From assembly GCA_035221665.1 (NCBI GenBank), contig CM069145.1:28582001-28646000 (forward strand): DNA of 64,000 nucleotides, in the 5' to 3' direction. This document shows, in pieces, positions 1-64,000 of the stretch. The notes below the pieces were generated by a model that searched no databases, had not been told where the DNA came from, and saw only the letters and a list, made by a program, of their open reading frames with translations. Numbering within the stretch: the stretch's first letter is position 1; the number at the start of each line of letters is the position of its first letter. Made by a program: the position numbers and the translations under genes. Source of the stretch: Okamejei kenojei. Lineage: Eukaryota.

Positions 1-1452
1 CCTGGCCGCTACTGAACCTCACCCAACACATTGAGGACGGTTTTGAGTGCAAACTCATCACCGGAGCAGCTTTCATAGACCTCACCGCTGCCTACGACAC
101 TGTCCAGCACCGCACCATGATCAGGAAACTTTTTGACATGTCTGGTGACCTCGACCTGTGCCAGGTCATCAAAAGCCTTCTCAACAACAGGCGCTTCTTC
201 GTTCAACTAAACGACAAGAAGAGCAAATGGAAAGCCCAAAAGAATGGCCTACCACGAGGCAGCGTACTGGCCCCCCTCTTTCAACATCTACACCAACGAC
301 CAACCGCTTCCCCCACAATGCCGCCGCTTCATCTATGCTGATGACCTCTGCATCACCAGCCAACAGGAGAACTTCCAGAAGATCGAGTCTGTCCTGGAAA
401 ACGCCCTCCAAGAGACGACAACCTACTACAATAACAACCACCTGAAACCCAACCCATCAAAAACCCAACTATGCAGCTTCCACCTTAAAAATCGAGATGC
501 AGGAAAACAACTGAGCATCTCATGGGATGGCCACAAACTCTCCAACCACTTCCACCCCGTGTACCTCGGAGTCACACTCGACAGGACACTCTCTTTCAAA
601 ACCCACCTTCAGAACACCAAAGCCAAGGTCAACACTCGCAACAACATCCTGCGCAAACTGGTAAACTCAAAGTGGGGCGCTGATCCACCAACCATCCGTG
701 CAACTGCCCTAGCCCTGTGCTTCTCCACAGCTGAATACGCGTGCTCAAGCTGGAGCCGCTCCCACCACACCAAACTAGTTGACACAGCCCTCAACGACAC
801 CCGCCAAATTATCACGGGATGCATAAAGACAACACCAGTCCCGTGCCTCTACGCCCTAGCTGGTATTGCCCCCCCCCATATTAGATGATCCATCGTCGCC
901 AAAGATGAGCGGAGGGCACAGGAGATCGATACCAGGCACCCCCTGTATGGAGACACAGCACCTCCACCCCGACTGAAATCCAGAGCCAGTTTCTTGCAGA
1001 CAGTCCCACCTCTCCAGACAATCAAAGAAACAGCAAGGACCAACATCTGGAAAGATGAATGGAACCAGCTCAACACACGAGCCCACGACTGGATGGAGAG
1101 AGGAATCACTCCGACTGAATGCCTCGCCAGCGGGCACGACCTCCCCTGGCCAACCTGGAAGACCCTCAACAGATTACGAGTGGAGCAGGGGAGTTGCAAA
1201 GCACTTATGAAAGCATGGAACTACCAGGCAGAAGACACATGCAGCTGTGGAGCAGTAAAGACAATGTCCCACCTACTGGAGTGTGACGACGCCCCCCAGT
1301 GCAGCCCCCAGGACCAGTGACTCCAACTCTCCCGCTTTCGGCGGGAGAGTTGGAGTCACTGCAGGACCTGGCTGAACCGACCCGACCAGCTGTGACCTGC
1401 GCCAGATACTGGCAGAACGACATCTGAGATTGCAACAGACTCGAAGAAGAAG
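1..1452 (+). mobile_element. Vingi/Ingi-like (I group) non-LTR retrotransposon, 3' part: RT, C-terminal Cys/His motif and (GAA)n tail; pseudogenised
   Basis: RT motifs GLPRGSVLAP, FNIYTND, FIYADD, YLGVTLDRTL; WGAD..TIR..ALAL..AEY; LAGIAPP; LNRLR...CSCG...TMSHLLEC; no RNase H seen; frameshift near 275, stop at 886-888; tail gaagaagaaga at 1443-1453. Confidence 0.8.
1315..1361. mobile_element. 47-bp perfect hairpin insertion (mini-MITE) with 6-bp TSD
   Basis: CAGTGACTCCAACTCTCCCGC-tttcg-GCGGGAGAGTTGGAGTCACTG flanked by caggac at 1309-1314 and 1362-1367; removing it restores the LINE frame. Confidence 0.9.
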
Positions 1453-1507
1453 ACCCCCTTCACTCTTTCAGTTCACATGAACGGTCTCAACCTGATATTT
1501 GATGATA

Positions 1508-1804
1508 CAAGGAAATGCAGATGCTGGTTTACAAAATAAATGATACAAAGTGCTGGAGTAACTCAACGGGTCAGGCAACATCTCTGGAGAACATGGATAG
1601 CTGATTTCAGATCAGGACAATTCTTCAGCCTGCCTGAATCTTCAGATGCTGCTTGATCTGCTGAGTTATTCCAGAACTTAGTGTCTGTTTTGCGTCAACC
1701 TAATACTTTCCCTCCACAGATACTGCCTGACCAAATGAATTCTTCCACCATTTTGTTTTTTTTTTTGCTCCAGATTCCAGCATCTGCAATCTCTTGTGTC
1801 TCCA
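1508..1804. repeat. Penelope-derived repeat, diverged, partly palindromic
   Basis: gcagatgctgg...tgctggagtaactca..gggtcaggca motif and its reverse complement. Confidence 0.6.
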
Positions 1805-1924
1805 TATAAAAGGACAACTTTCTAACATAGACATCACAGCTCACAGCTCCTGAGACCAATTCTGACTGGGCTCTGTCTATACAGAGGTTGACATGTTCTC
1901 CCCGTGAAATAGAATTAGTGTTGA

Positions 1925-2275
1925 ATAATGAAAGGCATGAATAGAGTGGATGCAGAGTGGATGTTTACACTAGCATAAGAGTCGAGGACCATAGGGCACA
2001 GCTTCCGAATAAAAGGACCATACCTTTAGAAAGAGATGAGGTGGAATTTCTTTAGCCAGAGGTTGATGAATCTGTGGAATTCATGGTTACTGTGGAGACC
2101 AAGTCCTCGGGTATTTTTAAAGTGGAGATCGTTAGGTACTTGATTAGTAGTCAAAGATTACAGGGATAAAGCAGGAAAGTGTGGTTGCGAGGGATAGATA
2201 GATCAGCCACGATTAAATGTGTAGTAGACTTGATGGGCTGAATGGCCATATTGTGCTCCCATGACTTTTGAACTG
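1925..2275 (+). mobile_element. CR1 LINE 3' fragment
   Basis: aatctgtggaattc...gatcagccacgatt..gggctgaatggcc, typical CR1 3' end shared with other copies in the window. Confidence 0.75.
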
Positions 2276-2428
2276 TGATCTACGGTCAGTGTGAACTTGG
2301 ACTGAACAGCCTGACTCCATGCTGTATCACTAAACTACACATACAGTGCATAGACCCATTAGGAATTATTAATATTTAATAAGGAATCCATTCATCTCAA
2401 ACATTTGATTGTTGATTTATGCTCTTAC

Positions 2429-2558
2429 ATGCGCACCCTGCTGAATCATAACGATGCCTGAATGGATGATCGGCAGAGAGAGTGTGTGATGCCAAGCGGG
2501 CCAGCTTCTCTTTCTCCAACTCTTCCTTCAGGATCAGTTTCCCAAGGCCTGACTGGAT
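2429..2558 (-). CDS. ABLIM1: ABLIM1 exon: [43 protein letters not shown]
   Basis: [11 protein letters not shown] motif, ggcag acceptor. Donor T|gtaaga (phase 1) is preferred, but GG|gtgcgc at about 2437 cannot be excluded. Confidence 0.88.
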
Positions 2559-5500
2559 CTGCCAATGTAGAAAGAACAGTTGCAGAAATAAACAGACCAA
2601 TCTCTCCCAATAGTAACCATTGCAGCATCAGTGAGTAGAAGCTTCTGTGCTGAGCCTGCCTAAACATGGCTTGATTTTTTCCCCTGTGAACTATGTTCCT
2701 ATTTGAACATATTTTTCTTTGAACTGTTTCAATAAACAAGATTACAAGTGGTGGTATGTTGTGGGCATGAGTACAAGACAAACAATTCTATTTTGATTTA
2801 AGAATTAATTTCCTTTCCATTAACCTTAGCAATGCTGAATGAGAACTATATTAACCAGAGTCTGTATAAGATAGTCTTTTTCTGTTATTTTTTTCAATTA
2901 TGATAATTGATCAATTGAAACCAAAAGAGAGAAAACTTGTATTTATGTGGTCTTCAGAATCTCATAATATCACATTTTCTTTTGCGAAATAAGTACATCT
3001 GAAATAAAAAATAACGTTGTGTTTCAGTCAATGATTGAGGAACAAAAGGCATGTGGATAACTGTTTTATTCTTTGAACAAATCCATGGATGCCTTGAAAT
3101 TAGATTTCACCTCTATCAGGCATCTAATTAGCAACCCTTCCATCCTGAAGATTCTGAAGTCATCCTGAAGTCTGAAGAATGTTTTCGACCCAAAACGTCA
3201 CCTATTCCTTTTGTCCAGAAATGCTGTCTGACCTGCTGAGTTACTTCAGCTTTTTGTGTTTATCATCCTCCCTCTATACATCCCTCCCCAACCCAAGGCG
3301 TACCAGCTTCAATGTCGTCTGGTTGAGTTTCATCGTCTGTACGTGTTCACCCAGTACACAGCTTACAATGGCCTGTTTACTATTATTATTGTTACTTTTA
3401 TGCATATCTTTCATTCATTTGTTCTATATCTCCCTTCATCACCGTCTATATCTCTCGTTTCCCTCTCCCCAGACTCTCAGCCTGAAGAAGGGTTGACCTG
3501 AAACTTCACCTATTCCTTTTCCCCAGAGATGCTGTCTGACCCGCTGAGTTACTCCAGCAGTTTATGTCTATCCAGTTTAAATCAGCATATGCAGTTCCTT
3601 CTTTCATATCAAATTAGGCACCATGTTTTGCCACGAATGACAGATTAGGTATCTCCCAAAATAAAAAATCACAAAATTATGATATCCTTGTTTAAAAAAA
3701 TAATTATTGTTGTTTAAGCAATCTCTACAATTAAGCAGGCAACTGCAATGTGTGCTGTGTGACTGGTCCATTGGCTCGGGGGAATTTAATCAATAATGGT
3801 AGGTCATCTTGAGAATGAGGGGGAACTGGGTTGACATGGATGGGAGATGCAAATTGTGGTGGTGGTGGTGGGAAGGAACTAGGGGGCGGCACGGTGCCAC
3901 ACCGTGCCAGCGACCCCGGTTCGATCCTGACTACGGGTGCTGTCTGTACGGAGTTTGCACATTCTTCTTGTGATCGCGCGGATTTTCCCCGGGTGCTCCA
4001 GTTTCCTTCCACACTCTAAAGATGTACATGGTTATAGGTTAATTGGCTTCAGTAAAGATTGTAAATTGTCCCTTGTGTGTAGGACAGTGTGAGTGTGTGA
4101 GGTGATCGCCGGTCGGCGTAGACTCGGTGGGCCGAAGGGCCTGTTTCCGTGCTGTATCACTAAACTAAACTAAGCAGGGGGGAGGGTGTCCAGGATAACG
4201 TAGCAGAGGAGGTTGAGAAGAATGAGTAAAATGAATATCATGGGCAGCACGGTGATGTGCTGGAAGAGCTACTGCCTTCAAATCTGAATCAGGACTCTTG
4301 TCTGTACGGAGTTTGTACGTTCTCCCCGTGACTTGTGTGGGTTCTTCTCCGAGATCTTCGGTTTCCTCCCATACTTCAAAATCCTACAAGTTGTAGGTTA
4401 ATTGGCTTGGAATAAAATATAAAATTGTCGCTGGTGTGTAGAGTGGTGTTAACGTGCGGGGATCGCTGGTCAGCGCGGATTCAGTGGGTCGAAGGACCTG
4501 TTTTCGCGCTGTATCTCTAAACTAAACATTGCTAATGTTATCACAGACAATTCATGCACCTTTAAAATGACATCTATTTTAGAGTGTATACCCTCAAGCA
4601 CCTTTTTTCTTTGGGGGTTTTGGGGAGACAGGAAATGGCCATCAATAAAGCATACAATTTAATTTATTGTTTTCTCCTTCACGCTTAATAAACTAGTACA
4701 AATGGGTGCAATTTTTGGGCAGTGGTAATTGATATTCACCTTTGAGGAAAGAAAGGGACACAACATGCTCTGGGTTATGCTGAAGTTTGCTCATTGAAGT
4801 TCATTATAGCTACAATGATAACATCACAAAGTGATGCAATTAATATTAAATTGAACAGTTGGACGAGGGAAATAATACTGGCAACAACAAAAAGTAAAAC
4901 AAACCATTCAAAATATACTAATCTGAAAGTTGCCTCGAACAGAAAAATTGTGCCTTATATGTACTGTTCAACAAAATTAATTTGTGATAGAAGCAAGACA
5001 GAAATGACAAAGATACTCTTCATATCAGTTTAGCCCCATTGGACACAAAGCAAACATAGCTCCCTGCACACATAAACATTAATTATTGATTCCTCATTCA
5101 TCATGTTAAGGTGGATGTTGTAGTTTGTCGTTTGTGGTGCCTTTACCCATACACAACTAAAAGTTCTTCTTATAGTATATTTTAATTTTAACAGCTCAAG
5201 TACACAAACCAAACTTACTTTATTGAGTTGCTCCTCCTGCAGTTGTCTGCGTCGAAGTTTTTCCTCATCCTCCTCTTCTCGCTCGCTGCCTCTCCTCCTG
5301 TCTGTTCCTGACAGTCACAAAATACAACTTTGAAAATCTGAGATACATAAAGTGCCAGAGGGACAGTGTTTCCATAGGTCAGATCAAAGAGAGCTGAAGT
5401 CCACAATCTCCCTGGTGGCATGGTTGCATTTCAGAAGATGCTTGTGGAGAGCTACTTTAATAGAACTGGATTGTAGGCTTTCAAAATAATTTTCTCTCCA

Positions 5501-8500
5501 GAAAAGATATATAGGGCGACTTTTATCAAGTGCATGAATCTGGCAGGTGCTGTGACTGTGCCCCCATCACCCAATCCTGATTCTACTCAAGTGGTTCAGC
5601 CTTTGGTGTGCTGAGTGTCAAGTGGGGCATCTGACTCAGCTATAATGCAAGGCAGGCTGTAAATGTAGGTTTCAAGACCTGAGCAAGGGGCATAATTACT
5701 GTACTAGTTCCCCAGAATGACGAGGTGTCTTCCTCCAAATCCCATACAATTAAAGTAGGATTTTTGTTTGTGGAACAGAGAGGACTTTTAAAGACTAGGA
5801 CCAGGCTAGGATCAATAAGCTTTGGACATACAGCATGGAAATAGGCTCTTTGGTTCACCAAGTCCATTCCGACCAGCGATCACCCTGTACACTCAGAACT
5901 ATCCTACACACTAGGCAACAATTTACAGTGTTTACAGAAGCCAATTAACCTACAAACATGTATGTCTTTGGAGTGTGGGAGGAAAGCCAGAGCACCTGGA
6001 GAAAACCCATGTGGTCATGGGGAGAACTCCGTACAGCTCCGTACAGACAGTACCCAGAGTCAGGATCGAACCCGGGTCTTTGGCGCTGTAAGGCAGCAAT
6101 TCTAAAGTTGCGCCACTGTGCTACCCTCAGCTAGGGTACATGTCCACCCCACTCACAATTCAATGATCACTGCGCCAACACTCTGTCTTGAGTGTAGGAC
6201 CACAATTTAAATTTACTTTCTCTCCACTGTAGGGGAAAGGGTTGGGTACCCAGTAGGAGGTTATGTCTGCCTTCACAGTCAATTAACTTTCCAATATAAA
6301 TGAGATGTAGGTATAGCATGGTAGTTTGCATTGATTCACTATTAAAAGGAAGAAACACCTTCTATGTCACAAAATACACTCATCCTAAACCAATGCACCT
6401 GGAAATATCCTTTATTTTCTTCAAGATTTCAAAGCTAAATATAAAGGTCAATAGGATTTCATAAGACCCAACAAAAATTATCTCGACATATTTTTTTTTT
6501 ACACATGCAGTTAAGAGTTTTGCTTGTCACTTGTGATGACTTGCAACTGAACCAACAACAAAGTGTCTCAACAATACTGAAGTACTATATTTAAGCTGCT
6601 GCATAAGTTTGACATTGACATGTGCTTGAATTAGTCAAAGACAATATTCACAGGTGCGTGAGGAACAGCGAGTAGCAACACAGTGTAGTCACAGTGGTAG
6701 GAGAAAAGTTTATGATAGTAAACATTTACCTTTCTCACATCTTAATTCTGCTTCTAAAGAATCTGTGCTAAAATATCAAAAAGTTTAATCTACAATAAAG
6801 ACTCAGCAAAGAGCCTGGGCCGAGAGAAAACGTGGTTTGTATAAACTGTACCAGTTGACATATTCAACCACATTAAGCAGATGGGAGAAGCTGCTGTCGT
6901 TTGTTTTGAAGGAAATCCGTGGTTTGAGGGAAGCTGGAGAAAAATCCCTACAAACTAAAAGCGATGTACAATTACATGAGAAACACAAGGTCAATTTACG
7001 GACACCAGACTCGCAGTGATGGCAAAGAATGAAATCAGTCAACCAGAGTGGTGAAGACTTTTGGAACATAAAATAGTAATAATGCAGAATCTAAAAGACT
7101 AATTCTAAAAAAAGATTAATTGACTTAAGTTCCAAAATTAAAACCTTATCAATTAATCCGTAGTGCAGACCATTTAAATGCTCTCAGAGCCCAGATGACA
7201 TGCCTTCTGCAGAGGTAATGATAAATCAGAGTTGCTTCTAGTTTTAGGACAATGTTTTGTGACAGTTTTCTTGAAAAAATGTTCACTCCATAAAAGAAAA
7301 CCAAAGGGACATTTGTGAGATGAAAACAAGTTGTGAAGGCAAACTTACAGAGACCCTGGCTTGAAAGTCTCTTTCCTTCATCTGGAGAAGAACCACAGGG
7401 CAAGTGCACCTCAAAGATCAGTGCATTCCCGACTTTGCACCTGCGCATGGCAGTGCAGCAGCATGAAATGCACTGGAGGTTAGACTCCATTGTTACTAAA
7501 GGGCCTGTCCCACTTGGGCGTTATTTGCGCATCATGCAGATGGCGAGTGAAGATTTTGTACATCCCAAAATCCTGGAGCGCCACGCGCAACCGCGTGTCA
7601 CTGCCTACGTCACCAAGCGCGCATCACGTGAGCATCACGACGCATGCGTCGTGCGTCATGACGCGTAAATGATGTCACGTAAATGATGCGGAAATGACGC
7701 CGAAGTGGGATAGGCCCTTACGTTATAAAGCAAAGACTGGGTAGAATAGTTGCAGTTGTGACTGAACTAGTAACTGGAAGTCTGGACCAAGGGCGAGACA
7801 GGAGTTTAAATATCACTACAGAATTTAGAGCCAATAATTAAATATATCTGAAGAAAAATAAATGAATAAAACACAAGTCTTTGTCATGGTAACTTTGAAA
7901 CAATGGTTTGTTGAAATAACCCATCTGATTCACCAATGTTTTATTAGGGGAAATTGGCTGTATTGTAATTTGGTCTTTATGTGATCTGAAAGCATTGTAA
8001 GGAGGTTGGTGTTTAACTGCCCTCTGAAATGACCTGGCATGTCATCCAACTCAGGGGCAATGAGGATTAGGCAATAACTACCAGCCTAAACAGAAGCATC
8101 CATGAACATTTACAAAATAAAGTTTCAATGAAAAGAAACCAATGAAGAATTTAAATGGTACTGCACAGTAGGCTTTCACCTTTCGCTTGCATGACATGAC
8201 ATATGAAGATGCATCAATGTAACTTCTGGTCAGACCAGAAAAACCTGTTTGCTGTGAATTATATAGTTTTATATTATTTAGAAAGTGTTTTATTTTAAAG
8301 AACGAACAATAAAAAAAATTGAGAGATTTTAAAATGTTGGAGAAATTCATCTTTACCATTTTAGTTTTTGCCACGGTTAGCCTGAAAACATTATTTCCTT
8401 TAACCTGAGAAGACAGCAAGGTTTTAAAAGTAACGAATGAACTGCAAGGCCCATGCATCAGGCTTTTCTCATACCTATTGTACCAGGGCCTGGCCAGTAG

Positions 8501-11500
8501 TCAGTCTCCACCTCAGAAGTCTGATCGGGGTCTGGAGCGTGGGCGGCTGGGAACTTGGATGACTTGATGATCTCCACGCCTGTCTTGAGTTGTGCTGCCA
8601 TTGCATCTGCATCTAGAGTGGTAATCAGTGGGAACTCAGCACGTGTTATGCGTCAGTATAGACTGTGGGGTTCCCCATCAATCCGCTGCAGGCCTTCGCT
8701 AATTAGAGCGCTAATCATGAAATGCCATAGTTGCAAACAAAAATATTGCATCGTTTTGGCAGAGAGTTATCACATTCAAATCTAGTCCTGCAAGCAAATC
8801 ATCATCCTGGTCATTTTATAATTGATTAGTTTTGAAGATAAGCCGTAATGCAGATTACCAACACATTTAATGTAAAGTTTACGAGACCTGATGTTGTAGA
8901 ACCTGTTATACTCAGAATAATGTGCGCCTGATATACGAGAAGTAATTCCTAAAAATGCTGTCTGTAAAAACCCAATATTTACTTTGTTTAACACACACTG
9001 TGCCTTGATTTAAATGTATATGGCCATTGTTTTGTACATATTTTTTTTCCCCAAAACAATTTGCAAAAAGCACCGTGAGTCAGGGGTTTAAGATGTTGAC
9101 AAGTATAAAGGTAACTTTTTGTTGAAAATAAATCCTCTAATTCCTAGGGAAGAGAATGCAGAAATAGCAAAGTTACTATATTTTCCAATTCAATCTTTGA
9201 GCAAGGTTCCTTAGTGGGCATGCGAGACCAGTGAGCTGACCTTAAACAAACAAAGTCAACATCTCTGATTGAGGTTATTTTACATTATTTTATTGTATTA
9301 TTCTTTCCATCCACGATGATCACCATCTTGGTCCTCGTAAGCCTCAGAACTCCACCACTGGAACAGGGACAATCTGGCAGTGCTTTCCCCAAAAACGTCC
9401 CTGTTCAGTTAAACTTTGCTCTTTAACAGCTTGCCTTTGGGAAATTGTTCACCTATTGCCAGGAAAGGAGAGGCACCCTAGTCACTTCTACACACTGGTC
9501 TATTGCTCTTAGTGCTCATAAATTTGTAAGTTCTAGGAGCAGAATTAGGCCATTCGGCCCATCAAGTTTACTCCGTCATTCAATCATGGCTAATATATCT
9601 TTCCTTCTCACCCCCATGTCTCCTGCCTTCACCCCATCACCCCTGAAACCTTTGCTAATCGAGATTACAATGCTCTTACAATGGCAGAACCTGGTGGAAA
9701 TTGACAAATCACCCATCAGCATGAAGGTTCTGATCAATGAGCAGTGTGATGAGTGCATTATGAGTGATCTCATTGCCTCAAAAATTCAGTTTGTGATTAA
9801 TCCTGGACCTTGTCAAAGATCTGGCTCAGTACCATCCTCCTCAGTTTGTTTGCCTTCAGACTGAATGTATATTCACGGTTATCTGATTATAGTCCCTCCA
9901 ACTTCAGCAACAAATGTCTCGGAGGAAATCGCACACGCTGATAGTAGATAAGGCAGAGTCCTGATTCTCTGATCTTATTGCCTTTGAGCCAGCTCCCTAC
10001 TGCTGTCGCACCAGTAGACGGGTAAATTTACACTTTAATTTCCTGTTATACATCCCCATCTGTGGTGCAGATGGTGGCTTATATCCTGGATATATTTTAA
10101 TAATTTGTAGGCTTTTTAATTAAATCAGCAAGTTATGACCAACTAGAACATGTTTAGTGTTGCATGATATCACCTCTGCATTACCAATCCAAACCCTGAG
10201 TTTTAGTGGAATGGTGGCACAGCTAATGGAGCTGCTGTCTCACAGCTCTAGCAACCAGAGTTCAATCTTGCTGTTGGAGCTTGGCTCACAGCCTCGTTGG
10301 AGGTGACAGTGTTGGATTCAGATTAGGAACACAGAAATTTTGGGGTTTTTTTTTGGGGGGGTGTTTAAGGAATAACGTAGAGAGATCTTTGAGGGATCAG
10401 AGAGTTGAGAGGATGAGTTCAGTGAGGGTGTGGGGTGAGGAGGGACGCTTAGTTTAGTTTAGAAATACAGCGTGGAAACAGGTCCTTCTGCCCACCGAGT
10501 CCACGCCGACCAGCGATCACTCCAACACTAGTTCTATTCTATACACTGGGGACAATTTACAGAAGCCAATTAACCTACAAACATGGACGTCTTAGGAAGG
10601 TGGGAGGGAACCAGAGCACTCTGGGGAAATCCACGCGGTCACAGGGAAAACATAAATCTCCACCCAGACAGCTCCCGTAGTCAGGATCAAACCTGGGTCT
10701 CTGACGCTGTAAGGCAGCAAATGTACTGCTGTGCCGTCCCTAAGAGGCATTGTAAGGCCCGAGGAAGCGGCAAGTATGGAACATCCCGAGCTCCGAGCTG
10801 CACCTGGACATTGGAAGCCTTGCTATTAAAGCATGGTTATTCCAAACTCAGAGCATCAAATAAGGAGAAGTTGGCAAGGAATGACATTGCTCCATGTGCA
10901 GCCAACAGGGAAATCACATAATCTGTATATGATCGATCGTGACTAGAATGCCCAGCTGATTTTTTTTTAATCCTACAATTTGACCAGTTGATGGTGACAA
11001 CAATGTTCCATCCTGATAGTAACCAATTTTTACAAAAGCAGCTTTGAGGAAAAAAAAGCAGTTTTAAATATAATAATGGAAGATGACCAGCTCGCTCATG
11101 CTCATCTAATAGACTGTTAGTGCCCTCTGGTGGACCAGATTGTAAGAACTCATCAGTTCCATTTTCTAAGGCCTCCTTCTGAGGGTGATGGTCAAGTGCT
11201 TTTAATGGGGAAAATAGATTCCTTTTACTAACATAATCCTGAGATAAGTGAACGGCATGGATGGAAAAAGAGGGAATTTAGTATTTTTTCCCCATAATTT
11301 GATAAATTCATCAATTCATCCCTATTGGGAAGTCTTATTCCAATAGGAAATAAGTTGTGTGATTGCTGCCATTGTGGGACCAATCTACTTTCTCTTTGAA
11401 AGTGATTGATTGCACAATTTAAGAATATTCGATTTATTCTAGCAAAAAAGTTAAAGATTGATTAGAAAACAAAGCTTAAAAGACTCTTTTCTTCAATTTA

Positions 11501-14500
11501 TCTTATACATTTAAAATATATTAAGTCTGAAGAGTTTATGTTACTTAAACATTCCAATAGTGATAATTTGCTGCATAAATGTTTAGCTGAAGCATTAGAA
11601 TTAATTAGACATTTACCAAGACCTACAGTTATGGAAATTCACAAGCAAACAGCACATTGAGATTAATATGAATATTGTTAGCAGGAAAACAAGGCACATA
11701 TTAATGGAAAGAATGAGTCACAATCAAGCTGAACTATGAAGAATAACAAAGAAACAAGAAAATGGATCTAATATTAATCTTGAAAGTATCCTTAAAACTG
11801 TGGTGAACCATAGAATGAAAGATTCTGTCAATATTTGAAAAAGTAACTTTTTCACAAAATGGTGATTCAGATACTGTGTTACTGTCAGCTGCCACAAACG
11901 ATATATAATTAGGCTGAAAGAGGGTTACTCCAGCATTGTACATATAACTGAAATAACTCCAAATAAATGAAATATCACATTTACATAAGTATTCAGACTG
12001 TTTACTCAGTACTTGGTTGAGGCACCTTTGGCAGCGATTACAGCCTCAAGGTATGATGCTACAATCTTGACACCTGTATTTGGGTAATTTCTCCCATTCT
12101 TCTCTGCAGATCCTCTCAAGCTCTGTAAGGTTGGATGGGGAGCGTCGATGCACAGCTATTTTCTGATCCCTCCAGAGATGCTCGATCGGGTTCAGGTCCG
12201 CGCTCTGGCTGGGCCACTCAAGGACATACTCAGACTTATCACAAAGCCACTCCTGTGTTGTTTTGGCTGTGTGCTTAGGGTCGTTATCCTGTTGGAAGGT
12301 GAACCTCCACCCCAGGGCCAGAATGCCCTGGAGCAGGTTTTCACCAAGGATCTCTCTGTACTTTGCGGCGTTCATTTTTCCCTCGATCCTGACTAGTCTC
12401 CCAGTTCCTGCCGCTGAAAAACATCCCCACAGCATGATGCTGCCACCACTATGCTTCACTGTTGGTATGGTATTGGCCAGGTGATGAGTGGTGCCTGGTT
12501 TCCTCCAGATGTGATGCTTGGTATTTAGGCCAAAGAGTTAAATCTTGGTTTCATCAGACCAGAGAATCTTGTTTCTCATGGTCTGAGAGTCCTTTAGGTG
12601 CCTTTTGGCAAAGTCCAAGCAGGCTGTCATGTGCTTTTTACTGAGGAGTGTCTTCCGTCTGGCCACTCTACTACAAAGGCCTGATTGGTGGAGTGCTGCG
12701 GATATAGTTTTCCTTTTGGAAGGTTCTCCAATCCCCACAGAGGCACTCTGGAGCTCTGTCAGAGTGAGCATTGGGTTCTTGGTCACCTCCCTGACCAAGG
12801 CCCTTCTCCCCGATTGCTCAGTTTGGCTGGGCGGCCAGCTCTATGAAGAGTCCTGGTGGTTCCAAAGTTTTTCCATTTAAGAATGACGGACGCCACTGTG
12901 CTCTTCGGGACCTGCAATGCTGCAGAAATTGTTTTAAGCCCTTCCCCAGATCTGTGTCACGACACAATCCTGTCTCGGAGGTCTACGGACAATTCCTTCA
13001 TCTTCATGGCTTGGTTTTTGCTCTGACATGCACGGTCAACTGTGGGACCTTATATAGACAGGTGTGTGCCTTTCCAAATCATGTCCAATCAATTTAATTT
13101 ACCACTGGTAGACTTCAATCAAGTTGCAGAAACGTCTCACGGATAATCAATGGAAATAGGATGAACCTAAGCTCAATTTTGAGTGTCATAGCAAAGGGTC
13201 TGAATACTTATGTAAATGTCATATTTCAGTTATTGATTTTTGATTACTTTGCAAAAATTTGATGAAAAACAAAAGAACTTAATCCATTTTAAAATAAGGC
13301 TGTAACGTAACAAAATGTGGAAAAAGTGAAGGGGTCAGAATACTTTCTGAATGCACTGTACGTCTATCTGTCTATATTTATAGAACCAAGTTATGAAACC
13401 ATGTCAGGAAGAATATCCACCTATGTGTTGGTAGCAAGTCCATGTTGGAGGGAATACATTTGTCAATCTCAATTCATTTCAGAGTGAGTTTGGGTTCAAA
13501 ACCTTCTTTTAAACAGGCACCGATTCGGAATGAATTTGCAGTTGTACTCATAGGACCAAGTGTATCAATTGGAAAAAATGTCATATCAGTGCAGTGGGAA
13601 AAGCTTTCAATTCTCCAACAATAGGGAAAGCAATTACAAAGTGTACTAAATCCTCCCTCCAAAAATGGCTTTGGGTTTAACGCAATATTGCATCCATCTC
13701 CATTTTATTTGTAGTGCCCTGGATAAAAGGGAGATTACTGAGAACGACTCAAACTTCTCCACGACTCTCTGCTTGGCCAGTAACCATTGAGGCAGACGGG
13801 GGTGAGAGTGCTAATCTTGAGTGAAAATGACCACAAGTCTCACATTCTCAACTTTGGAATTTGACTTGGTACCCAAATAACCATGAGAAAACTGTCTTAA
13901 AGATCACCTGATGCAGCACATGATCCATAACATTCACCAGGCCTATCTCAAGAAAAATAGAAAATCGAAGAGAATTTAGCACCATAATGTGCCAAGTTAT
14001 CAGAAGTCAAATACAAAGTAGTAAGGAACTATACCATATTGCTTGTAGATAGGAGGCTTTCTGTATATGTTAATGCCTTGGTCTGTGGAGAGAAAGTTAA
14101 ACAGGTTATTGATAATTACACAAAACTATGGAAAAAAATGTTTTCGATACTAATTCCAAACAAAGTTGAACATACACATTAATCTAATATAGATGTGCAC
14201 ACACAGGGCAAATGTCAATGTGTCATGTCATTGTGCATCAGAGATTTACCGCCAATAAGCTTCAGCAACAACACAGAAAACTACAACATGTGCAAAAAAG
14301 CAATGCGGCAAAATGCAAAGTACTTCAAGATACGAATAATCCAAGCAAGAACAATGGCAACAATTTATGATTAAAATTTCTATGTTATGCAAACATTTGA
14401 ATGCTACACACTGTTTCTGCTTCTGAAGTTTTCTTTATTTAAGTACATTATTCAGGCTATTTATTGAGCATCACTATTTTTCTGGTGGAAGTCGATTTAG

Positions 14501-17500
14501 TTATGACTGATGTTGCTTTGTCACATGCCACTAGCTGCAGCAGAGTTGCTTCACAGATCCAGTGTCCCAGGTTCAAATGTAACCTGTGGAGTTTCAATGT
14601 AATCCTTGTGACTACATGAATGTCTACTGGGTGTTCTGGTTTTCTCACATTTAGGCTGGTAGCTTAATTGGCCATTGTAAATTGCCTCAACAGTGTGGCA
14701 GAGTTGTGGTGGGAATTGATAGTAACATTGGAAGAACAAAATGGGATTCGTACAGGATTAGTGTAAAAATGAATAATAGTCGGCACTGGCATGTCGTATG
14801 ACTCTTTGCATGACTTAAGTTCCATATAGGTTTTTAAGTTCTGAGTTGGTGATTCGGGATAATATATTAAGCATTTTGGATATTTATTAAATGGGAAAGA
14901 TGTCATCCTGATTTAAAATGTAATGAAATGTGGGAAGCTTGATCCATCATCAAGTTATGTTAACTTCAGCATCTACGCCATGTTACGATATGTCTCCTAA
15001 ACCTGATCATATGTAATGCACTTCAATAATAAACTTCCTGAAGCAGAACACTGATTCATGAAGGATCAACAGCTTATCATGGCTGATATGGCAGCTAGAC
15101 ATAAAACATATGGAAAATACTATGTGCTGGTAGAGATCGGAAATGATAACACAAGATTCTTTATCGTGCCTGCATCCTGCTGGTCAGTCAATTCAGCACA
15201 TAGATGGAAGAGAAAAACATGTCATTTTGAAATGTCCTTTTCAGTTTGAAGAGTTGCAATTTTTAATGGGGAAGAAGATGTGGATTGCATTGGAAATAAA
15301 ATATGAAAAATGTTTCTTATGGTGTTACATGATCATTGTCATCTTTTCATTTAATTATTTTAATTCAGACATCAGCTTTGCTTTCTGTTTTATTTGCTAT
15401 ATTGTTATTTGAATCATTACTGCAATGCAATCTCTCACATCTTTGTTTTTTGCCTTGTATGGTATAAATAATTAGTTTTTAATGTACGTTGAGAGATCAG
15501 TACTACTGTGGTCATTTAGATTACATTTAACTGCCGCTTCTTAATCTATATTTGTACGGCTGAGAATTGGGGTCTACAACTTCTGTTCAACCTGATGAAC
15601 CTTCTCGGCACACATAGCTTCTTTGATAGAATCTACTTTAATTCTGTGTCAGGTCAGCTGATAGACCTCAACTCATGGAACTGCTATTACCCGTTCGATG
15701 AGGACTCTGCTACTATCTGCCTCAGAGACATTGCTGCTATAGTTTTGCTCTGTATCGATCAGGAACAGCAACATTCCTGGTCCCAAACAGGTTGCAGGAT
15801 AGAGATAATGCTCGTCATATCCGAAATGAAGACTGAGGTTGGATTAGAAGCCTGGTTTAAGTTTTAATCTTTGCTGCTGAATATTCTTCAGAACCGATAA
15901 TTAATTTCCACGTGCTATAAAACAATAAATTGTGCTACCACTTAAAACAGTCTGTTGGGGGGCGGGAAATTCTTCTTTTGTTACAGTGATAAATGCATAA
16001 TGTAGCAGAGGCTTTGCAGTGTACTTTGCTTTTGGAATTCGGTTCTGTTGACTCAAGTAAAGCCAAATTTTTAAAACAAGGCTGATTGCACAGGCACCAG
16101 TATATTGTTCCACAATTAATGAAGAATGTAGGAATTGTTAGGAATTAGGAATGTCCAGATCAAATTTAATGTGTGTAAATTCTGGTAGATGTTGATGTAT
16201 TTCTGGCACTAATGTAAAAACAGTTGCATGATCTCTACTCAACCAGCACATTCTAAGGAGTCCCTGTGTAGGCCTTGCTTCAAAAGTAATCAAATAATTT
16301 TAAGTCAGGCGAATTTCACAGATTTAAAAACCATTCCAAAGAATCTGTGTGGAGAAATGTAGACAGGACATAAGAGATAGAGACAAAGCTACAGCCTAGA
16401 CTACAACAGTGACCGTTGTGATTAAACTCCTACCTGGAAGATGGAAATGTTTAGGGGTCAGAACATAAGATGGTGTTAGAGGCCTGTTGTCTGGCCGCAT
16501 AGGGAGAGGGGAGCTCCGACCACTGGATGGCTCATTGCCTCCAATAAGAAGAGTAAAAGATAATGAGAATGGCATAGACTGCTTTAAACAAAAAAAAATT
16601 AACACAACTAAAATGGATCTACAATAACATAAATACAAAATCAATTCAAAGGTTACTTAACACCTCCATAATGATGGGTTAGTTTACATAAAATAATTTA
16701 TTCTACTCGGTTAACAAAAAAAAACATTACACTAAATAATAAAATGCAAACATTTGCTTTAAAGTGAAAATCAATTTATCTATTTTAATACTTTGAGTAC
16801 AAATATTTGAACACTCTTGAATAATTTTGGAGTTACTCTGTAAAATAACTCTTCAGATTATAGTTTAAATATATATCTATTTCCAGAGATCTAAATAAAC
16901 TCAAATTTATGAGGAGTAATATCTATCCCAGATATAAAAAGTCACTCAATGCAGATAATAAATTGTATCTTCAAGACATATGGTTGCTTTATTTCCATTC
17001 TGGCATGAATTTCAAACTCTTATTATTTTGATAGGTTTCAGTTGCACTGAATAAAAGATAAATAATAGCTAGTATTCTAGACAAATAGCAAGAACTTTGA
17101 AAGAACTCTGTAACAGCAGAAAATATTGGAAGCATTCATCAAGATGGGCAGCAGCCAGAGAACCAGAGGCATGACCCTGGGTTGGAGATAGTTGCACCTG
17201 TTGCCTGTCCTGCTGAGAGTTACCAACATGTTCACTTTCAGCTTCAAATTTCCAGCATCTGATAATCATTCAAATGATAAATGATTATCATCATTTAATA
17301 ATCAAATTTGCATTTGGTTCGCAATCCCAAGTAGATGCAGTTTAGTTTATTATTCTCACAAGGACTGAATTACCATGAAAAGCTTTTTATTGCTTAGTGT
17401 CCTGTAAGCGAAAAGACCACACGTAATTACAATCAAGCCAAAAATGAATAGAGAAAATACTCCAGGATGTGGGGGTTATATCTTCATGGCAATAACAATT

Positions 17501-20500
17501 CACATAATACATTTATTAGTGTGCTTGCCTTAAAAGACGTCTCAATAGCAAAAAACAAAAATTGAAATGTAGACAAGAAAACAAGATTAAAAAATAAATG
17601 TAAGCACACTGCCCTGGGAAGCGAAAGTGTAGCCCATCCTGGTTCTTAACCACATTCTGTACAATGAGTTTCGGGATTAGTGTGAAAGAATGGAATAAAT
17701 ATTTCTCCTTTTCTTCTCCCCAAAATAATTTATTGATACTGAAAACAAAACTAAACTAGTTTAACCTGCAGTATGGGTAACTGAGAACACTACCCTAGTG
17801 TGCAATGTTCAATACAAAGACTCAAGACCATAATGGGTTTAGAGTGTTGAAATCAATGGTTCATTATGCAGTGATACAGTGCACACATTTTCTCTGAACC
17901 CTTTCAAGCTATTGGTTTTGTAAATAGTCAAAAATCGAATATTTGAAATATTCTTTTGGTGGGCTGTTATTTATAAATTGTATCCAGAAAGCATTACCTT
18001 TACTGGGATCTGACAAGGTCAAAGATACTCCTTGTAGAATCTACAAACATCAATCAATCATTGTGTTTCATTGAGGACTATATTTTATATCATATAACTT
18101 AGGGGACAAAGGCAGAAGAATTTTGACACTATGTCTAAAGTGTCAAAACAGCAAAGCCATACAGACAGGACTCTTCATGTTTTAATTTTTACTGTCCGAA
18201 TCATAAAATGGACTATACATTTTATACACATCAAGAAGTCTACACTTAAAAAAAAGAGTATGGGGTCACAGGGAGGTACTAAAATCTACAGACAAATTAA
18301 CAGGAAACTAAAAAACATTAAAAATTATTTGGTCTCTTCATATTAGTTCCTAGATTTTAATATATGATTGCTAAGAATTAGAAATGAATAATTTCTGCAA
18401 ACCCCTCTCCTATAATGAACCATTAGTGAGATTTAAAAAAAAGTGAAATCTTAAACTGTGCTGCAGCACATTGAAATATGAACAATGAATCAAGTAATTT
18501 TATTGCTCTTTTTCTTTAGCAGTGAAACTTGTGGTGGACAAAGAAACATAGAAAACAGGTGCAGGAGAAGGCCATTCGGCCCTTCGAGCCAGCACCGCCA
18601 TTCATTGTGATCATGGCTCATCATCCACAAACAGTAAACCGTGCCTGCCTTCTCCCCATATCCCTTGATTCCGCTAGCCCCTAGAGCTCCATCTAACTCT
18701 CTTTTCAATTCATCCAGTGAATTGGCCTCCACTGCCTTCTATGGCAGAGAATTCCACAAATTCACAACTCTGGGTGAAAACGTTTTTTCTCATCTCAGAT
18801 TTAAATGGCTTCCCCTTTATTCCTAGACTGTGCCCCCTGGTTCTGGACTCCCCCACATTTGGAACATTTTTCCTGCATCTGGCTTGTCCAGTCCTTTTAT
18901 AATTTTATATGTTTCTATAAAATCCCCTCTCATTTTTCCAAATTCCAGTGAATACAAGCCCAATCTTTCCAATCTTTCCTCTTATGACAGTCCCGCCATC
19001 CCGGGGATTAACCTCGCGAACCTACGCTGCACTCCCTCAATAACAAGGATGTCTTACGTCAAATTACGAGACCAAAACTGCACACAATTTTCCAAATGTG
19101 GTCACACCAGGGCCCTGTACAACTGCAGAAGGACCTCTTTACTCCTATACTCACATCCTCTCGTTATGAAGGCCAACATGCCATTAGCTTTCTTCCCAGC
19201 CTGCTGTACCTGCATGTTTACCTTCAGTGACTGGTACACAAGGACACCCAGGTCTCGTTGCACTTCCTTTTTTCCTAATCTGACATTGAGATAATAATCT
19301 GCCTCCTTGTTCTTGCTGCCAAAGTGGATAACCTCACATTTATCTACATTATACTGCATCTGCCATGTCAGCCTGTCCAAGTCACCCTGCAACCTCCTAG
19401 CACCGTCGCAGTTCACACTGCCACCCTTCTAATGCAATGCTACTTATAAATATGTTTAATTAAACTATAACGTGTCAAAGGGAATTGAAAATGATATGGT
19501 TTTCTACAGCAATGTAGCTGCAATTAGAGTCAATTATCCCCAAAACTGATTTAAATCACTTCTCCAATTATTTTAGCAATTACAGACTCGGGTGGACTTG
19601 TTGCAGATAGCATAATTCTCATTGCCGAGTGAATGAATTTATGATAATGTTTCTATAATTTAAATAATTTGCATGGATAGTGAAGTGTGGCAGCAGCGAT
19701 GCATTAAATGGAAAATCGAAGTGAAAGTAAAATGCAAAGAGTGGAACCATTGCTTAAAATAAAGCGCAGGACTAAGTCAACAAGTCAGGGTGCATCTCTC
19801 GAAGATATGGACAGTGGATGTTTCATGTTGGACATTTCTACAGACTAATTGGAAGAGGGGGGAGAAAGCTGGAAAAGAAGTGGGGGCAGGACAAAAACAG
19901 GCGAGTGACAGGTGGATACAGGTGAGAGGGGTTTTGATTGGCGGATTGGTAAAGGAACCCAGGAGGGCATGTTTTTGCAAATCATTATAGATCCATTTGC
20001 TCTGAGTGCTACATACTGATTAAAGTTGGTGAATGCTATCAGCTAAAATCAAACAACAAACACTAAACCTCTTTAAAACGGGTTGCAATGATAAGCAAGA
20101 TCAATGTTAATGATTCCAGTCTTGGACATCGGAGAGGATCCAGTTACATCAACAATGGAAAATCCTCCAGTTAGCTGGACATTTTGAATAACAGAGAATT
20201 GCACTCTGTAAGTTTTTGCACTTTGTTCCCTGGAAACACTGACATTGGGAACAATATTCTACGGAGTGGGAAGCAAAAATCATTATGAGTTCCAAGTTTT
20301 GGCAAAATATAAATTGCTGAAGGAGCCCAGCAGGTCAGAGGGCATCTGGGGACAGAATGGATGGACATTTTGGGTCAGACAGATTGGAGTTGGGGGGGGG
20401 GGGGGGGGGGGGGGGGGGAGGGGGGGAGCGAGAAAAGGGAGATGGGGTGGAACTAAGCCTAGCAAGTGATAGGTGCATATTGGTGATTGGGGTTTGGTTG

Positions 20501-23500
20501 GCAGATGGGTGAAGTAAGTGACAGAGACTGGAGGTGATAAGGATGTCAGATAGAGAGAGGAGAGAAGGAGTGAAATGTAAAGCTGGATTGAGGGGGAGGG
20601 GGGGGGGGTGAGGGTGGTAGATCTTAAGTGATAGGAGCAGAATTAGGCCATTTTGTCCATCAGGTCTACTCTACCATTCAATCACAGCTGATCTATCTCT
20701 CCCTCTTAACCCCATTTTCCTGCATTCTCCCCATAACCTCTGACACCTGTACTAATTAAGATGGTGGGCGAAATGTGAACACACTGGGGTCGGGCAACCT
20801 GGGAAAATAAAGGGCAGCAGGTTATCATTTGAAGTTGGAGAATTGAATGTTCTTGCCGTTGGGTTTTAGTTTAGTTTAGTTTTAATTTAGAGAAACAACA
20901 CGGAAACAGGCCCTTCAGCCCATCGAGTCCACGCTGACCAGCGATCCCCGCACATTAACACTATCCTACACACACTAGGGACAATTTAGAATTATACCAA
21001 GCTAATTAACCTACAAACCTGTACGTCTTTGGAGTGTGGGAGAAAACCGTAGCTCCTGGGGGAAACCCACACAGTCTCAGGGAGAATGTACACACTCCGC
21101 ACAGACAAGCACCTCTAGTCAGGATCGAACCCGAGTCTCTGACGCTGTAATGCAGCAACTTTAGCACTTCATCACTGTGCCGCCAGGTTGTAAACTACAA
21201 GTGCTGTTCCTCTAGTTTGTTTGTGGCCTCACACTGCCAATATGGATAGAAAGCATGAAATGAGAAGGGGCATTAGGGTGGAAGATTGCAACCTTCACGT
21301 GGTCCGCCCTGTTTCGACTAATGCAATCAACTCGACGTGCACAAACGGAAGATCAAATAGAACAAGTTGTCCAACAATTTTAGGCTGTGCACGCCACATG
21401 AAAGAAGAGAAGGGACATTAAGTGGTTAGCAATGGGGACATCCAGCAGGCCTGAGATCTGGCTTTACAATTTAAGTACTGGGTTGTTCAACATAACGGAT
21501 TTGTTTAAATGCTGTCAGTCACTGTGGAATTCGAGTGGGCTGGCCAGAGGTGCATAGTTACACTGAGGAGGAACAATTGCTTCCCTTGGTCTTCTTGGCA
21601 AACAGTGATGAAAGGGCTTTGGGATGGTCATACGGGAGTTAACAGTGGTGGATGGGGGAAAGAGGATGAAGTCTGGAACTGGAGGCTGTGCTGATCCAGG
21701 ACTCAAAGACGTTTTGACTAAATTGTAGGACTGCATCTTGCTTTTCACCAACTGCTGACCTGTTTCAGCATGTCAGGAAAGATTTTCTCTTGAGATCGTG
21801 GGAAAAATGCCTTTAGGGTCTGATTAAACTCTAATCAGATCGTGTAAATTTGTGAGGAAACTGAAGCTAAATGTCTCACCTGTTGACAGAACCATGCATG
21901 TTTGCAATTCAGACAGTGACAAAAGGTTATGTTCAGGCAGGTTTAGTAAATTGCTCATCTATATTTCAACCAAAAGTAAAGATTTCCGGATAAAACACAC
22001 CCTTGGTTTTTTTTTTTTGGACTGCATTACACATAGAAACATAGAAAAGTAGGTTCAGGAGTAGGCCATCGGCCCTTTGATCATGGCTGCTCATCTAAAA
22101 TCAGTACCCAAATCCTGATTTTTCCCCATATCCCTTGATTCCTTTAGTTCTAAGAGCTAGATCTAACTTCCAGTGAATTGGCCTCCACTGCCTTCTGTGG
22201 CAGAGAATTCCACAGATTCACAACTTTCTGGGTGAAGAAGTTTTTCCTCATCTCATTCCTAAACGGCCTACCCCTTATTCTTAAACTGTGACCCCTGGTT
22301 CTGGACTCCCCCAACATCAGAAACATTTTTCCTGCATCTAGCCTATCCAACCCTTTAAAAATGTTATACGTTTCTATAAGATAACCTCTCATCCTTCTAA
22401 ATTCCAGTTAAAAACAAGCCCAGTCAACCCATTCTTTCATCATATGTCAGTCCTGCCATCCTGGGAATTAACCTGGTGAACCTATGCTGCACACCCTCAC
22501 TAGCAAGAATGTCCTTTCTCAAATTAGGAGAACAAAATTGCACACAATACTCCAGGTGCGGTCTCATCGGGGCCCTGTACAACTGCAGTAAGACCTCCTT
22601 GCACCCAAACTCAAATCCACTCGCAATGATGGCTAACATGCCATTAGCTTTCTTCACTATCTGCTGTACCTGCATGCTTACTTTCAGTGACTAATGTACA
22701 AGGACACCCAGGTCTCGTGGCACCTCCCCTTTTCCTAATCTGACATCATTCAGATAATAATCTGCCTTCCTGTTCTTGCCACCAAAGTGGATATCATCAC
22801 CTTTATCCACATTATATTGCATCTGCCATGCATCTGCCCACTCACCCAACCTATCCAAGTCACCCTGCAGCCTCATAGCATCCTCATCGCAGCTCACACA
22901 GCCACACAGCTTTGTGTCATCCGCAGACTTGGAGATGTCACATTTAATTCCCTCTTCTAAATTGTTAATATATATTGTAAATCTGGGGTCCCAGCACCAA
23001 GCCTTGCGGCATCCCACTAGTCACTTCCTGCCATTCTGAAATGAACACGTTAATTCCTACTCTTTGCTTCCTGTCTGCCAACCAGTTCTCCATCCATGTC
23101 AATACCCTACCCCCAACACCATGTGCTCCAATTTTGTACACTAATCTCTTGTGTGGGATCTTGTCAAAGCCTTTTTGAAAGTCCAGATACACCACATCCA
23201 CTGGCTCTTCCTTACCCATTCTGCTTGTTACATTCTCAAAAAATTCCAGAAGATCAGTCAAGCATGATTTCCCCTTTATAAATCCATGCTAACTTTGACC
23301 GATCCTGTCACTGCTTTCCAAATGCATTGCTATAACATCTTTAACAATCGACTCAAGCATCTTCCACACTGATGTAAGGCTAACTGGTCTATAATTGACC
23401 GTTTTCTCTCTCCCTCCTTTTTTAAAAAGTGGAGTTACATTGGCTACCCTCCAATCCACAGGAACTGATCCGGAGTCAAGAGAACATTGGAAAATGATCA

Positions 23501-26500
23501 CCACTGCATCCACAATTTTTATAGGGCCACCTCCTTGAGTACTCTGGGATGCAGACCATCGGGCCCTGGGGATTTATCTGCCTTCAGTCCCAACAGTTGA
23601 CCTAACATCATTTCCTGTCTCTGATTATAAGGACCTACATTTGTCTTCACTAATCTTTTCCTTTTTACATCTCTAAAGAAGCTTTTAGAGACAGTGAAGC
23701 TTTTTAGAGTCCAGGGCATTTAACGATAAATTATACAAGGATCAGGAGCTCCAGCCTGAAATGAATGAATGTGGTCTATGCCCACATGCCAAAAAAGCTC
23801 CAAATAATTAAACATCACAAAATCTTACATAATTGTGATCTGTGTAAATAAATAACATAAACTTAAGCTTCCAACATGGAGAATACTGGAAAACATTTCA
23901 GCAGGTCATAAATATGGACACAACACCACTAAAAATAAAAGACACAAAGTGCTGGAGTAACTCAGCGGGTCAGGCAACATCACTGGAGAATATGGATAGG
24001 TTCTTAAAGAAGGGTCCCGACTTGAAATGTCACCTATTCATATTCGCCAAAGATGCTGCCTGACCTGCTGTGTTATACCAGAACTTTGTACCATTGTGTG
24101 TAAACCAGCATCTGCAGTTCCTTGTATCCACCACCAAAAATAAGATGTGTGAATTTGAAAAATATAGTTGCATTTACATAGTGCCTTTGACACACCTATT
24201 GGAATTTCTTGAAGCGCTTTAGAGATGAAGTTGCCAAGTGCACCTGCCAGCCTCTATAAATAGTAACTGTCGACATGAAGGATAATTGCTTTCCCTCAAA
24301 ATAGGGCATGGGATCTTTTTAAAAAAAATACCTCAGATGACAGGTTGGGCTTAATCTGTCATCTGATACTGTTAAAAGTGAGCCACATAACTCACATATA
24401 AACATCTTCCATCACCATACAGTCTGCCATGATGCTACTCTTAAAATGAAACCAGTACACAGCTGGAAAATAGAGTATCACTCAAACTGCTAAAAAAAAA
24501 TCTCATCATGACCAGTTATGTGAAATTAATTGACCATTATTATGACTGCTTTTGGGATATGGTTCTGTAAGATGAATTGCCCAGCTGTTGTGAGGGTTGT
24601 GCGATTGGATTTCTTCACTTACCAGGCCTGTGAAAGTGCTGTGGACTCCGGGCAACAGTGGGTGTGTAGCAGTGACGGCTGTAGACAGGGGAGCTGATGG
24701 AACCCTGGCTGGAGGACCTCTGCACCATTCGATCACGAGCGTCGTGGGATCCCTGAAATATATTTCCACGTGTTACATCCTCAGCTCAGACAACGAAGAG
24801 AGCCTTACCGTATTATGTTTTAAAGTGAGCCATCTCAGTGAGAAAGCTGAGAAATAATTTGACTGTTGAGTGAACATACAATGAGACCAGAATGGTACAA
24901 ATGTATCAATAATTAAAGCTGAAAGCATCACAGCTGAGCCCATCTTAAGGGCCTGTCCCACTTTCAAGACCTAATTCATGACCTCTGCCAAGTTTGCCCT
25001 TGACTAATACTCGCAGCATGGTCTTCACAAGGTCGTAAGAGGTCGTAGGTACTTGTGGCATCAAGTAGGTCGGGGCGTTTTTCTAGCCTGATGAAAAATG
25101 TCCACGAGCAAAAAAAGGTAGTGAATTAGGTCGTGAAAGTGGGACAGGCCCTTAAAGGGATCATCCAACTTTAATGACAGAGTCTTAGAATCATATCACT
25201 CTATGTTGTTAAAGTTAATGATTGACAGTAAAGCATTAATCAACTACACAATATACTCTACTCTATAAACTAGACTGATTCTCTATAAAGTAGGAAGAGC
25301 CTCAATTTTTAATTAACAGCTTCTCTTGAAAAATAGACTAATAAAATCATTCCTCTTTTTAATATCATCTGTTACTGGAAGATTTAAAATATGCAGTAAA
25401 TAATTTATTCTGAAGGTCATTGGCAGTACAATAAAATATTAAATATCTGGTGTTCATTGTAGACTGAGAATATGGGGATGATAAAAAAAATTGTAAATGC
25501 AGACTCAAAGGTCTTTTTCTATGCTTTCTGATTGCAGGACTGAATAACAGGATGTGGATAATGTCAAATAGCGGTGTTTTCTAGATTGCACCCTCTAAAC
25601 TACTCTGACCTTTCAGTCCATCATATTTTGTTCAGTATGAGCTAAAGGATATTAAGAGTGTCTGCAAACCTATATCCCAATGTGGTTGCACAGTGTATTT
25701 ACACTATGTTATTTTCAGTCTAAATTTAAGCTCTAATCATTTTTTAGTAATTGTTGGTTTTGTTAACATGGGCATTAATTTAAACAAAAATTAAATGCTC
25801 AGATTATGTGCAAGAGGTAAAAAAAAAGACAAACTTTACAATCCTGTGGTTTTGTTAATATGTGCATTGAATTTAAATATTTTTAAAAAAAAAGTTCAAT
25901 TGATAAGTGCAACGGGTAAAAAGAAATAAGCAAACTTTACAATCCTGTGGAAAGTGGATTATTATTTATCAGTTCTAATATCTATCCAACTTTGGCCACT
26001 TCCTTTGTCAAACCCCTTTGATCTTGACACTCTTTTGGAAACTTCAGGCTTGTGTTGTATTTGAAATGTGCAACAAATTGCAATTATATTTTTGGGAGGG
26101 GGCGATGGAAAGGGTGTCAAGCAAATTAGTTTCAGCTCATCACTCAACTGTTTTACCACAGGATCCTGGCCTTGTTGCCAGCTGAGATTCAAATGCCTAA
26201 CATGGTAGACAACATTGCTTAATTAGTCCTTCCAGCTGTGCCTCATGGAGGTCCTCTGATGAAACAAAGAACAGCAGAGCGATGCTGCAGTAAATGTAGT
26301 TGGGTATTTATGTTTGATTAAGCCTCCAGTCAGATCCGTTTGCAGCATTTTAAGTCGACTGACAATCACATTGAACAAAACTGCTTTAAGATGGTGCTGA
26401 AAGTACACTTTTGACCTCAGTGGAAATGTTGTGCTTCCATGTCAGAATGCTTGATTAAACTTGGCTTGGTTAAGACTGTATAAGCAGCAGCTTAACAAGC

Positions 26501-29500
26501 TTGATTTTTCAGGAGCTGAGTTTATGTTCAACATCATGCAGAGCCAGAAAGCTCGAAGAAACACAACTCTAGTTCCAACTTTGTCAGAAATCATTATTAC
26601 TTCTTTTCACTAAAAACAAGAAAACTGCAGAGCAGTTGCTGTGTACTCCTTGCTGGTCAAGCAAAGGATACCAAGTTTATAAAAAAGTAGTTAGTCAAAG
26701 CTAACTCAACTTCTTACTTTAACTGAAAGAAAAGGCACAAGGACAGCAAAATCATTTGGATCACATGGAGAATCACAAGACAGGCAGATAGACACCAGAC
26801 AGGATCTGAACACAGGAAGAGAAGTCGGTAAGGAGGTGTGATAGATTTAGAAGAGCATTGAGGAGGATAGTTGAACTGGCATTCTTGGCCCTTCTTTAAC
26901 ATTTTATTTAATATTTTTCAGACACAAGAGCATTGGGTAAAACCAACATAGTATCTGTAAGACAGTGGAAAAAAACCTTGGGAATAGGGGTCGTTCTTTC
27001 ACTTGTAAAGAGATAGTTCTCTTCATGAAAGTCATAAGATTGAATATAATACAGTGTAGCCAGTATTTATAGTCATATCACCAGTAGGCCAGTATGATTG
27101 ATAGACGCAGAATGCTGGAATAACTCAGCGGGTCAGGCAGCATCTCTGGAGAAAAAGGAAGTTTCGGGTCACTACCCTTCTTTAGACCTGGCCCAAAACG
27201 TCACCCATTCTTTTTCACCAGAGACGCTGCTTGATCCACTGAGTTACTCCAGCACTTTGTATCTCTCTTTGATATAAGCCTGCATTTGCAGTTTCCTCTC
27301 CACAGGTCAGTATGATTGCATGGTGCTCCATTATGGTTGATTTAATATGAAAATAATTGGTGTGCTACAATCCCTGGCATAAATGTCAGAGACCAGTTAA
27401 TGGCAACTGAGTATCCATCATTAATTTTCATAATTTAGGTGTGAACATCATTTATCAACTATGCAAGTCTTTGGAATAACAGGCAGGACCCCGTGTTGGA
27501 AGTAATACTGATCACACTTAGTGCAGGAGACATTTCAGAAGCATCAAACAACAGTGGCACAGGGTGACACAGCATTGTCCTTGTGTATCGCCTGCATCTC
27601 AAATGTAGCAACACGGCAATCAGCTTTAGCAAGCGACACAACACTCTTAAAACATCTCAGTGGCCTGTTGTTCTCAATGCAGGGCGACACAGTGGCGTTG
27701 CGGTAGAGATGCCAGCGTTACGGTGTCAGGGACCCAAGTTCGAACCTGACAATGGATACTGTCTGTATGGAGTGATAGAGACCAGGTAAATACTGGAGTG
27801 ACAGACCACCAATAGCAATCCCATAACTTGCCCCTTGTATTTCTCAACAGGGAAAATATAAGGGCAAGCACCTGTGTAAATCAACAACAAGTTCCAGTTA
27901 ATGTGAACCATGCCGTTTACGTGTATTTGTTTGACGGATCAATCCTTCGATGGATTTCTGTTTAAATTAAGGTCCAGTCACCAATAATAAACAGAAAAGA
28001 TCAATCCCTCTCTGCCAGAAAGCAATTACCAACAGAAAATGTTATTTTCGCAAGAAAATAATTTAAGGGGCTTTTAGATAGGCATATGGAAACGCAGGAA
28101 ATAGTGGGATGTGGATCTCGTAGAGGCAGATCAAATTAGTTTATCTCTGCATCATGTTCTGCACAGTTATTGTGGGCCGAAGGGCCTTGTCCTGTGCTGT
28201 ACTGTTCTATGTAGGTGATATTGTCCACACTCTTACAGAGACAGAATGTGCCAGAACACAGTGAGAATACCATCTATGGCCCTTTTGATGACTTCCTCAA
28301 CGTCATCTTACTTAAGACAACAGTAGACTGCATGTTTGATTTGAAAAACAAGAAGCTAGGTAAAACAAAAATTGGATTACAATCAGTGTAATCCATTCAA
28401 TGAAGCCCGTCCACCTAAAAAATCAGCATGATATTTCTCGTTTAGATACTGCTATACATTTCGAGCAATTAATATTTTAATTTGAGATTTCTAGCATCGA
28501 CAGAGTTCTGTGCATCTCTGCTAGAAAACGGTAAGTGAGTGATGATTACACTGGGCTCCACTGTGATGTGCTTTGCTTCAGTATCCCATGAGTATTGTTA
28601 AAACAAATTTCACCATTCTACCGAAGATAGAAACACCACAAAATGCTGGAGTAACTCAGCGAGTCAGACAGTATCTCTGGAGGAATGGAATAGGTGGTGT
28701 TTCGGGTCGAGAGCCTTCTTCAGACCGGAATGTCTTTCAACGAAACTTCACCTGTTCCTTTGCTTCAGGGATGCTGCCTGACCCGCTCAGCATTTTGTGT
28801 CTATCTAGGGTGTAAACTAGCATCTGCAGTTCCTTCATTCACAGTTCTACCTATGCATTGAAGAATATACTATGGCAGGAAGCAAAAGATGATTGGAGAG
28901 AAAAGGCTGAGAGGTGAATGTGAAGAGATATACTGACCTCAGCTGAAGGTGTGGGGGAAAGTGTCCTTGGCGACTGTCAGATATTTAAAAAAAAGAAAAA
29001 AAACATGTAAAACAATTGCTCTGGGAAACATCAGATGTAAATTGAATAAGTCTGAGAAAATGACTCACTGTAAATCTTTTGGTTTATTTCTGGGGCATAT
29101 GGACTCAGACAAACACATTTCATGATTTAAAAAGATCATGTTACATTAAACAAATTATTCCCATATATGCCATAATGAAACAGATGCAAATCAGGAAAAC
29201 ATGAACAAATTAAATCAATAAAGCTTGAGCTAATACACACATATTGTTAATGCTGATATTAATAATTATTATTTATACATAGATAGAATTTCCAAAAGTG
29301 CTCAATGTGATTATGTTCCTTCTTTGACTATTTCAATTTAGCAAAGGGGATCTCAGCAAAATACATTATTTAGAAATTATCCAGTGCACTTGATTAGAAT
29401 CATGCCTTTTTCCTTGTGTCTGGACTGATAGCTCACCTTGAGTAACAGGTCACTATTACGTTAAGCAAAAAGCCTAAGGTTAATGTAGCTTCTCTCTCTT

Positions 29501-32500
29501 TGTAATATCATTGAAGAAACCAAGTTGGAACAAGGTCCAAAGAACTGTGGCAGAGGCCTGAAATAATACATTTGTGAAGCAGGTTCAAATCCTACACAGC
29601 TGATGAATCCCACACTGATGAATTTAAGTTTGGATACTGAAATAAACATAGAATCCTAGCTTCAACAACGGTGTCCATAAAATTACTAGATGGCCATCAA
29701 ATGCGCAGATGGTTCATTTGTTATCCTCACCAGAACATGCGATTCTAGATTCAACCCACCGTGATGTGGTTGAATCCTAACGGGGTTTTAAAATGAATCC
29801 TAACTGGGTTTCAAAGATAGGCCAGTAATGCTGTCTTTGTCAGCCACATCAATGAATGAACAAAAGAGGCAAGGCATTTTCCACATAAAGTGATGTGTAC
29901 TTTCACAATTATGGATTTGAATATAAAAATAGTCCAGATAATTTCAACATGAAAGCACAGTTCCAAAATAATTTGATTCTGATCAAGCAATCACTCCATC
30001 ACAGATCTACACTCATATCTGATCAATTATGCCCTTTTTGTGGCAAATCTCAAATTTGTTTTGGTGGTTTAGAATGTAGTAGCATTGGATTGCCACGTTA
30101 ACTGAAGCACCAATGCAGTATTCCATATACTTTAATTGCACTCTAACCAAAATGAGGCATAACATATGAATGCTCATTGGCAACTTGCCAGGATTTAAAA
30201 ACAAACATTAATTACTTCAAGAGTTTCACAATATAAAATGACCTTTGCCACATCATACAAGAGGGAAGGTGCCAGTAAATTAGATGACAGGGAACTATGC
30301 TTTCAGTCTAAAAAAGGATCCCAACCCTCAGCCCACAATTATCTGCATTTCGCCTCAATCCCCTCCAAGCATATGGTGCATTAAGAATCTAATTCATTGA
30401 TCCAATGTTGCAAGCATCATCCCACGCTGCAATACTGAGCTACCTAAAGTTCACTGGTTGAATCATAATTGAGTTAGATGATCTCATTCTAGCAGTAGTG
30501 TTACAGTTGGTTTTAGCTCAAGTGAGACAAAATAAAGAGCAGCCAACGTTCCCAATTCTGAATGCAATTTAATACATCTTGCTGCAGCTGGACATTTGAT
30601 GTTGAACAACACTGAGACGAAACTGACTAGAAGGGCCCCTCAGTTGTCTAATCTGCCAATTATTAGTGTTTCAGCTCCCATATGGATAATGTTGAGGCAC
30701 AAAAGGGAAACTGCTGATCATGAAGCTACGTAGTTGCAGGATGACTGCAGCACACTCTCTGCACCTTCTTATTTTCTCATGAACTCTGCCACCTGACTAC
30801 ACAATTACTCAGTGATACTGTGCTGTGTATTTTGATGAATGAAGTTACGTCAAAAGGGTGTGCTTTGTCTTTAGTAATAAGAATTTGAACAGTGCCATTG
30901 TCATTTCTACTGGAGAGCAATGATCAAATGGAGGGCTGTCTTAATCTCCTTTCTATTTTAATCTCGGGCTCCAGTAGATTGTTGAGCCATTTGGATTTCC
31001 AGTTGAATTAAAGTACAGTTTCTGCACCAGGAGCTTCCTCTATTTGGAGTCAATCCTTGCTGCTGCTAAGACCACAGAATTTGTGCTGTACATTTGGTTC
31101 TGTGATCTCACCTCCTGTCATGTCATCATTATCCTACTATTTATGTAAACATGTGCTTATCTTACCAAGTTATTACTGGAGTGAACCTGGTGTGGCCTTT
31201 GCAGATTCCCCATCTCCATCATGTCATAGAAACATAGAAAATAGGTGCAGGAGTAGGCCATTCGGCCCTTCGAGCCTGCACCGCCATTCAATATGATCAT
31301 GGCTGATCATCCAACTCAGTATCCTGTACCTGCCTTCTCTCCATACCCCCTGATCCCTTTAGCCACAAGGGCCACATCTAACTCCCTCTTAAATATAGCC
31401 AATGAACTGGCCTCAACTACCTTCTGTGGCAGAGAATTCCACAGATTCACCACTCTCTGTGTGAAAAATGATTTTCTCATCTCGGTCCTAAAAGACTGGA
31501 CTTCCCCAACATAGGGAACAATCTTCCTGCATCTAGCCTGTCCAATCCCTTAAGGATTTTGTAAGTCTCTATAAGATCCCCCCTCAATCTTCTAAATTCC
31601 AGCCAGTACAAGCCGAGTCTATCCAGTCTTTCTTCATATGGAAGTCCTGCCATCCCAGGAATCAGTCTGGTGAAACTTCTCTGTACTCCCTCTATGGCAG
31701 GAATGTCTTTCCTTAAATTAGGAGACCAAAACTGATGCAATCTCCATCATCTCCTCTACAGATATGTCGTTGTGGAATATGCATTCAGTCAATGCATTCC
31801 AATTCATATACCAACACCTACAGTTCCTTTCTGCACATTTTGTCTGCTTCACTGCAAAATCTCCTCAAGATATGCCTACATTGATGGTTCTCCTCCTCTC
31901 TCCGACAGTAGTTCTGTGAGACCCTCTCTGCAACTTCCAGTTCCCTCCCCTATGCTTTCAGTCTGACGAAGGATCCCAACCAGAAACGTCATCCATTGAT
32001 GCTGAGTTACTCAATCTTTGGTTTATACCAGCACCTACAGTTCCTTTTTACCCATTTCATAACAACTTGTCCGCAAGCACTTCACCACTTCACATACTTA
32101 TCGGAACAAAACAATCCAAGTTTGAGGAATTTCTCAGTTGCAGGAGACCCTTGCTTTTTATCATTTATACCAGTAACTAACGTGGTAAATTAAGACAGAG
32201 AAATTATTTTTTTTCCTTTCCGAAAGAAGGATAACCAATGTTCAGATTCTATTATGAAACCAATTCTAGTCGTGGTCCTTCTGTGAAGTGTTGCAGACCC
32301 ATGGTTTCATGACCATATGAAATCGTACTTCATGGAAGTAGGCCAATTGTTCCATTGTGCTGTAGAGTTCTTAATTTATTTTACTAAGCTGCTCTTTCCT
32401 CTATACCCTACGATTTATTTCCTCTTTCAGGTAATTAACCCCATCAATGTTTTAAGCTACTCAGAAATTTGCTTTTAATATCCGCTCAGTCAATGCACTC

Positions 32501-35500
32501 CACATCATCATAAGTCTTGGGTTGCATCAACGTTTCCTCATCTCCTCTACAGATATTTCTTTTGACACTCCTCTTAAAACTGAACACCTGCCAATGGAGG
32601 GAGGCTTGCTTCTTAGAGAGAATTGTTCAACCTCCAGATACAGTCGCAACATCTCACTTACGCTATAATGCTGCCACAGAGCTCAGTACTGCAAACACTA
32701 GTAGGGTTCAACCATAAATTAGGTAATACCTGTCACATGGCAAAACCAAATCATGGCCGGCCTGACCAAAAATAACGGTATGTACCCGGACCTCACAATT
32801 GGCAGATAGCAAGAGCTCCCTTTGGTGTTGTTATTTCGGGGCCAAATAACAATGTTGTCTGAGGAAGGCTGTGGCCAAGCATAAGTAGAGTAGATTTACA
32901 ATCCTTTCCCGGACAACTAGGCTCTGCATTTCTACTTTCAAATCAATTATCGTTTTGAGAGAAATAGTAAGCAGAGGTAATCTGCACAATGCACTTGTGG
33001 CACCTTCAAAATTGTAGTCTCCCCATCCACAAAGTTTATAAATTACAATATATCAAAGCTGCTGTGTTTTTTTTGTAGTGTGTATTTCACACAATGTAAG
33101 CTCATAGCTCATAGCAAATGTAGTTAAAATCGTTTCTTTGAAACATTTGCCCACATTCCTCACTGATGACACTGAAAGGATTTTGGTTACTTTAACTTGG
33201 CTTTTCTCCTTTTCACATACAAAAGAATTGCCATGAACCACCAGACTGTGACAGTTATTGACAGCAATCCTAGGAATGATCACCATCTCAAGCATCCAAG
33301 TACAATAGATGTTATTTTGGCCACAAGTTTTAGAGGACACACCATGACTACACAGCTCATGGTACATGCATTTTCACAGTAAAAATGTTATAACTTCTTT
33401 CGATGTTATGCTGATTTTCTAAATGTTGCATTATTGTGGACTATTGAAGCAAATGATTATAATATCTAATTGTATGTTACATAACCAAACCTAAATGATT
33501 TGATCATTTTAGAAATGATAAGAAGCATCCGATCAAGGGTGGAATTTTAATTTGGCAAACATTTCTTTCAATTGGAATGTGAGTGTTCCTCACTTCTACA
33601 AAATAAAGGTTAATTCAAGCTCAATTTCTTAATGCTCAGTTTGTGTTCCACCAGAACTGCTTCCCTTCCAAATGTCAAGCACCGATACTGGTTTGGGTTT
33701 CCGTCTTGAGTTAATAGGATCTCCAAACACAAAACCTCTTTGGATTTTCTACAAACTTCATTGAGAGGATTGGGACAAACAATCTGTCCACTGGCTGTTA
33801 CAAGTGGATCAAAAATGAAAGTTTAACCCAGGATATCTAGAGAAACAATGACAAGACAATGGATGGGTAAGATTCATGTACCTCTCCCATACTATGACGC
33901 TCATGTCTATCTTCAATTGTAGCACCAAAATATGGCTCATATGTGATCAGGTCAGGACGTTCAATATCATAAATGGCCTTAACTTTGGGGATCGCAGCCA
34001 GATCCTTATAGTCAAGAATCTCATTGTCCACTTTTGCCTGGGAAAAGAAAACATTGAAGAATATTTCAGAGCTTAATCAATCTGATTTAATCGAATTTCT
34101 TAATCTCAAGCGAAATTACAAGATTACAATATTATGTCTAAAGAAAAATAAATTAAGACCAGTATTTCAAATGGGGCGGCATGATGGCACAGCGGTAGAG
34201 TTGCTGCCTCACCGCGCCTGGGACCCGGCTTTGATCCTGACTATGAGTGTTGTCTGTGCAAAATTGTACGTTATCCTCATGACTGTGTGGGTTTTCCCAG
34301 GGAGCATCAGTTTCATCCCACTTTCCAAAGATGTACAAGTCTGTAGGTTAATTGGCTTCAGTAAACATTGTAAATTGTCCCTCGTGTTTGGGATAGTGCT
34401 CGTGTACTGGGCTTGTTGGTCGGCATGGTCTCGGTGGGCCGAAGGGCCTGTTTCCACGCTTTATCTCAAAACTAAACTAAATTAAACTAAATGGAACAAG
34501 CAACAGGGAAAACAAGGTCTTTGGTTGTGTTTTAAGATTCAAGAGTCAAGAGAGTTTTATTGTAATGTGTCCCAGATAGGACAATGATATTTTCATATAT
34601 TAGCAGCTTCAAGGCAACTGGATATATAAAGATAATTTAATATTCTTGCACACAATAAACACTGCACATCAAGGAGGATTTTGTCCCTAATTTGTTGAGT
34701 GTGTTTCACACAAAAGGCTTCAACAGATACATCCAGAATAACAAGGGTTGGGTACAAGTTTAGTTTACTTTACAGACACAGCGTGGAAACATGCCTTTAA
34801 GCTCAGAGCCCACACCGACCATCGAACACCTGTTCACACTAGTTCCATGTTATCCCACTTTTGCATCTCACTTCCCTGCATAATTTCTCCAAACCTGCAC
34901 TTCTTTGGGATGTGGGAGGAATCCGGAGCACACAGAGGAAACCCTTGTAATCACAGGGAGAATGTGCAAACTCCACACAGATAGCACTCAAGGTCAGGAA
35001 TGAACCCATGCTACAAAGTCATGCACCTTCAACCAATGCACCAAATGAAAAGATAATCCTTAAACCAAAGTCAAACTGTTAGTTGAGTTCAGACTACTAA
35101 ACGTAAAGATCACACACCAACTATCGGTGGACCCATTCCTCTCGAGGAAAGGATTGCCAGCATGGGCACTTCATCCACTCACACGTCATGAGTTTCTCAG
35201 AATTTGCACAAAATCTTTTGGCACCTTTGTAGGGTTTGCACTGTTGGAAGTGGAACGGACTGACTGCCTCGGCATGCTACCACTTATGACCATCAAAAGG
35301 TCTTTCCACCATCGCATGGAGGAGAACTTGGTCTTAGCAGCAAGTTAAATAAACCATAGTTAGTTTCTCTCGCCAGCCATTTGATTTTTTTAAATACCAA
35401 ACTAGGCTCTAGCAGCACCTGCAATATAAGGTATCTGAGGCATCTAGCATTATGAGATGCTATTGACAGCAAATGTCATGTAGAAGATTATTATTGCCTG

Positions 35501-38500
35501 AGTTGTCATTTATTGCCTCCTGTTTGGGTTACCAATTCGGTCAGATTGTAGAAGCTCAGGGGGAAATCCTTCACCAAAAGCTTTAATTTTCCCCAAATAT
35601 TCTGCGTTCAAGAATGAGGAGATCTCTCACTGTTACTCACGTATATTGTGTGGCCGGGAGAACTGGGGATGCTGGAGCCAGGTCTGGAGGAAATACTTTC
35701 AGAAGAAGATCGAGTTGGCTGCAAATAGAAAAGAGAAGAAAAAAAAATAGAATGAGTCTTCTTGAAGTGGACTCTGTGACAACATGATCAATGCAGAACC
35801 CTTCCCAAGAACATTTCACAGCAAAGGGGAAAGAGATGCAGTGCAAGTTCAGGATGTCCAATGTCCAAGTCTCGAGAAGATCCTTTTTTTTACAACCTTC
35901 TTTTCCTTTTTGGCTTTATAGCATTGAATGTGCTGCCATTTCATTTATTGCTGGCTGGCAAGGGTAAAATACATTCAATCTAGAACAATGGTTTTATGTG
36001 CCGGTCATGTCAGTGGGCCAGGGTGGGAGAGAAGGAGGAGGAAGAGGAAGGATCAAGGGCTTATATCCCCATCCTCCGAAGCACATAAATTAAATAGAAA
36101 TTTAGACCAGATCTTCAGTGAGCATGGCTGAATGGAAAAGCAGACTGATATCAAAATATCCTTGATGTGATGTGAACACCAGCAATCATTTTGAACAGGA
36201 AAGTTACACTTTGCAATATGCAAGACACTATTAAGGAACCAAGTCCACTTCAATTACGAATAATAGGTATTTCTCACAACAGTACCAGGGCAAAACACCT
36301 TTGTGCTGCCATGATGTAGGGGGATGAGAATATTAAGAGCAGAAGAGAGAAGGAATTAAACTGAATGACACAAATTGTCAATAACCAATTCCTGACGAGA
36401 AAAGTATACTTTCAAGCACCATCATAAATGAAGGGATTATATGCATTTGTCCACTTCTTCTTGCTGGTCTTCTTGCAAGAATATGATAAACTGTCAGTTG
36501 TCATAATAAGGTTATTCAATTGAGAAACCAGAGATCATTTTGAACTTATTTATGTCAGTCATTCAACAAGTCAACTGAAATGTAGCTTCTGATAATCATG
36601 AGCCGAGGAAACGTCACTTCATCATCTTACAGTCACATTGCTTAGGGCATAATGGTTACAACACCAGAGACCCACGTTCAATCCTGACCTCGGGGGACCA
36701 CTCTGTGTGAAGTCCTGTGACCACGTGGGTTTGCTCTGAATGCTCTGGTTTCCTCCCACAATCCAAAAATATGCATGTTTGTAGGTTAATTGGCCTCTGT
36801 AAATTGTGCTTTGTGTGTAGGATCTGAAACTGGGATAACATAGAAAAAGCGTATGGGTGATCGTTGTTCGGCGAGGACTCGGTGGGCCAAAGGGCCTGTT
36901 TCAATGCAGTATCTCTAAACTAAACTAAACCTTTAACCAAAAAGGGGGTGTTCAGTTCAACTGTTCATTGGTGGTTGCAGGTTTTATTTTGTAGCAGGAA
37001 CTGGGAGAAATCTGGATGCACGTGGGATGGATTAGTGTATCTTCTATTTTCCATCCACCCAAAGAGGCATTGATGCTGCCTGCTGGTCATTTCCATAGCA
37101 GCAAGGCCTAAACCTGCACTCACAATGCAATGCTACTACATCAGCATATCAAATCCCAAGTAACATACTTTTCTAAACTGACTTTGATTGATTGATTGAT
37201 TGTAGACAAAAATGCTGGAGAAACTCAGTGGGTGAGACAGCATCTGGAGCGAAGGAATAGGTGACGTTTCGGGTCGAGACCCTGATTGATTGATTGAAAG
37301 ATAGGATCAGCATCAAAACAGGGCCTTTGACCCACCAAGTCCATGTCAACCATCAGTCACCTGTTCACACTGGTTCTACGTCATCCCACGTTCTCATCCA
37401 CTCCCTATGCACTGTAGAGGCAGTTTATAGATGCTAATCAACCTACAAACCCCAATGTATTTACAATTGTGGGAAAACCCAGAGGAAACCCACAAAGTGA
37501 GACCATGCAAACTCCACACAGACAGCACCCGCAGTCAGGATCGAACCCGGATCTCTGGCACTGACGTCATCTTGCACTGACGCACTGTGAACTGAATACA
37601 AGCTTCACACTCTCGAGCATAAACATACCTATTTAATTGCAATTTTAGGTCAAAGCCAAACACAAAGCAAAGGGCAGTTCCTGCTGTGACAGCTACAAAC
37701 AGAGGGCTTGCGCCTAATGTTATAATACCCCCTCTGTTAACTACTTCCTGGGCACCAATTTAGATTGCACTGCAATTTACTCTGCGTGACAATGTCATTC
37801 ACCCTGAGATTGTGTCTCACTCACATGGGGATCAGTGTCTTTGAATAAAGAATAATGACTGGTTTACGAGTCAAGTCTAATATATTCATTTCATTCTTCA
37901 ATAACTAAATGTATGATCAATTCTAAATCATGTACATAATATAACAGAACTATACCGAATCATATAAGTGTGGAAAGCAGGCACAGAATGCTCTTAACGC
38001 ATTTATAGTTTCAATGATGTACACTTTGAATACAATGCGATGGAATGGTTCTGTTTTATACATATTAACAGAAATATACACCATGGAAACAAGGCTCTTC
38101 AACTCAATGAGTCCCCACTGATATCTGGCACCCATTTACACTAATCTTACATTAATACTGTTTCTATTATTCTCTCCGCATTCTCACCCACTCTTCACAG
38201 ATTCCATCACTTATTTTCACATGGGGGACACCTTACAGTGGCCAATTAAACTGTCCACCTGCACATCTGTGAGAAGTGGGAGTGGAGCAGCAAATCTGCA
38301 GGAAATCCACTCAATCACAGGGTGAATGTGCGACTTAATCCAGTGAGCACTCATGGTCAGGTCGCTGGTGCTGTGAGGCAGTGGCTGTCATGGCTGTAGT
38401 ACTCTGTTCTTAAAATGTATGGAGCAAAATGACATTGTGCGTGTGACACTCCCCCCTTCCCTTTTCCCGTCCCCAATCCCGCCTGGAATTGCGTTTGTAG

Positions 38501-41500
38501 GAGTTGGGTGGAGAGGACTGAAAAAGAGATGTGGGGATGCAGCAAAACCTAGCAAATAATAGGCGATTAGAGATGAAGGGAATTTGATTGGCAAATAGGT
38601 GGAGTAAGTGACAAAGTCTGGAGGTGAAACAGAGACACCAGGGTGTCAGATGTGGAGCGCCTTGTAAATGTGGAAGGGGAGTTTTGGATGGAAGGGGACA
38701 GGAAAGATTGGGGGGGGGGGTTAGTGGGGGGGGGGGGGAGGGGGAAGGATAAAAAGGAAATGTGGAACTTGGGGGGATGGGAGGTGAAAGGAGTAGGGTG
38801 ACTGGGAGAGTTGGAACTTGAGGGGGAAATATATGTGCAACGTGGGGTTGGGGATAGGACAAAGAGAAGTGGGTAACAATTGAAATTAGAGAAATCTCCA
38901 ATTATAGGTAACTAATCAAAACCAAAATGTGTCAGATGTTGCAAATCTGAATAAATAGATTTGTATTAGCAAATAATTATTTCACATATCACCCGTCTTT
39001 CACTCAAAAAAGACTATACTTTGTATAATTGAGTGTTCCAGTTAGACTCAGTACCACTATTAATGATGATAATTACCTTAGGTGTAAGATTATATCATTC
39101 TGGTATCAATAAAGACTTAATTTGCTTAACCCCCTTCAGTAAGAAATACCAAGCCTCAAACCCATGTTCATATATTTTGCAAATAAATATTTTTAGACAT
39201 ATATTTACTTTTTAATATATAACTAACCTCTCCAATGATTCTCTGAATGAACAACCTTGCTACTGAAAGTAAATAACAAGGCTATTCTGAAAAGTTCAAA
39301 CCACAATAACATGGGTCCTGCCACAATGGTTTACTGACATCATTGACCAAATTCTATCCTTCCTTTAAAGTTCAGCATCAAACCATCACGTTCTTGCTAA
39401 TGTTTGCAAAACAGTGGCGCTTCCAGATGCTGGGGTATAGTTGCATCAAAACTCAGAAAATGAGTAGTTAGAACAATTTGTCCAGGAAAAGAGGATGCTC
39501 AAGGATTACAGTCAGTACAAACACACCCCGACTAATGCAATAGGTGATTTAAGTAAACTCGTACTTGCGTTAACAAATTTGTAATCAAGGCAGGTGTAAT
39601 TTCCACCAAACTGTACGAGCACTCAAATTTACATCAGAAACAAGCCGACAATGGTGGCGGTGCTTACCCAGAAGCCCACGTGCTGCAGAAAGTGCCCCGA
39701 GCGCAGACAGACGCCGCTGAGACAGTTAATATTCTCAGTGAGTTATTTCTGGCAGGGGATGGGAATGGTGATTCCGATTTACTTCAATTCTGACATACGT
39801 AAGAGTTGACGGAACATAACCCTTACGTAAGATGGGGAGTGCCTGTACAAGCTATTCCCACAAGGCTGCACCTAGTCTTCGCCCTAAGCTTCTGTCGGTA
39901 AAGTGAAAGCATCTGAGCTTTCCCCGAGGGAAGTGAACATGGTTGAAAATATCCTCTCGGGATCTAAATAAACGTTGATGGTGCAATTTTGCTGGAATTT
40001 AATTTTTAGAGGCATTAAAAAATAAATTGTGTCAGCGAATAGAGATACTCTAAGATGCATATTGACACAAATAATTCTAAAAGTCTAAAGAACCCACTGA
40101 TATTCATTATTTTTCTTCAAGAACATGTTTTGCAATTTGTGGAGGGAGATTGTGCCATTCTAACACACAGCGTAAGTATCACCGAACAAGACAAATGAAT
40201 TAGTTGAAACAAATGATTTGACTTGGTGACAGAATCAGATCTGACAATGAAAACCTGTTAGCTCAGTGCCGTGGCCGGCACAGAGACACAAGAAGGTGTG
40301 AACAAGCAAACCTTTTCAGATGGAGTTGTCTGTGTCGCTTTTGCCATTATCGTATAATTACTTATATTGGCAAATCATTATTTCCAGTCTCTTGCTCCCT
40401 TCTCCCAAATGCCAGCCTGAATAATCAAATAATTTCTTCATACATGCTAAACGCCTGGGTCCTGAACCTTGAATTCAAGTTAATTCCTTGCCATCTGGAC
40501 TGTGCAAAGCAGGTGGTGTTGACAAAAAGAAGAAGTTGGCAACTCATGGAGTTTGTGTGGGAAGGAACTGCAGGTGCTTGTTTATACCGAAGATGGGCAC
40601 AAAATAATGGAGTAACTCAGCGGGTCAGGCAGCATCTCTGAAGAAAGGGAATAGGTGACGTATCGGGTCGGAACACTTCTCCAGTCTGAAGAAGGGCTTC
40701 AATGGGTTCTGAGCCAAAACGTCACCTATTCCTTTTCTCCAGAGATGCCGCCTGACCCGCTGAATTATTCTAGCATTTTGTGTCTAATTCATGGACAATT
40801 ATTTGGCCCGAACAAGGATTAGGAATTATTAAATTCTGACATCGTCCGGTTCCACGTTGGTCAAATGGATGACTTCTTAAAACTACTCCTTGATTTACAA
40901 GGTGGGCCATCCAGTTGGTGAAGCATCAGCCTATTCATCGGGTTGATCTGTGCAAATCCCTGCTTGAGAGAAAAGCAGTTTCAAATAAGATCTTTATGGA
41001 GAGGGCTTTGTGCTCATCATGATTTGGTTCCAAATATGAGTATTTCCTATTTACAGGATGGCCAATAATGACATTCAAAATGTACACAAAAATTGATTAC
41101 AAATTTGGCACAGTGGTAGAGTTGCTGCCTTACTGTGCCAGAGACCCAGGGTTGATCCTGACTATGGGTGCAGTCTTCATGGAGTTTGTACTTTCTCCCT
41201 GTGACCTGCGTGGGATTTCTCCAGGAGCTCCGGCATCCTCCCACATTCCAAAGATGTACAGATCTGTAGGTTAATTGGCCTCTGTAAATTATCCCTAGGG
41301 TGTAGGATGGAACAAGTGTGCAGGTATTTGTTAGTTGGCATGGAATCGGTTGGCCGAAGGGTCTGTTTCCACACTGTATCTCCAATACAAAAACTAAACT
41401 AAAAACAAGAAAGCTGGAAGCCACTACAAGGAATAGGAACAGGAATGAGCCATCTTGAAAGTGGTCTTTGAAATAGTTTCATGAGCTAAACAAAGAAAGG

Positions 41501-44500
41501 TGACCTGATAGAATGTAACTTCAAGCCTTCTCTGCCATTCATCAAGGTTTTGCTGACCTTGCTCAGGGCATTGTTTTCGTCTCCCTCAATACCTTTGATT
41601 TCCAAAATGTATCAATCTTTCTTCTTGAGGAACTTGATTACTGAGCCTCCATAGCCGTCTGGGTAGAGAATTCTAAAGTTCCACCACCCTCTGCATGAAG
41701 AAATTTCTCCTCATCCAAATCATACATGACTCTTCCTTTATTGTGAGACTGCAACTAGACTCCTCAGTCCACTTTGTCGAGCTCCGTCAGAATTTTGTAA
41801 GTTTTAAGAGATCTCTCATTCTTCTATCAGTAGAATGACCAGTGAACTTTAGGGAAACTTGTCAATTCAATAGGAACAATGCCATATGAACAGGTTTGCT
41901 TACATTGCACGAGTCCTATTCCCACCACAACACCCATCAAACACTATTTAACATTGGTGATTTATACAAAGCGTATTGTGAAAGGAGCAACATCATAGTC
42001 AGGACAAGCATCAGGCAATAGTGGTGCCAGAAGTAGAACATCAATAACACTCAGGAGCAAACCTTTCTCAAGAGTGGTCTTTGAAATTGTTTCTTGAGCT
42101 AAACAAAGAAAGAAGATGAGATAGAAAGCAACTTCAAAAATTGAGAGAAAAACAAAATGAGAATGACATGGACAACATCAGTTCACTCATCAAATCCATT
42201 TCTCCAAACCACCAAGACTTCATCAATTTCAATTCCAAAATGGCTGGAGTTGGAAGCTAACCACTAACAACCGAATATATTGTCCATGATAAAATTTACA
42301 CCTGATAATGAACTACCAGATCAAATCGTGCGTAGACAAAAAATGCTGGAGAAACTCAGCGGGTGAGGCAGCATCTATGGGGAAAAGGAGTAGGTGACGT
42401 TTCAGGTCGAGATCAAATCGTGCAATGGTTAACCAAATTTGTTTGAAGAACACAGGAAAAAAAAAATCATATTTAATCGGCTTTAACATACTTCTGAATA
42501 ATTAGAATAACTTCCAGTCAAAAAAAGGTAGATTATTGTTAAGGTGACCTAATCTTCGTTAGTCATCAGCATTTATTTTAGAAACAGTTAACTGTGTTTG
42601 ATCCGGAAGTATTACAAAAATCACCTTAATTAACTACATCAATGGAGAGACACACCTTAATACAATTTAAAATCTTACACAGATTATACTATTCAAAAAC
42701 TAAAATAAGTAAACTTTTTCCCAACGTCTCACCTATACGTGATAAATGTCAATGTCAAGAAGCTAATATAGCACACTCATTTGTCTTTTGTACAAAAATT
42801 CAAACATTTTGGACTGAAATTTTTGAAATTTTCACAAAAATATTTACAATAAAACTGACCCCGGAAGCAGACTGGATAATCTTCCGGATATCGGAAGATT
42901 GCCCCGAATTAAATGTGTTTTCAAAAGACTCTACTTGAATATGACTTAATAACTGGAAAAAAGCTAATCTTAAAATTCAGGAAAAATTCTCCGGTACCAA
43001 CAGTCAATATGTGGATTTCAACTATGTTCGAAACACTACACTTGGAAGATATGAGACTCCGACTAGCAGGAAAATCAGACTGTTTTTATAAGACGTGGTC
43101 TGCATTTATAAATCTATTACAAGGATAAGGTGCAAGAATACCTCAAAAAAGTACCGGTGTCGGGTCTTGGTAAAGGGGGAAGAAAAACTGTCGAGTTGGT
43201 AGATTCCTTTTGCGAGATGTTTATAATAAAGTAACTGGCTTTTCTTTTTTCTTTCTCTATTTTTCCCTTTTTGTTTTTTTTCCCCCTCTCCAGGGTCTAT
43301 CTCTTAATTCCCGTTTCTAACTCTTCAAGGGTTTCCTTTCCCTCTGTCACGCTTTTGCACTTTCACATCTCTTTTTCACTTTTCTACTTTCTATGCTGCT
43401 ATTTTTCTCTCTATTCTCTCTTTTCTAAAACCTTAAAATAAAAAATAAAAATTAAGGGGTACAATGACTGTAATACAATACAAAGGATGTACACTGATGT
43501 AACTTACAGTACCGCTAATAAATAAAGAATTAAAATAAAAAAAAAAAAAATAAATGGAGAGAAAATGAATTGCGTTAACTCAGTCTACATTGACGTGCCT
43601 TTTGATGAAATCATTGGATGGTGATGGTAATTACGATAGTGGCATTTAAATGCTTTCAGATGTTCACATGGATATGCAGGGAATGGAAGGATATGGGTCA
43701 TGTTTTACATTTTGATCTAATGACACAGAATACATTAAGGTACCAACACAAAATACTAAGTAGAATAATTTCATCCAAAGGCACTTCAGTGTAGACTGAG
43801 TTAACACTATTTGGTTACTCTCCATTGATATAGGTGATGAAGGTGACTGTTTTAACACTTCTGGATCAAATGCAGCAAACTGCTTCAAAAGAATAGCTGG
43901 TGACTAACAAAGATTAGGTTCCATGAACAATAATTTACTTTCCTGTACTTGCATCAACTCTGTTGTGGGATAAAGTAGCAGAGTTCTCCATTAGTAACAG
44001 TGGATGACAGGAGGAAATTAAAATTCACTGCTTTGTTGAATCGGTGACCTGAATTAATGCAACATCACAGGGAGTATTCAAGTTAACAATGTTAACAGGG
44101 AAAATCATCATTGTTCAAATTGAAGGGTCAACTACCGAGAAATTGCATTTCACTCTTTCTTGATGTAATATCATAAATGTACACAACACACTTTACAGGA
44201 GCCAGATTACAGGACACAGAAAGTTCTACAGGAGTAGCAACATGTGCCGTCACTCACAACTCGTTCTCATCATGAGGGAAGTCCTGCTCATTTTGTGCAG
44301 ACAGCTTTCACTGAAGATTAACGTGTGGATATCAGGAACCAGGGTGGAAATGTCAAAGACTAGAGGGGAAAGCTTTAAGGCAAGAGGGGGAAAGTTTAAA
44401 GATGTGCAGAGCATGTTTTTTGTTTAAGTACAGAATGGTTGGTGCATGGAGCATGCTGCTGGGGCTGGTGGTGGAGGCAATAATGATAGTGGCATTTATA

Positions 44501-47500
44501 AAACGTTTCGACAGGCACATGGGTATGAAGGGAATGGAGTGATATGGGTCGTATGCAGGCAGAGGAGATTAGTTTAACTTGGCATCATATCTGTCCAGCA
44601 CAGACATTGTGGGCCTGTTACTGGGCTGTACTGTTCTACGTTCTGACTCGCTTAGGCAAAATCTTCATGATCATGTTGGAGGTGAGAGCGAGCAGCCTTC
44701 CAACAGCATGGTAAAGCTCTATTTGAACTTAAACATGGTAGTGAAACAGAAAAGGCCTTAGGTGTGTAAGTTCTACTAAAATAGTGTAATTTCAGCGTTA
44801 TTTGATTTTATCTTCATTGATATCAATGATTCCAAATTCTTTGGCTTTATTCGGGTCAAATCACACCCTTCATTTTATGTTAAGTACAATTTTGCCAATC
44901 TAGACCCAATGCGATTTGAGCAGAATAAAATGTAATAATCGATGCAATTTCCAGGCCACATTTTGTAAAACTTAAATTCATCTGATCAGCTGTTAACACA
45001 CTAGTTAAAGGAGCAAGTTGGTACTCTGTTCAGCATAGCATCAACGCGACAGGCCGATATTACATTGTAGCCTGTTTCACAGTAAACCTATTATTATATT
45101 GTACATATATCAATTGAAGACAACAATTATACGGCATAAAACAATGCAATGTTGTTTCAGAGTTCTGCTGCCAACTTCAACCTCAAATCAGTGGCACGAT
45201 TTTACTGCAGATGTAATTGTTGGGTCTTCAAAGTGACTTGCCTCTCTTTTACATTAGTCGGGTGCAACCCAAACACTTTTTTGTGAAAGTTATCCATTTC
45301 CTCTGTAATTTCTCCCCTACATTTTATAAAAACATACATTTTAGCTGTTCCTCTCACAATGATTTAGTCCTTATTACGGAGAAGTGTCTATTCCATTATG
45401 AATATTTCATGATTTCATTTGCTCCTACTTTTCTTGTGAAATTAATATTTGCATATTTCGCTTGGGTAGTTTAAATCCTTGACCCTGAGTGGTTGGTGCA
45501 GGCAGAGGAGATTAGTTTAACTTGGCATCATATCTGTTCAGCAGAGATGAATATTGTATGAATGTTGAACTTGCCAATTTTAGGGAACAAAAATCCTTCC
45601 CACACTCTCCTCCACTCCTCCAACCCCTACCCAGTGCCCCACCTGAGTGCACACACCCATTTCTCCCTCTATTCTGCCCCCCCCCCATTCCTTTCCCCTA
45701 CCCTCCCATCCTCTTCCACCAATATGCCTTCCTCAAGCTTCATATTTCACTCTGATTCTCGACATCTTGCAGCCTTTCATCTTTTTTTTCCATCTCTTGG
45801 CTTTGTCAACTGCACTCAACCCCCCCCCCCCCACCCACCCGCACCCCCTCCCAACTCACTTCTACACACCTATCATTTGCCATGCTTTGTTCCCCCCCCC
45901 CCCCCCCCAACTGTTTTTCCAGCATTCTCCCTTCTACTACAATTAGTCTGAAGAACAGTCTTGTCCCGAAACATCATCTATTCATGTCCTTCAGAATCTA
46001 TCTGACCTGCTAAGATACTCCAGCACTTTGTGTATTTATTTGTTATATTTTCTTCCTGTACATAATAAACTATGGAAATTCTGGTTTAAATCTTGCCTCT
46101 AATTTTTATTATTTTTTATTAATTTTATTATTTTAATAGACCTGGATACCAAATCTGCACTTATGTAAACTCCAAACAGTATCGGTGCCATTAATATCCC
46201 AGCAAGCTCCTAATTATAGAACAAAGTGAACAGGCTCGAAAGATAAATTGAACATGTTGTAACCCTCCCTGTGGTTTCAGGTTAAAAACACAATCACCTT
46301 TGCAAAACGGTGTGCCATGGTTGAATGAACGTTAAGCAAACTTTGTTGATTTTTGATTAGGAGGCCCACCTATTCATTTCCTTGAGAAAATATTAAGCCG
46401 ATGTTTTCACAGTGCCATGGGATGAGAGGTGGAGCATCGGAGCCAACTTCAGGGATCAAGGATTTGAACTACACTGAGTAAGTTTAGCAGCAATTCCCAC
46501 CTGCTTCTTGGGTGACGCTCAAAAATTCTGATGTTCCTCGACCAAGAGGGCAGTTGTAGGTCTCAGGCTGGTAACCAATGACAAAGTCATCAGACAACTC
46601 ATAATAATGCAGAGTAATTGTTGGGTCTTCAGGCTTGCACCTGCTTGTTTGATATGTATAGAACCATCATGGGTACTAACATCCGCACCATCAAAGGGAT
46701 TTACTGCCTCAAAAAGGCAGCCAGCATCATCCGAGATAGCACCAACTTTGTGGGCTGAAGGGCCTGTTTCTGTACTATTCTGTGTCCTATTATCATAGCG
46801 GATCTGGTCACATTCTCCGTGCTGCATTCCTCCCTGTCACTTTTCTCCCACTTGCTTCTTAATAATGTATCTACCTCTATAGTAAAATAATTCATAGTCC
46901 CTTCAGGGGGAGTCCCAAAGACTCGTGACCTCACAGAGAGAAATAAAAATCACCTCACCTCTGCTTTAAATGGGAACCCATTATTTTTAAACAGTGACCC
47001 CTAGTTCCAGATGCTCCAGTAAAAGAAAATATTCTCTCTACCTAATTTCTCTGCATTTACATTTAATTCCACCAGCAATAAAGAGTAACGTTATTAGCTT
47101 TCCTATTTACACGCTGCAACTGTATCCTATCCTTATGTGCATCATCAAACTGGATACTCTGAACACACTACATTTCTCACCATTACGATAATTCACAAAA
47201 AAAATCTGGCTAATTTGCACTAACAAATATTAATGTGTCATTACTGTTTTTTAAAGTATCAAATAAAATCCTCGCGACTGCCTGACTGCGCCACATACCA
47301 TGACATCCAAAAACAGATCTTTGAAACACTTGCTATCGGGTTAAATGTGGTGGAAGGAGCTGCAGATGCTGGTTTAAACCGAAGATAGACACAAAAAGCT
47401 GGAGTAACTTAGAGAGTCAGGCAGCATCTCTGGAGAGAAGTAATAGGTGACGTTTCGGGTCGAGACCCTTCTTCAGACTGAAAGTCATGGGAAAGGGAAA

Positions 47501-50500
47501 TGAGAGATATCGACGATGATGTAGAGAGATATAGAACAATGAATGAAAGATATGCAAAATAAGTAACGATGATAAAGTAAACTATGATAAATTAGCTGTT
47601 TGTTGCGTGAAAACGATAGTGCTGGTGCGACTTGGGTGGGGGAGGGATGGAGAGAGAGGGCATGCCGGGCTTACCTGAAGTTAGAGAAATCAATATTCAT
47701 GCCACTAGGTTGCAAGCTGCCCAAGTGACAATCAGGTTTCGGAGGTTACGGTACACCAGCCAAATACTACTCATGACGTGTTTAGGAAAATAATGTTAAA
47801 AATGAAGTTATAGATAGCCACCAAAAGCCCTCAAGCAGGCATGTCAGTAGTCAAACCTTAAGATTATTATGAACAATAATTGTGATTATTTTTCATGTAT
47901 AAGGTGTGATTGATGTTTTGCATCTGATTAACCCTGTGCCAGATTATGAATGCATCGAGAGTAGAAAGACAAACAATGACAATGTTTTTTTCCTCCTGAC
48001 ATGCCTGATTGAAGGCATCTTATGCATTACTTCTAACAAAATTGTACTCAAAAGATTGTAGACTAATCAATCTTCGTAAACAAGATAACTTAAAGGGGGT
48101 TTCATGGAGACAAACCCCTCACTTACAAGCAAGGAACAACTCGGAATAGAATTGATGAAAGATGTGCTGTGATGGACTTCCAAACTCTTTGAACCACTTC
48201 CATGTTTACAAACATATAGATTCTTATTGCTATTCTCAAAGTGAGCTCACCCTTTGTTTTTCTTCAATCCTGGTCGACTTTTTACAGTCGGGATGCCAAA
48301 CTGTAGAGCCTATTTTAGGGAAAAAAATAGAACGTGAACATTAACATGAAGTGATGACTTGTTTCAATAAATGAGTTTCGTCATGTATTACATTCCTTAA
48401 TTCATTTTTGACTAGCTAATAGACAACAGTGGAATGAGTTACACAAAGAAAACAACATAAAACCTTGCAAAACAACCGCTGAATTAAAATGTTCAATACC
48501 ATTGGAGCCGAGAGGAAAAGGCCTATTTCCTCAGCATTAATGACAGCCTATGGGAGAACCTGACATAGTTATAAAAATTGAATTTAGTTTAACATAAGAG
48601 CATCCAGAAAAATACATTTATTTCAAGCGACAAGTATTTTAGAAATCGAATTACCATACTGCAGGAAGCAATCCTCAGCCCATCAAGTCTATAACGGCTA
48701 CTGGTAAAGCAATAAGGTCAGTGCCATTAACTTTCTCCAGAGCATGGCAATTTATTTTCTTTTAACTGCCTATCCAATTCCCTTTTTCAGAAATCAATTC
48801 CTTCTGCATTCACCATCCCCCAGATAGTGAGTTCAAGATCATGGTCAATCTTTAGGTAAAACAAAAATCCTCAAATTCCCCTTGTATCCTTTATCTGACC
48901 TTTTAAATCCGTCCTTCCATTCTTTGAACCATTTGCTAATGGGAGCAGGTTCTCTTAACCTTAACCTTACCTGAGGTATCACACATTCGTCAAATCTCCT
49001 TTCAATGTTTTGTTCTAAACACTCATCCTTCAGTCAAAAAAGAATATGAAGTACTGGAGTAACTCAGCAGGTCAGACAGCATCTTTGGAGAACATAGATA
49101 AGCGACGTTTCGAGTCGACACCCTTCTTCAGAGGGGCTTGACTCGAAATGTCACCTAGCCATGTTCTCTCGAGATGTTGCCTGATCCGCTGAGTTACTCC
49201 AGCACTTTGTGTCCTTTTGTCTATTAACCAGCATCTACAGGTCTTTGTTTCTATTCCTTCATTCTAATATTTTTGCTGCTCTCCCTCTTCCCGGAAACGT
49301 TACTATGATTAATTCTTTCATGTGGGTGAATATTTCTGGTGGATATTCCTTGTTGCAGTATTAACAAAAGTGTTATTCCCTTATCATGTATCTATACACT
49401 GTAAATGGCTCGATTGTAATCATGTATTATGTTTCTGTAACTGGTTAGCACGCAACAAATGTTTTTCACTGTACCTCGGTACACGTGACAATAAACTAAA
49501 CTGAACAACAGAGTTGCATATATCTCTCAATCTTATTCTGAAGACAATGGTTAAATGTTATCATGGCAGTCCGTTTTTTTTGTTCAGTTACTGACAATGT
49601 TGCAACTGGGAAACAATGACTTGAATGTACTGTCCAGTTAATCACCAAATTTAGCAATAATTTTGAACTACATTTTGACATTGATTCACTGCCTGACATA
49701 AGGTGGTAACAAAGGAAATGGAATGAAAGGTCCTCCTTGGTGTTATTTTACAACATTACACTCAGCTGCATAATAACATTACTGACTGGATATTCTCACC
49801 GTCAACTAATTGCTGCAAGTGTCTAAAATTACATCGAGGATCATAAAGTCACACAGCACAGAAACAAGCGCTTCAGTTCAACTTGCCTATACCCACCAAG
49901 GTGACCCGTCTACACTGCCCCACCTACCCATGTTTGGCTCATATTCCTCTACAACCTTTCCTATCATGTACCTGTCCAAATGTCTTTTCTGCATGGGTTG
50001 CGGAACCAGGGGGGCTGGGGGTGCTGCAGCCCCTCCACTTTTTTGGCAAGAGATGCTTCATAACCCGAAATGATCCGGCCCGCAGGCGTATTTTTCTCTT
50101 CTTCTGAGGACCTCCGCCATCCAGAATCTCAGAACAAGCGCACAGTGAGCGCGGCAAAACCTCAACCAGCCGTGGCGGAAACCGGCTGCCCCCCAACACC
50201 CTCCCTCCCCTCCGCTCAATGGCCAATCAAGCTCGGTCGCTCCGCTCCTTCACCGGGTACCCCCCGAGGCCGGAGATCAGTGATCGTGTCAGCCCCGCCA
50301 TTTTCAAAAACGTTCCGTGGCCCCTGTTCTGTGATTGAGAAATCCAGAATGTCTCAACATCTCTTTGATGATACAGCATAAAACATAGAAGCGTACTGCA
50401 GAGGAGCAGGCCCTTCAGCCCACTACGTCAATGCCAAACATCATGCCAAGTTAAATTGATGCACTTGATGGATGTTGATTCCTGGGGAGTGGGATCTCAG

Positions 50501-51760
50501 TAATAAAGCATGGAACTTCATTACAATGGTTTTTCCCACTCTATGTGCTTCAATTCCATCATCTCCCAGAGGCAAGAAATATGACAAATAACTATTTCTC
50601 CATTTTGAGATTCAAAAGAACATCCCGAAATAATCTTCCATTTCACTTCAATCACGTCATACGTTATCCTCAGGTGTAATGAGCAATCATGTCATTTCAG
50701 GTTTATGATGCCTTTTAATATTGATTGTACTTGCAACAGACCAAAAAAGGGGTTCTACTCCATTGATAGTCTGTTCCAAACAGTAACTCAAGCGCCCAAA
50801 AATGCGTAGGATTTTAAATCCCGTTACTGTCATCCTTTTTTCTTTGCTTCTAATTTTAAGTAACTTAATTTTTCTGATCCCGTTTAATGGAACTGGAATT
50901 AAGTGTACAAGCTTCAATTAAGCCTGTCAGTTAAGGATACTGAGAGCAGTTATAAATGAAAGTCTGGGTGATTCTGGACAGGATTCAAATTAACCTAGGT
51001 TAGACAAAAGGATATGCAGGGATTGGCGAGATATGGATCACATGCAGGCAGAGGAGATTAGTTTAAACAGGCTTCATGTTCAGCAGGGACATTGGGGGCC
51101 AAAGGGCCTATTCCTGTGCTGTACCCCCTCCATCGACTCCTTTTAGTCGAGACTAAAAACTCATCTCTACTCCCAAGCCTTCCTAGACGTTCTCTGAGTG
51201 AGGGCTATATGTATGTAGTGATGTTTTTATTTAATCTATGAACCACTGTTGTTTGTTATACTATTCATACCAATATAAAGCACTTTGGCCAACGAGAGTT
51301 GTTTTTTAAATGTGCTATATAAATAAAAAGTGACTTGAATTGACTACTGTTCTATGTTCTCTGTTCTAGAGGGACACAGTGAATTTTTTTTCACTCACTC
51401 TTATTTACATGGCCCTCGGATTGATCAGCTCCATTTTATTTGTAATAAGTTGAGGAATTAAATGAAACAAAAGTGTGCACTCCACTAAGTTTGAGCTTTT
51501 GTATGAGAAGTGAAAAGTGAACCTTCGTCTGCTATGTACCATGACGTACCTGGCTTGAAGACACTCAATGCTGTCATTTGAAGGAGAAGGAACTATTTAT
51601 TGTCCTGACTACTATTCCTCATCTGAAGCAGAACAAACAAACTTTAACATTTTGAAAGTTGACGCATCTTACCTTGCAGGTACATTTCTTCTCCTTCTGT
51701 GAACATCTGGTTGCACCTGCTGCATCGTGCACAGCTCGGATGATAATGTTTGTCTCCTGC
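2429..51760 (-). CDS. ABLIM1: Actin-binding LIM protein 1, partial multi-exon gene (11 internal coding exons; both ends outside the window)
   Basis: Exons 51673-51760, 48251-48309, 35641-35718, 33882-34037, 28938-28973, 24623-24752, 16434-16538, 14035-14082, 8475-8612, 5219-5307 and 2429-2558 splice in frame with GT-AG ends into a 352-codon product colinear with vertebrate ABLIM1 as I recall it. Confidence 0.95.
3170..3605 (+). mobile_element. Penelope-like element terminal region, two direct-repeat units
   Basis: Unit ctgaagaa..gacc..aaac.tcacctattcctttt..ccaga.atgctgtctgacc.gctgagttact begins at 3172 and again at 3482; the spacer matches the reverse complement of the 47480-47660 region. 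Confidence 0.75.
3882..4173 (+). mobile_element. tRNA-derived V-SINE (HE1-like)
   Basis: B-box ggttcgatcc, V-domain ggagtttgcacattct...tttcct.ccacac, CR1-like tail gggccgaagggcctgtttcc, (taaac)n end. Confidence 0.85.
4242..4527 (+). mobile_element. V-SINE copy
   Basis: Same consensus as 3882-4173. Confidence 0.8.
5219..5307 (-). CDS. ABLIM1: ABLIM1 exon: (G)[29 protein letters not shown]
   Basis: 89 nt, tgtcag acceptor, AAA|gtaagt donor; acidic, coiled-coil-like segment. Confidence 0.94.
5820..6127 (-). mobile_element. V-SINE copy
   Basis: Reverse complement of the consensus (caggatcgaacccgggtc B-box). Confidence 0.8.
7501..7717. mobile_element. MITE with GGGCCTGTCCCACTT TIRs (PIF/Harbinger- or Kolobok-like)
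   Basis: gggcctgtcccactt ... aagtgggataggccc; CpG-rich interior. Confidence 0.8.
7760..8110 (+). repeat. Old elasmobranch SINE-like repeat (second copy at about 29560-29865)
   Basis: Shared diverged blocks (ccatctgattcaccaatg, ggttg..tt.aactg, catc.atgaa) between the two loci. Confidence 0.45.
8475..8612 (-). CDS. ABLIM1: ABLIM1 exon: (D)[45 protein letters not shown]
   Basis: 138 nt (132 nt from a second acceptor at 8606), G|gtatga donor; SKFPAA..PDP...ETD.WP motif. Confidence 0.94.
   Translation of the reverse strand: MQMQWQHNSRQAWRSSSHPSSQPPTLQTPIRLLRWRLTTGQALVQ
10449..10740 (-). mobile_element. V-SINE copy
   Basis: (gttta)n tail, V-domain and head on the minus strand. Confidence 0.85.
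11961..13360 (-). mobile_element. Tc1/mariner DD34E transposon relic with IR/DR-type ends; outer part of the left IR missing
   Basis: ORF fragments 12538..12798 (WSDETKI) and 12046..12459 ([22 protein letters not shown]-34 [11 protein letters not shown]); terminus TA-CAGTGCATTCAGAAAGTATTC at 13360; inner IR acatttacataagtattcagac at both ends; frameshifted. Confidence 0.92.
14035..14082 (-). CDS. ABLIM1: ABLIM1 exon: (D)[15 protein letters not shown]
   Basis: 48 nt, ctctccacag acceptor, G|gtatag donor, [11 protein letters not shown] motif. Confidence 0.95.
16434..16538 (-). CDS. ABLIM1: ABLIM1 exon, probably a cassette: (G)[34 protein letters not shown]
   Basis: 105 nt, phase 1-1, unusual GAG acceptor (ttattggag), CAG|gtagg donor; lies within ORF 16396..16644. 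Confidence 0.92.
18540..19430 (-). mobile_element. CR1 (HER1-like) LINE, 5'-truncated
   Basis: ORF 19102..19416 [37 protein letters not shown]; 3' UTR gaagggccgaatggcct and ttctatgtttct tail. Confidence 0.92.
20866..21184 (-). mobile_element. V-SINE copy
   Basis: Full-length reverse-complement consensus. Confidence 0.85.
21275..21328 (+). ncRNA. Predicted minimal HDV/CPEB3-like self-cleaving ribozyme (no P4 stem)
   Basis: P1 AGGGTGG/CCGCCCT, P2 GATTGCA/TGCAATC, P3 ACC/GGT, L3 TTCACGT, J1/4 GT, J4/2 C(21318)TAA in the correct nested double-pseudoknot order. Confidence 0.8.
21276..21406 (+). mobile_element. Short ribozyme-headed retroposon (SINE-like)
   Basis: 14-bp TSD gagaaggg(g/a)catta at 21262-21275 and 21407-21420; 3' stem gacgtgcaca/tgtgcacgcc; aaagaa tail. 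Confidence 0.8.
22030..23720 (-). mobile_element. CR1 (HER1-like) LINE, ~1.7 kb 3' portion, frameshifted
   Basis: RT motifs [68 protein letters not shown] across ORFs 22150-23719. Confidence 0.95.
23938..24128. repeat. Palindromic Penelope-derived repeat (similar copies at 27100-27303, 28622-28842, 40559-40786 and 49049-49250)
   Basis: gacacaaagtgctggagtaactcagcgggtcaggca... followed by its reverse complement around a gaagggtc..gac..gaaa centre. Confidence 0.8.
24167..24370 (-). repeat. Ancient Deu-domain-like SINE remnant (weaker copy at about 2935-3130)
   Basis: ttgcattta.atagtgccttt ... aaatag.gcatgggatctttt, resembling a DeuSINE/SacSINE1 reverse strand from memory. Confidence 0.4.
24623..24752 (-). 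CDS. ABLIM1: ABLIM1 exon: [43 protein letters not shown](G/D)
   Basis: 130 nt, tttcag acceptor, G|gtaagt donor, SPQHFHRP motif. Confidence 0.95.
24949..25151. mobile_element. MITE with ~36-bp TIRs, flanked by TTAA
   Basis: TTAA-gggcctgtcccactttcaagacctaattca ... tgaattaggtcgtgaaagtgggacaggccc-TTAA. Confidence 0.88.
25754..25950. repeat. Diverged tandem duplication, two copies of ~95-100 bp
   Basis: ggttttgttaa.atg.gcatt ... gtgcaa..ggtaaaaa ... caaactttacaatcctgtgg occurs twice. Confidence 0.75.
28938..28973 (-). CDS. ABLIM1: ABLIM1 exon: [12 protein letters not shown]
   Basis: 36 nt, gacag acceptor, GAG|gtcagt donor. Confidence 0.93.
31225..31735 (-). mobile_element. CR1 LINE 3' fragment with an internal deletion
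   Basis: ORF 31477..31740 [37 protein letters not shown]; well-conserved 3' UTR. Confidence 0.92.
33882..34037 (-). CDS. ABLIM1: ABLIM1 exon: [52 protein letters not shown]
   Basis: 156 nt, ttcccag acceptor, GAG|gtac donor; hallmark ABLIM/dematin motif [20 protein letters not shown]. Confidence 0.97.
34173..34491 (+). mobile_element. V-SINE copy
   Basis: Head with A/B-box-like motifs, V-domain, (ctaaa)n tail. Confidence 0.85.
34757..35010 (-). mobile_element. V-SINE copy, head truncated
   Basis: Reverse-complement consensus. Confidence 0.7.
35641..35718 (-). CDS. ABLIM1: ABLIM1 exon: [26 protein letters not shown]
   Basis: 78 nt, polypyrimidine tract plus ttgcag acceptor, TAC|gtgagt donor. 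Confidence 0.95.
36642..36930 (+). mobile_element. V-SINE copy
   Basis: Consensus match with (taaac)n tail. Confidence 0.8.
37296..37562 (-). mobile_element. V-SINE copy; its (gatt)n tail contains an ~80-bp Penelope fragment (about 37202-37283)
   Basis: caggatcgaacccgg B-box on the minus strand; (gatt)n on both sides of the fragment. Confidence 0.75.
38500..38900 (-). mobile_element. Penelope-like G-rich 3' UTR fragment (related pieces at 19775-19960, 31850-32055 and 45560-46035)
   Basis: Shared blocks ttgattggca.atgggtg.agtaagtgaca.ag.ctggaggtga and ttgaaattagagaaat. Confidence 0.6.
39516..39847. mobile_element. Old Tigger/pogo-like MITE
   Basis: Degenerate TIRs with TA ends: tacaaacacaccccgactaatgcaa versus the reverse complement of ttacgtaagatggggagtgcctgta. 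Confidence 0.5.
41106..41403 (+). mobile_element. V-SINE copy (further diverged or partial copies at about 14495-14790, 27682-27776 and 38075-38405)
   Basis: Consensus match. Confidence 0.8.
42332..42409 (-). mobile_element. 78-bp Penelope terminal fragment with 14-bp TSD
   Basis: agatcaaatcgtgc at 42318-42331 and 42410-42423. Confidence 0.8.
42651..43552 (+). mobile_element. L1-clade LINE, 5'-truncated, with poly(A) and 10-bp TSD
   Basis: ORF2 C-terminal zinc-finger-like region [13 protein letters not shown]...C....[16 protein letters not shown]; T-rich 3' UTR, aataaa and A-tail; aatggagaga at 42641-42650 and 43553-43562. Confidence 0.88.
44330..44645 (+). mobile_element. CR1 LINE 3' fragment (second subfamily)
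   Basis: agggtggaaatgtcaaagactagagg..gcaggcagaggagattagtttaacttggcatc..ctgtactgttcta. Confidence 0.75.
47345..47730 (-). mobile_element. Penelope-like element 3' end: GIY-YIG C-terminus plus UTR with a hammerhead-like core
   Basis: 47724 to 47671 reads [17 protein letters not shown]; CTGAAGA-agggtctcgaccc-GAAACGTC at 47476 to 47449. Confidence 0.82.
48251..48309 (-). CDS. ABLIM1: ABLIM1 exon: (G)[19 protein letters not shown]
   Basis: 59 nt, aatag acceptor, AGG|gtgagc donor, final HxxC of LIM4. Confidence 0.95.
49370..49505 (+). repeat. LINE 3' end fragment, Rex1/Babar-like (opposite-strand copy at about 17340-17440; ORF-like piece at about 46660-46735)
   Basis: ggctcgattgtaatcatgt...tttcactgtacctcggtacacgtgacaataaactaaac. 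Confidence 0.5.
49992..50326. mobile_element. GC-rich non-autonomous DNA transposon (hAT-like termini) with 5-bp TSD
   Basis: Imperfect TIRs catgggttgcggaac / gttccgtggcccctg; ttctg at 49987-49991 and 50327-50331. Confidence 0.75.
51125..51345 (+). mobile_element. L2-like LINE 3' end nested in a CR1 3' tail
   Basis: ..[12 protein letters not shown]; aaagcactttgg..tttaaatgtgctatataaataaa; (gactt)n-like tail; splits cctgtgctgtac|tgttctatgttct. Confidence 0.7.
51673..51760 (-). CDS. ABLIM1: ABLIM1 exon, LIM4 C-terminal part: [29 protein letters not shown](G)
   Basis: 88 nt, ctag acceptor, G|gtaag donor, LIM HxxCxxCxxC pattern. Confidence 0.96.
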
Positions 51761-51940
51761 CTAGATCCAAACAAAGTGGCCATTAGCAATCATGCCCAAG
51801 AGAACTATTGCACAAAACAAACTGTACAATCAGTCATGTTGGGCAATCACAAGGATCCAGACTTAGATATTCAAAGTGTAATAGCTTCCCATTATATTCA
51901 TGGATCAATCCTGGATTGAATGAATTAACTATAAATGAAA

Positions 51941-52549
51941 CTAGACGAAGTGGGACCCATTGGGCCCCTGTCACAGGGGAGGCCTGGTCCCCCAACGCAA
52001 CCCGTTCCCCAATGCAATATTCCACCACTCACCCGTTCCCCCAATACAACCCGTCCCCCCAATGCAATATTGCATCACTCACGCTTAGCCCCCAACTGCA
52101 CAGGCACGGCTCATTTCCCCTCATCCCCAGCACTCCCTCCCCCTCCTCTTCACCCTCTCTCCTGTTCCCCTCCGCCAATCCCTCCCTCACCTCTCTCTCT
52201 CTCCTTTCCACTACCCTCAGTCCCTCCCTCCCTCCCTCCCTCCCTCCATAATTCTTTACCCCTCTATCCCCCACTCCTCACCTCCCCCTATCCCCCTACT
52301 ACCTCACCTGACCTCCCCCACTGCCTTCCTCTCCCTGTAGTCCCCCTCCTCCCCCACTTCGCCCCTCTCCCTCCCCTACCCCCTTCCTCTCCCTCAATAC
52401 CCCCACTCTCCCTTCACACCTCCCCATGATCTTTCCCCTCTCCACCTTCCTCCCCAATCCCTCCGTCACCTCTCCCTCCCCTCCCCTTTCCCCTACTCTC
52501 AGTCACTCCCTCCTTCTCTCCCTCAATCCATAAAATGCAGCATCTGCAG

Positions 52550-52580
<31 letters not shown>

Positions 52581-53300
52581 CTCAAACTCCATGCAAACTG
52601 CTCGGCCACCCTGCAACACGACTCTCCCTCCCGCCATCTGCCCACTCCGCCACCGCTAGGCCTGTCCCCGTCCTGTCTGACGGCCTACTGCTGCCACTCA
52701 GCTCATCCCCGTCCTGCCCACTGCTGCCACACGGCCCACCCTCCCCCTGCCCACCCGCCTACCTGCCTGCTCGCTGCCACTGCGGGGGGGGTGGGGGGGT
52801 GGGGGTGGGGGGGGGGGGATGGAGTCGGTGTCCGTCAAGGTGGGCACCACGAGTTTCGATGAGCTGGTGGAGAAGATCTCCTCCGAGAAGGCCGTGAGGG
52901 CGAGTCTGGCGGAGGAAACGGACCCGGTGGACGGGTAGATGGGACTGCCATTGCCGCAGAGGGCGGGTGGGGGTGAGTGATGAGGGAGAGAGAGACGGGC
53001 CCAGAGCCTCCACTGAACCCCCCCCCCCCTCCCCCCCCGCGGTTGCTGTCGGTGGTGGGGGAGACGATAGACAAGTTACTGTGAGGAGTGGAAAGAGGAG
53101 TTTGTGAGTGAGGGAGGGCAGACCGCCGCCGGTGGGGCAGGAAGGGTCGTCGCCATCCCAGCCATGGCATTGACTGACAGGAGAAGAGACCAATCTGCGT
53201 GATGTTGACTGAAGGTTTTTAAGATTTTTAAACCTCGATAACTTTTACAATATACCACCGATCTGAACAAAACGTGTTGCACTTGCAGCACAGGGGAACT
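51941..53300 (-). mobile_element. Non-autonomous Helitron-like element with a low-complexity GC-rich interior
   Basis: Minus-strand end ...hairpin (gggaccc-att-gggcccc, 51952-51968)...CTAG followed by T; interior ~50-bp repeats, CT-rich tract 52130-52530, (GTGC)n 52548-52580; the other end was not identified. Confidence 0.6.
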
Positions 53301-54419
53301 GGCGTCCTCTCTGCAGGGCACCAGTGGAGCAGTGTTTTAGACACACCGCAGATTTGCAAATTCACACACACAAGATAATTGCAACTAGTCTCCACTGTGA
53401 CACTTGAAGATCTTCCAAGTTTCCTTTGAAACATAAGGAACAATGCTCATTTAGTGTAATTCTTGACTCCCCAGTTGCCAGGGTAACCAGGAGGTGACAG
53501 GAATGAATGTATAATGTAAACCAAATGCAATCTGTCAAATTAGCAACCTCCAACTCAACTTGCCTTTCCTGCACTGCTGTGCTGAGTAATACAGAATGGT
53601 TGTCAAGATAACAAGATCAACATGGAGCTCATGGTATACCAATTGACAACTGAAGTGGTCTTCTGACATGATATTTGAATATACTCATTGTGCAAGACAG
53701 CAACTGGGAAAAAGGGCTAACGTTCGTAAGTTGTAATTGAAAAGATGCAAACTCCAGATGCTCGAAATATTTGACACTAAAAATCAGGACAAAATGCTGG
53801 AGATACGTGATGCTTTAGGCAGTAGATGTGGAGGAAGAAAAAGAGAGAAAGAATTCCAAATAATCAAGCTGAAATATTAATTCTGATGCTGGGCATTTTT
53901 GAATGTTCCGCTTTCAGCTCCAGATGTTTTGTCTCGCTTCGTAGATTTCCATCTCAGATCGCACACATAAGGAAATACACAATAAACAGTAACAGACCTT
54001 ACCATTTATTGTGTCTGTCTTACCCATTGCTCTGTGAATCTGGCATTATCTCCACACAAATTTACATATGCTGCACTGATTTTAATTTCTATAAAAGGTA
54101 AGACAATTTCAATAATTATTTTACATTTACAGTGGATGGCCTGGCTGTAATTATGTATAGTCTTTTTGCTGACTTTCATCTCTGTCATTATTATGCAAGG
54201 CTAGGTGATACATTTGGAAAGGATGATGGAAACTACTCATCACCTAGCCTTAATAATCCTTGGAATGTTACATCTCCACAAATTCTCTACCAGCTCATAC
54301 TTTCATCTCTGAACTCCTGGTTGTGTCAGCATTTAATATGAACCTTTTTCTTTATAGCATGTCACGATGTTTGCTGATCCCACCACCTCCCACCGCTTTT
54401 TTCCCCTGTAGCATCGAAG

Positions 54420-55530
54420 CCCGAGGGGTGATCTTATAGAGGTGTATAAAATCATGAGTGGCATAACATAGAACATTTCAACACAGGAACAGGCCATTCG
54501 ACTCTCTTAAATACTTATATCGTATTTGCTTCCACCGTGACCCCTGGTAGTGTGTTCCAGGCATTCACCACTCTCTATATATAAAAACCTGCCTCGCACA
54601 TTTCCCTCAAACTTTGCCCCTCTCTCCTTAATGCCATGCCCTCTTGTCTTTGACATTTCCACCCTGGGAAAAGGTTTTGATTGTCTGCCCGATCTATGCA
54701 TCTCACAATTTTATATACTTGTATCAACTCTTCCCTCAACGCTCCGGAGAGAACAATTCAAGTTTGTCCAACCTATCCTTATAGCTGATGCCCTTTAATC
54801 CATGCAGTATCCAGGTAAACCTCTTCTGTACCCTTTCCAATGCCTCCACATCATTTCTGTAATGGGGTGACTTAAATAAGTTGAATAGCCACAATCCCTC
54901 CCCCAGAGTAGGGGAGAATGAAACTAAAAGTGACCAGGGAAAATCGGTTAAAAGTGACCAGGGAAAATATTTAAAGGGGGGGCTGAAGGGCAACATTTGC
55001 AAACACAGGATGGTATGTAAATAGAACAAACAGCAAAAGGAAATGGGCGAAGCAGGTTTAACTATGGAACTTAAAAGACATTTGAACAGGTATAAAGGAC
55101 ATAGAACAATACAACACAGGAACAGACCCTTCAGCCCACAATGTTTATGCTGAATATGACGCCAAGTTAAACTGATCTCATCTGCCTGTACATGATTCAT
55201 ATCCCTCTATTCCCTGCACTTCCATGTGCCTACCTAAAAGCCTCTCAAACACCACTATTGTATCAGCCTCCCCGATGCATTCCCAGCTCGCACTACTCAC
55301 TGTGTATAGAAAGCCTGCCCACATATCTCCATTAAACTTTCCACTCACCTTTTTGCTCTGCCATCTAGAGTTGAAGATTTACACCCCAGGAACAAAGTTC
55401 TGACCATCTACCCTGTCGATGCCTATCATCATTTTTATATACTCCTACCAAGTCTCCCTTCAACTTTTGACATGGACAGGAAAGATATAGGGTATATGGG
55501 ACAAACAGGCAAATGGAACTTGCATGGACA
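54420..55530. mobile_element. Cluster of nested CR1 3' fragments in both orientations
   Basis: SPHYRNDVEALERVQKRFT..GISYKDRLDKLELFS (ORF 54736..55200) and several ccattcg/cccttcagccc tails. Confidence 0.8.
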
Positions 55531-56555
55531 AGTGGAGTTGAATGTATAGCTTTAATGATTCTAAGAAAGCTAAAACATTTGAGCCACAGTAAACCCTGGC
55601 AAATAAGCAGGATGCAGACACAAGGCAGGAAGCCAATCCTGTCATGTGCTGAACACAAACACAACTCGCTAAACTGAGTAAATCTTTTGGGGAGGATGGT
55701 ATCGCATTGTGCAGCTGTAACTTGTGCACTCCACCCAGTCACTGAGGAGACGGCGGGGGGGGGGGGGGGGGGGGGGGGGGTTAGCAACAGTGAAATAACA
55801 ATCAAAGCAGTTTGAGCTTTAGCAGAATATTTCAGGCCATCTCACATCTTTCACAATACTTGAGCAGAAACACTCATAACCAGTTGCCACTGCTCTGACC
55901 ATAGGAATATTGCTCAATGTGGACTTGAACTGAACAGAACCATATAGTTCACAAATGTATAAGAGAACTGCTGGCACCACGCATTGCTCAGATCAATGTG
56001 ATTCTGGTTACTACACTTACACATTGCAGAAGTCAGACCCAAACTGGAGGTCAGGCCTGACTTCCCACTCCACTGCTGATTTAATATTGAACAGAGCTTT
56101 GGGATCAGGTGTATTTTTCACCTGTTCCCTTGGGATTACTGATCGGGTTTGAAAAGGTCAGTATTGGCAACTTTTTATTTTTATGTTTTTAATGAATACA
56201 TAAAAGTTAAATTCAGTAAATTGTTTTGTTTCAATTATCTTGTTCCTTTCAAACTTTCTAAATGTCTTTGATCTTCAGGTCAATTTAAAAGCAGGTCAAT
56301 AGCGGACAATAATGTGTTACCAATGGCGATCAGGGCAATCTGGGAACAGGTTCTCAGGATCCAGTACCTGAGGCTTGGTATTGGAGTGATCCACAAGTGA
56401 CACCCATTGCTTCTCTCCAGAGATGCTGCCTGCCCCGCTGAGTTACTCCTGCATTTTGTGTCTATCTTCAATTTTCTTGGCCCCGCTCTGGGAGTAGTTC
56501 AGCGATTGTTTGCCTGCTTCTGCTGCTGTTGGAGGTGAGATCGTGCCAGGGTCTT

Positions 56556-56760
56556 GGGCCTGTCCCCATTTGGCCGTCAGTTGCGCGACAGGTAATTGGC
56601 GCGCGAAAGATTTTGTTCGCTACAAAAATTTCGGAGCCCCACACGATGTCACGCACAACTACATACCCCTCCGCGCTTCTCAGTGGGACCGGCCCCGTGC
56701 AGCCATACGATGCCCGTGCGCCTCAATGCGCTGAGGAGGCCGCGTAACTTGCGTGCCAAG
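56556..56760. mobile_element. Third member of the GGGCCTGTCCCACT MITE family, right end unclear
   Basis: gggcctgtccccattt start; interior gaaagattttgt...aaaatttcggagcccc resembles 7501-7717; TIR-like agtgggaccggccc at about 56682-56695. Confidence 0.6.
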
Positions 56761-59418
56761 AAATAGAGATTTATAGATCAGGCACGTGAGATCAGTTCAA
56801 CGCGGCATCACGTTCGGCAGAAACATTGTGGGCGGAAGGGCCCTTTCCTGTGCTGTACTGTTCTATGTTGTATGGCAGTGGGATCTGGATCTCAATATAA
56901 ACCATGGTCAACAAAAGGTTTGTGTGTGGTTGTGGGGAGGGCGTGCACTGAGGGCGAAGCTTGAGCTGGATTGAGCATGAACATTTTTATCATGTGTAAG
57001 TAGCTTCCTGGACGCAAGTTGCGCTGTTACTTACCATGTCCACTACACTATTTGTCTACCTTAATCCATCTACTATCAATTATATGCAATCAAGAATTAG
57101 TTTGGTTTGGATTGTCCTTTCTCAATTCTCGTGCTGCTACATGGCCAGGTCACAATAGGTGAAAACAATGAGAAGGAAGCTTTGGATTTGCCAAACGGCA
57201 CACAACAAGCCATTATAGAGGATCTTCTACATCTCTCCATCTCTCATCCCAATTCTTCCATTCTTTTCACACCACCATAACATTTTATATGTTACAGTTG
57301 CCAATAAAATAGAGTGAGCACTTCCTGCGAGAGGTAGCCTTGTTTTACAGCTGTGGTCAGTTCACTCCCTCATAATCCTTCCGAACTGGCGGTGTGCCTT
57401 TAGATTTTAAGTTCTCACAAATTACTTCCCCAAAAACACAAACCCGTCCACGTCATCCATTGGTCATGCACAAATTGACTTCACATGTCACATTTTTTGA
57501 TCGCTTAATCCAATGCTTCCTGCTTTCATACAGTGTGCATTTTCACCATCCCTCTGCAAAGCGAATGGGCACTCTTCTGTATTTACTGGACCTTGGTCTA
57601 AGTGCATACAGACTGACAGGCTAAACAGCAGGCGGTAATTTACATGGAAGATGACACTGGAGAGTTTCACAAGACAGGAGCCGAAGTATCGGTAAATCGC
57701 GATGTGAAGACTCACCTCCATCAATGCCCTTCCCTTTATATGACAACGCTGACAAAAATAACAATTGAAATGTATTATAAAAAAGCACGTTTGATATTTC
57801 CTTCACAGATACCAAAATCAAACTTAGCACTTAAGATCAAAGGCAGTAGTCTACCTTAATAAACCACAAAGCCACTCAAAAATCCAGTTGTGAAGTCAGG
57901 AAGCAGGCATCTGGTGCAGAAATACACCTTCCCACTGCGACACCAACTCACTAAAGCCCCAGAGCAATGTCCATTATGAAAGCCAGGTTGGGAATAATAG
58001 GGCTTTACCATACTGATGACGTAACTATTATTAAACAATCTTAAATGTATAATCAAATATTGTTACCGAGGAATGGTTTGTAAGACCTTCTACACCTGTG
58101 GAGTGCCCAATTAAACTAGTACTTATGGAATCATGTTGGAAATGATTCAGCTGTTTGCATCATTTGTAGCTTTAAGCACAGAATATATAATAACAGCGCA
58201 CAGCCAGAAAAGGCGTTAGCTCTCATTAATGCAAAGTTTGTCTCCTGATTGCAGGCGTGGCTGTGCTTGCTCTCTTCCATATTCTCAGGGAACTGGGAGA
58301 AAGCTTTCCACAGCTCGTTTTCCCTTCCCTGCCATTCTTATGCAACAAGCTGGTTTCTTTAATGCAACCAGTAGCAAAGTAAATTCAAAATGAGTGGAAA
58401 AATATTTATTTAAATCTCTTCATTCTGCCTCAAAGAAATAAACATGCAAGGAATATTAAATATATGGAAGCTTTAGTTAGCTTATTCTTCAATCAGCCAC
58501 AACAGATACATAATGAATACAGCTGAAATCGCGGGTAACAGGCAAAAGGAACCCAAAATACCCTTGACAGCTTCAAGTCTAGACAGATGGATTAGAATAG
58601 TTTAATTAAATAGTTTGTAAAACACACTGATAGATACAAACCGGCATTTACAAGCTTTTGTTTCACTCCACATGTCTATTAAGTGCATCCACATGATGAA
58701 ACTCGACTATCCAAACATCCTTGCCACCCCAGCAGTTAATATACAACTAAATCAGGCTGAGATTTCCCCACCTTCTGCCCCACTTGCCTTTGCTGTGAAT
58801 GAACACTGCTGCTCTCCCATTGACAATCTGGATAAACTACTTCAAGACTCTCCGCACACGTGACCGAGGGCAAGGGAGTCTCCAAGCTTGTTTGTTCACA
58901 TTTTCCAGCACTGCCAGAGCTCAACTGACACAATGCACTGCAGGTGTTGCTCTTAACATGCTGGCGACTGTAATCCAATTGTGAAACCAATTATATTCCC
59001 CACAATCACGGAGCTCTCACGTCACTATTGCCCGAAACGTGTATTCTAAACAGCTGCCAATTTAATTTTTAGGAGGAGCTTTTTCGAACCAACTAAAAAT
59101 CACTGCTGAAGAAAAAATATTTTAAATATTTTATATATTAATAAATATTTTTCAAATGTTCCTGTTCTTCTATTTGGTTCCTTCTGATAGCTTAACCTAC
59201 AAAAGTGGGCTGTCCTCATAAATAACATCTTTCTCAAATCATTTTTGCAGCTCTGAAATATTTATAAATATGGCCATTAAAGGAGGTGGAAGAAAGGTTT
59301 CCCCGGCAACAAAATGAAGGTCTTTAATGTCATGAAATAAAAATGCCTTTGGTGCACTGAAAAAATGACAGTGTGCTTCAGAGCAGTGTTACCAAATAAA
59401 TTGTAGCCCCCAGCACCA

Positions 59419-60600
59419 TTATGAGAAATACGGGCTATTCCTTGTCAAAACATTAGGTTTGAAGAAGTATTTCAATTGGAGGAAAAGAGAAAGAGAACAA
59501 TTTACTGAGGAAATTCCAGATGATGAATGGATTAAATCAGGGCTGTTTGGGAGGATGGATTTAGAGGAGTGCAGGTATCCCAGGGTGCTGTTGTGGGGCT
59601 GGAAGAGATAACTGAAAGGGAGAGGTGAGCCATCAAAGGATGGGCTAAAAACTGAGACGCTCCTTAAATATGAGGCAAGAATGGTCGGCAGAGTCAGCAT
59701 CCTTGGGTAACAATGACCGTGTACATGTTATGACAGGAGAGTTTTTAATGGGCTCAGGATTACAGAAGATGAAACACTGTTTACGAGGATGTTATCAGGA
59801 CTTGAGGGCCTGAGCTATAAGGATAGACTGGGCAAGCTGGAACATTTTGCTGAGAAGTTTAAATGTTATGTTACAGTTGTATACGATGTTGGTGAGGCTG
59901 CATTTGGAGAAATGTGTTCATTTTTTTTGTCATTCTGCCGTAGGAAAGGTGCCATTAAGCTGGAGAGAGGGTAGAGGAAATTTATGAAGATGGTGCCAAG
60001 ACTCGAAGGCCTGAGCAAAAGGGTCCTTTCATCATTGAAGCACAGGAAACTAAGGTGTGATCACATAGAGGCATACAAAATCATGAGGGACTGAAGAAGG
60101 ATAATGTTTTTTTACCCAGAGAAAGGGAATCAAGAATTAGAGAACATGGACTTAAGGTGAGAGGAGCCGGAGGGGCAACCTTTACACACAGAGGGTATTG
60201 GGTATATGGAACGAGCTGCCAAAGAAGGTAGTTGAGTCGGGTACAATAATGACATTTAAAAGACCATTGGACAGGTACACGGATAAGAAAGGTTTAGAGG
60301 TATATGGGCCAAATGCAGGCAATTGGAACTAGCTTAGATGGGGCTTCTTAATCGGCATGGATGAGCTGGGCTGAAGGGCCCGTTTCCATGCTGTGTAACT
60401 CTATAATTGGTAGATATGGAGGAGACACCAACAAGCAGCCCATTGGAGTAGTCAAACCTTGAAGAGGGCATTGGCTTGACTTTTAGCTTTAAGGAGATGA
60501 GACAAGGCAAAGGAAGAATTACTGATATGGAATTAAGGGATTTCATGTATGTGTGACAGGAGGCTTATCCTGGGTCTTGATAGGACACCGTGACTGTTAA
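59419..60600. mobile_element. Old L2-like fragments (minus strand) interrupted by CR1 3' fragments (about 59780-60405, plus strand)
   Basis: SSRFDYSNGLLVG (L2-type SRLDYCN motif) in ORF 60334..60546; MLSGLEGLSYKDRLGKL and CR1 tail gggctgaagggcccgtttcc. Confidence 0.6.
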
Positions 60601-63599
60601 AAATCCCACTTTATCTGCAGCTAATGTGGCATTCTATTTTCTATTAAATGATTGGAATCGATCCTATAAAATATTAAAAAATCAGAGATTTGGAACATAG
60701 CTACAAGACGCATTGTTTTATAGGGTGGATTTCCCCTCTAGAGTGCTGAAAACAAAATGATTCAGGTGCAGATTTTCCAATCATATTTCCGCTGACATAT
60801 TCTTGACACTTATAACTAACTGGCCCTCACAGTTTAAGGTCCCATAGACAATTTGCACGTGAATAGTGCAAACAAAATAGTACTGTGGTTGAAAAGCGTA
60901 TTTAAAATATTTCCTGCAGTTTGAGTTTCCAGGAATCCAGTCCTTCTTATGATCTATTATTTCATCATTTCATCATTTTCATCATTTTGCCTGCTGGTTA
61001 CCCCCATGAGATTAAAATGGTTCTCTCTTGAGAGACGGAGGATGGGAGGGGAAGCAGCATTCAAGGTGTCAAGCTGCCCCAGAGATTACAAGTTACAGCT
61101 GAGGCAAACATCTACAGCAAGTGAAATATCCAGATGGAAAGGAACATCTCCTTCTGTTTACAGCATTAAAGCAATGGCCGCTTCAACCCAGCAACTTTCA
61201 CCAGAGTGTACCAGTGGTGCAGTGATATTAGAGGCTGGAAGGAAGCATGCCAGGATGCTGGGCCTGACCCCTGCAGGCAGTGGTGCAGGGAGAAAGAATC
61301 CAGGAGGAGGGCTGCCTGCCAGTGGCAGTAAACACTGCTGAGGTTACCCATCCTTCCCCTCGGCCATCTCACCCAATGGGTTGTAGAAAAGAGGAAAATC
61401 CAGGCTTGGTGCTGATAAAGGAAACAAGAACATAAACACTGGAGGGCACCTGCTGAACGACTGTGGGATTTTTTGTTAAATACCCATCTTTAAAAATCTC
61501 AATTTATATTGTCCACAAGAGATCATTCCATAACTACGTACAAAAAAAAAGCTTCAATTGGAGAGAACTTCCATTGATCGATATTTTTAAAGAGATTTTA
61601 CAGATTTCCAAGCTACAGAAGCACAGATCTGCTGACTTTAAAATAAACCCACAGACACAACATTGCATCATGTTTTTGACAGAAGCATGTAGGCTGGCTG
61701 GACTCATTGAGTTTGGCATCCAGCTCACCGAGGTCTTTCCTTGGGAAGAAAAATATGAATAGAAGAATATTGCTTCTTCTACGATTTAACTCCCCTTTCC
61801 GCAATGTAGTACCAATAGTTGGATAATACAAGTGCAATCAATGTTATATTAATAAAAAAATGTTAGTCCAGACTTTGCTTTCAATTTGAAGAGCAAGGTT
61901 GGTGGCACTATTAATTATTTTTAAATGTTACTGTCTTGAAGGCAGGATCAAAGATAAATATGAATGTCTGAAAATTACTCCGCAGCTCAATATTTATTTT
62001 TGAAAGGATGTGCCATAACTTCTTAAAAATTTGGCACGTAAACTTCCACTTTGTAATTTCACATGTAAGTGCCACTATTAACGATATTGTGGAAGGGCTA
62101 ATCATTGGAAATTAACTACTCTGGCAAAAAAAATCAACAATAACAAGTGTAAAGCTGCATTTCTTCAGATGTAGATTTTTTCAAGATTTAAAATATCAAT
62201 TTATGTTCATTTGTACTTTCCCACACTTTTGTTTTATTACTTTCCTTCTCAATTTTGCTTTCCAACTCTACTTCCCATTCTGCAATGGAACAGGGTGAAT
62301 TTGCCTTATTTTCATTCATCTTATGTTCTCAGTCCCAGCAGTATTCTTTAAAACCTTAAATCTCATCCATGGAGAGAATATTCTCACACTAGTTGCAGAT
62401 GTGCTGTGTTGCCCGTTAACTCAATATCAAAAAAAGAAAATGCACTTTAACGATTAAGTAAGAAAATAACGAATAAATGGTAGTGTGGCAATTAGACTTG
62501 CATTGCAAGGCAAAATCTCACTTAAAGGATACCACAATGAACTAATGGCCTCTTCTAGAAAACAATATTTGGGGTTGTTCTCTCTTGAATTTCCAAGAAG
62601 AACTCTTGCAAGCATTAAAATTAAAATATTTAAATGTTCCCTATCACTTGGATTTCCAGCTGGGCTGAGAGTGTGTTATTTGCATATTGGGTAACCATAG
62701 CAGCATTGTATCCAAAATGGCGTAACCATCTGTTATTCTCTGCCAAACAACTCAATAAGTCTGTTTCCCTCTGCGCAGCTGGAGAATGTTTCCCAAATCC
62801 AACATAAATCATTGACATTTATGAGCAGAATCCAATAGATTGTTATGTGGTCCAGTACCACTGGCAAAATCAAACAAGCTATCCTAGAAACCAAGTTCAA
62901 CAATGAAGCAATAATGCAGATCATAATATTATGATGAAGTGTTAGGGAAGGTAAATCCGATTAATTCTTATTTTTGTCTAAAAAAAGACTGAGGAAGAAC
63001 TGAGGAAAAAAAGGGAATTAAAAGGGGACAAATTCGCCACTGGTCCAGAGGTTGGACAGTGGTACAGATGTTTTTTACTAAAGGAGAAACAAAACCAGGG
63101 TTTCAAATGGAAATGGGTTTGGTTTAGTTGGGAAAAGGGTTGGCATGGGCACGGATGACTGAAGAGCCCATTAGTGTGCAGTAGAACTGACTCTTGACCC
63201 CCCCCCCCCCCCCCCGTTGACCATCACTTCACAACCACCAACACCTCAAGTCAATCAGCCCCACACAACTCTCCTTTAACCTCCAATTCCCAGAACTCCG
63301 CACTTTCCTCGATCGCTGTCCTCATCAATCAGCACAGTCCCTCCCACCTCTCTGATCACCGTTCCTCCTCCACATCCAGAGGCTTCTCTCCTCCACAATT
63401 TCCTAGCCCCGGCTTTGCACAATTTCCTTCACAAATAACAGAGCCTGTGGAGGGAAGGTCTTTTATCACACGATTCATTAGCACACAATTAAATGAACCT
63501 TGTACTCTACTAATTCCCACTGGAGACCTCTTGAAACAAATAATTTGCCAGACCACTGCATTTGATTGTTTAAGTTTCTTGGCACCTGCTCCTCCATTA

Positions 63600-64000
63600 G
63601 ATCTGATAATGGAGGCCAGCACCAACTTTATTAGCTCTATTAGGGGAGATATGGTGAATGTCACTAAAGGATTGATGAAACCCTCGGGTTGGATGTGATT
63701 TGGCCCAGGGTGCTATTGAAAACACGATAGATGATAGCTGGGGCCCTGACAGAGAGATTGTTGCATCTTGATTAGCCTTAGGTGAGGCACTAGAAGACGA
63801 GAGGATAGCGAATGTGATTTTGTTGCTTAATAGATAAAGGTATACGTTTGTGTAAGGGAAGTCCTGTCTCACTAATTTAATTGAGTTTTTTGAAGAGGTA
63901 ACTAAGGTGGCTGATGAGGACAAGGCAATAAGCATGGTATCCATGGGTTTTTTAGGGCATTTACCTAGGGTCCCTATGGACACATGGTAGGTTGGTGCAG
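63600..64000 (+). mobile_element. Diverged CR1 RT fragment running off the window end
   Basis: gggaagtcctgtctcactaatttaattgagttttttgaagaggtaact = GKSCLTNLIEFFEEVT. Confidence 0.8.

Follow-up and report, generated by a model that had tools for sequence, protein, structure and literature searches.

Results

Features of the locus

The window, i.e. the whole analysed stretch of 64,000 nucleotides, contains exons of an ABLIM-family gene on its minus strand. AbLIM_anchor exons were located at 33870-34037 and 24597-24755, the latter lying upstream of the retroposon described below in the sense of the host gene. A further ABLIM-like exon past the window start (L240:7240-7296) was obtained from a noisy translated comparison, and a motif scan detected no ABLIM 3' exons inside the window. 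Since ABLIM exons are found on the minus strand on both sides, this copy of the retroposon is intronic and antisense. An earlier inspection of the letters alone (in the following, the sequence-only reading) had placed it antisense to ABLIM1; the orientation is correct, while the assignment of the gene stops at the ABLIM family.

The retroposon occupies 21276..21406 of the plus strand between the two copies of a 14-bp target-site duplication (TSD) with one mismatch, 21262..21275 on the left and 21407..21420 on the right. According to the comparison with other copies and with a LINE, it is a non-autonomous internal-deletion derivative of a Vingi-like LINE. Its first part, 21276..21346 (element nt 2-72), corresponds to LINE nt 2-72 and is 87-95% identical to five LINE copies. 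After a deletion junction that differs among subfamilies (21347..21366) follows the 3'-end-derived part, 21367..21406, with the last codons, the stop codon (21381-83), the 3' UTR and the start of a (GAA)n tail. This part matches the last 26-42 nt of the LINE with 82-89% identity, and only about 7 nt of tail are left in the window copy. The element had been taken for a SINE with a head of its own. This was not borne out, as the head is the 5' end of the LINE and the whole is a bipartite, internally deleted LINE. The description as a non-autonomous retroposon is retained: only the two LINE ends are present, no ORF is left, and TSDs and a LINE-type tail are found. The missing tRNA A and B boxes were likewise verified by ARAGORN (0 tRNAs) and by Rfam, where no small-RNA head was matched. 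A classical SINE with a tRNA, 7SL or 5S head was rejected on these grounds together with the LINE-derived head.

A 54-nt fold of the hepatitis delta virus (HDV) type without P4 stem is found at 21275..21328, based on Rfam alignment, descriptors and pairing across families, and cleavage is predicted 5' of 21275. P1 consists of 21275..21281 and 21304-21310, P2 of 21284..21290 and 21322-21328. The P3 hairpin (21291..21303) pairs 21291-93 with 21301-03 and encloses L3 (21294-300), from which C21296 is able to pair with G21311 as a single P1.1 pair. J1/4 (21311-12) and the remnant of P4 share 21311..21317; the remnant is probably a UUCG loop, closable by U21312-A21317. J4/2 (21318..21321) carries the predicted catalytic C, C21318, which is C44 of the ribozyme. 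The nested double pseudoknot of P1, P2, P3 and P1.1 is thus complete, with P1.1 as one pair only. Two further segments, 21334..21343 and 21386..21395, are the arms of a helix between the ends of the element and belong to the 5' UTR and the 3' UTR of the LINE, respectively. The coordinates of helices, joiners and TSDs in the sequence-only reading were all correct on checking, and every pair forms.

The family starts with a G at +1, which forms a G1-U wobble in P1, and has the catalytic C in J4/2. Position 21275 is G in 27 of the 30 best copies and A in the window copy (A-U pair), where the final A of the left TSD replaces G1. Hence the window copy has lost the first G of the family. That the predicted cut falls on the 5' boundary of the element, as had been proposed, is true of the family with its ends at G1; in the window A21275 belongs to the TSD. 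For the CPEB3 ribozyme the mutation G1A was reported to reduce cleavage from 92% to 3% (PMC8233481; papers are cited here for the accessible parts of their text). With A at +1, the window copy would therefore be a poor test substrate and is likely a poor cutter. Being antisense to its host gene as well, it is likely inert.

Copies of the family and their 5' ends

The genome-wide search for copies, which had been suggested as a check, identified a large young family. Forty scored matches to the element were 95-100% identical, as expected of a young dispersed repeat, and the youngest short copies are 97-99% alike. An exact 33-mer of the ribozyme occurs 2,880 times in the genome, the whole 54-nt ribozyme with G1 1,259 times, and an exact 3' 18-mer at least 7,088 times, the last count being made under a one-letter filter that loses about a quarter. 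Reversed-sequence controls gave 0 copies. From these counts, the total size of the family may be about 10,000-20,000 copies, which carry (GAA)n tails.

The family starts with four G. Thirty copies were selected solely by the 3' end. In 28 of them the alignment starts at position 1-3; one is truncated in L3 and one is a 3' fragment of the LINE. Clustering of the 5' ends at P1, which the sequence-only reading had made a touchstone of its proposal, was therefore observed. A TSD was present in 23 of the 30, and in 20 of these 23 it ends at most 2 nt from G1 (two of the 30 copies, L215 and L217, have the same flanks and are therefore no independent cases). Of 29 aligned copies, 28 retain the predicted catalytic C. 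The base that follows it in J4/2, the second one, is T or G depending on the subfamily, with 22 and 6 copies, respectively, and one gap among the 29.

Partner LINE

An Ingi/Vingi-type LINE sharing both ends with the short element had been postulated, and such a LINE was found at locus L031, which was traced via copies that diverge from the short form downstream of the ribozyme. There, the same ribozyme is followed by an apurinic endonuclease (APE), a reverse transcriptase (RT), a C-terminal CCHC motif and the same 3' end with (GAA)n tail, flanked by 9-bp TSDs. The LINE measures 3.1 kb and has a single ORF; at L031 the reading frame is broken and contains two insertions. Beyond reasonable doubt, the short element is a fusion of the first 72 and the last about 40 bases of this Vingi-like LINE. 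The P4-less fold of the earlier proposal is real, but it is already present in the autonomous LINE and not particular to the short element.

The 5' region of L031 has 45 matches in the genome. All partner-LINE copies seen are decayed (85-92% identity to L031), and no intact copy was found among the best candidates scored in the genome searches. One old LINE copy (L107) contains a short copy of 97.7% identity. The youngest short copies being 97-99% alike and the LINE copies seen decayed, a candidate source of the mobilising protein is a sister family (family 3), which has an open frame of 778 aa and whose last 14 nt are identical to those of the partner LINE.

The closest full protein to the partner LINE, P0001 (1,019 aa, 69% identical), contains the Pfam domains RVT_1 and Exo_endo_phos and no RNase H. 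PF00075 was present in none of the 120 listed homologues, and Pfam detected only RT on 11 short LINE fragments. Vingi elements are described as compact, with a single ORF, APE and RT and without RNase H (PMC13708176), and the partner LINE together with P0001 has this layout at about 3.1 kb. A homologue from a metagenome, L155, groups with the partner LINE apart from CR1-like RT in a tree with a CR1-like outgroup only. By eye, its 5' end is close to Vingi-2_Gav as printed in the supplement of Kojima 2018. The domain layout and this indirect link to Vingi-2_Gav suggest that the partner LINE is Vingi-like.

Helix between the two ends

In the 10-bp stem noticed before, one arm comes from the LINE-5' part and the other from the LINE-3' part; in the LINE itself, 3 kb separate the two. 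The complementary arms are present, but the window copy has 8 bp, one mismatch and one further bp, and the arms are the two ends of a LINE. All 10 bp form in 5 of 27 scored copies, four of which belong to the CGAA subfamily. At the corresponding positions, three other Vingi-like families of this genome (families 2, 3 and 4) form perfect 7-bp helices as well, which differ from family to family (shuffle p about 0.01 for each); unrelated end pairs sometimes reach 7-10 bp by chance. For ten families, cognate ends paired with a mean of -13.7 kcal/mol versus -8.1 kcal/mol for non-cognate ends (permutation p 1e-5), with end windows that were set after three families had been inspected by eye. The cognate pair ranked top in row and column in six of the ten families and not in the other four. 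These comparisons indicate that the helix is probably functional.

Detection of the fold

With a strict HDV descriptor one match was obtained on both strands of the 64-kb window, namely this element, and the fold is hence not a chance occurrence. A relaxed descriptor returned the same match with score 13 and two weak ones on the minus strand (scores 7 and 5). Rfam aligned 21275-21328 exactly to the HDV family RF02682, although with 16.6 bits against a cut-off of 44 and thus below threshold; the Rfam models of the HDV family include P4 and omit P2. The search with the HDV and CPEB3 models, proposed as a check of the sequence-only reading, therefore left the element under the cut-off. RF00622 (cut-off 35 bits) did not match it, nor did it match L003, a natural copy with G1, and L091, and at E<=10 Rfam otherwise gave only unrelated weak matches on the locus.

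Nested folding energy was unremarkable (z -0.29 and 0.47, with pseudoknots outside the model). The predicted minimum free energy structure of the full 130 nt breaks P1 and P3, while the centroid keeps P1. From the sequence, G37 could also pair with C44, which would lengthen the UUCG hairpin and sequester the predicted catalytic C.

Conservation of the fold in related LINEs

Vingi-like elements headed by a fold of the HDV type form six families in this genome, and seven further families were found in metagenomes. Families 2, 3 and 4 start with the same fold in a different sequence. The metagenome loci were reduced from 77 to 25 (match start at query residue <=97) and, after three with less than 120 nt upstream had been dropped, to 22; L154, L155 and L156 are one locus. 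The strict descriptor matched 2 of the 25 and was relaxed thereafter. Upstream of the ORF, the relaxed version matched 10 of the 22 metagenome loci, which represent 7 families, and 7 of 20 from the three sister families, leaving 12 and 13 loci, respectively, without a match. Among the controls, none of 42 reverse complements and one of 1,230 shuffles matched.

An unguided MAFFT alignment of twelve 5' ends showed pairing in 89.8% of the cells, which was equalled by 0 of 500 shuffles, and slid partners paired in 39-49%; as the twelve rows had been picked by the pairing descriptor, these counts are biased upward and the descriptor controls weigh more. Compensatory changes were observed across families in P1, P2, P3 and P1.1, and 14 of the 18 pairs change on both sides, that of P1.1 (C-G to U-A) included. 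L150 and family 3 share P1 and are grouped with a support of 0.98 in the RT tree; the type of ribozyme follows this tree in part. Taken together, we have little doubt that the HDV fold at the 5' end of the family is real.

Covariation of P1, P2 and P3, also suggested as a check, is thus seen across families and has no power within the family. Within the family, substitutions are frequent in J1/2, at position two of J4/2, in a U-G/U-A pair and at CpG sites, and the first P3 pair is changed in 7 of 29 aligned copies. Copies decay after insertion, and the substitutions look like such decay; within-family covariation is therefore uninformative and was rejected as a test of selection. The broken first P3 pair occurs in 471 copies and is compensated in 4 of 100 listed. 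Because the change is found on every subfamily background, a master lineage of these copies was rejected.

Relation to the CPEB3 ribozyme

The element shares with the Rfam CPEB3 consensus an identical L3, J1/4, the single P1.1 pair, the G1-U wobble and the 9-nt spacing from P1 to P3. In contrast, the sequences of its P1, P2 and P3 differ and P4 is absent; moreover, the CPEB3 ribozyme is a single conserved intronic locus and the element a dispersed family. Closer matches were found in related elements. The 5' end of L155 scored 55.6 bits on RF00622, about 250 nt before the endonuclease match. Among 59 scored candidates out of 141,138 in this genome, RF00622 gave 42 matches, 30 of them over the cut-off and the best with 66.8 bits. 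The top 12 resemble two further families. L242, L245 and L247 continue into the start of an endonuclease, and L247 and L254 into RT; downstream of the other family (L263), no ORF was detected. P2 of the RF00622-matching families differs from that of CPEB3 by compensatory changes, and the second of them has the CPEB3 P4 stem, which the alligator element SINE2-1_AMi bears as well. For Vingi-2_Gav (Repbase; supplement of Kojima 2018, as far as accessible), nt 2-74 agree by eye with the RF00622 consensus in 38 of the first 40 positions and in all of the last 14.

The resemblance to the CPEB3 ribozyme noticed in the sequence-only reading is consequently real and best read as kinship, since sister families pass the RF00622 cut-off. 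Most of the Vingi-like ribozymes analysed are unlike CPEB3 in sequence and share its fold nevertheless; the fold alone does not force a match to CPEB3. Descent thus seems likelier than convergence for the CPEB3-Vingi likeness, which suggests that the CPEB3 ribozyme of mammals originated from Vingi.

Discussion

The locus contains a short derivative of a Vingi-like LINE that is headed by an HDV-like ribozyme. For its propagation we consider the following course likely. Sense-oriented copies would be transcribed by read-through of Pol II. The ribozyme, using C44 for catalysis, would then cut the transcript 5' of G1 and in this way set the 5' end, leaving a folded end with 5'-OH. A helix of 7-12 bp between 5' UTR and 3' UTR would then join the ends and aid recognition of the template by the LINE protein, here a Vingi protein, which would insert the RNA at a new site by target-primed reverse transcription. 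If the RNA ends pair in this way for template recognition, the retention of both ends in the short derivatives would be accounted for. Regarding the single steps, copies with G1 probably cleave. That the ribozyme is the main source of the 5' end is somewhat less secure, albeit still favoured.

The clustering of 5' ends at G1 suits a transcription start as much as a cut. Short elements are often copied in full length anyway, so an internal Pol II promoter in the first approximately 70 nt, with start at or near G1, would fit the clustering equally, and the ribozyme would merely trim occasional read-through transcripts. Pr77 of L1Tc and NARTc in the sister clade combines promoter and ribozyme in the same 77 nt (PMC3383444). 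Yet the families differ strongly in the primary sequence of their 5' ends and keep the pairing, which points to selection on the RNA fold, and in each of the six families the predicted cut site is also where the element starts. Hence, we regard a promoter in this role as unlikely. Such a promoter would be compatible with the release of the RNA by the ribozyme.

Still less probable is that the fold without P4 has been retained in this family for protection or protein binding at the 5' end and cuts slowly or not at all, the 5' ends being made otherwise. The single P1.1 pair, the missing P4 stem, the possible misfold by G37-C44, the low Rfam score and the alternative fold of the full RNA would agree with this, and some SIDER ribozymes of trypanosomatids are inactive in vitro (PMC4035085). 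On the other hand, the LINE and the observed subfamilies all retain the G1-U wobble, L3 and the predicted catalytic C, and L3, J1/4 and the P1-to-P3 spacing are those of CPEB3. Furthermore, self-cleavage in vitro is documented for HDV ribozymes that lack P4 (PMC10879173). Size, TSD and simple-repeat tail would speak for a conventional Pol III SINE that resembles the HDV ribozyme by chance. This reading can be practically dismissed, because ARAGORN finds no tRNA head, the LINE itself supplies the head with its 5' end, and related LINEs start with the same fold, in which compensatory changes are seen.

Ribozyme-headed, internally deleted LINEs are already known from trypanosomes and Drosophila, as are bipartite derivatives of Vingi. 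NARTc/L1Tc, RIME/ingi and the SIDERs likewise pair an Ingi-group LINE with a short two-ended derivative and an HDV-like ribozyme, which in NARTc and L1Tc cuts just 5' of +1 (PMC3383444, PMC4035085). Compared with NARTc (263 nt), the element described here is about half as long, has no P4 stem but a (GAA)n tail, and resides in a genome of vertebrate size; its cleavage is only predicted. Its Vingi-like partner differs from the trypanosome Ingi group in having no RNase H. The R2 SIDEs of Drosophila (PMC3414825) are also ribozyme-headed deletion derivatives, released from a co-transcript, but they are site-specific in 28S rDNA and use an RLE protein, whereas the present family is dispersed and has TSDs. 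Derivatives of Vingi-1_EE as well as SINE2-1_ACar and SINE2-1_AMi keep both LINE ends after internal deletion, too (Kojima 2018, PMC5786205); unlike these, the element has no tRNA head. Vingi is missing from the list of ribozyme-bearing clades in the accessible text of that paper. Minimal HDV-like (theta) ribozymes share the HDV fold without P4 and were previously almost only known from phages, nearly 99% of them in tailed phages (PMC10879173). The present one, in contrast, is the head of a eukaryotic retrotransposon with more than 1,000 identical copies.

According to the accessible text of PMC8233481, the CPEB3 ribozyme was not found outside mammals, so that an outgroup for its ancestry was lacking. 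The 5' ends of Vingi would provide such outgroups, and a transposon origin could then be tested directly. No publication proposing a Vingi origin of this ribozyme was found; the likeliest places of a prior mention are Kojima 2011, Ruminski 2011 and Webb and Luptak 2011. A link between Vingi and CPEB3 is not mentioned in the accessible parts of PMC10919898, PMC4908430 and one bioRxiv preprint. Combining all observations, we think it probable that Vingi retrotransposons in general carry an HDV-like ribozyme at the 5' end and a helix that joins their UTRs end to end, that the present family has an active P4-less version, and that the CPEB3 ribozyme is a domesticated Vingi 5' end with its closest relatives in elements of fish and crocodilians.

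With thousands of dispersed copies of a P4-less ribozyme, nature would offer a large collection of mutants of a minimal catalyst, and copies in sense orientation within introns or UTRs could cut host transcripts. Vingi-1 is under development as a tool for gene insertion (PMC13708176). A natural template of 130 nt shows which parts of the RNA are sufficient for mobilisation, and the end-to-end helix may serve as a design rule for such tools. Four public runs aligned to the element consisted of contigs, three of them presumably RNA. Such assembled contigs, which document presence and carry no information on 5' ends, cleavage or expression, place the family in seven organisms.

Three additional Vingi-like LINE families (families 2, 3 and 4; L111-L130 and L257-L262) were found in the same genome, each with a separate predicted HDV-like ribozyme at the 5' end, in which the P4 stem is present. 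For the predicted ribozyme of family 4, P1.1 is a U-A pair. The last 14 nt of family 3 (L110:4400-4428, L262, L150) are identical to the end of the partner LINE, and long open frames are present in this family. The youngest short copies may have been mobilised by family 3.

The cut-off of the Rfam mammalian CPEB3 ribozyme model was exceeded by Vingi-like 5' ends, with at least 30 matches in the genome under study (best 66.8 bits). These 5' ends include L242-L253 and L254 on several contigs of this genome, which seem to make up two families, and L155:2188-2271 from a metagenome.

Older short subfamilies retain longer LINE-derived middles (L032, L034, L044-L046). This pattern suggests stepwise or repeated deletion. 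Short copies also lie nested within or adjoining LINE copies, and adjoining one another, in both orientations (L107:3304-3436, L091:3956-4088, L014:1718-1800, L033). On a contig of run X19 matching window:21276-21397, a full copy of the element is preceded by a direct repeat of its 5' 67 nt.

At position 29 of the ribozyme, T is replaced by C in 7 of the 29 copies near the start of contig C1 (L208-L237, 0.5-6.6 Mb). This substitution is frequently accompanied by further A/T-to-G/C changes and is less frequent outside this region. GC-biased conversion close to chromosome ends is perhaps the cause.

A second, different abundant repeat at window:20900-21185 ends about 75 bp ahead of the left TSD and was found again in many of the retrieved loci. 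The ABLIM-intron fragments at window:18500-19200, 22100-22950 and 31200-31750 presumably come from the 3' end of a CR1-like LINE. One partner-LINE copy is broken up by open frames at L093:136-1580 (minus strand), which we take to be an LTR retrotransposon with zinc-knuckle, protease-like and RT-like motifs.
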